In this document: in pieces, positions 1 through 44,846 of the stretch
Layout of the letters: the number at the start of each line of letters is the position of its first letter
Numbering within the stretch: position 1 is the first letter of the stretch
Assembly: GCA_044866005.1 (NCBI GenBank)
Contig: JBIOTN010000004.1
Coordinates: forward strand, 1-44,846
Source of the DNA: Candidatus Rokuibacteriota bacterium
GTDB taxonomy: Bacteria > Methylomirabilota > Methylomirabilia > Rokubacteriales > DASRDR01
DNA: 44,846 bases
Direction: 5' to 3'
Program-made: the position numbers and the translations under genes
The notes under the pieces: model-generated
The model's input: the letters and a program-made list of their open reading frames with translations, nothing else
Database searches by the model: none
What the model was told of the DNA's origin: nothing

Positions 1-575
1 GGTCGAGGCATGCGTGGCGTTACTGCGGCGCTCCCCGTGAAAGTTCACGGTGGGATTGCCGGGGTCGTCCGGGGGCGCCCCGACCGTCCCCTGCGCGTGA
101 AGCTCTTGAGCCCCGCCCAGGCCTCGATGAGGCTGCCGTCCACGGTGAAGTGGTCGCTGGACAGCAGGTGTCGCTCCTCCGCCTGGGCCACCACGGCCTC
201 GAAGAAGGCCTGGGCGATATCCCCCGCCAGCAGGCGCTCCCGGTTCTTGGTGAACACCGTGACGTCCCACACCGGGTCGTCCAGGCTGAGGCCCACGAAC
301 CAGCGGTAGAGGATATTGAAGTGCAGCTGCTCCATGAGTTGCCGCTCGCTCCGGATGGAATACGGCGTCTGCAGGAGCAGCGCCCGGAGCAACTTCTCGG
401 GCGGAATGGACGGGCGCCCGGTCTTGGCGTAGAGGCGGGCGAAGTGCGGCGACAGCTCCACCAGTACGGTGTCCACCAGCGCCCGAATCGGCCGCAGGGG
501 ATGGTCCGGCGGGACTCGCTGCTCGGGCCGGATGTAGCTGAACATGTCCTGAGCCTCGCGATCGTCGCCGCGCAT
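1..575 (-). pseudogene. IS5-family transposase (DUF772 + DDE), frameshifted, truncated by window edge
   Basis: MRGDDREAQDMFSY..GRPSIPPEKLLRALLLQ..YSIRSERQLMEQL..RWFVGL..FTVDGSLIEAWA, with SD GGAGGT before ATG 575. The frame stops at 45, while the canonical continuation PPDDPGNPTVNFHGERRSNATHAST is in the -1 frame. Confidence 0.8.
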
Positions 576-647
576 GCGCACCTCCCTGTTACTTCTGAGA
601 GTGGCATGACGCATCAATCGATCCCGAGTTTTTCCGCAGACTGCTAG
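1..647 (-). mobile_element. IS5-family insertion sequence, left end (runs off window start)
   Basis: Transposase gene plus a terminal-repeat-like end GAGTTTTTCCGCAGACTG followed by CTAG (644-647), which resembles the ends and CTAG target of this IS group. Confidence 0.75.
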
Positions 648-732
648 ACCGCCGCCCAGCCGCGCGAGCCTCGCGACGAGCTCCACGAGGCGCCCGCCCC
701 GGCCATCGTCATCCTGAAACGGAGCATCGGCC

Positions 733-1060
733 GTGGACCGACGCCGGTTTCTCTCAATCGGCCCGCTGAGCGTCCGCGAGAACATCCTGATCCCCGCGTG
801 GGGGCTGGGGCCGGGGGGATGCCGACGCGCAGCTCGACGCGATCTACGCCCTGCTTCCGCAGGTGCGCGAGCTCGCGGCCCGGCGCGCCGCCTTCTTGAG
901 CGGCGGCCGGCAGAAGCTGGTCGGCCTCGCCCGGAGCTTCATGAACGGCCGGAAGCTCGTCTTCCTCGACGAGCCGTCCGAAGGTGTCGGGCCGCCGCTC
1001 GCCCGGCAGTTGCTCAAAGCCGCCTGCTGGCCACAAGGTCTACGCCATCGAGCGCGGGAC
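733..1060 (+). pseudogene. Degraded branched-chain amino acid ABC transporter ATPase (LivF-like) fragment
   Basis: Motif pieces lie in different frames: LSVRENIL, then LSGGRQKLVGLARSFM..LVFLDEPSEGVGP, then KVYAIERG. No Walker A or start is visible. Confidence 0.7.
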
Positions 1061-1112
1061 GCGGCCGAGCTGCCCCCGACGGGGCGCCGACCCGCCGGCA
1101 CGACGCGATCGA

Positions 1113-1646
1113 TCAGCCGCCGTCCGTTTCCTGGGGCCGCTTGATCTTGCCGCCCGGGCGCAGGTTCACGATGGCTTCGGGGAAGAGCTCGGCGAGCCAC
1201 TGGACGATGTCGTGGACCGTCATGACCCCGATCGGCCGGTGCTCCTCGTCCACGAGGGGAATGGTCCGGTAGCCGGCGTGGTGGAGCCGGTTGATCGCGT
1301 AGCAGATCAGGTCGTCGGGCGCGAGCGACTCGGGGTCGGGGGTCATGACCTCGCCCAGCCGCGTCCGGCGCGGGTCGCGACCCGGCACCGCCACCCGTCT
1401 GAGCAGGTCGCGCTCGGTGAAGATGCCGATGAGGCGACCTTCTCCGTCCACGATCACGACCGCGGCCCGGCGCTTGTCCGCCATCTGCGCGATCGCATCG
1501 TGCACCGTCGTGTCCGCGGAGAGCCTGATCGGCTCGCTGGGCGCGAGGAGCTTGACCGTGTCGCGCACCAGGGCGCCCTCGAGCTTCCGAAAGTCGGTCT
1601 CGAGCGACTCGGAATACTCGTCGTGGTACTCGTGAAGGCTCGTCAT
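1113..1646 (-). CDS. CBS domain pair protein
   Basis: VVIVDGEGRLIGIFTERDLLRR..EVMTPDP..IPLVDEEHRPIGVMTVHDI; SD AAGGAG before ATG 1646. Confidence 0.9.
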   Translation of the reverse strand: MTSLHEYHDEYSESLETDFRKLEGALVRDTVKLLAPSEPIRLSADTTVHDAIAQMADKRRAAVVIVDGEGRLIGIFTERDLLRRVAVPGRDPRRTRLGEVMTPDPESLAPDDLICYAINRLHHAGYRTIPLVDEEHRPIGVMTVHDIVQWLAELFPEAIVNLRPGGKIKRPQETDGG

Positions 1647-1885
1647 CGGCGCTCTCCTTGGCCCGGGCTCGCGGGGCCGGGGCCGCCCGCCTCCCGTCCG
1701 GCGCGCCGCCGCGGTCGCGACCCGCGAGAGCCGCCCCGGCCGCCCCTGACCCGCGCGTGGGGAGACTCTATGCCCAGATCGGAGGCCGGTCAACGCACTA
1801 GTTGTGCGGCCGGGCGGGGCGGGGCGGCCCCACCGCGCCGCCGTTTTTCCGCGGGAAACCGCGACCGGCTCCGTACAATGCCGCT

Positions 1886-2365
1886 GTGCTCGACGGGGCG
1901 GCGAGCGCCGATCGACCACCCACGCGACCCTACGCGGCGCTGCTGTGGGCGCTCACGGCCGGCTTCTTCCTGCGCGTGCTGGGTCAGGCCCTCGTCGCGT
2001 TCCTCGACGTGCGCGGCCTCCCGTCGATGTCGGAGTGGTACTCCGGCCTCGTGCCGTACCCGCTTCTCTTGCCGATACAACTCCTGATCGTCGCCCTGCT
2101 CGTCGCGGTGTGCTCCGACTTTTCGCGGGGTACGGGCCTCTTCGTGGAGCCCCGGCCCCGTCTCGGGCGCTGGCTCCGGTGGCTCAGCGGCCTCTACTTC
2201 GCCGGCATGGCGGCCCGCTACGCGGTGACCATGGCCCTCCACCCGGAGCGCCGCTGGCTGGGCACCGGCACGATCCCGATCATCTTCCACTGGGTCCTGG
2301 CGGCGTTTCTCTTCGTCTTCGCCCACTTCCACATCCGCGCGGCGCGCGCGGGCGGGCCCGCGTGA
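1886..2365 (+). CDS. Hypothetical integral membrane protein (about 4 TM)
   Basis: Hydrophobic segments (ALLWALTAGFFLRVLGQ, PYPLLLPIQLLIV, GTIPIIFHWVLA). The stop overlaps the next ATG (TGATG). The start is uncertain; GTG 1886 follows a TACAAT. Confidence 0.75.
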   Translation: MLDGAASADRPPTRPYAALLWALTAGFFLRVLGQALVAFLDVRGLPSMSEWYSGLVPYPLLLPIQLLIVALLVAVCSDFSRGTGLFVEPRPRLGRWLRWLSGLYFAGMAARYAVTMALHPERRWLGTGTIPIIFHWVLAAFLFVFAHFHIRAARAGGPA

Positions 2366-3021
2366 TGACCGAGCCCGACGTCACGCTGACGGATTACGCC
2401 CTGGCGGTCGAGAGCGGGATCTTCGCCTGGCTCATCGGCCGGGGCCGGGGGGCGGGCCGGCCCCTGGCCGGATGGTTCAGCGTCTTCTTCGGCGCGGCGG
2501 CCGCGGCCGCGCTGACGGGCGGGACGGTCCACGGCTTCTTCCTCGACGCGAGGACGCTCGGGGCGCGCCTGCTCTGGCCGGCGAGCCTCCTCGCGATCGG
2601 TGTCAGCGCGCTCGCCGCCTGGGCCATCGGCGCCCGGCTGGCGTTCCCCGGCCGCGTCGCCCGGGCCGTCACGCTGGTGGCCGGCGTGGCGTGGCTCGCC
2701 TACGCGGCGCTCGTGCTCTCCGGCCGCCAGGCCTTCCTGATCGCCGTCCTCGACTACCTCCCGGCCGCCACGTTCCTCCTGCTCGTCTTCGCCAGGGAGC
2801 ACGGACGGACGCGCGCGCCCGCTCTGCTCGCGGGGACGCTCGGGCTCCTGGCCATGTTCGTCGCATCGGGGCTCCAGCAGGCGGGGATCGCACTCCACCC
2901 CGTCTACATGAACCACAACGCCCTCTACCACCTGATCCAGGCCGGCGCCCTGCTCCTCGTCTTCACCGCGGGCCGGTGGCTCGTGGCGGCAGAGGCCGGC
3001 GAGGGGAGGGGTCGATGCTGA
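2365..3021 (+). CDS. Multi-pass membrane protein (DUF6962-like)
   Basis: MTEPDVTLTDYALA..GGTVHG..NHNALYHLIQ; about 7 hydrophobic helices; translationally coupled on both sides. Confidence 0.75.
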   Translation: MTEPDVTLTDYALAVESGIFAWLIGRGRGAGRPLAGWFSVFFGAAAAAALTGGTVHGFFLDARTLGARLLWPASLLAIGVSALAAWAIGARLAFPGRVARAVTLVAGVAWLAYAALVLSGRQAFLIAVLDYLPAATFLLLVFAREHGRTRAPALLAGTLGLLAMFVASGLQQAGIALHPVYMNHNALYHLIQAGALLLVFTAGRWLVAAEAGEGRGRC

Positions 3022-4499
3022 CTCGGCGCCGCTTTCTGATGAGCGGTCTGGCCCTCGCCTCGTGGCCCGCAGCCTGCGCCCGGCCCCGGCCTGCGGCGAC
3101 GCCCGTCGTCGTCAACGACGTCCACGCGCAGCTGAACCCGACCGCGGTGGACCGGGTGGTGCGCGTGGACTCCATCGAGGCGGTTCGCGAGGCGCTGCGG
3201 CAGGCCCGCGCGTCGGGGAAGGCGGTCAGCATCGCCGGCGGCCGACACGCCATGGGCGGGCAGCAGTTCGGCGCCGGCACGGTGCTCCTCGACACGACCG
3301 CGATGGCCCGGGTGCTCCGCTTCGATGCCGAACGGGGTCAGATCGAGGTGGAGGCGGGCATCCAGTGGCCGGCGCTGATCGACTATCTGCTCACCGCGCA
3401 GCGGGGGCGCCCGCGGTCGTGGGGCATCGTCCAGAAGCAGACCGGCGCGGATCGTCTGACGCTCGGCGGCGCGCTCGCGGCGAACGTCCACGGCCGCGGT
3501 CTTCGCTTCAAGCCGATCGTCGACGACGTGGAATCCTTCGTGCTCGTGGACGCCGAGGGTCGACCGCGGACCTGCAGCCGCCAGGAGAACCCGGAGCTCT
3601 TCCGGCTCGCCATCGGCGGCTACGGGCTGTTCGGCGTCATCACGGCGGTGACGCTGCGTCTCGCGCCGCGCAGGAAGCTCGAGCGCGTCGTCGAGGTGAT
3701 CGACGTCGAGGGCCTGATGCCGGCGATCGAGCGGCGGATCGCCGACGGCTTTCTCTACGGGGATTTTCAGTACGCCACCGACGCGGAATCCGACGAATTT
3801 CTCCGGCGTGGCGTCTTCTCCTGCTACCGCCCCGTGGACGACCGGACGGCGATGCCGCCGGTTCAGAAGGAGCTCTCGGTGGAGGACTGGAACCGGCTCC
3901 TCTACCTCTCGCACGCGGACAAGAAGCGCGCCTTCGAGGTCTACTCGACCTATTACCTCTCCACGACGGGGCAGCTCTACTGGTCGGACACGCACCAGCT
4001 GAGCGTCTACGTCGACGACTACCATGCCGCGCTCGACCGGCGCCTCGGCGCGCCCCACCGGGCGACGGAGATGATCACCGAGATCTACGTGCCCCGAGGC
4101 GCGCTCGCGGGCTTCCTGGCCGACGCGCGTGAGGCGTTGCGCGCCGCCCGGACGGAGGTCGTCTACGGGACGATCCGGCTCATCGAGCGGGACGACGAGA
4201 GCTTCCTGGCATGGGCGCGGCAGCCGTGGGCGTGCGTGATCTTCAACCTGCACGTCGTGCACACGGCGGCGGGACTGGAGCGCGCTCGCGAGGCCTTCCG
4301 CGGGTTGATCGACCTCGGCATCCGGCACGGCGGGAGCTACTACCTGACCTACCACCGGTGGGCCGCGCGCGCCCAGGTCGAGCGCTGCTACCCCCGGTTC
4401 GGGGAGTTCCTCCGCCTCAAGCGGCGGCACGATCCGCGGGAGACCTTCCAGTCCGACTGGTACCGCCACCACCGGGCGATGTTCGCCGACGCGCTGTAG
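3015..4499 (+). CDS. FAD-linked oxidoreductase (FAD_binding_4/ALO-like) with Tat/lipoprotein signal
   Basis: MLTRRRFL..PAAC; AGGRHAMGGQ, VEAGIQW, TLGGALAANVHGR, LFRLAIGGYGLFGVIT; C-terminal GGSYYLTY..LKRRHDP. Confidence 0.88.
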   Translation: MLTRRRFLMSGLALASWPAACARPRPAATPVVVNDVHAQLNPTAVDRVVRVDSIEAVREALRQARASGKAVSIAGGRHAMGGQQFGAGTVLLDTTAMARVLRFDAERGQIEVEAGIQWPALIDYLLTAQRGRPRSWGIVQKQTGADRLTLGGALAANVHGRGLRFKPIVDDVESFVLVDAEGRPRTCSRQENPELFRLAIGGYGLFGVITAVTLRLAPRRKLERVVEVIDVEGLMPAIERRIADGFLYGDFQYATDAESDEFLRRGVFSCYRPVDDRTAMPPVQKELSVEDWNRLLYLSHADKKRAFEVYSTYYLSTTGQLYWSDTHQLSVYVDDYHAALDRRLGAPHRATEMITEIYVPRGALAGFLADAREALRAARTEVVYGTIRLIERDDESFLAWARQPWACVIFNLHVVHTAAGLERAREAFRGLIDLGIRHGGSYYLTYHRWAARAQVERCYPRFGEFLRLKRRHDPRETFQSDWYRHHRAMFADAL

Positions 4500-4508
4500 C
4501 GCGCGACC

Positions 4509-5279
4509 TCAGCCCCGGTCGCGCGTCCAGAAGCCCTGGGGATCGAACCGGCGGATGACCTCGAGCTCCTCGGCCGTCGGGACCACGGTCTCCGTGACCG
4601 TCGCCGCGCACCGGAGCGGCCAGCCGGTCTGCGTGGCTACCTCCGCGACGGTGACCCCGGGATGCGTCTTCACGAGGACCATCTCGCCCGTCGTCGGGTC
4701 GAACCGGAAGAGGCCGAGCGTCGTGATGACGGCGGAGGGCCCGCCCCCGGGCAAGCCCACGCGCCGCCGCCAGTCACCGCCTTCGCCGAAGCCCGGCGAG
4801 GTGACGTAGTCCACCCGCTCGACGAACCGCCGCCGCTCGTGCGCCATGATGACGACGTGGCGGCGGGAGAGCGAGGCGATGTCGCCCCCGCCGCCCGAGC
4901 CGGGCAGGCGGGTCGCGCTGCCGGTCGCGCCGACGTACGAGGTGTTCAGGTTCCCGAAGCGGTCGATCTGCGCCCCGCCGATGAAGCCGAGGTCCACGCG
5001 CCCTGACTGGAGCAGGGCCATGATCTCCCGCATCTCCGTGCACCAGAGGGCGCCGAGGACGTTCGGGCCGTCCGACATCGTGACGAGGAAGGCGAGCGCC
5101 GGGCTGTCGCGGACGACCCCGTTCTCGAACAGGCCGACGGCCCGCGGGGCGTGCGTGGCGCGCGCCAGGCTGAAGGCGAGCAGCGGCAGCCGCATCCCCA
5201 CGAAGACGACCTCGCCGTCACGGATCTCCCGCGCGGCCGCGACGACCATCAGCTCGCCCGCCGTGTAGGCCCGGCGCAC
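4509..5279 (-). CDS. CoA-transferase beta subunit (glutaconate/3-oxoadipate CoA-transferase type)
   Basis: AAREIRDGEVVFVG, FENG, GGAQIDRFGNLN, LPGSGGGGDI, VDYVTSPG. The GTG start at 5279 is inferred. Confidence 0.9.
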   Translation of the reverse strand: MRRAYTAGELMVVAAAREIRDGEVVFVGMRLPLLAFSLARATHAPRAVGLFENGVVRDSPALAFLVTMSDGPNVLGALWCTEMREIMALLQSGRVDLGFIGGAQIDRFGNLNTSYVGATGSATRLPGSGGGGDIASLSRRHVVIMAHERRRFVERVDYVTSPGFGEGGDWRRRVGLPGGGPSAVITTLGLFRFDPTTGEMVLVKTHPGVTVAEVATQTGWPLRCAATVTETVVPTAEELEVIRRFDPQGFWTRDRG

Positions 5280-5283
5280 GGAC

Positions 5284-6198
5284 CTAGCAGCCGTAGTCCA
5301 CGGGCGCCGCCCACCGCGCGGCCTTGGGCCGGAGGGCATCGAGCCGCGCGGGCCCGAGCTTGTCGAGATAGGCGGCATGGTCGGGCAGGTCGAGCACCCA
5401 CTCGCCGAGCCAGGCCCGCGCGCCTTCCGCCGAGCCCGTCCGCCCGTGATAGTCCGCGTACACCGCGTCGTCGCGGTTGTAGTGCCCCTGGACGGGAGAG
5501 GGGTGGGCCCCCCACGGGAGGTGAACGACCGCGGCGACCAGGAAGCCGGGCAGGAGGAGCCGGTTGGGGTCGCTGCGGATGACGTCGGGGGCGACCAGCT
5601 CCTCGCACACCACGATGACCGTCCGGCTCGCCTTGCCCGCGGCCGCGGTCACGCCGGTCGGCCCCCAGGCCTGGCAGTTGCCCTCGGCGTCGGCCCGCTG
5701 GACGTGGAGGATGGCCACGTCGGGCGCGAGTGCCGGCACCAGCACGAGGGGCAGGCCCGTGAGCGGGCACGGGGCGACCCGGAGGCGCGAGTTGCGCCGC
5801 AGCACGTCCGAGCCGAGGAGCGTGCGCGTCGGGAGGTAGGGCACGCCCATCGCGGCGGCCTCCAGGCCGAGCGCGATGGTGAAGTTCGAGTGGTCCTCGA
5901 CCTCGAGCGGGCGCGGTACACCCTGCTCCACGGCGCGCCGGAAGCCGTAGCCGGAGCCGTGCTGCACGTTCCCGACCCACGCGGCCACGACCCGCCGGGC
6001 GCAGCCGGCCGCGATGAGCTGGTCGAAGCAGACGTCGGAGATCGGGCCGATCAGCGTGAGCTCGCGCCGCGCCTGGCGGATCAGTTCGTGGGCGGCCGCG
6101 AAGGGGATGAGGCCCTCGAGGGCGGTGCCGAGGACGACAGCGGCGCCGTCGGGGACGTGCTGCCGCACGGCCTCCGCCAGCGCCACGACCTTACTCAT
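5284..6198 (-). CDS. CoA-transferase alpha subunit
   Basis: MSKVVALAEAV..PFAAAHELIRQ..AAAMGVPYLP..PDVAILHVQRADAEGN..PWGAHPS. Confidence 0.9.
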   Translation of the reverse strand: MSKVVALAEAVRQHVPDGAAVVLGTALEGLIPFAAAHELIRQARRELTLIGPISDVCFDQLIAAGCARRVVAAWVGNVQHGSGYGFRRAVEQGVPRPLEVEDHSNFTIALGLEAAAMGVPYLPTRTLLGSDVLRRNSRLRVAPCPLTGLPLVLVPALAPDVAILHVQRADAEGNCQAWGPTGVTAAAGKASRTVIVVCEELVAPDVIRSDPNRLLLPGFLVAAVVHLPWGAHPSPVQGHYNRDDAVYADYHGRTGSAEGARAWLGEWVLDLPDHAAYLDKLGPARLDALRPKAARWAAPVDYGC

Positions 6199-6258
6199 CG
6201 GCAGCCTGGACCGGGCCGCTCGATCGGCCGCCGCGGCCGAGCGGGCGGCCGTTCGGCA

Positions 6259-7278
6259 TCAGCGGAGCTTGTGGCGGCCCAGCCGCACTGCCGCGATCTC
6301 GGTCTCCGGCACGGCGGTCTCCACGACCAGCGTCTGCTTGGCGAAGTCGATCGAGCGGACGACCCCGAGCCCGAGGGTCTCCCGCCGCACGTCGTCCAGG
6401 CCGGCCAGCACACCCTGGAAGTCGTCCAGCGAATAGTTGGCGAGCCCCAGCTCCTCGTGCCGCTTCTGGATCATCCGGACCTGCGGCTCCCTGAGCGGGT
6501 CCGGCGTGACCAGGACGAGCTCGGTGCCGCGGCGCTCCGCCCAGAGCACCATGTCGTCGAGAATGGCCGCGAGGTCCTCCACCTGGCGCGGCGGTAAGGG
6601 CTGGCCGACGAACAGAGCCGGCTGCCGGAGCGTGATCCGGCCGAGATCGAGGGACACCGGGCGGGCGCCGGCGAAGTACGCCTGGAGGCTGCGCTCGCGG
6701 TGCTGGCGCCGCTCGTCCTGCGACCGCCGGCGCGTCGCGCCCGACGAGGCCAGGCGTCCGATGGCCGGCCGGGCGCCGGCCTCGTACGGCCGCACGATGT
6801 GCTCGCACTCGTCGTTGCGCTGGAGGCAGAGGACGAGGTCCGGCTCGACCAGGTCGATCTTGTGCTGCTTCAAGAGCCGGCCCATCTCCCCCTGGACCAG
6901 GCCCGAGGTGTCCACGATCACGCGATCGAAGCCGAGGTGGAGCGCCTTCTCGGTCATGAGGCGGGTGCCGAGCACGGTCGGGAGCAGGTGGCCCTGCGGG
7001 GAGGTCGAGCCCACGAAGTAGAGACCGACCACCTCGGCGTCCCCCAGCCGCTCGACCGGCTGCCGCAGCCGCCCCAGGCCCACCGTGGTCGGCGGCCCGA
7101 TGTCGGACTGCCCGAGGTCGGCGTCCACCACGCCCACCGAGAAGCCGCGCTCGAGGAGGGTGCCGGCCAGGAAGAGGGTGAAGCTCGTCTTGCCGGTGTC
7201 CGTCTCGCCGATCACGAGGGTCACCCGCGCTTCCGCCGCGCGGGCGACCGCCGACTCCCAGGTCGGGTCGACCGTCAT
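6259..7278 (-). CDS. Clp1/Grc3-family polynucleotide 5'-hydroxyl kinase
   Basis: Walker A GETDTGKT, VVDADLGQSDIGPPTTVG, FVGSTSP, VIVDTSG, clasp RRRSQDERRQHRE. Confidence 0.85.
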   Translation of the reverse strand: MTVDPTWESAVARAAEARVTLVIGETDTGKTSFTLFLAGTLLERGFSVGVVDADLGQSDIGPPTTVGLGRLRQPVERLGDAEVVGLYFVGSTSPQGHLLPTVLGTRLMTEKALHLGFDRVIVDTSGLVQGEMGRLLKQHKIDLVEPDLVLCLQRNDECEHIVRPYEAGARPAIGRLASSGATRRRSQDERRQHRERSLQAYFAGARPVSLDLGRITLRQPALFVGQPLPPRQVEDLAAILDDMVLWAERRGTELVLVTPDPLREPQVRMIQKRHEELGLANYSLDDFQGVLAGLDDVRRETLGLGVVRSIDFAKQTLVVETAVPETEIAAVRLGRHKLR

Positions 7279-7291
7279 ATCGGGCCGGGGC

Positions 7292-8497
7292 TCACCCCGC
7301 GAGCCGGGCGCAGGCCGCCTCGATCCGGGCCAGGCCCTCGCGGATCGTCTCGAGGCCGCACGCGTAGGAGAGTCGGACGTGCCGGTCCGAGCCGAAGTCG
7401 AGGCCGGGCACGACCGCCACACGGGCCGCCTCCAGGAGGAACGCCGCCACGTCGGCCGAGCCGGCCAGGACCGTGGCCTCGAATCGCCGGCCGAAGAGGC
7501 CGGAGACGTCGGGAAAGGCATAGAAGGCGCCCTGCGGCGTCACGCAGCGGAGGCCCGGGATCCGGTTGAGCCCCTCCACGATCACGCGGCGACGGCGGTC
7601 GAACTCGCCGGCCATCTTCGCCACGTCGTCCTGTGGCCCCGCGAGCGCCTCGACCGCCGCCCACTGGGCCAGCGAGGTGGGGTTCGACGTGCACTGGCTC
7701 TGGAACTCCGCCATCGCGCGGATGACCTCGCGGGGACCGGCCGCGTAGCCGATGCGCCACCCCGTCATGGCGTACGCCTTGGAGCAGGTGTGGACGACGA
7801 TGGTCCGCGCCTGGATCTCGGGCGAGAGTGTCGCGATGCTGGGGAGCCGTCCCTCGTAGGAGAGGGCCTCGTAACACTCGTCGGAGACGACCCAGAAGCC
7901 GCGCTCGACGGCGAGCGCGGCGACCGCCTGGAGGTCGGCACGCGGGTAGACGGCGCCGGTGGGGTTGTTCGGCGTGTTGAGGATGAGCGCCTTCGTGCGG
8001 GGGGTCACCGCCGCGCGCAGCGCGCCCACGTCGAGCTGGAAGCCGCGCGCCTCGTCGGTCGGGATGACGACGGGTATCCCCTCGCAGAGCCGGACCTGCT
8101 CGGTGTAGCTCACCCAGTAGGGCGCGGGCACGAGCACCTCGTCGCCGGGACCCACGAGCACGGCGCACAGGTTGTAGAGGCTGTGCTTCGCGCCCACGGA
8201 GACGATCACGTCGGCCGGCTCGTAGTCCAGGCCGTTGTCGCGCCGGAGCTTCGCGCAGGCCGCGGCCCGCAGCTCGGGGATGCCAGCGGCGTCCGTGTAC
8301 TTGGTCTGCCCCTCGGCAAGGGCCCGGACGGCGGCCGCCTTCACCCGCTCGGGCGTGTCGAAGTCGGGCTCCCCGGCGCCGAACGAGATCACGTCGAGGC
8401 CCTGGGCCTGCATGGCCCGCGCTTTCGCCGCGACGGCGAGGGTCGACGAGGGCCGGAGGCGCCGGGCACGCTCGGCCAGCGGTCCCGGATTGCTCAT
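7292..8497 (-). CDS. PLP-dependent aminotransferase class I/II (aspartate aminotransferase-like)
   Basis: GEPDFDTP, NTPNNPTGAVY, SDECYE, SKAYAMTGWRIGY, PQGAFY, VRLSYA. Confidence 0.95.
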   Translation of the reverse strand: MSNPGPLAERARRLRPSSTLAVAAKARAMQAQGLDVISFGAGEPDFDTPERVKAAAVRALAEGQTKYTDAAGIPELRAAACAKLRRDNGLDYEPADVIVSVGAKHSLYNLCAVLVGPGDEVLVPAPYWVSYTEQVRLCEGIPVVIPTDEARGFQLDVGALRAAVTPRTKALILNTPNNPTGAVYPRADLQAVAALAVERGFWVVSDECYEALSYEGRLPSIATLSPEIQARTIVVHTCSKAYAMTGWRIGYAAGPREVIRAMAEFQSQCTSNPTSLAQWAAVEALAGPQDDVAKMAGEFDRRRRVIVEGLNRIPGLRCVTPQGAFYAFPDVSGLFGRRFEATVLAGSADVAAFLLEAARVAVVPGLDFGSDRHVRLSYACGLETIREGLARIEAACARLAG

Positions 8498-8542
8498 CGC
8501 CGGGCCTTCGTGAAAGTGACGCTGTTTCGGCCGCCCGCGGTA

Positions 8543-8597
8543 CCGGGCCGACGTCGGACACAGGGAGGAGGCGGCCCGAGGCGCATGCCGCATACGT
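8543..8597 (-). repeat. Repeat family 1, 3' half copy
   Basis: Minus strand CGTATGCGGCATGCGCCTCGGGCCGCCTCCTCCCTGTGTCC..TCGGCCCGG matches the core and 3' arm of 42500-42619. Confidence 0.7.
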
Positions 8598-8599
8598 TT

Positions 8600-8660
8600 C
8601 TTCGGAGGGGGGCGTTGCCGCCCTCCGATGGCCCTCGCGGCGGTGGCCGGCGCCGTTCTG
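8600..8660 (+). repeat. Repeat family 2, degenerate copy
   Basis: TCGGAGGGGGGCGTTGCCGCCCTCCGATG resembles TCGGAGGGGGCCTCGACGGCCCCCTCCGATG at 41388. Confidence 0.55.
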
Positions 8661-8754
8661 ATTGTTCCGGCGGCCGGGACGGCACATCCCGGCCGTGGCG
8701 GCGAACGGCGCGGGCGGGCCTCCCTCGAGGAGCCGGAGTACGGAGGCCGGCCGA

Positions 8755-8848
8755 GGCCCCCAGAGGCCGGGACAGCCGCCAGGCCGCAGGCCGAGCGCGG
8801 CCCGACCGTGATGCAGGACGCCGCGATGCGACGGAGATCGGCCCGGGA
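8755..8848 (-). repeat. Repeat family 1, 5' portion, just after the coaD stop
   Basis: CCGGGCCGATCTCCGTCGCATCGCGGCGTCCTGCATCACGG..GCTCGGCCTGCGGCCT aligns closely with the copy at 23603-23749. Confidence 0.8.
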
Positions 8849-8852
8849 CTCC

Positions 8853-9338
8853 TCATCGCCGCGAAAACTTCTCGGCCAGCCGCTTCTCGACGCCCGGGGG
8901 CACCATGCCCGTCACCGTGCCGCCGTAGCCGGCGACCTCCTTGATCAGTCGCGAGGAGATGTAGGAATACGCCTCGTGCGGCATCAGGAACACCGTCTCC
9001 ACCTGCTCCCGGAGCTTCCGGTTCATCAACGCCATCTGGAACTCGTACTCGAAGTCGGAGATCGCGCGGAGCCCCCGCACGATGGCCCGCGCCCCTACCC
9101 GCGCCACGAAGTCCACGAGCAGGCCCTCGAAGACCATGATCTCGATGCCGCGGAGCCCGCGGGTGGCCTCCCGGATCATCTCCACGCGCTCCGCGTCGCT
9201 GAACAGGGCCGTCTTGGCGGGGTTCGTCACGACCGCCACGACGAGCTCGTCGAAGATTTGCAGGCTCCGCTCGATCAGGTCGAGGTGGCCGTTGGTCAGC
9301 GGGTCGAACGAACCGGGATAGACGGCGCGTGTCGGCAC
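8853..9338 (-). CDS. coaD: Pantetheine-phosphate adenylyltransferase
   Basis: AVYPGSFDPLTNGHLD, RGLRAISDFEYEFQMALMN, ISSRLIKE. Confidence 0.97.
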   Translation of the reverse strand: MPTRAVYPGSFDPLTNGHLDLIERSLQIFDELVVAVVTNPAKTALFSDAERVEMIREATRGLRGIEIMVFEGLLVDFVARVGARAIVRGLRAISDFEYEFQMALMNRKLREQVETVFLMPHEAYSYISSRLIKEVAGYGGTVTGMVPPGVEKRLAEKFSRR

Positions 9339-9485
9339 GTTGGCGGCGAGGCTACGAGGGAGGCCGCCCGGCCGCTACCGCCGGGCCGCGCGCTTCGGGC
9401 GCCGGTGGGCGAATCGCCGGGGCGCGCCGGTCGACACGCGGACGCGCTCTGTGGTACGCCACGGGCCTCTCGTGCTCGGGCGAGT

Positions 9486-10043
9486 CTACCCTTCGGGGCG
9501 AAGGAAAGTCAAGGCGGTTTCGCCGAAATGGCGGGGCTCGCGGGCCGGCACGAGCCCGGCGACGGGGCGCACCGGCGTCTTGGCGAAATGCTGCACGATG
9601 ACCTGCGCGCGCGGCGCCACGAGCGGGCCACGGCCGAGCGCATCGAGCGTGCGCACCGCCAGGTCGCCGGCATACGGCGGATCGAGGAAGAGGAGGTCGA
9701 AGGGCGGCTCGCTCGCCGCGATGGCCGGCAGGACCGCCAGCACGTCGCCGGCCACGACGCGGGCGCGCTCGCGCCCGAGGCGCAGCGTCGCGAGATTCGC
9801 GCGCAGGGCGCGGAGGGCTCCGCGGTCCCGCTCGACGAAGACCGCGCGCGCGGCGCCGCGCGAGAGCGCCTCGATGCCGACGGCTCCCGTCCCGGCGAAG
9901 AGATCGAGGACGCGCAGCCCGGCGACCGCGGGCCCGAGGATGTCGAACAGCGCCACCCGCACCCGGTCCGCGGTCGGCCGCGTCCGGAGGCCGCGAGGCG
10001 CACCGAGCCGCCGTCCCCGCTCCGCTCCGCCGATCACCCTCAA
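9486..10043 (-). CDS. rsmD: 16S rRNA m2G966 methyltransferase
   Basis: LRVIGG..RPTADRVR..LDLFAGTGAVGIEALSRGA..FLDPPY. TTG start after GGAG; canonical recG-rsmD-coaD order. Confidence 0.93.
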   Translation of the reverse strand: MRVIGGAERGRRLGAPRGLRTRPTADRVRVALFDILGPAVAGLRVLDLFAGTGAVGIEALSRGAARAVFVERDRGALRALRANLATLRLGRERARVVAGDVLAVLPAIAASEPPFDLLFLDPPYAGDLAVRTLDALGRGPLVAPRAQVIVQHFAKTPVRPVAGLVPAREPRHFGETALTFLRPEG

Positions 10044-10056
10044 TCTTGCTCTCCAG

Positions 10057-10109
10057 TGCCGGGCCGCAGGACGCCGAGATGCGGCCGTCATGGGCACGGC
10101 ATCGGCACG
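10057..10109 (-). repeat. Repeat family 1, short internally deleted copy after the recG stop
   Basis: CGTGCCGAT..CCGCATCTCGGCGTCCTGCGGCCCGGCA contains both conserved termini. Confidence 0.55.
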
Positions 10110-12260
10110 TCAGCCGACGGAGGCGAGATCCAGCCCCTCGCGCCAGCGCGCGACGAGCGCCTCGCGGAGCGCGCGGTGCTCCGGCGCGCGGAGCCGAGGG
10201 TCGCGCTCGACCAGGACGAACGCCTCCCGCCGGGCCTCCTCGAGGAGTCGGCCATCCGTGAGCAGGTTCGCCGCGCGGAACTCGGGCAGGCCGGCCTGCC
10301 GGGTCCCGAAGAAGTCGCCGGGGCCGCGGATCTGGAGGTCGACCTCCGCGATCCGGAAGCCGTCCTGCGTCTCGCACATGGCCTGAAGCCGCTGCTGGGC
10401 CTCGTCCGAGAGGAGCCCGGAGGCGAGCAGGATGCAGTAGGCGCGGGCGCCGCCGCGCCCGACGCGGCCGCGGAGCTGGTGGAGCTGGGCCAGGCCGAAG
10501 CGCTCGGCGTGCTCGATCAGCATCACGGACGCGTTGGGGACGTCGATCCCGACCTCGATGACCGTCGTCGCCACGAGGACGTCGAGGTCTCGGGCCTTGA
10601 ACGCGCGCATGACGGCATCCTTCGCGTCGAAGGACATGCGCCCGTGGATCAGCCCGACGCGGCGGTCGGGAAAGACCTCGGCCGCCAGGCGCTCGGCCAT
10701 GGCCGTCGCCGCCTTGAGGTCGGACGCTTCCGTCTCCTCGACCAGCGGGTAGACCACGTAGGCTTGACGCCCGGCCTCGAGCTCGCCGCGGATGAACTCG
10801 TAGATCTGCGCGCGCTTCGCCTCGGCGCGCCAGACGGTCGTGATCGCCTGGCGCCCGGGCGGGAGCTCGTCGAGGACGGACACGTCGAGGTCGCCGTAGA
10901 GCGTCAGGGCAAGCGTCCGGGGGATCGGCGTCGCCGTCATGACGAGCACGTCCGGGTATTCGCCCTTGGCCCGGAGCGAGGCGCGCTGCAGCACGCCGAA
11001 GCGATGCTGCTCGTCCACGACGACGAGGCCGAGCCGGTGGAAGGCGACGCGTTCCTGGATCAACGCGTGGGTCCCGATGACGATCGGCGCGGCGCCGCTT
11101 CGCACCGCGGCGAGGACCGCCTCGCGCTGGCGGACCTTCTGCCCGGAGGTGAGCAGCGCGACCGGGACCCCGAGCGGCTCGACGAGGGCTCGCACGGTCC
11201 CCAGGTGCTGCTCGGCCAGGATCTCGGTCGGCGCCATGAGCACGGCCTGGTAGCCGGCCTCGACGGCGGTGAGGAGCGCCATGACGGCCACGATCGTCTT
11301 GCCCGACCCGACGTCGCCCTGGAGGAGGCGGTTCGTCGCGGTCGGACGGGCCAGGTCGGCGCGGATCTCCTCCCAGACCCGCCGCTGCGCGGCGGTCAGC
11401 TCGAACGGGAGCGTGGCCCGGAGCCGCTCGACCAGCTCGCCCGGAGGCGCCATGGCGTGCCCCGGCCGCGCCCCCTCGCGCCGGCGCCGGATGGCGAGCC
11501 CGAGCTGGAGCAGGAAGAAGTCCTCGAACACGAACCGGCGGCGCGCGGCTTCCGCGGCCTCCAGCGACTCGGGAAAGTGGATCGTCCGATAGGCCAGGGG
11601 GGCCGGCAGGAGGTCCCGCCGCCGCCGCAACTCATCCGGCAGGGCGTCCGGCACGGCGTCCGCGAAGCGCTCGACCACCCGGTGCTGGAGCGAGCGCATC
11701 GGTCGCTGCGTGAGCCCTTCGGTGAGTCCGTAGATCGGCACGATCCGCCCCATGTGGAGCGAGGCGTCGTCGCCGTCCTCCACGATTTCGAATTCCGGGT
11801 TCTGGAAGACCGGCTTGCGGTTCCTGTCCGGAGCGACCTTGCCGTGGAGGACGACGCGCTGACCGCGCTTGAAGACCTGGGCCAGGTAGGGCTGGTTGAA
11901 CCAGAGGCTCCCGAAGAAGCCGGAGTCGTCGCGGAACAGGACGCGAAGCGGGACGCGGGGCCGGCCCCGGGGCGGCGGGGACAGCCCGACGACCGTGCCT
12001 GCGGCCGTGTGGGTCTCGCCGATCCGCACCTGGCGGAACGGCACGAGCTGGCGGCGATCCTCGTAGCGGTGCGGAAACCAGCTCAGGGCGTCGCGGATCG
12101 TGTGGAGGCCGAGCCGATCGAGGAGCCGGGCGCGCTGCGGGCCGACACCCTTGAAGTACTGGAGCGGGCTCTCGAGAGCCGGCGCCGGGTCAGGCCGCGG
12201 GTCCACCGGAGGCTCGGCGGGCCGGGTCGGAGGCCGGGCTTGTTTCACCGCGCTCTCCAT
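10110..12260 (-). CDS. recG: ATP-dependent DNA helicase RecG
   Basis: LLQGDVGSGKT, MAPTEILAEQH, DEQHRFGV, MTATPIPRTL, QLHQLRGRVGRG, RGPGDFFGTRQAG. Confidence 0.97.
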   Translation of the reverse strand: MESAVKQARPPTRPAEPPVDPRPDPAPALESPLQYFKGVGPQRARLLDRLGLHTIRDALSWFPHRYEDRRQLVPFRQVRIGETHTAAGTVVGLSPPPRGRPRVPLRVLFRDDSGFFGSLWFNQPYLAQVFKRGQRVVLHGKVAPDRNRKPVFQNPEFEIVEDGDDASLHMGRIVPIYGLTEGLTQRPMRSLQHRVVERFADAVPDALPDELRRRRDLLPAPLAYRTIHFPESLEAAEAARRRFVFEDFFLLQLGLAIRRRREGARPGHAMAPPGELVERLRATLPFELTAAQRRVWEEIRADLARPTATNRLLQGDVGSGKTIVAVMALLTAVEAGYQAVLMAPTEILAEQHLGTVRALVEPLGVPVALLTSGQKVRQREAVLAAVRSGAAPIVIGTHALIQERVAFHRLGLVVVDEQHRFGVLQRASLRAKGEYPDVLVMTATPIPRTLALTLYGDLDVSVLDELPPGRQAITTVWRAEAKRAQIYEFIRGELEAGRQAYVVYPLVEETEASDLKAATAMAERLAAEVFPDRRVGLIHGRMSFDAKDAVMRAFKARDLDVLVATTVIEVGIDVPNASVMLIEHAERFGLAQLHQLRGRVGRGGARAYCILLASGLLSDEAQQRLQAMCETQDGFRIAEVDLQIRGPGDFFGTRQAGLPEFRAANLLTDGRLLEEARREAFVLVERDPRLRAPEHRALREALVARWREGLDLASVG

Positions 12261-12324
12261 GGTATAGAAAAGCGTCGCCCCCCGGCAAGCCGCGCGGGGC
12301 GTCATTGCTTTTGAGGAGCCACTC

Positions 12325-12516
12325 ATGGCACAGCGTTGCGATGTCTGCGGGAAGGGTCCCGTCGTGGGTCACCAGATCAGCCACGCGCACAACGTGAGCA
12401 AGCGTCGATGGCTGCCGAACCTCGTGGCCATCCGCGCGGTCGTGGACGGTCGGGCCCGCCGGATCCGCGTCTGCACGCGCTGCCTGCGCACGGGCAAGAT
12501 CGTCAAGGCCGTCTAG
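12325..12516 (+). CDS. rpmB: 50S ribosomal protein L28
   Basis: MAQRCDVCGK..ISHAHNVSKRRWLPNL..VCTRCLR; SD GAGGAG. Confidence 0.97.
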   Translation: MAQRCDVCGKGPVVGHQISHAHNVSKRRWLPNLVAIRAVVDGRARRIRVCTRCLRTGKIVKAV

Positions 12517-12580
12517 TCCCAGATCGGACGGGGCCGCCACGGCCTCCCCGAGACCGCTCCGGCGTCTGCGACGAAACGCC

Positions 12581-12611
12581 GGCCGCCGAGGAGGGGCGCT
12601 CCCCGGCGGCC
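12581..12611 (-). terminator. Putative terminator hairpin between the convergent rpmB and micro-ORF unit
   Basis: Minus strand GGCCGCCGGGGAG-cgccc-CTCCTCGGCGGCC forms a 13-bp stem with one G-U pair. The U tail is weak. Confidence 0.45.
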
Positions 12612-12665
12612 GTCACGATGAGTCCCGGGCGGGGGCCGCTACCTCGCCCCGCACCCGATCCCACG

Positions 12666-12704
12666 TTACTTCTTCTTCTTCTTGGCGGCCTTCTTCTTCG
12701 CCAC
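12666..12704 (-). CDS. Lysine-rich micropeptide MAKKKAAKKKKK (12 aa; 15 aa if ATG 12713 is used)
   Basis: GGGAGGTGAT-gcgcaca-GTG GCG AAG AAG AAG GCC GCC (AAG)5 TAA. A full anti-SD match lies 7 nt upstream of the GTG. Confidence 0.7.
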   Translation of the reverse strand: MAKKKAAKKKKK

Positions 12705-12783
12705 TGTGCGCATCACCTCCCTTTCGTTAGGGTCGGCTGGCGGGGAGGCTGCACCCGTCCCCGCCTCGCCTTGGCGCTCCTAG

Positions 12784-12819
12784 CTACTTCTTCTTCTTGG
12801 CCTTTTTCCTCGTCGCCAT
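12784..12819 (-). CDS. Lysine-rich micropeptide MATRKKAKKKK (11 aa)
   Basis: GGAGGAGGTGA-gagag-ATG GCG ACG AGG AAA AAG GCC (AAG)4 TAG. Confidence 0.7.
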   Translation of the reverse strand: MATRKKAKKKK

Positions 12820-12889
12820 CTCTCTCACCTCCTCCCCACGCTGGGGTCGCGCCCTCGATCTCGGGCGCGCGCGCAGTCCGGGCACGAGC

Positions 12890-13936
12890 CTAGAAGCCCA
12901 TCGCGTCCCGGCGCAGCTTGTCGGCCTGCTCCCGTCCCCGTCGCTCGTGGTGATAGAGATCCACGTACAGTTGCGGGAGGCAGACGACGCGGAGTCCGCC
13001 CTTCGTGAGCGGCGCGTAGAAAACGCCGAGGTCGTACGGCGTCATGAGGTAGACCGTGCCTTCGCCCTCGACCGGCTGAAGCCCCAGTGCCCGGGCCACC
13101 GGCTCCGAGTCGCCGCCCACGTAGCAGTGGATGGTGGGCACCCGGACCTGCGGCCCGACGAGCGAGGCGCCGGCGTGGAGCGTGAACGCGTAGCTCATCC
13201 CGGCGGCCGCGGCCTGGCGTGCCAGGCTCTCCATGAGTCGCCGCTTGTCGGCGACCGGCGAGACGAAGGCCGCGGTGGTGTTCACCCGGTAGGTGTACTC
13301 GTCGCGCCACGCGTCGAGGAGCTCCCCGGGCCGCTGGAGGCGGAAGCGCCCCTCCGGGCCGCGCTCGATCCACTCGACGTCCTCGAGCCGCCGCACGACG
13401 TTGTGGGCGTGCCCGAGGCTCACCGAAGCCGCGCGGCCGAGCTCCTCCAGGCGCCAGCTGCGATCGCGCTCGACGAGAAGGGCCCGGACGATCCGCGTCG
13501 CCCGCGGCGCGAAAAGCGCCTTGAGCGGGCGGCTGGCCGGCCGCACGTTCGGCTTGCCCTCCTTCTCGATGAGCACGTTGTCGAAGGCGAGGTAACAGTT
13601 GCCGGAGAGATCGACGTACCCCGAGCCGTGCTGCCGGAGCAGGGCCGCCGACTGCGGACTGATGTACGGCGCGACCGCGACGGAATAGGCACCGGGGACC
13701 TGCTCCCGCAGGCCACGGAGGCGCGTGAGCACCTCGCGGATGTAGCGGGGCTGGCCGACCGGGCGGACCTCGCAGATCAGGACCTTGGTCTCCGAGCCCA
13801 TCCGGAAGCGGACGAGCAGATCGACCGTCTGTTCCCCGACGTGCGTATCGAGAAGCTCTTGCCAATCGGTGGCTTGAGGAAACAGGTTCCGCAGCCGCTG
13901 GGCGGCTTGCTTCTTGAGATCACCGACTCGGACCAT
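12890..13936 (-). CDS. AbiEi-family (AbiEi_2/DUF2186-like) antitoxin/transcriptional regulator
   Basis: VAPYISP..GYVDLSGNCYL, central wHTH (ELGRAASVSLGHAHNVVRRL), LLDAW, C-terminal PQLYVDLY..RGREQA. Confidence 0.75.
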   Translation of the reverse strand: MVRVGDLKKQAAQRLRNLFPQATDWQELLDTHVGEQTVDLLVRFRMGSETKVLICEVRPVGQPRYIREVLTRLRGLREQVPGAYSVAVAPYISPQSAALLRQHGSGYVDLSGNCYLAFDNVLIEKEGKPNVRPASRPLKALFAPRATRIVRALLVERDRSWRLEELGRAASVSLGHAHNVVRRLEDVEWIERGPEGRFRLQRPGELLDAWRDEYTYRVNTTAAFVSPVADKRRLMESLARQAAAAGMSYAFTLHAGASLVGPQVRVPTIHCYVGGDSEPVARALGLQPVEGEGTVYLMTPYDLGVFYAPLTKGGLRVVCLPQLYVDLYHHERRGREQADKLRRDAMGF

Positions 13937-14002
13937 GGTTTCACTTGTCCCGACATTTTCAGCAGCCGCTGAAACACTAGAAGGAAGTGAAAACCTTGTC
14001 AA
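13937..14002 (-). promoter_or_regulatory. Sigma70-type promoter with inverted-repeat operators
   Basis: TTGACA(14002-13997)-17 nt-TAGTGT(13979-13974); inverted pair TTTCACTT...AAGTGAAA and near-palindrome TTTCAGCGGCTGCTGAAA. Confidence 0.7.
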
Positions 14003-14167
14003 GTAAAAAAACGGCGAACCCGGCCGGGCAGTTGACGGTCCACCCCCGTCTGGCCGAAATGCCGTTTTCGAACTCGCGGGCAGCGGGCAAGCCGGCGCTT
14101 GCCCGCCCCGCGCGCCCGCGCTAGAGTGCGCCGCGCGATGGCTGCGGCCAGACGACGGCGCGCCCAC

Positions 14168-15841
14168 ATGGAGGGAAAGGCCTCCACGGCCGCGCTGGTC
14201 GCCGAGCTCGACCGCGTCAAGAGCCGGTTCGGCGCCGGCGACCGCGCCGCGAAGCGCGAGGCGCTCGCCGCCCTGGCGACGCGCCACATCCCGGACGTGC
14301 CGGGACTCCTTCGCTTTCACGACGCCCTCTGCTTCCTGCGCGCGTATCCGGGCGATCCCGGACTGCTCTCGACCGTGGAGCGGGCGCTCGAGCGGTTCGG
14401 GGCGCGCGTGACCGCCCGCCGGGTTGAGGGCGGCGACGGGGCGGTCCGGGCCCTTGAGGAGACCGGCGTCGCGCGGACGACCGTCTACTGCCCCCTGTCC
14501 CATCCGGCCCTGCGGTGGCTGGCCGAGCGCTTCCCGACGGCGGCGGAGATCGACTGGGACGACGCGGAGACGGAGGAGCGCGTGGGGAAACTGCTTCCGC
14601 TCGTCCTGGCGCTCGCCGACGAGGAGGCCCTGGTCGAGGTCGGCACCTCGACCCGGGCGTGGCTCCAGGCCGCCAAGCGCGGCGATCCGCGCAGCGACCT
14701 CGCCTGGCTCCTCGCACGGGTGAGGCGGGGCCTACCCGACCCCGCGCGGCGGCTCGTCGAGCGCTGGCTGGAGCTCCGCACCGTGTGGCGCCTCGGCGAC
14801 GACGCGGGCTCGCGCACCCTGGCCGCGCGGCCGGGCCCACGGATCTTCTTCCACCGGCGCGACCTCCTCCGATGGCGCGGGCCCCTCGGGCGGCGGCTGC
14901 CGGGCGGGCGAATCGTCGTCAGGCGCGCCGCCCGTGACGAGGCCGCGGCCCTGCTCGATGCGGCGCGCGCGGCGGTCGTCGTCCGCTACCGCGAAGTCCA
15001 CAGCTTCAACTTCGCCGACCCGCGGGACGTGCTCGTCGCCGACGTGGGTCGGGGCGTGCGTCTGGCCTGGTTCGGTCTCCTCCCCGCGCATCGGCTGCCG
15101 CTCCGGGCCCACTACGGCTATCTGGTGGTGAAGAACGGCGTGCCGGTTGGATACGGCGACGCCTCGCTCCTCTTCGACTGGGTCGAGATCGCGTACAACA
15201 TCTTCGAGACGTTCCGCCAGGGCGAGTCCGCGTTCATCTTCGTCCGCCTGCTCGCGTTCCTCTACCAGCGGTTCGCCGTCCGGGCCTTCCACCTCAGTCG
15301 ATATCAGATCGGCCATGCGAACGACGAGGCGATCGCCTCCGGCGCGTTCTGGTTCTACTCCAAGCTGGGATTCCGGCCGACTCGACCGGACCTCCTGCAG
15401 CTCGCCAGGGAGGAACGGCGACGGATCGCTCGCGCCCCGGGCGCTCGCTCATCGCGGCGCACGCTCGAGCGCCTGGCGGAGGGCGGGATGTTCCTGGCCA
15501 TCGGGCGCCGCGCGAGGGACGCGGCGGCCTTCGACGCCGGGCGCGTGGGACGCGCGGCGGCAGCATGCTCGGGGCGTGGCGTCACCACCGCGGTCGCCCG
15601 GTGGCTGGGCGCGCCGCGATGGCGCCGCTGGCCCTCGACGGAGCGCGCGGCGTTCGACCGGCTGGCGCCGATCCTGGCCGCCATCCCGGGCCTTGCCCGC
15701 TGGCCGCCTCGCCAGCGCCGCGCGCTCGTCGCCGTGATCCGCGCCAAGGGCGGAGGGGAGGAGGCGGGCTACCTGCGGCTGATGCGGCGCCACCGCCGCC
15801 TGCGGGCCGGGGTCCTCCGGCTCGGCGCCGAGCGGCGCTGA
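14168..15841 (+). CDS. Hypothetical protein with a probable GNAT-like domain
   Basis: Long ORF with plausible composition containing LVVKNGVPVGYG..IFETFRQG..NDEAIASGAFWFYSKLGFRP. Start uncertain (14138 or 14168). Confidence 0.75.
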   Translation: MEGKASTAALVAELDRVKSRFGAGDRAAKREALAALATRHIPDVPGLLRFHDALCFLRAYPGDPGLLSTVERALERFGARVTARRVEGGDGAVRALEETGVARTTVYCPLSHPALRWLAERFPTAAEIDWDDAETEERVGKLLPLVLALADEEALVEVGTSTRAWLQAAKRGDPRSDLAWLLARVRRGLPDPARRLVERWLELRTVWRLGDDAGSRTLAARPGPRIFFHRRDLLRWRGPLGRRLPGGRIVVRRAARDEAAALLDAARAAVVVRYREVHSFNFADPRDVLVADVGRGVRLAWFGLLPAHRLPLRAHYGYLVVKNGVPVGYGDASLLFDWVEIAYNIFETFRQGESAFIFVRLLAFLYQRFAVRAFHLSRYQIGHANDEAIASGAFWFYSKLGFRPTRPDLLQLAREERRRIARAPGARSSRRTLERLAEGGMFLAIGRRARDAAAFDAGRVGRAAAACSGRGVTTAVARWLGAPRWRRWPSTERAAFDRLAPILAAIPGLARWPPRQRRALVAVIRAKGGGEEAGYLRLMRRHRRLRAGVLRLGAERR

Positions 15842-15884
15842 CGGCCGCGCGGGGGACACCCAACCCGCCGCCAATGGAGAGGGC

Positions 15885-15979
15885 GTTCCACTCCGAGCGG
15901 CGGCCCTGCCGCCGCAATGTTCCGCGCGGGAGGGGCGCGGTTTGGGAGGAGGCCGTCGAGCCCCCTTCCGAGGGGACTA
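15885..15979 (-). repeat. Repeat family 2 copy starting at the TAG stop of the metallopeptidase
   Basis: TAGTCCCCTCGGAAGGGGGCTCGACGGCCTCCTCC..TTGCGGCGGCAGGGCCGCCGCTCGGAGTGGAAC aligns with 41381-41468. Confidence 0.85.
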
Positions 15980-16351
15980 GCCCTGCTCGAATTCGGAGAG
16001 CCGGTCGTCGTCCAGGCCGAAGTAGTGACCGATCTCATGGACGACCGTGTCCTGGACGAGCGCCTCCATCTCGTCGACCGTCTCGCAGTCTTCCTGGATC
16101 GGTCCCTGGTAGATCGTGACGACGTCGGGGAGCACGCCGCCGTAAAAGGAGTCGCGTCGCGTCAGATTGGTCCCGCGATAGAGGCCGTAGAGGGTGTCGG
16201 GCGGCTCGATGCCCATCTCGTCGAGCGTGGCGTCGTCGGCCCAGTCCTCGACGATCACGGCGATGTTCTGGAGCTGCCGGCGAAACCTCGCGGGAAGCCG
16301 TTTGAGCGCCCGGTCCACGAGGGCCTCGAACTCTTTCCGGCTGAGATCCAC
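15977..16351 (-). CDS. Minimal zincin metallopeptidase family protein (DUF1025/Zincin_1)
   Basis: LYGLYRG, PDVVTIYQGPI, TVVHEIGHYFGLDDDRL. Confidence 0.92.
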   Translation of the reverse strand: MDLSRKEFEALVDRALKRLPARFRRQLQNIAVIVEDWADDATLDEMGIEPPDTLYGLYRGTNLTRRDSFYGGVLPDVVTIYQGPIQEDCETVDEMEALVQDTVVHEIGHYFGLDDDRLSEFEQG

Positions 16352-16381
16352 GCCCGGCCTCCCTGCCGCCCGCGTGACCCG

Positions 16382-17239
16382 TCAGCGCTGGCCCGCGAAC
16401 GCGAGGACGGCGTCGATCACGGCGGCGGGCTGCTCTTCCGGGATGAAGTGGCCGCAGTCGGGGACGGCGTGGCCTTCGACGTGCTCGCACCGGGCCTTCC
16501 ACACCCCCAGCATGTCCGCCGCCTGCGAGGTCCGGTCGGCGCCCCACAGCACGAGGGTCGGCACGGCGACCTTCCGGTGCCGGTCCGCCCCGTCGTGCTC
16601 GAGGTCGATGCTCCCTCCCGCCCGGTAGTCCTCGAAACCCGCCCGCATCGCGCCGGCTTGCCGGAAGCACCGCAGATACTCCTGGACCGCCTCTTCCTCG
16701 ATGGCGGCCGGGTTGTGGGCCCAGGCTCTGTACATGTAGCGCAGGTAGATCTCCTCGCGCCCGGCGGTGAGCGCCTCGGGGAGATCCGGCACCTGGTGGA
16801 AGAGCCAGTGCCAGACGCGGCGGGCGCGGTGGCGGTCGAGGCCCTCGAAGACGTCGTACGTCGGCGCGATGTCGAGGAGCACGAGCCGGGTCAGCAGCGT
16901 GGCATGGTCGAGCGCGAAGCGGTGCGCGACGCGCGCCCCCCGATCGTGGCCGACGAGGACGACGGGCGCGAGGTCGAGCGTCCGGATCACGCCGGCGATG
17001 TCGGCCGCCATCGTCCGCTTGTCGTAGCCGCCCGCCGGGCGGTCGGAGTCGCCGTAGCCGCGCAGGTCGGGCGCGACGACGGTGAAGCGCGCGGCGAGGG
17101 CCGGCATGACCTTCCGCCACATGTGGCCGGTCTGGGGATAGCCGTGGAGGAGCACCATGCCCGGGCCGGCGCCGAGGCGACGGTAGTGGAGCCGGACGCC
17201 GTCGCTCACGGTCACGGTGCCGCGAGTCAGCGTGTCCAT
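16382..17239 (-). CDS. Alpha/beta hydrolase (fluoroacetate dehalogenase/epoxide hydrolase-like)
   Basis: LLHGYPQT, PDLRGYGDS, VGHDRGARVA, WHWLF, EDYRA, CGHFIPEEQP. Confidence 0.92.
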   Translation of the reverse strand: MDTLTRGTVTVSDGVRLHYRRLGAGPGMVLLHGYPQTGHMWRKVMPALAARFTVVAPDLRGYGDSDRPAGGYDKRTMAADIAGVIRTLDLAPVVLVGHDRGARVAHRFALDHATLLTRLVLLDIAPTYDVFEGLDRHRARRVWHWLFHQVPDLPEALTAGREEIYLRYMYRAWAHNPAAIEEEAVQEYLRCFRQAGAMRAGFEDYRAGGSIDLEHDGADRHRKVAVPTLVLWGADRTSQAADMLGVWKARCEHVEGHAVPDCGHFIPEEQPAAVIDAVLAFAGQR

Positions 17240-17276
17240 GCCGAGGGGGCGGGGCTGCGGGTGCGCGCCGCGAGCG

Positions 17277-19424
17277 TCAGAGGCCCCGGACGCGCTCGAC
17301 GCCGATCACGTCCTTGACGGCCGCGATGGCGCCCATCACGCCCTGGAGCTGGTCGAGGTCGGCGACCTCCACCGTGAAGTGGTTGATGCCCTTCCGATCC
17401 TCGGTGACGGTGACCTCGGCCTTGATGATGTTGACCTGGCGGGAGGAGATGGCGGTGGAGATGTCGGCCAGCAGCCCCGGACGGTCGCGACCGATGAAGA
17501 CGGCGATCTTCACGGGGAGCGGCATCTTCTCGGCCACGTCCCACTCGACCTCGACGGTGCGCTCGCTGTCGAGCACGCCGGCCGAGACGTTCGGACAGTC
17601 CCGCGTGTGGACCGTGATCCCCCGGCCGCGCGTGATGAACCCGACGATGGGGTCCCCGGGCACGGGGCTGCAGCACTTGGCGAACCGCGCCAGCACGTCG
17701 TCCACGCCCTTGACCGTCACGCCGGACTCCGGCCGGGCGCGGGTCGGCGACTTCGACGGGCGGGGCTCGGCCTTCGGCTCCTCCACGGGCTGGGGCGGCA
17801 GGAAGCGGGCGATCACCGTCTGGACCGCCGTCTTCCCGTACCCCAGCCCCGCCAGCAGGTCGTCGACCGTCGAGTAGCCGTGCTCGGTCCCGAGCTTCCG
17901 GAGCTCCTCGGACTCGAGGAGCGTCGACACCGCCAGCCGGTGCTTCTTGGCCTCGCGCTCCAGCAGCTCGCGTCCCAGCATGACGGAGCGGGCTCGCTCC
18001 TCCGTCCGGAGCCACTGCTTGATCTTGGAGCGCGCCCGTGTGGAGTGGACGACCTTGAGCCAGTCGCGGGATGGCCTCTGGGTCGGCGAGGTGACGATCT
18101 CGACGATGTCCCCCTGACGGAGCGCCTGGCGGAGGGGGACCAGCTTGCCGTTGACCCGGGCGCCGACGCAGTGGTTGCCGACCTCGGTGTGGATGGCGTA
18201 GGCGAAGTCGATGGGGGTGGACCCCTCGGGCAGCGCTTTCACGTCCCCCTTCGGCGTGAACACGTAGACCTCGTCGGGGAAGAGATCGACCTTGACGGTC
18301 TCCATGAACTCCCGCGGGTCCTTCATCTCCTGCTGCCACTCGAGCAGCTGCCGCAGCCACACGAAGGCGTGGTCGAAGCCCTCCTTGCCCTTCTTCTCCT
18401 TGTAGAGCCAGTGGGCCGCGATGCCCTCCTCGGCGATCCGGTGCATCTCCGGGGTACGGATCTGGATCTCCACGGGGTCGCCCTTCGGACCGATCACCGT
18501 CGTGTGGAGCGACTGGTACATGTTCGACTTCGGGATCGCGATGAAGTCCTTGAAGCGGCCCGGCACCGGCTTCCAGAGCGAGTGGACGACACCGAGCGCG
18601 CCGTAACAGTCGCGGACGGTCGGCGCGATGATCCGCACCGCGGTCAGGTCGTAGATCTCGTCGAACTCGCGGCCCTGCGCGTGCATCTTCTTGTAGATCG
18701 AGTAGAAGTGCTTGGGCCGCCCGGTGATCTGGGCCTGGATGCCGACCTCGCCCAGCTTCTTCTGGAGGATGGCGATGACCTGATTGATCTCCGCCTCGCG
18801 CTCCAGGCGGCGCTTGGCCACGCGTCGCTGGAGGTCCTCGTACACGTCCGCGTGGAGCGTCCGGAGCGCGAGGTCCTCCAGCTCGCCCTTGACCTTCGCC
18901 ATGCCGAGCCGGTGGGCGAGCGGGGCGTAGATGTCGAGCGTCTCCTGGGCGATCTTCCGCTGCTTGTCGGCCGGCAGGTACTCGAGGGTCCGCATGTTGT
19001 GGAGGCGGTCGGCGAGCTTGATCATGAGCACCCGGATGTCCCGGGCCATGGCGACCAGCATCTTGCGGAAGTTCTCGGCCTGCCGCTCCTCGCGGCTGGC
19101 GAAGGCGAGCTTGCCGATCTTGGTGACGCCGTCCACCAGCTCGGCGATGTCCGCGCCGAAGCGGTCGGCCAGGGCGTCCTTGCTGGTGCCGGTGTCCTCG
19201 AGGACGTCGTGGAGGAGCCCGGCCGTCACGGTGGTCACGTCCATCTTGAAGTCGACCAGGAGGCTCGCGACCGCGAGGGGATGGACGTGGTACGGCTCGC
19301 CCGACAGCCGGCGCTGGCCGTCGTGGACCTCCTCGGAGAACGCATAGGCGCGCCGCACCAGGTCCAGGTCCGCCCCGGGCTGGTAGCGCGGGATCTCCGA
19401 GAGCAGCTCGGCCAGCGTCCGCAT
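17277..19424 (-). CDS. rel: Bifunctional (p)ppGpp synthetase/hydrolase (RelA/SpoT, Rel)
   Basis: Intact HD motif (LLHDVLED), IKLADRLHNMRTL, GRPKHFYSI, YQSLHTTV, TGS and ACT domains. The start may lie slightly further upstream. Confidence 0.96.
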   Translation of the reverse strand: MRTLAELLSEIPRYQPGADLDLVRRAYAFSEEVHDGQRRLSGEPYHVHPLAVASLLVDFKMDVTTVTAGLLHDVLEDTGTSKDALADRFGADIAELVDGVTKIGKLAFASREERQAENFRKMLVAMARDIRVLMIKLADRLHNMRTLEYLPADKQRKIAQETLDIYAPLAHRLGMAKVKGELEDLALRTLHADVYEDLQRRVAKRRLEREAEINQVIAILQKKLGEVGIQAQITGRPKHFYSIYKKMHAQGREFDEIYDLTAVRIIAPTVRDCYGALGVVHSLWKPVPGRFKDFIAIPKSNMYQSLHTTVIGPKGDPVEIQIRTPEMHRIAEEGIAAHWLYKEKKGKEGFDHAFVWLRQLLEWQQEMKDPREFMETVKVDLFPDEVYVFTPKGDVKALPEGSTPIDFAYAIHTEVGNHCVGARVNGKLVPLRQALRQGDIVEIVTSPTQRPSRDWLKVVHSTRARSKIKQWLRTEERARSVMLGRELLEREAKKHRLAVSTLLESEELRKLGTEHGYSTVDDLLAGLGYGKTAVQTVIARFLPPQPVEEPKAEPRPSKSPTRARPESGVTVKGVDDVLARFAKCCSPVPGDPIVGFITRGRGITVHTRDCPNVSAGVLDSERTVEVEWDVAEKMPLPVKIAVFIGRDRPGLLADISTAISSRQVNIIKAEVTVTEDRKGINHFTVEVADLDQLQGVMGAIAAVKDVIGVERVRGL

Positions 19425-19492
19425 ACGCCAAGACCCGACCGCGGCAGCTCCGGCGGCGACCGGAGGCGCGGGCCGTCGGGTATCTAGGTAGT

Positions 19493-20440
19493 CTAGCGCC
19501 CGGCCCCCGCCTTGGCTACGGCCTTTTTCGCGCGGCGCTGCCGGGCCTGGCTCCACGCCTCCCAGTCCACGATGATGGGCGCGGCCACGAAGATCGACGA
19601 GTAGGTGCCCGTGACGACGCCGATCAGCAAGGCGAAGGCGAAGTCCCGCAGGACCTCGCCCCCGAAGGCGTAGAGGACGGCCACCACGAGGAAGACGGTG
19701 AGCGAGGTCAGGATGGTCCGCGAGAGGGTCTGGTTGATCGCGGCGTTGATCACGTCGGCCAGCGTCTCTCCCTTGCGCAGGCCCCGGCCCCGGTGCTCCC
19801 GGATCCGGTCGAAGACCACGATCGTGTCGTTGATCGAGTAGCCGACGATCGTCAGCAGCGCCGCGAGGACGGGCAGGGACATCTCCCGGTTCGTGAGCGA
19901 GATGCCGGCCAGGGCCACCAGCACGTCGTGGAGGAGGGCGATGATGGCGGCCACGCCGCCCCTGAAGTCGAACCGGATCGCGGTGTAGACGAGGATGCCC
20001 GCCATGCCGGCCAGCACGGCGTAGAGAGCGTCGAGCTGGAGGTCGCGGCCGACCTGGGGGCCGACGAACTCGAGCCGCCGCACCTCGAAGCCCGGTAACC
20101 CGCCCTCCTTCAGCCCCGACTCCACGCGCCGGGAGACCTCCTCGAGGCCACCGGCGGCGGCCGGGACGCGGATGAGGTACTCCTGGGCGTCGCCGAACTG
20201 CTGGATCACGCTCTCGCCGAGGCGCACGCGGTCGAGCGCGCCGCGGACCTGGTCGACCGTGATCGCGCGCTCGAAGCGCACCTGGACGAGGGTGCCGCCG
20301 GCGAAGTCGATCCCGTACTGGAGCCCACCTTTGTAGGCGATGTGCAGGAGGCCGGCGAGCGTCACCAGGGCCGAGAGCACATAAGCCCAGCGCCGCTTGC
20401 TGATGAAGTCGTAGCGGGGGTTCACGAAGATCTGGAACAT
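19493..20440 (-). CDS. secF: Protein translocase subunit SecF
   Basis: GIDFAGG, VGPQVG, GYSINDTIVVFDRIRE, TLSRTILTS, GTYSSIFVA. Confidence 0.97.
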   Translation of the reverse strand: MFQIFVNPRYDFISKRRWAYVLSALVTLAGLLHIAYKGGLQYGIDFAGGTLVQVRFERAITVDQVRGALDRVRLGESVIQQFGDAQEYLIRVPAAAGGLEEVSRRVESGLKEGGLPGFEVRRLEFVGPQVGRDLQLDALYAVLAGMAGILVYTAIRFDFRGGVAAIIALLHDVLVALAGISLTNREMSLPVLAALLTIVGYSINDTIVVFDRIREHRGRGLRKGETLADVINAAINQTLSRTILTSLTVFLVVAVLYAFGGEVLRDFAFALLIGVVTGTYSSIFVAAPIIVDWEAWSQARQRRAKKAVAKAGAGR

Positions 20441-20486
20441 TGTGTTACCTCGGAGACGGGTGCTGCCCTCGCCGATGCCTTCCCCC

Positions 20487-22064
<1,578 letters not shown>

Positions 22065-22083
22065 GCGTCGGCTCCTCTCCGCG

Positions 22084-22419
22084 TCAGGCGGACTCCGACT
22101 CGGGTCGCCCGCCGTGGAGCCCGGTCACCGCGCTCCGGACGCACTCCACCCGGACCGAATCGGCGATTCTCAGCGTCACGGTTTGCTCGTTGAGCCCCAC
22201 GATCGTCCCGATGAGCCCGCCGCTCGTGACGACGCGATCGCCCTTCTTCAGGCCGGCGAGCATCTCTTCGCGCCGCTTCCGTTCCTTCTGCTGAGGCCGG
22301 ATGAGCAGGAAAAAGAAGATGGCGAAGATGGCGACCATCGGAATCAACTGGATGACGACGGAGGCGGGGCCGCTTCCGCCCGACGGCGGCGCGCCCAAGG
22401 CGTAGGCGAGGTCGATCAC
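22084..22419 (-). CDS. yajC: Preprotein translocase subunit YajC
   Basis: FFFLLIRPQQK..LKKGDRVVTSGGLIG; GTG start after GGAGGAG. Confidence 0.95.
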   Translation of the reverse strand: MIDLAYALGAPPSGGSGPASVVIQLIPMVAIFAIFFFLLIRPQQKERKRREEMLAGLKKGDRVVTSGGLIGTIVGLNEQTVTLRIADSVRVECVRSAVTGLHGGRPESESA

Positions 22420-23585
22420 GGGGTCTCCTCCACCGCGGGCCACGCGGCGCCCGGCACGGCCGCGGCCTGGCCGTCGCTCCCGGCGTACGCCGCGAGGACC
22501 TGCTTGCGGAAGTCGGCGAACACGCCCGCGGCGATGGCGGCGCGCGCCTCGGCCATGAGCGCGAGGTAGAAGGTCAGGTTGTGCAGGGTCTGCAGGCGGT
22601 ACACGGTCAGCTCGCGCGCGAGAAAGAGGTGGCGAAGGTAGGCGCGGGAGAAGTGCCGACAGGCGTAACAGGGACAGCGCTCGTCGATCGGGCGCCCGTC
22701 CCGGGCGTGCGCGGCGTGCTTGATCACGACCAGACCGTGGCGCGTGAAGAGCTGCCCGGTCCGCGCGTGGCGCGTGGGCAGGACACAGTCGAACAGATCC
22801 ACCCCCGCGGCGATCGCCTCGACGAGGTCGCCCGGGCGTCCCACCCCCATGAGGTACCGGGGCTGTGCCCGCGGCAGCGCCGCGGCCGTCTCGGCGACGA
22901 GGTCCACCGTGAGCCCGCTCGGCTCGCCGACCGCGAACCCGCCCAGGGCATAGCCGTCGAAGCCGATGGCGCACGTCGCGTCCACCGCGGCGCGCCGCAG
23001 GTCGCCGTACATCCCGCCCTGGACGATGCCGAAGCAGGCCTGGCCCGGTCGCCCGCTGGCCGCGTGGGCGGCGCGGGCGCGGCGCGCCCAGCGGACCGTG
23101 CGCGCCAAAGACACCTCCGCGTCGGCCCGCGTCGCCGGGTACGGGAGACACTCGTCGAGCGGGTGCAGGATGTCGGCACCCAGGGCGTGCTGGACCTCGA
23201 CGGCCAGCTCGGGCGTCAGGAGGTGCTCGCTCCCGCCGTCCAGGTGCGAGCGGAAGCGCACGCCCTCCTCCCCGATCGTCCGCAAGGCGGCCAGGCTCCA
23301 CACCTGGTACCCGCCCGAGTCGGTCAGGATCGGCCCGTCCCAGCCCATGAAGGCGTGGAGGCCGCCGAGCTCGGCGACGAGGGCAGGGCCCGGACGGAGG
23401 AAGAGATGATAGGTGTTCGCGAGGACGATCTGCGCGCCCACGCTCCCGAGGTCGGCCGGCGTGAGGCTCTTCACCACGCCGTGCGTCCCGACGGGCATGA
23501 AGGCCGGGGTGTCGACGAGCCCGTGCGGCGTGGTGAGCCGCCCGCGTCGGGCGCCGCCGTCCTCCGCGATCAGCTCGAACGTCAT
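22416..23585 (-). CDS. tgt: tRNA-guanine transglycosylase
   Basis: TPAFMPVGT, LANTYHL, LTDSGG, GIVQGG, YLMGVG, DCVLPTR, CPCYAC. Confidence 0.97.
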   Translation of the reverse strand: MTFELIAEDGGARRGRLTTPHGLVDTPAFMPVGTHGVVKSLTPADLGSVGAQIVLANTYHLFLRPGPALVAELGGLHAFMGWDGPILTDSGGYQVWSLAALRTIGEEGVRFRSHLDGGSEHLLTPELAVEVQHALGADILHPLDECLPYPATRADAEVSLARTVRWARRARAAHAASGRPGQACFGIVQGGMYGDLRRAAVDATCAIGFDGYALGGFAVGEPSGLTVDLVAETAAALPRAQPRYLMGVGRPGDLVEAIAAGVDLFDCVLPTRHARTGQLFTRHGLVVIKHAAHARDGRPIDERCPCYACRHFSRAYLRHLFLARELTVYRLQTLHNLTFYLALMAEARAAIAAGVFADFRKQVLAAYAGSDGQAAAVPGAAWPAVEETP

Positions 23586-23602
23586 TGGCCTGTGCTTACC
23601 AT

Positions 23603-23749
23603 GCCGGGCCGAGACCCGAGCAGCCCTGGGACGCAGGGAGGAGGCGGGCTCGCCGACGACCCCAGACGCCGGGACGGCCGCGAGGCCGCAGGCCGAGCCC
23701 GTCCCGGCCGTGATGCAGGACGCCGGGATGCGAAGGGTATCGGCACGGC
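23603..23749 (-). repeat. Repeat family 1 full copy between queA and tgt
   Basis: GCCGTGCCGATACCCTTCGCATCCCGGCGTCCT...GCCTCCTCCCTGCGTCCCAGGGCTGCTCGGGTCTCGGCCCGGC. Both arms are near-identical to 42500-42619 and the termini are complementary. Confidence 0.9.
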
Positions 23750-24789
23750 TAGAGCACCAGCATGGCGTCGCCATACGAATAGAACCGGTATCCCGCGGCG
23801 ACGGCATGGCGGTAGGCGGCGAGCAGTCGCTCGCGGCCCGCGATGGCGGACACGAGCAGGAGCAGGGAGGAGCGGGGCAGGTGGAAGTTCGTGAGCAGGG
23901 CCTCCACCGCGCGGAACCGATAGCCGGGCGTGATGGTGAGGTCGGTCCAGCCCTCCGCGGCGCCGATCGACCCATCCGGGCGGGCGGCGCTCTCCAGGGC
24001 TCGCACGGTCGTCGTGCCGACCGCGACGACCCGGCGTCCCTCGGCACGGGCCCGGCTGAGCGCGCCCGCCGTCCCGGAGGGCACCTCGTAGCGCTCCGCC
24101 TCCATCCGGTGATCGCTCACACGCGCGACCCGGATGGGGCGGAAGGTCCCCGGCCCGACGTGCAGCGTGACCCGGTGGAGCTCGACCCCCTGCGCCTCGA
24201 GGGCCGCGAGCAGCTCCGGCGTGAAGTGGAGCCCGGCGGTCGGCGCCGCGACGGCGCCCTCGCGGGCCGCGTAAACGGTCTGGTAGCGCGTCCAGTCCTC
24301 CCCCCCGGGCTTCCGGTAGCGCCGGATGTACGGGGGCAGCGGCGGCAACCCGTGGGCCGCGAGGAGGTCGCCGACCGTGCCCGGCGTCTCCAGGGCGAGG
24401 CGCCGCCGGCCCGCCTCGCCCAGACCGGTGACGCGCGCCCGCGCTCCGCCATCCGCGAGGACGAGCGTGGCGCCCACCGGGCAGCGGCGCGCGGGACGCA
24501 CGAATCCCTCCCACTCGCCGCCGTCGACCTCCCGGATCAGCAGGAGCTCCACGCGCTGCTCGGCGCCGGCCACGTGACCGAGGAGCCGGGCCGGCAGTAC
24601 CCGCGTGTCGTTCACGACGAGGCAATCGCCCGGCCGCAGGAAGCCGCCGAGCTCGCGCACGTCGCTGTCCCGGACGGCTCCCGAGCGCCGGTCCAGGACG
24701 AGCAGCCGCGCGCCGTCCCGGGGCTCCGCCGGGTCCTGCGCGATCCGGTCCGGCGGCAGCTCGTAGTCGAAGCGCGCGAGGTCAGCCAA
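23749..24789 (-). CDS. queA: S-adenosylmethionine:tRNA ribosyltransferase-isomerase
   Basis: FDYELP, VNDTRVLPARL, PLPPYI, YQTVYA, AAPTAGLHFT, TNFHLP, YRFYSYGDAM. Confidence 0.97.
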   Translation of the reverse strand: MADLARFDYELPPDRIAQDPAEPRDGARLLVLDRRSGAVRDSDVRELGGFLRPGDCLVVNDTRVLPARLLGHVAGAEQRVELLLIREVDGGEWEGFVRPARRCPVGATLVLADGGARARVTGLGEAGRRRLALETPGTVGDLLAAHGLPPLPPYIRRYRKPGGEDWTRYQTVYAAREGAVAAPTAGLHFTPELLAALEAQGVELHRVTLHVGPGTFRPIRVARVSDHRMEAERYEVPSGTAGALSRARAEGRRVVAVGTTTVRALESAARPDGSIGAAEGWTDLTITPGYRFRAVEALLTNFHLPRSSLLLLVSAIAGRERLLAAYRHAVAAGYRFYSYGDAMLVL

Positions 24790-25144
24790 TGCGGCTCCCC
24801 AGCGCGACGTCGCGCTCCGGGCGGAGGAGGATCACCTCGCGGCCGTTCACGTACGCCCCCAGGACGAGCACCTCGGAGACGAACGGGCCGATCTGCTTCG
24901 GCGGAAAGTTCACGACGCACACGACCTGCCGTCCGATCAGCTCCGCCGGCCGGTAGTGGTCGGTGATCTGGGCGCTCGCCTGCCTCCGGCCGAGCGGTCC
25001 GAAGTCGATCCCGAGCTTGTACGCGGGCTGGCGCGCCTCGGGAAAGGGCTCGGCGCGCACCACGACGCCGACCCGCACGTCGACCTTCTCGAAGTCGCTC
25101 CAGGTGATGGTGGAGACCCTATCGGCAGAAGCTCTCGCGGTCAT
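24782..25144 (-). CDS. tRNA-binding OB-fold protein (CsaA/Trbp111-like)
   Basis: DFEKVDVRVG..AEPFPEAR.PAYKL.IDFG..SAQIT..VVNFPPKQIGPFVSEVLVLG. Confidence 0.9.
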   Translation of the reverse strand: MTARASADRVSTITWSDFEKVDVRVGVVVRAEPFPEARQPAYKLGIDFGPLGRRQASAQITDHYRPAELIGRQVVCVVNFPPKQIGPFVSEVLVLGAYVNGREVILLRPERDVALGSRIG

Positions 25145-26310
25145 CGGAGCGTCGCCAGCGCGGTGCCGGGATAGTAGTGGGCGAGGATCTGGGGGTAGGC
25201 GTAGCCGCGGTCGGCCATGCCCTTGGCCCCGAACTGGGAGAGGCCCGCGCCGTGCCCCCAGCCCCGCCCCTCGAAGCGGACAGCGCCGTCCGCGGCCAGG
25301 ACCGGCACGAACAGCGTGCTCTTGAGCACGTCGTAGCCGATGAGCCGCCGGAAGTCGGTGCCCTTGAGCGTCGTGGTCCCGCGCGTGTGGTCGACCGCGA
25401 GCCGCGCGACGCGGAAGGACGGGCTGCGCTCGAGCACCGAGAGCCCGGTCACCTCGCCGACGTCGAAGCCGCCCTGGCGGAGCCGCTCGGCCAGGGTCGC
25501 CAGCGGCAGGGTCATCGTCCACGTGTAGTTGGGGGAGTCGATCGAGAACTCGTCGCGGATCCCCGGCAGCGGCGGGATGCCCTCGCCGGAGAAGATGTTC
25601 TGCGCGGGCTCCGTGAACCCGCCGGAGTCCGAATGGTAGAAGGCGGGGAACACGCTGCCCTGCCAGGTGAGCACCTGCCCCGCCGTCGCGCGCGCGGCTT
25701 CCCGGGCAGGCGAGCCGTCGCCAGCGCGTCCGGCGTAGTTCTGGTGGGCGTTGCCGGCGACCAGGTGGTAGGGCTTCGCCGCGTTCCGGCGCTGGTGGAA
25801 CACGCCGTAGGTCCGGGCCACCACCGCCATGGCCCGCAGCGCCTCCACCGGCCACCGCTCGGAGGTCTCCGCCCGCACGGTGCCGGCGACATACTCCTCG
25901 AGCGACAGCTCGTTGATGAGGACGAGCAGGCCTTCGCCGTTGCGCCAGACCTCCAGGGCGCCGGCGTAATCGCCCGTGCCGACCCGGACCGGGCCCCGGC
26001 GCGTCTCGACGCGCACCGCGCCCATCGCGAGGCGGCGCGCCTCCCCGGCCGTCTTCCCCCACACCATCTCGAGCCCCGTCCCCACCGGCACGATGCGGAC
26101 CACCCGGCCGCCCGGGATGCCGAAGAGCGGCCGCCGCGTGCTGCCGTCCAGCACGGTGGCGAGATCCCCCATCCCGAGCTCGACGGCGCGGAGGCCTTCC
26201 CCGAGCGCCACGCGGATCGGCTCCGCGGCGACGGCCGGCGACGGGGTGGCGAGGAGCAGCAGCAGGACGGCGCCAGCGCGGCTCATCAGGGCGACCATCG
26301 CCGCCCTCAT
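25141..26310 (-). CDS. SpoIID/LytB domain protein (lytic transglycosylase-like)
   Basis: Signal peptide; INELSLEEYV, EALRAMAVVARTY, YHSDSGG, GRGWGHGAGLSQFGA, ILAHYYPG. Confidence 0.93.
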   Translation of the reverse strand: MRAAMVALMSRAGAVLLLLLATPSPAVAAEPIRVALGEGLRAVELGMGDLATVLDGSTRRPLFGIPGGRVVRIVPVGTGLEMVWGKTAGEARRLAMGAVRVETRRGPVRVGTGDYAGALEVWRNGEGLLVLINELSLEEYVAGTVRAETSERWPVEALRAMAVVARTYGVFHQRRNAAKPYHLVAGNAHQNYAGRAGDGSPAREAARATAGQVLTWQGSVFPAFYHSDSGGFTEPAQNIFSGEGIPPLPGIRDEFSIDSPNYTWTMTLPLATLAERLRQGGFDVGEVTGLSVLERSPSFRVARLAVDHTRGTTTLKGTDFRRLIGYDVLKSTLFVPVLAADGAVRFEGRGWGHGAGLSQFGAKGMADRGYAYPQILAHYYPGTALATLR

Positions 26311-26534
26311 CGCCGCGAGAGGAACGTCAGCACCAGCGTCAGCACGACGCTGAGGAGGATGGATGTCGTGAGGGGGAAGTAGAACGACCAGTTCCCCCGC
26401 TGGATGTGGATGTCGCCCGGGAGGCGGCCCACGTACGGCACCTTGTCCCCGAACGAGCCGGACAGGACCAGGACGCCTCCCACGACGACCAGGAGGACCC
26501 CGAACCCGATGAGCAGTTTACCGACGTCTGCCAT
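26307..26534 (-). CDS. DUF2905 small membrane protein
   Basis: GRLPGDIHI..FYFPLTTSILLSVVL; usual position between ruvB and spoIID/queA. Confidence 0.92.
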   Translation of the reverse strand: MADVGKLLIGFGVLLVVVGGVLVLSGSFGDKVPYVGRLPGDIHIQRGNWSFYFPLTTSILLSVVLTLVLTFLSRR

Positions 26535-26562
26535 CTGACCACCTCAATTCTAGACCGGCCGT

Positions 26563-26642
26563 CGGGCCGTGAACCGAGCAGATCAAGCACGCAGGCCCCA
26601 GAGGCGCCGAGGACGCCGAGCTGCGACGGTTATCGGCACGGC
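26563..26642 (-). repeat. Repeat family 1 shortened copy after the ruvB stop
   Basis: GCCGTGCCGATAACCGTCGCAGCTCGGCGTCCT...CTGCGTG..CTGCTCGGTTCACGGCCCG. Confidence 0.75.
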
Positions 26643-26643
26643 A

Positions 26644-27768
26644 CTACAGGGAGAGCTGAAGCGGGCCCTCCGCGCGATAGCCGAGGTGCTGGTAGGCCGC
26701 CGGCGTCGCCCGGCGTCCGGTCGGGCTGCGGACCAGGAAGCCGATCTTCAGGAGATAGGGCTCGACCATCTCGGCGAGCGTCTCCGCCTCGTCGTTGATG
26801 GTGGCGGCGATCGCCTCGAGCCCCACCGGTCCGCCGCCGTACTGTTCGATGATCGCCTGCATGAAGCGCCGGTCGAGGCGGTCGAGGCCCCGCCCGTCCA
26901 CACCCTCCATGGTGAGCGCGGCGTGCGCCGCCTCGCGCGAGATGGAGCCGTCGCCGCGCACCTGGGCGAAGTCGCGGACCCGGCGCAGCAGTCGGTTCGC
27001 GATGCGCGGCGTGCCGCGGGCCCGGCGGGCGATCTCCCGCGCGCCCTCCGCTTCGATGGGCACGCCGAGGATGCCCGCCGACCGCGTCACGATGCTCTGG
27101 AGCTCCTCCTCCGTGTAGAAGTCCAGGTGGTGGAAGATGCCGAACCGCTCGCGCAGGGGCGCGCTGAGCATCCCCGGTCGGGTCGTGGCCCCCACGAGGG
27201 TGAAGGCCTTGAGGGGGATCCGGATGGTGCGCGCGTGCATCCCCTTCTCCACGACGAAGTTGACTTCGAAGTCCTCCATCGCGGGATAGAGGAGCTCCTC
27301 CACCACGCGCGGGAGCCGGTGGATCTCGTCGATGAAGAGCACGTCCCGCGCCTCGAGGCTGGTGAGGATGCCCATGAGGTCGTCGCCGCGCTCGAGCGCC
27401 GGCCCGGAGGTCGGCTTGACGTCGCTGGCCATCTCGTTGGCGAGGACGTAGGCGAGCGTGGTCTTCCCCAGTCCGGGCGGCCCGTAGAGCAGCACGTGGT
27501 CCAGGCACTCGCCGCGCTGCCGCGCCGCCTCGACCGAGACGCGCAGGCTCTCCACGGCCTCCCGCTGGCCGACGTACTCCTCGAGGCGCCGCGGCCTCAG
27601 CGCCCGCTCGAAGTGCGCGTCCTCGGGAAGCGGCAGCCGGCTGAGGAGCGCTTCGTCGTTCGTGGGGGGCGACGCCGGGCTCGGCCCTCCCGCCACGGCG
27701 CTCGCCGGGGGCTGTCCCGGCCCCTCGCGCGCGGCTCGCCGTCGCAGCTCCTTCCCTTCGCTCGTCAC
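26644..27768 (-). CDS. ruvB: Holliday junction branch migration helicase RuvB
   Basis: [50 protein letters not shown]. Confidence 0.97.
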
Positions 27769-28409
27769 GCGCTACCCCGGCGGGCGCGGTAGATCTCCTC
27801 GAACAGGGCCTCCGGCGTGTCGAGGCCCGGGCGGCGCGCCAGCGCCTGCCCGATGGCCTGGTCGGCTTCCGCGGCGCGGAGGCCGAGCTGCCGGACGAGC
27901 ACCTCCCGGACCACGCTCCGCACCTCGTCCTCGACCCGCTCCACGGGCGGCTTCGGCAGCTCCTCGCGCGGCATGAGGGCGTACTTCGCCACCTTGCCCT
28001 CGAGCTGGGCGATGATGTTCCGGCACTTCTGGGGACCGATCCCCGGCAGGCGCCGCAGGAAGCGCTCGTCCTTCCGGACGATGGCGTCGGCGATCTCGGG
28101 GATCGGCGCGACGAGGGCGCGCGCCGCGACCAGCGGGCCGACGTCCTTCACCGTGATGAGGTGCTCGAAGAACTCCCGCTCGAGCTCGCCCGCAAACCCG
28201 ATCAGGACCGGCCGCGGCTGATCCCGGGTGGCGTGGTAGTAGATGACCAGGGCGAGCTCGGCGCCCTCCTCGCCGTCCCCGGCTGCGGCGCCCCCCAGGC
28301 CGGCGAGCACGACCGGCGGGAGCACGACCTCGTAGCCGACGCCGGCCGACTCCACCACGACCCGCCCCCCCAGGCGACGCCGCAAACGCCCGCGCAGCGA
28401 CGCGATCAT
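27765..28409 (-). CDS. ruvA: Holliday junction DNA-binding protein RuvA (divergent)
   Basis: MIASLRG, GVGYEV, HhH motifs VKDVGP and LPGIGPQK; lies between ruvC and ruvB. Confidence 0.9.
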
Positions 28410-28416
28410 CGGGCGA

Positions 28417-28938
28417 TCATCGGCCTCCCAGGCCGCGGACTCGCGAAAGACCGGTGAAGGCGAGCGCCAGGGCATCGGCCACGTGGCTGGGCCGTGGGAG
28501 GCTGGGGAGGCCGAGCAGGGCCTGCACCGCGCGCGCCACCTGGCTCTTGGGGGCCGCCCCGGAGGCGGTGACGGCCCGCTTGACCTCGGCCGGAGTGACG
28601 CTGAGGAGCGTGAGCTTGCGCTGCCGACCTGCGAGACAGATCACGGCCCGGGCATGCCCCATCAGGATTGCCGTCCGGGGGATGGCGGGACGGCTGAACA
28701 CGTCTTCGATCACGATCAGGTCGGGGGCGAACGAGCCGAGAACCCCTTGCACGCCCTCGAAGAGCTGCTCGAGCCGGACCTCGAGCGGATCGGCCGGCTG
28801 CGTCCGGATGACGCCGACGCCCAGGACGGCTGGGGACTGGCGTCCCCCGCGGAGTGCCGCGAAGCCCGTCTCGGCGAGGCCGGGGTCGAAGGCCACCGCG
28901 CACAACCCGGCGGCGCCTGCCGGCGACCCGATGCTCAC
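28417..28938 (-). CDS. ruvC: Crossover junction endodeoxyribonuclease RuvC
   Basis: FDPGLAETG, IEDVF, GHARAV, EVKRAVTASG.A.K.QV, HVADALA. Start uncertain (28905 or 28938). Confidence 0.92.
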   Translation of the reverse strand: MSIGSPAGAAGLCAVAFDPGLAETGFAALRGGRQSPAVLGVGVIRTQPADPLEVRLEQLFEGVQGVLGSFAPDLIVIEDVFSRPAIPRTAILMGHARAVICLAGRQRKLTLLSVTPAEVKRAVTASGAAPKSQVARAVQALLGLPSLPRPSHVADALALAFTGLSRVRGLGGR

Positions 28939-29049
28939 GGGACGGGTCTCCGGACTGCGAGACGGCGACGAGGCCCGGCGCCGGGATCGGACCGCGGCCC
29001 CACGGCCGTCCCCGGGCGCCCGGGCGGGCACGGGGCGATCGGGCGCGCC

Positions 29050-29802
29050 TCAGGCCGCCCCGAGCGTCTCAAGCACCTCGTCCGGGATGTCGAAGTTCGC
29101 GTAGACGTGCTGGACGTCGTCCAGCTCCTCGAGCCCCTCCACCAGCCGGAGCACCTGCTGGGCGTCCTTGCCCTCGAGGCGGATCGTCGACTGGGGCACG
29201 TAGGTGACGTCCGCCGACTGGATCGGTACGCCCTTTTGCTCCAGGGTCCGCCGCACCCCGTCGAGATCCGACGGCGTCGTCGAGACTTCGAAGACCGCGT
29301 CCGTCCGCCGCATGTCGGCGGCCCCGGCTTCGAGGGCGAGGGTCAAGAGCTCGTCCTCGTCGACGCGGCTCGCCTCGACCAGGATCAGCCCCTTCCGCTC
29401 GAACATCCAGCCCACGGAGCCCACCTCGCCGAGGTTACCGCCGAATTTCGCGAAGGTGTGCCGGATCTCGGGCGCCGTCCGGTTCTTGTTGTCGGTCAGG
29501 ACCTTGACCAGGACCGCGACGCCGCCCGGCGCGTACCCCTCGTAGGTGACCTCCTCGTAGGTCTCCCCGGGCAGCTCCCCCGTCCCCTTCTGGACGGCCC
29601 GCTTGAGCGTGTCCGCCGGCATGTTGACGGCCTTGGCCTCCTCGATCGCGGCCTTCAGCCGCATGTTGCCCTTGGGGTCGCCACCCCCGACGCGGGCGGC
29701 CGTCGTGATCTCGCGGATCAGCTTGGAGAAGAGCTTGCCGCGCTGCTGATCGTTCTTCGCCTTCTTGCGTTTGATCTGCGCCCACTTCGAATGACCGGAC
29801 AT
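29050..29802 (-). CDS. yebC: YebC/PmpR family protein
   Basis: MSGHSKWAQIKRKK, YEGYAPGG, TDNKNRT, LEELDDVQHVYAN. Confidence 0.97.
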   Translation of the reverse strand: MSGHSKWAQIKRKKAKNDQQRGKLFSKLIREITTAARVGGGDPKGNMRLKAAIEEAKAVNMPADTLKRAVQKGTGELPGETYEEVTYEGYAPGGVAVLVKVLTDNKNRTAPEIRHTFAKFGGNLGEVGSVGWMFERKGLILVEASRVDEDELLTLALEAGAADMRRTDAVFEVSTTPSDLDGVRRTLEQKGVPIQSADVTYVPQSTIRLEGKDAQQVLRLVEGLEELDDVQHVYANFDIPDEVLETLGAA

Positions 29803-29821
29803 GGCCCGTCACCCCCTTGCC

Positions 29822-30802
29822 TCACCAGGCGGGACCCGCCGCCAGACTCTCACGGAGCCGCCGCACGCGCTCCAGGCGGGCGACCTGGCGTTTCTCCGCC
29901 GCCTCCCAGTGGCGCTGCTCGACCGGGGTCCGCGAGCCGAACGGCGCCAACGGCTCTCCCGCCTCGCGCAGCTTGACGAATGTCAGGTACGCCGTGCAGG
30001 TCTGGCGCACCTCGCCGGTGAACGGCGCCTCGGCCAGCACCGTGAGCGCGATCTCCATCGAGCGCGTGCCGACCCGGGTCAGCGCCCCGCGCAGGGTCAG
30101 CACCTCGCCCACACGGATCGGGGCATGGAACTCGAGGGCGTCCATGGACGCCGTCGCGAGCGGGGCGCGCGCGTAGCGCACCGCCAGCACGCCGGCCGCC
30201 TCGTCGACGATGAACAGCAGCTTCCCGGCGAACATCAGCGTGCCGTGCAGCGCGTCTTCCGGGAAGACGAAGCGGCTCAGCTCGAACCGCCACCGGAACG
30301 CCTCCGGCTCGTCGCGCGTCTCGCGGACATCGTCGGCCCGAAGGGCGAGCCGCGCGCGACGCGCCTCGCGCCGGGCCTGCGCGGCATCCGTCACCGCCTC
30401 TTCGCGCGCGTCCGCAGGGTGGATCGCCCTCCCGACCGCCCGCGGGCGCCCGTCCTCGTCGATGGCGACGAAGGCCAGGTGGGACGACAGGGTCACGTGC
30501 CGCTCGCCCGTTGCCGGCCGCTCCGAATAGACGCGGACGCCGACCTCGAGGGACGTGCGGCCGATCCACTCGACCCGCGCCCGCAGGATGGCGATCTCCC
30601 CGACGCGGACCGGGTGGAGAAAGTCGATGTCGTCCATGGCGCCGAGCGCGACGGGCCCCCGCGCGATCCGCGAGGCCGCCAGCGTGCCGGCCGTGACGAT
30701 CCACTCCATCATCCGACCGCCGTAGATCTGGCCGGGCGCGCCCGCGTACTGGGGAAAGACGTACTGGACCATCTCGGCGATGGTCTCGCCGACCGTGGGC
30801 AC
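29822..30802 (-). CDS. Double hot-dog acyl-CoA thioesterase
   Basis: Two hot-dog repeats (VFPQYAGAPGQIYGG / VFPEDALHGTLMFAG; VGTRSME, IGRTSLE); TAGAAT -10 upstream. Confidence 0.88.
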   Translation of the reverse strand: MPTVGETIAEMVQYVFPQYAGAPGQIYGGRMMEWIVTAGTLAASRIARGPVALGAMDDIDFLHPVRVGEIAILRARVEWIGRTSLEVGVRVYSERPATGERHVTLSSHLAFVAIDEDGRPRAVGRAIHPADAREEAVTDAAQARREARRARLALRADDVRETRDEPEAFRWRFELSRFVFPEDALHGTLMFAGKLLFIVDEAAGVLAVRYARAPLATASMDALEFHAPIRVGEVLTLRGALTRVGTRSMEIALTVLAEAPFTGEVRQTCTAYLTFVKLREAGEPLAPFGSRTPVEQRHWEAAEKRQVARLERVRRLRESLAAGPAW

Positions 30803-30924
30803 GCGCGGACTCCCTTCGCGAGTCGGAGAACGCCATATTCTACTCGCCGCCGCACGGGGAAGTAAAGGTCGCATCGCGCGCGCGGCGCCCGCCGCGGGGG
30901 CCTGCGCGCGGTGCGCGGCGCCGT

Positions 30925-31779
30925 TCAGCGGCTCCCCCGCAGGCGCGGGTCGAGAACGTCCCGCAACCCGTCCCCGAGGAGGTTCACCCCGAGCACGGCG
31001 AGCACGAGGGCCAGCCCCGGAAAGACCGCGACCCACGGCGACGTGGTGAGGAACGCCTGGCCCTCCGCCACCATCGTGCCCCACGAGATGGTCGGCGGCT
31101 GGGCGCCGAGGCCGAGGAACGAGAGCCCGGCCTCGGAGACGATGTTCCCGGCCACCCCGATCGTCGCCGCGACGAGCAGCGGTCCGACGAGGTTCGGCAA
31201 GAGGTACCGGCCGACCAGCGCGAGGTCGCGCACTCCGAGGGCGCGCGCCGCGGCCACGAACTCCCGCTCCTTCAGCGCGAGCACTTCCCCACGGACCACC
31301 CGCGCGATCGTGGTCCACCCGAGCAGGACCAGCACGAGGATCACCTTGTCGATCCCGGGCGTCTGGAAGACCGCCATGATCCCGATCGCCAGCACGAGCG
31401 AGGGAAAGGCCATCACGACGTCGGTGGTCCGCATGAGCACGCTGTCCACCCGGCCCCCGTAGTAGCCGGCCGTCAGGCCGACGAGCAGGCCGACGAGCGC
31501 GGCGAAGATCTCCGCCCCGACCCCGACGAGGAGCGAGACCCGGCCGCCGTAGAGGATGCGCGAGAGGAGATCCCGGCCGAGGAGGTCGGTGCCGAGGGGG
31601 AACGGCGCGCCGGGTGGGCGGAGGCTGGCGGCCTCGAGCCGGGCAGGCACGGAATACGGGTCGAAGGGGACGAGCACGGGGGCCAGGAGCGCGCCGAGCG
31701 CGAAGACGCTCACGAGGAACCCGCCGGCCACCAGGCTCCGCGAGCGCCGCGCGCCGCGAAGCGTCGCGATCAGCGTCAT
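30925..31779 (-). CDS. Peptide/nickel ABC transporter permease (OppC/DppC-like)
   Basis: LGTDLLGRDLLSR, EFVAAARALG, EAGLSFLGLG, NLLGDGLRDVLDP. Confidence 0.95.
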   Translation of the reverse strand: MTLIATLRGARRSRSLVAGGFLVSVFALGALLAPVLVPFDPYSVPARLEAASLRPPGAPFPLGTDLLGRDLLSRILYGGRVSLLVGVGAEIFAALVGLLVGLTAGYYGGRVDSVLMRTTDVVMAFPSLVLAIGIMAVFQTPGIDKVILVLVLLGWTTIARVVRGEVLALKEREFVAAARALGVRDLALVGRYLLPNLVGPLLVAATIGVAGNIVSEAGLSFLGLGAQPPTISWGTMVAEGQAFLTTSPWVAVFPGLALVLAVLGVNLLGDGLRDVLDPRLRGSR

Positions 31780-31788
31780 GCGCGAGGC

Positions 31789-32715
31789 CTACGCCCGGAG
31801 TCGGGGGTCCACGACGCCATACGCGAGGTCCACGAGCAGGTTGCCCACGACGTAGATCACGGCGAAGAGGAGCACGGCGCCCATGACGACCGGCAGGTCA
31901 CGCTGACCGACGGCGGTCACGAGCATCCGTCCGAGGCCCGGCCAGGCGAAGACCGTCTCGGTGAGCGGCGCGCCGATGAGGAGGTCCGCGAGCCCGATGC
32001 CCGTCACCGTGATGACCGGCAGGACGGCGTTGCGCAGCGCGTGCTTGACGATCACCCGGCCCTCCGCGAGGCCTTTGGCGCGCGCCGTCTGGATGTAGTC
32101 CTGACGCACCACCTCGAGGAGGCTCGCGCGGGTCATCCGGGCGATCACGCCCGTGTGGAGCGCCCCCAGCGCGACCGCGGGCAGGATCAGGTGCCTGAGG
32201 CTCCCGTCTCCGTAGCCGGAGACCGGAAACCAGGGGAGCCAGACGGCGAACACGAGGATGAGCATGAGGCCGAGCCAGAAGACCGGGGTGGAGATGCCCA
32301 GGAGCGCACCGGTCATGAGCAGCAGGTCGATCACCCCGCCGTGGCGAACGGCGGCGACCGCCCCCGCCGCCAGGCCGAGCACGACCGCGACGGCGGTCGC
32401 GGCGAGCGCGAGACGGAGCGTCGCCGGGAAGCGCTCGGCGACGATCTCGCCCACGCGGCGTTGCTGATGGTAGGAGCGGCCGAGATCGCCCCGGAGCAGG
32501 CGACCCATCCACATCCGATACTGGACCCAGATCGGCTCGTCGAGCCCGTACTCCTGCCGGATCTGGGCGATGACGACGGGCTCGCCCCGCTGCCCCATCG
32601 CGGCGCGCACGGGATCGCCGAGCGAGACCGCGGTCAGGACGAACACCAGGAGCGTGATCCCGAAGAGCACCGGGATCAGCGCGAGGAGCCGCCTCCCGAT
32701 GAACCCGAGCATCAC
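31789..32715 (-). CDS. Peptide/nickel ABC transporter permease (OppB/DppB-like)
   Basis: GDLGRS, STPVFW, DYIQTARAKGL, HALRNA, ETVFAWPGLG, DLAYGVVDPR. Confidence 0.95.
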   Translation of the reverse strand: MMLGFIGRRLLALIPVLFGITLLVFVLTAVSLGDPVRAAMGQRGEPVVIAQIRQEYGLDEPIWVQYRMWMGRLLRGDLGRSYHQQRRVGEIVAERFPATLRLALAATAVAVVLGLAAGAVAAVRHGGVIDLLLMTGALLGISTPVFWLGLMLILVFAVWLPWFPVSGYGDGSLRHLILPAVALGALHTGVIARMTRASLLEVVRQDYIQTARAKGLAEGRVIVKHALRNAVLPVITVTGIGLADLLIGAPLTETVFAWPGLGRMLVTAVGQRDLPVVMGAVLLFAVIYVVGNLLVDLAYGVVDPRLRA

Positions 32716-32995
32716 GAGAACCGTACCACAGGAGGCGGGGCGAGACCGAGACGGGCGGACAGGGAGCCGTGAGGCGCAAGCGATCCGAGAGCCGCAGCGC
32801 GCGGCGATCCGGGAGCTGCGGCCGCCCCCGGAGGGAGGGGAGCTAGGTCCGGCTTACCGGCCGGGTGAGCGTGACGACGAGGGGCCCTGGCAGGCGGAGG
32901 TGGGCGCGTGAGGCGACACCTTCCGCCTGCGGAGCCCCGTCACCCACATCGGTCACCGTCGTCATCCCGGCCTCCTCCACGACGGTGCCTCCCGG

Positions 32996-33640
32996 CTACT
33001 GCCAGAAGGTCACCAGCAATTTCACCAGCGGCGCGCCGTCTTTGCCGCGCTCGTCGGCCTCGACCAGCTCGAGGTACCCGGTCGTCACGTTGTAGTACGC
33101 CCACAACCCCGGCGCCGCCTCGAACGGCACGAGGAACACGCCATGGAAATAGCCGCTCGTCTTGCTCTTGCCGAGCGTGGCCCACGTGCCGCCGGTCGGC
33201 GCAAACGGGCACGGGCAACTCGTCAACAGCGAGAGGTCGATCGTCCCCTCGAACTTCGCAGCGACCAGCCCGGCCGGGCCGTCCACGTGGAACAGCCCCG
33301 ACACGGTGCCGTCGCTGCCGAACTTCCACGTCGCCGGGTCGAACGGGACCCGCGAGCTCGCCTGGGCCTGGATGTCGCCCGTCAGGAACGCCAGGCTGCC
33401 GGTGCCGGTCAGCTTCCCGGTCTCCGTCGCCTGCGCCTGACGCTCGCCGGCCCCCGGAATGTAGACGCCCGGAATCGGCCCCATCGGGGCGGCATGCGCG
33501 GGCGGGCTCTCGAGCACCTCGTAGAGCACCCCCGTCGCGACGCCGCCGGCGAACGCGCTCGCCGGGCCCAGCACGAGCAGGAGTCCCGCGACCGACGTGG
33601 ACCACTTCCACTTGTCCCACCCACCACGGTGCCCTGTCAT
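32996..33640 (-). CDS. Hypothetical secreted beta-rich protein
   Basis: SD GAGGAG; signal peptide ending ASAFA; Gly/Thr-rich strand pattern; codon usage consistent with coding. Confidence 0.75.
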   Translation of the reverse strand: MTGHRGGWDKWKWSTSVAGLLLVLGPASAFAGGVATGVLYEVLESPPAHAAPMGPIPGVYIPGAGERQAQATETGKLTGTGSLAFLTGDIQAQASSRVPFDPATWKFGSDGTVSGLFHVDGPAGLVAAKFEGTIDLSLLTSCPCPFAPTGGTWATLGKSKTSGYFHGVFLVPFEAAPGLWAYYNVTTGYLELVEADERGKDGAPLVKLLVTFWQ

Positions 33641-33716
33641 GGCTCCGCTCCTCTCTCTCGCCCCAGTTGCTGGGCGAGGCCTGCGCCACCCTGCGGTGGC
33701 GTCGCGCCAGGAGGGG

Positions 33717-33732
33717 TGCAAGTGGAGGGCCA
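33717..33732 (-). promoter_or_regulatory. Putative sigma54 (-24/-12) promoter
   Basis: TGGCCCTCCACTTGCA (TGGC-N7-TTGCA), about 77 nt upstream of ATG 33640. Confidence 0.5.
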
Positions 33733-34039
33733 CAGGGCGCGACGGACGGAAAGGCGCGGAGATGACTGAGGATTCTGGTCGCGCGCTCCTATCTGAGACT
33801 CTCCGCGCCGGCCTCGCTCACCCGCCCGGCCGGCCGTCCGGGAGGCGGTCGCTCCCAACCGGGAGCGGCGCATTGTGGGTCACTCATGTCCTCTTGCCAA
33901 CAGTGGCGGTCGTCCGAGGAGGAGGGCGTGGTGACACGAGGCTGATCAGGTGGCGCGATCTGACCGCTCACGACCGCGCCACGGACGACGAGCGAGAACC
34001 GGCGCCGACCGTTCGAGGAAACCTCGCGCGACGACCGAC

Positions 34040-34125
34040 GCGCTCCGCGCGGCGGCTTGGCCGCCGCAACGATCCGGGGGAGGCATCCGCGGGGGCCGCC
34101 CCGGCCCCTCACGCGACCCCCCGAA
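34040..34125 (-). repeat. Repeat family 2 degenerate copy
   Basis: ..GATGCCTCCCCCGGATCGTTGCGGCGGCCAAGCCGCCGCGCGGAGC matches the 3' part of 41381-41468. Confidence 0.7.
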
Positions 34126-34169
34126 AAAGGACGCCGACCGCCCGAAGCAACTCACGCCCCGACCGGAGC

Positions 34170-34247
34170 TCTCCGAGCGCGGGCTTCGCCCGCGCAACCG
34201 AGGGGGGGGGAATCGGGGGGGTCTTCCGAGGCCCCCCCGAGGGACTA
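34170..34247 (-). repeat. Repeat family 2 copy starting at the TAG of the substrate-binding protein gene
   Basis: TAGTCCCTCGG..CCGAT..GTTGCGCGGGCGAAGCCCGCGCTCGGAG. Confidence 0.75.
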
Positions 34248-35852
34248 ACGATCCAGCCAGACCTTCCGGATCGGCGCCATGTGCATCTCGGGCGCGCTCG
34301 ACATCGCGGAACGCTCGAGGCCCTTCACGTACGGCTTCTGGAGGAGCCGGCTCGTGTACCAGTACACGAAGACCCAGGGCGCCTCCTCGACGATGATCTT
34401 CTCGGCCTCGCGGTACTTCACGAGGCGCGCCGGGCCGGGCGGCATCCGGTCGGCCTCGTCGAAGAGCTTGTCCACATCAGGGTGCGAGAAGCGCGAGCTG
34501 TTGCCAGGCGGCCCGATGTTGCGGGTGTGGAAGAGCACGGTGAGGAAATTCTCGGGATCGGGATAATCGGCGAGCCAGCCGAGCCGGTGCCATTGCGTGC
34601 CGCCATCGTCCACGAGCTTGAGGTACGCGGCCCAGTCGAGGTTGGCCACCTGGATCGGGATCCCCAGGTCGCGGAACTGCGCCTGGACCAGCTCCACGAT
34701 CCGCTTGTGGAGCGGGCTCGTGTTGTAGTGGAGCGTGATCGCGGGGAGCCCCTTGCCGTCCGGATAGCCGGCCTCGGCGAGGAGTTGCCGCGCCTTCTGC
34801 TTGTCATAGGGGTAACCGGCCAGCTCCGGGTTGTGGCCGGGCATCCCGGGCGGCAGCACTCCCCGCGCGGGCACGACGCTCCCTTCCAGGATGACGTTCG
34901 CGATCGCCTCCTTGTCGATGGCGTAGTTGAACGCCTGGCGCAGCTTCTTGTTGTCCCTGAACGGCGCCTGCGTCATCGTGAAGCGGAGCGAGTAGGTCCC
35001 CAGCATCGGATAGACGGCGAGCTCCTTCGACAGCGCGGGGTCCTTCTGCACGGCGCGGAACTGGCCGGTCGGGACGTCGACGTGCTCGAGGTTCCCGGCC
35101 CGGTACTCCTGGAAGCGCGTGTTGTCGTCGTTGATGATCCGGTAGACGATCCGGTCGACGTAGGCGGGCCCCCGGAAGTGGTCCTTGAAGGCGTCCAGGA
35201 TCAACTGATCGTCGTGTCGCCAGGACAGGAACCGGAAGGGCCCCGTGCCCACCGGCTTGGAGGCGAAATCCGGCCCGAGCTTCTCCACCTCTTCCCGCGG
35301 CACCACGAAGCCGGCGTCGTAGGCCATCGTCATCAGGAAGGGGGCGAACGGGCGCTCCAGCGTGATCTCGAGCGTCCGGTCGTCGACCGCGCGGATCCCC
35401 CGGATCTCCTTCGCCTGCCCCTTGATCACGTCCGGCGCGCCGGCGATCTTCTCCACGACCCAGGGCTTCTTGCCGCGCGCCGCGCGCTCGAGCGAGTACT
35501 TGAAGTCGGCGGCCGTCACCTCGCGGCCGTTGTGAAACCTCACGCCTCTCCGCAGCGTGAACGTGTACACGCGCTGGTCGGCCGAGGCCTGCCAGCGCTC
35601 GGCGACCGAGGGGATGACCTGGAGCTTTTCGTCGAGCTCGACCAGGCCGTCGAACATCTGGCGGATGACTGCCGACGACGACGTGTCGGTGGCCTGTCCG
35701 GGGTCGAGCGTCGGCGGGTCCGCCGCCAGGACCGCCCGGTAGGTACCGCCGCGCTTCTGGGCGACCGCCGGCAGGGTGAGCGCCACGGCCACGGCGACGC
35801 CGAGGAGACCCAGGGCGCCGAGACGGAGCAGGCGCGTTCGCGTGTGCGGCAT
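34245..35852 (-). CDS. Peptide ABC transporter substrate-binding protein (SBP family 5)
   Basis: SD GGAGGT; signal peptide; DPPTLDP, YTFTLRRGVRFHNG, PVGTGPF, LRQAFNYAID, WLADYPDP. Confidence 0.95.
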   Translation of the reverse strand: MPHTRTRLLRLGALGLLGVAVAVALTLPAVAQKRGGTYRAVLAADPPTLDPGQATDTSSSAVIRQMFDGLVELDEKLQVIPSVAERWQASADQRVYTFTLRRGVRFHNGREVTAADFKYSLERAARGKKPWVVEKIAGAPDVIKGQAKEIRGIRAVDDRTLEITLERPFAPFLMTMAYDAGFVVPREEVEKLGPDFASKPVGTGPFRFLSWRHDDQLILDAFKDHFRGPAYVDRIVYRIINDDNTRFQEYRAGNLEHVDVPTGQFRAVQKDPALSKELAVYPMLGTYSLRFTMTQAPFRDNKKLRQAFNYAIDKEAIANVILEGSVVPARGVLPPGMPGHNPELAGYPYDKQKARQLLAEAGYPDGKGLPAITLHYNTSPLHKRIVELVQAQFRDLGIPIQVANLDWAAYLKLVDDGGTQWHRLGWLADYPDPENFLTVLFHTRNIGPPGNSSRFSHPDVDKLFDEADRMPPGPARLVKYREAEKIIVEEAPWVFVYWYTSRLLQKPYVKGLERSAMSSAPEMHMAPIRKVWLDR

Positions 35853-35875
35853 GGGGGCACCTCCATCGAGCGCGG

Positions 35876-37528
35876 TCATTGACTGGGCGCCGCCGGCACG
35901 GCGGGTCCGAGCCCGGGTACCGGCAGCGCGGGGGGCGGCGAGAGCGTGGGGACGGGGGGCGGCGCGGCCTCCGGCGGCGGCTCGACCCAGATCCGCTCCA
36001 GCCGGTGCCGTCCGCCCGGGTCGAGCCGGAAGTCGCGCACGCCGGGCCGCGCGAGCGCCCATTGCAGGCGGACGTAGAGGGGCAGGTAGGGGAGCTCCTC
36101 CGCGAGGTGCGCCTGCAGGCGCTGATAGAGCCGGAGCCGTTCCGGCCGGAACCCGATCTGGCTCGCGCGCGAGAGCAGGCTGTCGGCGACCGGGCTCCGG
36201 AAGAAGGCGAGGTTGGTCGTGCTCCCCGTCCCCGCGGCGTCCCAGGCCAGCAACGGCCGGAAGAAGAAGTGGGGGTCGTTGACCTCGAGCGCCGCCTCGA
36301 GGAGCGCCAGATCGCCTTCCCCCTGGCGCAGGGCCGCGAGATACGCCTCGTCGGCCTCCCGTCGGACTTCCACCTTGAGCCCGGCGACGGCCAGGGACAG
36401 CCGCACGGCGTCCTGGAGGGCCGCGCCGTCCGGGCCGTCCGCGGCGTCCCGGGCGAGGAGCGTCAGGCTGGCGCCTCCGGCCTGGGCCTCCGCCAGGAGC
36501 CGGCGCGCGCGCGTGGGGTCGTAGGCGGGGAGCCCCGCATCGCGGGCCGCCCACGCGCCCGGCGGGAGGTACGACTTGAGGAGGCGTGCCGTCCGGCCGA
36601 CCGCGGGGGCCATGAGGGCCGGATCGAGCGCGGCCGCGACCGCCTGCCGGACCGGCTTGCGCGCCAGGAGCCCGTCCTGGGACCGGAGGGCGAGCAGCCC
36701 GACGCGCCACGTCGGTGCCGAGAGGACCTGGAGGCCCAGGCCGCCCCAGGCGGGCGGCGCCTGCGGAAAGTAGACGTGCAGCGCGCCGTAGGGGCCGAGC
36801 GCCGCGAGCCCGAGCGCGTCCTCCCCGATCTCGTCGACGATGAGCCGTGTCGGCCGGGACGGCTCCCCACGCGAGACCGGCGCGGCCTCCAGGACCACGC
36901 GCCGGGGCGTCCGTTGCGCGACGCGGAAGGGGCCGGTGCCGGAGAACGGCACGTCCGGATCGCTCTGCGGCAGGGCGATCGCGAATGCCGGGTGGGCGAG
37001 CAGGGCCAGGAGCGGGGAGAACGCCTGGGCGAGCACCACCTGCACGGTCCCCGGCTGGCCCCGCCGGATCTCGCGAACCAGCGAAGCCGCCCCCCGCCAG
37101 GTCTGCGCCCTGTCCGGGTCGCCCCGCAGCGCGGCCTCGTCCGGTGCGAGGTGCCGGGCGAGTGACGCCACGACGACGTCAGGCGTCAGCGGCACCCCGT
37201 TGTGGAATTGGACGTCCGGACGGAGGCGAAACGTCCAGGTGAGCCCGTCGCGCGACACGCTCCACTGAGTCGCCAACGCCGGCTCGATGTCGCCGCGGTC
37301 GCCGAACTCCACGAGCCCCTCGAAGGCCTCGCGCAGGACCATCAGCTCCGGACCCCGCGTCGCGAGCGCGGGATCCCACGCGGCCGGCAGCCGCGGGAGC
37401 CCGATCCGGACCTCCCGCGCCGGGTCAGCCGCCTGCGCGCTCCCAAACAGGATCAGGGTGGCCAACATGGCACGCGGCAGGAGCCGGAGGGCACGAGGAA
37501 TGGGGACACCGCGGGCGGCCGGTGTCAT
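35876..37528 (-). CDS. Second, divergent SBP family 5 substrate-binding protein
   Basis: FEGLVEF..EPALA..WTFRLRPDVQFHNG, GTGPF, VRQAVAAALD; Pro-rich C-tail; TATAAT 6 nt before ATG. Confidence 0.88.
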   Translation of the reverse strand: MTPAARGVPIPRALRLLPRAMLATLILFGSAQAADPAREVRIGLPRLPAAWDPALATRGPELMVLREAFEGLVEFGDRGDIEPALATQWSVSRDGLTWTFRLRPDVQFHNGVPLTPDVVVASLARHLAPDEAALRGDPDRAQTWRGAASLVREIRRGQPGTVQVVLAQAFSPLLALLAHPAFAIALPQSDPDVPFSGTGPFRVAQRTPRRVVLEAAPVSRGEPSRPTRLIVDEIGEDALGLAALGPYGALHVYFPQAPPAWGGLGLQVLSAPTWRVGLLALRSQDGLLARKPVRQAVAAALDPALMAPAVGRTARLLKSYLPPGAWAARDAGLPAYDPTRARRLLAEAQAGGASLTLLARDAADGPDGAALQDAVRLSLAVAGLKVEVRREADEAYLAALRQGEGDLALLEAALEVNDPHFFFRPLLAWDAAGTGSTTNLAFFRSPVADSLLSRASQIGFRPERLRLYQRLQAHLAEELPYLPLYVRLQWALARPGVRDFRLDPGGRHRLERIWVEPPPEAAPPPVPTLSPPPALPVPGLGPAVPAAPSQ

Positions 37529-37742
37529 GCGCCCATTATAGGGGGACTTCACGCCGTGCGCCGACGGTCGCCGTGAATGCATCTGATCGGGAAAGTCGGT
37601 GGGAGCCGCGCGGTCGCAGCCGGCGTTTCAAGGGAGGAGAGGCGCTCGTGCAGCTTCGGCGGGCGCCGGCACGAATTGCCGGCCGCCGCCACGCGCGCGA
37701 CGCCGATCGGTGGGCCGCCGGCGGATGGCGCCGGATGCTGAC

Positions 37743-37758
37743 TGGCACCCGCGTTGCA
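37743..37758 (+). promoter_or_regulatory. Putative sigma54 (-24/-12) promoter upstream of arc
   Basis: TGGCACCCGCGTTGCA matches consensus TGGCAC-N5-TTGCW. Confidence 0.6.
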
Positions 37759-37818
37759 CCGACACGGGACAGGCGGCGCTGTCCGACGCGACAGGAGGTG
37801 TGACGACGGCCTAAAACC

Positions 37819-37848
37819 TTGACAATTTTTTTCGGCACTGCCTATACT
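37819..37848 (+). promoter_or_regulatory. Sigma70-type promoter upstream of arc
   Basis: TTGACA-18 nt-TATACT in an AT-rich patch. Confidence 0.75.
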
Positions 37849-37937
37849 TGCTGCGCCCGACGGGAACTCTGCGAGTGGCCAAGAGGGCGTGGCGTGCGCG
37901 GGCGGGTCCGGAGCTCGCGAAGGGATGGATGGAGGCC

Positions 37938-39761
37938 ATGAAAGAGTTCGAGAAGAAGGGCAACGCGCCCCGTGAATCGGAGGGGGTGAAGGGCCTGTCC
38001 AAGTTCCTGCCCATGACGGAGTCCGCCTACCGCCGCCGACTCACCGAATACGAGATCCAGATCCAGGATCTCCAGGCCTACATCCGGTCGCTCGAGGCCG
38101 AGACGGTCCATCTCCGGAAGAAGCTCGATGACGCGCCGAAGGAGTCGATGATCCTCGAGAACAAGCTCCGGGAGGCCAACCGCCAGCTCGTCCAGGCCTT
38201 CAACCAGAACGAGAAGCTGGTGAACGCGCTCTACGAAGCGCGCGAGCAGATCACCTCCCTCAAGGAAGAGGTCGACAAGCTCTGCGCGCCGCCCTCGACG
38301 TACGGCGTGTTCCTCTCCCCGAACGACGACGGCACGGTGAACATCCTCGCCGCGGGACGGAAGGTGAAGGTGAACCTCCATCCCTCCGTGAAGAAGGACG
38401 GGATCAAGCCGGGGCAGGAACTCGTGCTCAACGAGGGCCTCAACGTCATCGAGACGGCCGGCTACGAGATCCAGGGCGAGGTCGTGATCCTCAAGGAGGT
38501 CCTGGACGAGGGTCGCGCGGTCGTGACGCTCCGCGCGGACGAGGAAAAGGTCGGCATCATCGCCGATCCGATCCGCGGGGTGAAGCTCAAGGTCGGCGAC
38601 CACATCCTGATGGACGGGAAGTCCGGATACCTGCTCGAGCGACTCCCCAAGAGCGAGGTCGAGGATCTGTCGCTCGAGGAAGTGCCCGACATCGGCTACG
38701 ACGACATCGGCGGGCTGGGCACGCAGATCGAGGCGATCCGCGATGCCGTCGAGCTGCCCTATCTCTACGCCGACTACTACCGTGAGCACAAGCTCACGCC
38801 GCCGAAGGGCGTCCTCCTCTATGGCCCGCCCGGCTGCGGCAAGACGATGATCGCCAAGGCGGTCGCGAACAACCTGGCGCAGAAGGTCTCGGAGAAGCGC
38901 GGGGAGAAGATCAAGGGCTTCTTCATGAACATCAAGGGGCCCGAGCTCCTCAACAAGTACGTCGGCGAGACGGAGCGCAAGATCCGCGAGATCTTCCAGA
39001 AGGCCAAGGAGAAGGCCGCGGAGGACGTGCCGGTCGTCGTGTTCTTCGACGAGATGGACGCCCTCTTCCGCACCCGGGGCTCCGGCATCTCCTCGGACGT
39101 CGAGACGACGATCGTCCCGCAGCTCCTCGCCGAGATCGACGGGGTCGAGGGCCTCAAGAACGTGATCGTGATCGGCGCCTCGAACCGGCAGGACCTCATC
39201 GACCCGGCGATCCTGCGGCCCGGCCGCCTCGACGTGAAGATCAAGATCGACCGGCCGGACAAGTCGGCCGCCGGGGACATCCTGGCCAAGTACCTCACGG
39301 CGGACATCCCCATCCACGAGAAGGAGCTGCGGCCGCACGGCGGGGACGTCCAGCCGGCGATCCGCCGGATGATCGAGACCGCCGTCGAGGAGATGTACGC
39401 GCTGTCGGACGAGAACCGCTTCCTCGAGGTGACCTACGCGAACGGCGACAAGGAGGTCCTGTACTTCAAGGACTTCGCCTCGGGCGCCATGATGGAGTCG
39501 GTCGTCCGCCGCGCCAAGAAGCTCGCGCTCAAGCGCTACATCGCCTCGAGCGAGAAGGGCATCACGCTGGAGGACGTGCTGACGGCGGTCCGCGAGGAGT
39601 TCAAGGAGAACGAGGACCTGCCGAACACGACGAACCCCGACGACTGGGCGAAGATCGCCGGGAAGAAGGGCGAGCGCATCGTGTACGTGAAGCCGCTGAT
39701 GGGCGAGGGCCGGGAAAAGACGCGGCCCGTGGAGCGGATCACGACCGGACAATACCTGTAG
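37938..39761 (+). CDS. arc: Proteasome AAA+ ATPase ARC/Mpa
   Basis: N-terminal coiled coil and PPSTYG, OB domains, [42 protein letters not shown]-terminal GQYL motif. Start approximate. Confidence 0.96.
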
Positions 39762-39768
39762 GCACGAC

Positions 39769-39807
39769 GGGGTGAGGGTGGCCGCGCGCGCTACCCTCAC
39801 CCTTTTT
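39769..39807 (+). terminator. Intrinsic terminator after arc
   Basis: GGGTGAGGGTGGC-cgcgcgc-GCTACCCTCACCC followed by TTTTT. Confidence 0.8.
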
Positions 39808-39886
39808 CTATCGGCTTCGTCCGCGCCCGGGCTCCGCGCATGACGGCGACGCGGGGCCGGCGGGCGCGGACCGGCGTGAGGGCGGC

Positions 39887-41383
39887 ATGGCCATCCCGAA
39901 GGTGATGGGGATCGAGACGGAGTACGGGATCACGGTCCGGAACCAGCCGGACTTCAACCCCATCCTCTCCTCGCTGCTCCTCATCAACTCCTACGAAACC
40001 TACCGGACGGCGCGGATCCGCTGGGACTACGAGGCGGAGAGCCCGCTGCGGGACGCGCGCGGCTTCGAGTACGCGGAGGAGAAGGAACTCCCCTCGAAGG
40101 AAGAGTCGCGGCTCATCAACCTGATCCTTCCCAACGGCGCGCGCTACTACGTGGACCATGCCCATCCCGAGTACTCCACGCCGGAGTGCACGAACCCGCG
40201 GGACCTGGTGATCTGGGACAAGGCGGGCGAGCGGATCCTCAACATCTCGCGGGCGCGGGCGGAGGCCGTCTCGCCTCCGGAGCAGCGGATCCTCATCTAC
40301 AAGAACAACACGGACTCGAAGGGGAACAGCTACGGGACCCACGAGAACTACCTCATGGACCGCCGCTGCCCCTTCACACGGATCGTCCAGCACCTGATGC
40401 CGTTCCTGGTCACCCGGCAGATCTTCACGGGCAGCGGCAAGGTCGGGTCGGAGAACAACCTCGAGTACGCGGAATACCAGATCTCCCAGCGTGCGGACTT
40501 CCTGGAGACGGAGGTCGGGCTCGAGACGATGCATTCCCGCCCGATCATCAACACCCGCGACGAGCCCCACGCCGACCCCGAGAAGTACCGGCGCCTGCAC
40601 GTGATCGTGGGCGACGCGAACATGTCGGAGTTCACCACCTACCTGAAGGTGGGGGCGTCCGCGATCGTGCTCTCCATGATCGAGGACGACTTCATGGACC
40701 GGGACCTCGCGCTGGAGAACCCCGTCCAGGCCTTCCGCGCGGTCTCCCGCGATCTCAAGTGCCGGGCGCCCGTACGGCTCAAGGACGGACGCACGGCGAC
40801 GGCCGTCGCCATCCAGCGCGAGTTCCTCGACCTGGCGCACCGGTACTACCGCGACCGTGAGCTCGACACGGTCACCAAGGACGTCCTCGTCCGCTGGGAG
40901 TACGTGCTCGACCGGCTCGAGCAGGACCCGATGACGCTCACCCGCGAGCTCGACTGGGTCATCAAGCGGGACCTGATCGAGAACTACATGGTCAAGCACG
41001 ACCTCGAGTGGTCGGACTCCCGCGTCGCGATGATCGACCTCCAGTACCACGACATCCGGCCCGGCAAGGGCCTCTACTACAAGCTGGAGGAGTCGGAGAC
41101 CGTCGAGCGGATCACGACCGACGACGAGATCACCAAAGCGATCCACGACCCGCCGAAGGACACCCGCGCCTACTTCCGCGGCATGTGCCTCCAGCGCTAC
41201 TCCGAGGACATCGTGTCGGCGTCGTGGGATTCGATCATCTTCGATCTGAAGGAAGGGCCGCTGAAGAAGATCTTCATGCTCGAGCCGCTGCGCGGGACGG
41301 AGGCCTTCGTTCGCCAGCTGCTCGAGGATTCCCCCACGGCCCGGGACCTGCTGCGCAACATCTCGAAGCCGTCCATGGTTTAG
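39887..41383 (+). CDS. dop: Depupylase/deamidase Dop
   Basis: GIETEYGI, Dop-loop RWDYEAESPLRDARGF, NGARYYVDHAHPEYSTPEC, QISQRADF, AYFRG, ASWDS, LEPLRGT. Confidence 0.93.
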   Translation: MAIPKVMGIETEYGITVRNQPDFNPILSSLLLINSYETYRTARIRWDYEAESPLRDARGFEYAEEKELPSKEESRLINLILPNGARYYVDHAHPEYSTPECTNPRDLVIWDKAGERILNISRARAEAVSPPEQRILIYKNNTDSKGNSYGTHENYLMDRRCPFTRIVQHLMPFLVTRQIFTGSGKVGSENNLEYAEYQISQRADFLETEVGLETMHSRPIINTRDEPHADPEKYRRLHVIVGDANMSEFTTYLKVGASAIVLSMIEDDFMDRDLALENPVQAFRAVSRDLKCRAPVRLKDGRTATAVAIQREFLDLAHRYYRDRELDTVTKDVLVRWEYVLDRLEQDPMTLTRELDWVIKRDLIENYMVKHDLEWSDSRVAMIDLQYHDIRPGKGLYYKLEESETVERITTDDEITKAIHDPPKDTRAYFRGMCLQRYSEDIVSASWDSIIFDLKEGPLKKIFMLEPLRGTEAFVRQLLEDSPTARDLLRNISKPSMV

Positions 41384-41468
41384 TCCCTCGGAGGGGGCCT
41401 CGACGGCCCCCTCCGATGCCTTCCCCCCGGAGCAGTTGCGGCGGCAAAGCCGCCGATCGGAGTGGAAC
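41381..41468 (+). repeat. Repeat family 2 copy starting at the dop TAG stop
   Basis: Two hairpins, TCGGAGGGGGCC-tcgac-GGCCCCCTCCGA and GCGGCGGC-aaa-GCCGCCG, ending CGGAGTGGAAC. Confidence 0.85.
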
Positions 41469-41584
41469 AGTGTTCGGTCTGCGGTTTTCGGGTGAGGTCC
41501 GCGCCCGGTCGACCGCCACGTCCCGCGGCAGAAAGGCCGCCACAGTCGGCCTCCTGTCCTCTGTGCGGGCGGGAGGCCACAGCC

Positions 41585-41593
41585 TGCTATAAT
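41585..41593 (+). promoter_or_regulatory. Extended -10 promoter for prcB
   Basis: TGCTATAAT (TGn-TATAAT) 16 nt upstream of the prcB ATG, with GGAGA SD between. Confidence 0.7.
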
Positions 41594-41609
41594 CCACCCG
41601 GAGACACCC

Positions 41610-42440
41610 ATGCACGAGCGGTGGCAGACCCTCTTCGGCAACTACGTGAACACGAGCTTCGTGGATCTGCTCCGCACGCAGGCCCCGGACCGTCTCCCTA
41701 TCCCGTCGGCGGCCGAGCCCGTCCTCCTGTCGGGCGATGCCCCGGCCCGGCCCGGCGTGCCGGTGGGGACCACGATCCTCGCCCTCCGCTACGCCGACGG
41801 CGTCATCGTCGCCGGGGACCGCCAGGCGACGGAGGGCTTTCAGGTCGCCCATCGCCGGATCGAGAAGGTCTACAAGGCCGACGACCACTCGGCGATCGCC
41901 ATCGCGGGGGCGGCGGGGCCGTCGATCGAGATGGCGCGGCTCTTCCAGACGGAGCTCGAGCACTACGAGAAGGTCGAGGGTGACGGCCTGTCGCTCGAGG
42001 GAAAGGCCAACAAGCTGGCGCAGATGATCCGGATGAACCTCCCGGCCGCGATGCAGGGCCTGGTGGTCGTCCCGATCTTCGCGGGGTTCGACCTCAAGCG
42101 TGGGGAAGGCCGGATCTTCAAGTACGACGTCACGGGCGGCCGTTACGAGGAGATCGACTATTACGCGACGGGCTCCGGCGGCAAGGACGCGCGGACGACG
42201 CTCAAGAAGCGCTACCGGCCCGGGTGCTCGCGAGACGAGGCCCTCGGCATGACGGCCGAAGCGCTGATCGACGCGGCCGAGGAGGACGTCGGGACGGGCG
42301 GTCCCGATCTCGTCCACGGGATCTTCCCCTCCGTGAAGGCCATCACCCGCGCGGGCTTCGAGGAGATCCCGGACGCCGAGGTGCGGAAGCACTGCGAGGC
42401 GGTGTTGACCGCCCGGCGCGAGTCGAACCAGCGGGGCTGA
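41610..42440 (+). CDS. prcB: 20S proteasome beta subunit
   Basis: Propeptide then G|TTILA (catalytic Thr1), AGDRQAT, IEKV, LSLEGKANKL, TGSGG. Confidence 0.95.
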   Translation: MHERWQTLFGNYVNTSFVDLLRTQAPDRLPIPSAAEPVLLSGDAPARPGVPVGTTILALRYADGVIVAGDRQATEGFQVAHRRIEKVYKADDHSAIAIAGAAGPSIEMARLFQTELEHYEKVEGDGLSLEGKANKLAQMIRMNLPAAMQGLVVVPIFAGFDLKRGEGRIFKYDVTGGRYEEIDYYATGSGGKDARTTLKKRYRPGCSRDEALGMTAEALIDAAEEDVGTGGPDLVHGIFPSVKAITRAGFEEIPDAEVRKHCEAVLTARRESNQRG

Positions 42441-42448
42441 GAGAACTC

Positions 42449-42691
42449 GCCATGCCGCTGCCGTACTACGTCTCGCCCGAGCAGATGATGAAGGACGCCG
42501 CCGGGCCGATACCCGTCGCATCCCGGTGTCCTCGCTCGTCGTCCCGCCTCGACGTATGCGGCATACGCCTCGGCGGGCCTCCTCCCTGCGTCCTGGGGCT
42601 GCTCGGGTCTCGGCCCGGCCCCGGCGGTAGCTTGAGCTAGACGGCCATGCCGCTGCCGTACTACGTCTCGCCCGAGCAGATGATGAAGGAC
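42449..42691 (+). repeat. Perfect 48-bp direct repeat of the prcA 5' end (42449-42496 and 42644-42691) flanking a 147-bp insert
   Basis: GCCATGCCGCTGCCGTACTACGTCTCGCCCGAGCAGATGATGAAGGAC occurs twice, 195 bp apart. Confidence 0.95.
42500..42619 (+). repeat. Repeat family 1 full copy (MITE/REP-like) inside the prcA duplication
   Basis: 10-bp perfect terminal inverted repeat GCCGGGCCGA/TCGGCCCGGC; central hairpin CGTATG-cgg-CATACG. Confidence 0.9.
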
Positions 42692-43390
42692 AAGGCCGAG
42701 TATGCCCGGAAGGGCATCGCGCGCGGCCGGTCCATGATCGCGCTCGAGTACCAGGACGGCATCCTGCTCCTCGCGGAGAACCCCTCGACGCTCCTCCACA
42801 AGATTTCCGAGATCTACGATCGGATCGCCTTCGCCGGGGTCGGCAAGTACAACGAGTTCGAGAACCTCCGGATCGCAGGGGTCCGCCACGCGGACATCAA
42901 GGGCTACTCCTACCACCGCGAGGACGTGACCGCCAAGGCGCTGGCCAACGCCTACTCCCAGGCGCTGGGGAACATCTTCACGGAGGGGATCAAGCCGTTC
43001 GAGGTCGAGGTCCTGGTCGCCGAGGTGGGCGAGGCCCGGGACGGCAAGAACGAGATGTACCACATCCTGTACGACGGCACCATCGAGGACGAGCTCCACT
43101 ACGCGGCCATGGGGGGCCAGGCCGACGAGATCCGGCGGTTCCTCAAGGATCACTACCGGAATGGCATCGGGCTTGCGGAGGCCATCCAGCTGGGGGTCCG
43201 AGCCCTGACGGTGACTCAGAACAAGACGCTCACCGACCGCGATCTCGAGGTCGCCGTCCTGGATCGGAACCGGGAGCGCCGGAAGTTCCGGCGGATCACC
43301 AACGGGGAGCTGGGCACGCTGCTGGGGCGAGGCGAAGGGCAGCCAACGGAGGGAGGCCGGGCGGCCGACCGCCCCACGGGGAGACCATGA
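42647..43390 (+). CDS. prcA: 20S proteasome alpha subunit
   Basis: [56 protein letters not shown]. Confidence 0.96.
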
Positions 43391-44742
43391 AGCGTCGCAT
43401 CATGGGCCTGGAAAACGAGTACGGCCTGACGTGCACGCTGAACGGGCAGCGCCGGCTCTCGCCCGACAACGTCGCCCGCTACCTCTTCGAGAAGGTGATC
43501 CCCGGCGCCCGGAACGCGAACGTGTTCCTGGAGAACGGCGCCCGCCTCTACCTGGACACCGGATTCCACCCCGAGTACGCCACCCCCGAGTGCGACGACA
43601 TCATGGACCTCTGCGTCCACGACAAGGCCGGGGAGCGGATCGTCGAAGACCTCCTGCACCAGGCCGAGAAACGGCTGCGAGAGGACGGCATCTCGGGAAA
43701 CATCCTGCTCTTCAAGAACAACACCGACTCGGCGGGCAACTCCTACGGCTGCCACGAGAATTATCTGGTCTCCCGCGACGTGTCGTTCCAGCGGCTGGCC
43801 GAGGCGTTGATCCCCTTCTTCGTGACGCGGCAGATCTTCGCCGGCGCCGGCAAGGTCCTGCAGACCCCGCGCGGCTTCCACTACTGCCTGTCGCAGCGCG
43901 CGCAGCACATCTGCCAGGAGATCTCGGGCGCCACGACGTCCTCACGCTCGATCATCAACACGCGAGATGAGCCTCACGCCGACGCGGAACGCTACCGCCG
44001 GCTCCACGTCATCGTGGGCGACTCGAACATGTCCGAGTACGCGACGTACATGAAGGTCGGGACCACCGCGGTCGTCCTGGACATGATCGAGGACGGCTAC
44101 TTCGACCGGGACTACAGCCTCCAGTCGCCCGTCCAGGCCATCCGCGACATCTCCCACGATCCGATGCTCAAGGAGACGGTCAAGCTCAAGGACGGGCGCT
44201 CCATGACGGCCCTGGAGGTCCAGCGCGAGTACCTGGAGGCCTCCCAGGCCTACTATCAGCACCAGGAGCCGGATCCCATCACCCGGGACGTCATCGACCG
44301 CTGGGCCGATCTGCTCGACCGGCTGGCGGGCGATCCCATGTCGTGCAGCCGCGAGGTCGACTGGGTCATCAAGAAAGAGCTGATCGAGACCTACATGGCC
44401 AAGCACCGGCTCTCCTGGCGCGACCCTCGGGTCTCGCTGATCGACCTCCAGTACCACGACATCCGACCCGACCGAGGCCTCTACTACCGGCTCGCGCAGA
44501 ACGAGCTGGTGGAACGGCTCGCCACGGACGAGGCGATCGAGCAGGCCAAGCACACCCCGCCCCAGACGACGCGGGCGCGCCTGCGCGGCGAGTTCATCCG
44601 GCGGGCCAATCTCAAGGGGAAGGACTACCGCGTGGACTGGGTCTACCTGAAGCTCAACGACCCGGAGCGCGAGACCATCCTCTGCAAGGATCCCTTCCAG
44701 GCCCACGACGAGCGCGTCGAGCGCCTCATCCGCTCCTTTTAA
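43387..44742 (+). CDS. pafA: Pup-protein ligase PafA
   Basis: [63 protein letters not shown]. Confidence 0.95.
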
Positions 44743-44776
44743 TCTTCGGGGGGGTCTCGGAAGGGTAATAATATAC

Positions 44777-44805
44777 TTGACTCAGTAGTCACCATGGGCT
44801 AGATT
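44777..44805 (+). promoter_or_regulatory. Sigma70-type promoter with an overlapping palindromic operator for the next gene
   Basis: TTGACT-17 nt-TAGATT; TGACT-cagt-AGTCA palindrome at 44778-44791; GGAGGA then ATG 44827. Confidence 0.65.
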
Positions 44806-44826
44806 AGGGGCGTGGAGGACAAGCCC

Positions 44827-44846
44827 ATGACCAGCGAGCCGAAGCC
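44827..44846 (+). CDS. Start of an unidentified gene truncated by the window end (MTSEPK...)
   Basis: ATG preceded by GGAGGA and a promoter; too short to assign. Confidence 0.45.

Follow-up and report, generated by a model that had tools for sequence, protein, structure and literature searches.

A window of 44,846 nt (the whole stretch of DNA analysed here) from a member of the Rokubacteriales, an order of the phylum Methylomirabilota, contains two tandem open reading frames (ORFs) of 11 and 12 codons that are dominated by lysine and alanine. The question raised by this locus is whether ORFs of such size and composition are genuine genes, and, if so, in what biological context their products might be deployed.

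Anatomy of the tandem ORFs

The preliminary description had reported two Lys-rich ORFs on the minus strand, each behind the Shine-Dalgarno (SD) sequence GGAGGTGA, and both were found exactly where it had placed them. The ORFs and the elements on their 3' side, read in the sequence or predicted from it, are:

12825 to 12832, minus strand: SD GGAGGTGA of micro-gene A, 5 nt upstream of its ATG
12784 to 12819, minus strand: micro-gene A, ATG to TAG, 11 codons, MATRKKAKKKK
12739 to 12765, minus strand: inter-gene GC hairpin, GGCGGGGACGGG-TGCAG-CCTCCCCGCC, with RNAalifold support
12713 to 12720, minus strand: SD GGAGGTGA of micro-gene B, 8 nt upstream of its GTG
12666 to 12704, minus strand: micro-gene B, GTG to TAA, 12 codons, MAKKKAAKKKKK
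12625 to 12657, minus strand: hairpin after micro-gene B (RNAalifold), followed by the semi-conserved GGGACTCAT; putative terminator
12581 to 12611, no strand assigned: second GC hairpin, separating the micro-genes from the 3' end of rpmB; candidate two-way terminator
12325 to 12516, plus strand: rpmB (L28; TIGR00009, E = 7e-23), convergent neighbour, outside the unit

The SD spacing of 5–7 nt given earlier is right for ORF-A (5 nt) and wrong for ORF-B (8 nt). The start codon of the latter has been corrected from ATG to GTG: an in-frame ATG at 12713 directly abuts the SD, and relatives start, with either ATG or GTG, at the position of the GTG. Past its start codon ORF-B reads AKKKAAKKKKK. Each micro-ORF has 7–8 Lys codons among its 11–12 codons, and the two would encode free Lys/Ala peptides of 11–12 residues, about 8–9 of them basic. 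Both strands of the 4.67-Mb genome (72.6% GC) hold just 5 runs of at least four AAR codons, and the two micro-ORFs supply the sole run of five and one of the four runs of four, a rarity which argues that they represent more than chance. Near-exclusive use of AAG for Lys, to which attention had been drawn earlier, carries no weight in this regard, being plain genome bias (95% of the Lys codons are AAG in a set of 941 long gene-like ORFs from the same genome).

The GC hairpin described between the ORFs and the stem described after ORF-B are both present (12765-12739 and 12657-12625). All 8 pairs of the former show at least one compensatory double change across 16 family sequences (RNAalifold); compensatory changes are seen in 3 of the 10 pairs of the latter across 13 family sequences. 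The hairpin after micro-gene B lacks a U-tract and is hence put forward as a putative terminator. A mixed alignment of two families gave no RNAalifold structure for the last-ORF hairpin, because the hairpins of the two families are offset; the families were then aligned separately. The second GC hairpin is kept, as judged by eye, in the family loci.

Conservation and the coding signature

A 71-nt core comprising SD and ORF matches 207 of the 251 genomes in the phylum sample, including all 20 genomes of the family and 151 of 159 from the largest family of the order. The preliminary description had proposed inspecting relatives for conservation of SD, frame and stop; these, along with the start, are kept in 45/45 syntenic Rokubacteriales loci. 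Two intact micro-ORFs occur in 39 of these loci, three in 3 and one in 3, such that at least two tandem copies are seen in 42/45. A further 20 places picked by DNA similarity alone each carry an intact micro-ORF.

Variation was tallied over 92 distinct instances, which took in only intact ORFs with 9–13 internal codons and come from related, hence not independent, genomes. Lengths are 36, 39 or 42 nt, and starts are ATG (69) or GTG (23). The residues after the Met are confined to K, A, T and R, with a pattern of AKKKAAKKKK, and MAKKKAAKKKKK is both the consensus of the order and its commonest peptide (46/92). Replacements are conservative (K/R, A/T), and in the 39-nt class third codon positions, chiefly those of the two central Ala codons, take 46 of the 82 differences from the consensus. 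The commonest SD is GG[AG]GGTGA, which is complementary to the 3' end of 16S rRNA. Stop codons are TAA (52) or TAG (40) in the order and TAG (27) or TAA (27) in 54 copies from sister orders, with TGA absent from all 146; the long ORFs of the same genome end in TGA 633 times (67%), TAG 258 times and TAA 50 times.

Tandem copies are spaced 109–121 nt apart and out of phase, which rules out a long ORF, on whichever strand, as the explanation of the conservation. We also considered and rejected an antisense poly-Leu ORF: its ATG, in 'ACTCAT', is absent in several relatives, a change at an Ala third position would replace the residue read from the antisense strand, and the copy spacing is again out of phase.

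It is conceivable that what is conserved is no gene but a repeat, DNA motif or non-coding RNA that reads as an ORF by accident, given the low complexity of AAG repeats and the sequence conservation of the hairpins within the largest family of the Rokubacteriales. However, the perfect SD at a fixed distance, the invariably in-frame start and stop, the third-position variation and the choice of stops are features of translation, and the Ala third-position changes would be non-synonymous on the antisense Leu frame. A search of 11800-13600 against Rfam returned no family at threshold; the best hit, which lies elsewhere in the region, scored 24 bits where the gathering score is 55. We hold this non-genic explanation to be very improbable. 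On the strength of the conserved signals, the synonymous Ala variation and the absent TGA stops, the two ORFs are very likely real protein-coding micro-genes that are strongly translated, as was originally surmised. Among public sequencing runs, none recorded as RNA contains this DNA; it is present in 6 DNA runs, all soil metagenomes from two studies, 4 of which are possibly its source.

Operon, solitary copies and genomic neighbourhood

Two further features lie upstream of the micro-genes:

12890 to 13936, minus strand: 348-aa gene with a PD-(D/E)xK-nuclease-like N-domain, a winged helix and an AbiEi_2-like C-domain (Pfam, AF2, Foldseek)
13957 to 14011, minus strand: operon promoter with possible operator (T-run, -35, -10, palindrome)

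Residues 199–342 of the 348-aa protein match PF09952 at 26.1 bits (cut-off 21; E = 1.2e-5), and are preceded by a weak match to a MarR-type winged helix-turn-helix (wHTH). Relatives of the protein matched PF09952 at E = 2.5e-6 and at E = 1.1e-6; one relative in a set of four gave nothing at E <= 1e-5. Its AF2 model (pLDDT 82) retrieved NucS/EndoMS, MspJI and IclR-type wHTH structures in Foldseek, and a profile search against solved structures gave no match. The gene lacks an SD before its ATG and stops 70 nt before micro-gene A; across syntenic loci the gap to the tandem micro-genes is 25–97 nt, with a median of about 30. A simple promoter scan of 12200-13200 found none, the operon promoter being situated further upstream (14002-13974), where a TTGACA -35 (14002-13997), a 17-nt spacer and a TAGTGT -10 (13979-13974) are accompanied by a T-run. 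The palindrome TTTCAGCGGCTGCTGAAA (13974-13957; TTTCAGC-N4-GCTGAAA) overlaps the -10 and the start region, and in its perfect form occurs once in the whole genome. The promoter pattern and the palindrome are each found in 41 of 43 relatives. With the short gap and a conserved strong promoter ahead of the AbiEi-like gene, its co-transcription with the micro-genes, as proposed in the preliminary description, is plausible. In the Rokubacteriales the micro-genes would constitute the well-translated distal genes of an operon, and the nuclease-like, winged-helix and AbiEi_2-like protein from its SD-less first gene probably regulates it through the promoter palindrome.

A third micro-gene copy in the same genome is solitary (contig C126, 18839-18877), with a promoter of its own (TTGACA-17-TAACGT) and a U-tract terminator, and may be viewed as a unit complete in itself, its promoter strong and its terminator intrinsic. 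An A/T-rich tract directly ahead of TTGACA was observed at this copy and at 19/19 solitary loci of relatives examined; in this genome the same pattern is also seen upstream of tRNA genes and a cspA-like gene. The genes downstream of solitary copies vary, and include those for a phosphoribosyltransferase, an amidohydrolase, NrdR, EamA and a B12 radical-SAM protein.

Runs of Lys codons that stop 10–15 nt short of a hairpin invite the alternative that it is translation itself that matters: the micro-ORFs would act as leaders that sense charged tRNA-Lys and control whether transcription passes the hairpins, runs antisense to rpmB and reaches recG, which lies downstream on the same strand as the micro-genes in 35 loci. 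The leader peptides trpL, hisL and pheL similarly combine a short ORF rich in the codons of one amino acid with an ensuing hairpin. Unlike these, the micro-ORFs are followed by no biosynthetic operon, the next gene being the convergent rpmB (44/44), and RNAalifold predicts a single hairpin per ORF in tandem and solitary copies, with no competing antiterminator pairing seen. The Ala positions and peptide length, needless for a Lys sensor, are conserved; tandem duplication and TAA/TAG-only stops suit a product better than a sensor; and solitary copies are complete transcription units, with terminators and variable downstream genes. We therefore consider an attenuator role improbable.

A second alternative, that the micro-genes encode precursors from which a modified or exported cationic peptide of the antimicrobial or RiPP-like type is made, is raised by the B12-binding radical-SAM gene that is divergent from the solitary copy in several genomes (L170, L179, L184, L186, L187), and tiny precursor genes such as mccA do exist. 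However, this neighbour is missing in many genomes, and the peptides possess neither a leader or signal sequence nor hydrophobic residues. Unlike RiPP- or microcin-type precursors, the operon micro-genes have no maturation enzyme or exporter beside them, the neighbours at the locus being the regulator-like gene, rpmB and recG. Such a precursor role is very doubtful.

In the sister orders, tandem K/A micro-genes lie behind a wHTH-nucleotidyltransferase/HEPN pair in 27 of 30 genome loci, and the pair is likewise upstream in 68 of the 70 metagenome loci with enough flank. It resembles PDC-M05A/B (PADLOC; E = 6e-46 and 9e-8), recalling the HEPN/MNT pairs of this candidate system, here with micro-genes downstream. 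All 54 sister-order copies are preceded by GG[AG]GGTGA. The HEPN gene, as detected with this query, is present in 0/182 genomes of Rokubacteriales versus 55/68 of the remaining phylum sample; each order has one upstream module to the exclusion of the other. Compared by BLASTP, the AbiEi-like protein gave no match to the sister-order region (E = 0.17).

These associations bring up the possibility that a toxin-antitoxin (TA) or defence-like module has the peptides as a component or as its output, with the upstream proteins controlling or cooperating with them; the peptides might condense nucleic acids as an effector of growth arrest, or serve the nuclease or RNase as its cofactor or neutraliser. 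As in the AbiE type IV TA systems, a protein with a winged helix and an AbiEi_2-like C-domain is encoded upstream. The palindrome at its promoter, a candidate operator, recalls the autoregulation of AbiEi, which acts through inverted repeats in its own promoter. The micro-genes occupy the second (toxin) gene position behind the AbiEi-like gene in 45/45 loci, the sister-order copies follow the PDC-M05A/B-like pair, and the upstream modules exclude each other by order. Nevertheless, no AbiEii-type nucleotidyltransferase is present, only micro-ORFs standing between the regulator gene and rpmB; the partner slot is thus taken by 11-13-aa peptides, and the upstream protein has an extra PD-(D/E)xK-like N-domain. 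Whereas AbiE is patchy and TA and defence islands are mobile, the modules here are single-copy and near-universal in their orders. Moreover, the partner-less solitary copy with a strong promoter, in this genome and 19 relatives, argues against marked toxicity, and K/A micro-ORFs of other phyla have unrelated neighbours. We rate a TA or defence role as unlikely.

The look-alike K/A micro-ORFs are found in many phyla, including DPANN archaea (at least 120 matches). Among the matches listed their neighbours are heterogeneous, with neither HEPN nor AbiEi beside them and few translation genes (about 5 of roughly 48 loci, a count with no null model). These low-complexity ORFs of other phyla may be convergent.

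The last alternative is that the peptides are dedicated ribosome-bound micro-proteins, that is, stoichiometric rRNA-neutralising subunits. Known proteins of this type, bS22, bL37, Thx and eL41, are about 24–33 aa long, Arg/His-rich and non-repetitive. The micro-peptides share with them, as far as the available text of the sources goes, very short length, strong basicity, long neglect by annotation and a presumed role in neutralising RNA phosphates, bS22 and bL37 being from mycobacteria, Cutibacterium and Borrelia (PMC10085706, PMC10618245, 10.1101/2023.03.31.535098). High-expression signals, several gene copies, the adjoining rpmB in Rokubacteriales and a few look-alikes of other phyla beside rpmA or aminoacyl-tRNA synthetase genes (L047, L053, L073, L075) are in keeping with such a role. 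The rpmB synteny that the preliminary description proposed to test, however, amounts to a convergent neighbourhood, not co-transcription: the gene is convergent in 44/44 Rokubacteriales loci and beside 0/30 sister-order copies. In addition, 22- and 23-aa relatives match no ribosomal protein model, or indeed any other, in NCBIfam and Pfam. Unlike the known examples, which were seen in ribosome structures, the present peptides have 11-13 aa made up of K/A only, and occur both singly and in tandem in an operon with a TA-like regulator. A ribosomal role is accordingly rated as possible but unlikely.

A putative encoded polycation and its implications

As 11-13-aa peptides are too short for family, homology and structure tools, their function has to be approached from composition, from which the nucleoid or ribosome binding suggested in the preliminary description likewise derives. 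The tandem genes probably make an abundant free polycation. The peptides would most likely be diffusible and bind polyanions, be it RNA and ribosomes, DNA or polyphosphate, a proposal prompted by the Lys/Ala-rich tails of larger bacterial proteins that do so. In the available text of one source, the disordered KPAA-repeat tail of PhaF uses its lysines to bind RNA, while polyphosphate granules have AlgP associated with them (PMC12818456). The histone H1-like K/A-rich regions of PhaF and AlgP (KPAA repeats) and the tails of HupB/Hlp have the same composition and probably the same chemistry (PMC12818456, PMC9239181, in the portions available); they differ in being long arrays of 9–30 repeats tethered to folded domains, whereas here 1–2 repeat units form a free peptide with its own gene. 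The joint reading, namely genuine, operon-distal and regulated micro-genes whose peptides are diffusible polyanion-binding polycations, has in our estimation an even chance of being correct. What is directly observed is that the coding signals are conserved, together with the layout of the operon, the number of copies and the promoters; that the genes are translated, that their peptides are abundant, that the upstream protein regulates them and that a polyanion is the target is inferred. A 12-residue unstructured peptide might be rapidly degraded, and a simple housekeeping polycation leaves unexplained the tight class-wide linkage to TA- or defence-like genes. The polyamine-substitute role offered earlier is not suggested by any absence of the pathway, and this candidate was set aside: the genome encodes spermidine synthase (speE, two copies) and AdoMet decarboxylase (speD).

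The claim that these genes are undescribed holds as far as searches of the literature and of family models go. No description was found in the literature covered (subscription journals and supplements lay outside this scope), the string KKKAAKKKK had no match, and the sORFdb paper does not mention lysine. Of four longer relatives (at least 20 aa) one, of 23 aa, is in the protein collection, as a JGI 'hypothetical protein'. For a 40-aa K/A ORF from a Bacteroidia record no homologue was recovered at E <= 0.001 among 3204 candidates, probably on account of composition filtering.

If made, the peptides would rank among the shortest conserved gene products of bacteria, and would represent a genetically encoded polycation, a class of component absent from annotation, from the family libraries searched and from proteomics, in the last case because trypsin destroys them. 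They also illustrate how gene callers with length thresholds overlook conserved genes. The genes occur almost throughout a soil lineage that is abundant and uncultured, with several copies per genome and high-expression signals, and the strictness with which they are linked to TA or defence-type genes points to a physiological role under regulation. A more speculative extension, to which we attach little probability, is that throughout the class Methylomirabilia the oligolysine peptides are the regulated output of an operon led by genes of TA or defence families, in which an enzyme/regulator module controls or works with a polycation whose task is to condense or shield RNA, DNA or ribosomes, for instance in dormancy or phage defence, the micro-genes of other phyla being free-standing versions of the effector. 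If true, this would amount to a new type of system.

The probable AbiEi-like operon and its tandem micro-genes

Two lysine/alanine (K/A) micro-ORFs lie in tandem on the minus strand, behind a 348-aa AbiEi-like ORF and convergent with rpmB. Their coordinates agree exactly with those in the preliminary description, and the GC hairpin that it placed between the ORFs and the stem after the second are both present. The spacing of 5-7 nt that it gave for the Shine-Dalgarno (SD) sites holds for micro-gene A (5 nt) and fails for micro-gene B (8 nt), whose start codon is GTG.

Features of the locus (window coordinates unless a contig is named; SD sites, hairpins and palindrome read from the sequence)
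13957-14011, minus: promoter region of the AbiEi-like gene (T-run, -35, spacer, -10, palindrome), very strongly conserved
14002-13997, minus: TTGACA, T-run upstream and 17-nt spacer downstream
13979-13974, minus: TAGTGT, after the 17-nt spacer
13974-13957, minus: perfect palindrome TTTCAGCGGCTGCTGAAA (TTTCAGC-N4-GCTGAAA)
13936, minus: ATG of the AbiEi-like gene, without any GGAGG-type SD
13936-12890, minus: 348-aa AbiEi-like ORF; Pfam AbiEi_2, 26.1 bits against a cut-off of 21, E 1.2e-5, residues 199-342
12832-12825, minus: SD of micro-gene A, GGAGGTGA, 5 nt before ATG
12819-12784, minus: micro-gene A, MATRKKAKKKK (ATG GCG ACG AGG AAA AAG GCC AAG AAG AAG AAG TAG)
12765-12739, minus: GC hairpin between micro-genes A and B
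12720-12713, minus: SD of micro-gene B, GGAGGTGA, 8 nt before GTG
12704-12666, minus: micro-gene B, MAKKKAAKKKKK if GTG initiates (GTG GCG AAG AAG AAG GCC GCC AAG AAG AAG AAG AAG TAA)
12657-12625, minus: second hairpin, 3' of micro-gene B
12611-12581: third hairpin, facing the rpmB 3' end
12325-12516, plus: rpmB (L28), TIGR00009, E 7e-23; convergent with the micro-ORFs
past rpmB, minus: recG, on the micro-ORF strand
C126:18877-18839 (another contig of the source genome, outside the window), minus: third micro-gene, GTG-AKKKKAGKKRK (VAKKKKAGKKRK)

The source genome (4.67 Mb, 247 contigs, 72.6% GC) contains just five runs of at least four AAR codons, both strands counted, and the sole five-codon run and one of the four 4-runs are those of micro-ORFs A and B. 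Near-exclusive use of AAG, remarked on in the preliminary description, is a general habit of this genome: across 941 of its long gene-like ORFs, 95% of Lys codons are AAG.

Of the 43 relatives whose flank is long enough, 41 share the promoter pattern and 41 the palindrome (at most one mismatch); in the source genome the perfect palindrome is unique. AAGTGAAA stands just 5' of the SD-less ATG, and TTTCAC inside the promoter spacer forms with GTGAAA a second, wider inverted repeat. Co-transcription of the AbiEi-like gene and the micro-ORFs is the simplest reading, because the gap from the AbiEi-like stop to the first micro-ORF is about 30 nt in most genomes; an SD-less lead gene followed by micro-genes with perfect SDs would yield little regulator and much peptide. 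Compensatory changes affect all 8 predicted pairs of the inter-copy hairpin (16 sequences) and 3 of the 10 pairs of the hairpin after the last copy (13 family sequences). In the order's largest family the latter is a nearly invariant GGTGGGGGGTGGCGGCCTCCCACC, which, including its loop UGGCGG, hardly changes over many genera (L010-L020, L145-L189) in which the adjacent protein is 55-63% identical. To judge by these sequences, such conservation exceeds the need of a plain terminator.

The AbiEi-like protein also matched MarR-type winged helices weakly in Pfam. An AlphaFold2 model from an alignment of 40 orthologues (mean pLDDT 82, pTM 0.53) was compared by Foldseek, which aligned about 105-120 residues to PD-(D/E)xK nucleases, namely NucS/EndoMS (2vld and 5gke, E 2e-4 to 4e-4), MspJI, Card1 and Cap4, and also recovered IclR-type regulators. 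As the Foldseek output carries no aligned ranges, the PD-(D/E)xK-like part was assigned to the N-terminal domain from the secondary structure of the model. In this predicted fold residue D109 is invariant and E-G-K near residues 126-128 is conserved, so the protein may combine nuclease activity with a winged helix and an AbiEi_2 C-domain.

Conservation and coding potential of the micro-ORFs

DNA searches with the intergenic region matched 61 of 61 relatives, and 207 of 251 sampled genomes of the phylum have a match to the 71-nt core of SD and ORF (20/20 in the family, 151/159 in the order's largest family, and lower in other orders); the public contigs matched are named Candidatus Rokuibacteriota or Methylomirabilota. 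The syntenic set comprises 45 loci, 41 from genomes and 4 from named records. All 45 carry the AbiEi-like gene upstream (gap 25-97 nt, median about 30) and intact micro-ORFs; 39 loci have two micro-ORFs, three have three and three have one. L28 is convergent in all 44 loci with sufficient flank, and in 35 loci recG, on the same strand as the micro-ORFs, lies further downstream. Identity of the AbiEi-like protein drops to 53-63% in these loci; the peptide remains MAKKKAAKKKK(K) or a variant differing by 1-2 residues. Part of Rokubacteriales has a longer first copy of 21-23 aa, e.g. MPKRKKAVKKGGKKKATKKGKRK. The micro-ORFs are strongly conserved.

Coding was assessed on 92 distinct micro-ORFs, which come from related genomes and are not independent events. 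Their lengths of 36, 39 or 42 nt are biased, as only intact ORFs of such size were taken in; 20 of 20 extra places, chosen from the DNA matches blind to frame, also hold an intact ORF, which removes this bias. Starts are ATG (69) or GTG (23), and the codons are AAG (706), AAA (16), GCG (163), GCC (81), GCT (7) and GCA (6), the remainder being ACC/ACG (15) and AGG/CGG (9). In the 39-nt class third positions hold 46 of the 82 differences from consensus, clustered in two central Ala codons; most of the others exchange K with R or A with T, or come from a shifted register in variant peptides. Stops are TAA (52) or TAG (40) and never TGA, as in the sister-order micro-ORFs (TAG 27, TAA 27, TGA 0), against TGA 633, TAG 258 and TAA 50 in the long ORFs of the source genome. 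Without translation it would be hard to explain this stop-codon selection, the synonymous variation and a full-length anti-16S SD whose distance is fixed, and that the micro-ORFs are not a gene at all seems very improbable. Tandem copies are spaced 109-121 nt apart with no phase maintained, so no long ORF is conserved on either strand. An antisense Leu frame was rejected, since the Ala third-position changes would be replacements there, and Rfam gave no match in the micro-gene region.

Probable wHTH/HEPN operons, solitary copies and other phyla

Five genomes, drawn from four further families of the class, have tandem K/A micro-ORFs with the same SD (for example MAAKKKAKKAAKKKK, present twice) behind a different gene pair: first a 189-aa winged-helix protein, which also matches Pol-beta nucleotidyltransferases weakly, then an overlapping 149-aa HEPN protein (PADLOC PDC-M05A, E 6e-46, and PDC-M05B, E 9e-8). 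The HEPN query matched 55 of the 251 genomes, 0/182 within Rokubacteriales and 18/21, 15/15, 6/6, 1/2, 1/1 and 14/20 in the other families. Among the matches listed, the wHTH gene precedes HEPN in 30/30 loci, and one to three micro-ORFs follow within 40-270 nt in 27, one of the remaining three having a flank of only 142 nt; no AbiEi-like gene, L28 or recG was found nearby in any of these 30 loci. Scanning metagenomes with the HEPN alignment yielded 80 loci on contigs of 0.48 to 0.71 GC, and 68 of the 70 with at least 300 nt downstream carry one to three micro-ORFs. Synteny with rpmB therefore stands in Rokubacteriales (44/44, convergent) and breaks down in the sister orders (0/30); that the product is a dedicated ribosomal micro-protein we consider unlikely. 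Taken together, the AbiEi-like and HEPN-pair linkages suggest that class-wide the tandem micro-genes tail an operon headed by TA or defence-family genes, the lead module being order-specific. No sequence similarity was detected between the two lead modules. That the peptide itself belongs to a TA or defence-like module seems unlikely.

Solitary copies lie away from these operons. The C126 micro-gene has the SD GGGGGTGA, a TTGACA-17-TAACGT promoter with a T-rich tract upstream, and a terminal hairpin with a U-tract. In all 19 solitary loci inspected from relatives an A/T-rich tract stands before TTGACA, and most show, by eye, a TAG-type -10 some 17 nt further on; the loci have two downstream hairpins in common. 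In the source genome this promoter pattern is also found before tRNA genes and a cspA-like gene. The flanking genes vary (phosphoribosyltransferase, amidohydrolase, NrdR, EamA, or a divergent B12 radical-SAM gene). Solitary copies are, by this anatomy, complete small transcription units, which disfavours a leader or attenuator role, and a Lys-sensing cis element is accorded only a slim chance.

The B12-binding radical-SAM gene is divergent from the solitary copy in L170 (with DUF4070), L179, L184, L186 and L187, in both families of Rokubacteriales; this could be an ancestral position or a functional link. In a relative, G216, a partial L28-like match (L181:1606-1749; 48 residues at 60% identity) is convergent to a solitary micro-gene and may represent a further rpmB paralogue or a remnant. 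On contigs C89 and C190 of the source genome, two ORFs resemble Pup and terminate in ...QRGGE; pupylation apparently operates in this genome, and Pup may be present in a second copy.

A KKKAAKKKK scan with one genome per species found at least 120 loci; among the matches listed, 78 of 120 hold a short K/A-only ORF by script, several of these ORFs being in fact the tails of larger proteins, L21 and topoisomerase among them. Many are free-standing with SD and terminator, in Terriglobales (MATKKKAAKKKKH), Reyranella, Eisenbacteria, Bacteroidota, Verrucomicrobiota, Bifidobacterium, Bdellovibrionales, Patescibacteria and DPANN archaea. Among the matches listed the neighbours are heterogeneous, with no HEPN or AbiEi beside them; rpmA lies upstream once (L047), and an aminoacyl-tRNA synthetase anticodon-binding domain adjoins the micro-ORF in L053, L073 and L075. 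In L053 and L075, from two different DPANN lineages, the micro-ORF sits between the synthetase 3' end and a HIT-family gene. These may be convergent low-complexity genes.

Novelty and candidate role of the peptide

The longer relatives of the micro-peptides match no model in Pfam or NCBIfam, and one of them alone is in protein records, as 'hypothetical protein'. The family was put forward as undescribed, and no description was found in the literature covered, which excludes subscription journals and supplements. In composition they come closest to tiny polybasic ribosomal proteins and to H1-like tails, in context to AbiE and HEPN/MNT modules; judged on sequence, the micro-genes seem to have the defining features of none of these. 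The idea of a polyamine substitute found no support, the source genome having speD and two speE genes.

The full SD, strong promoters, TAA/TAG stops and at least three copies per genome point to a product made in quantity; the sequencing runs listed as containing this DNA include none of RNA. Its sole chemical property is dense positive charge on a flexible backbone. A modified or exported peptide would be a most improbable product. In bacterial proteins, disordered regions rich in lysine and alanine bind RNA in a lysine-dependent manner (PhaF) and associate with polyphosphate granules (AlgP; PMC12818456). From the high-output anatomy, the charge and this precedent, we favour, at about an even chance, a free peptide that would bind polyanions and whose level would be set by the upstream winged-helix protein.
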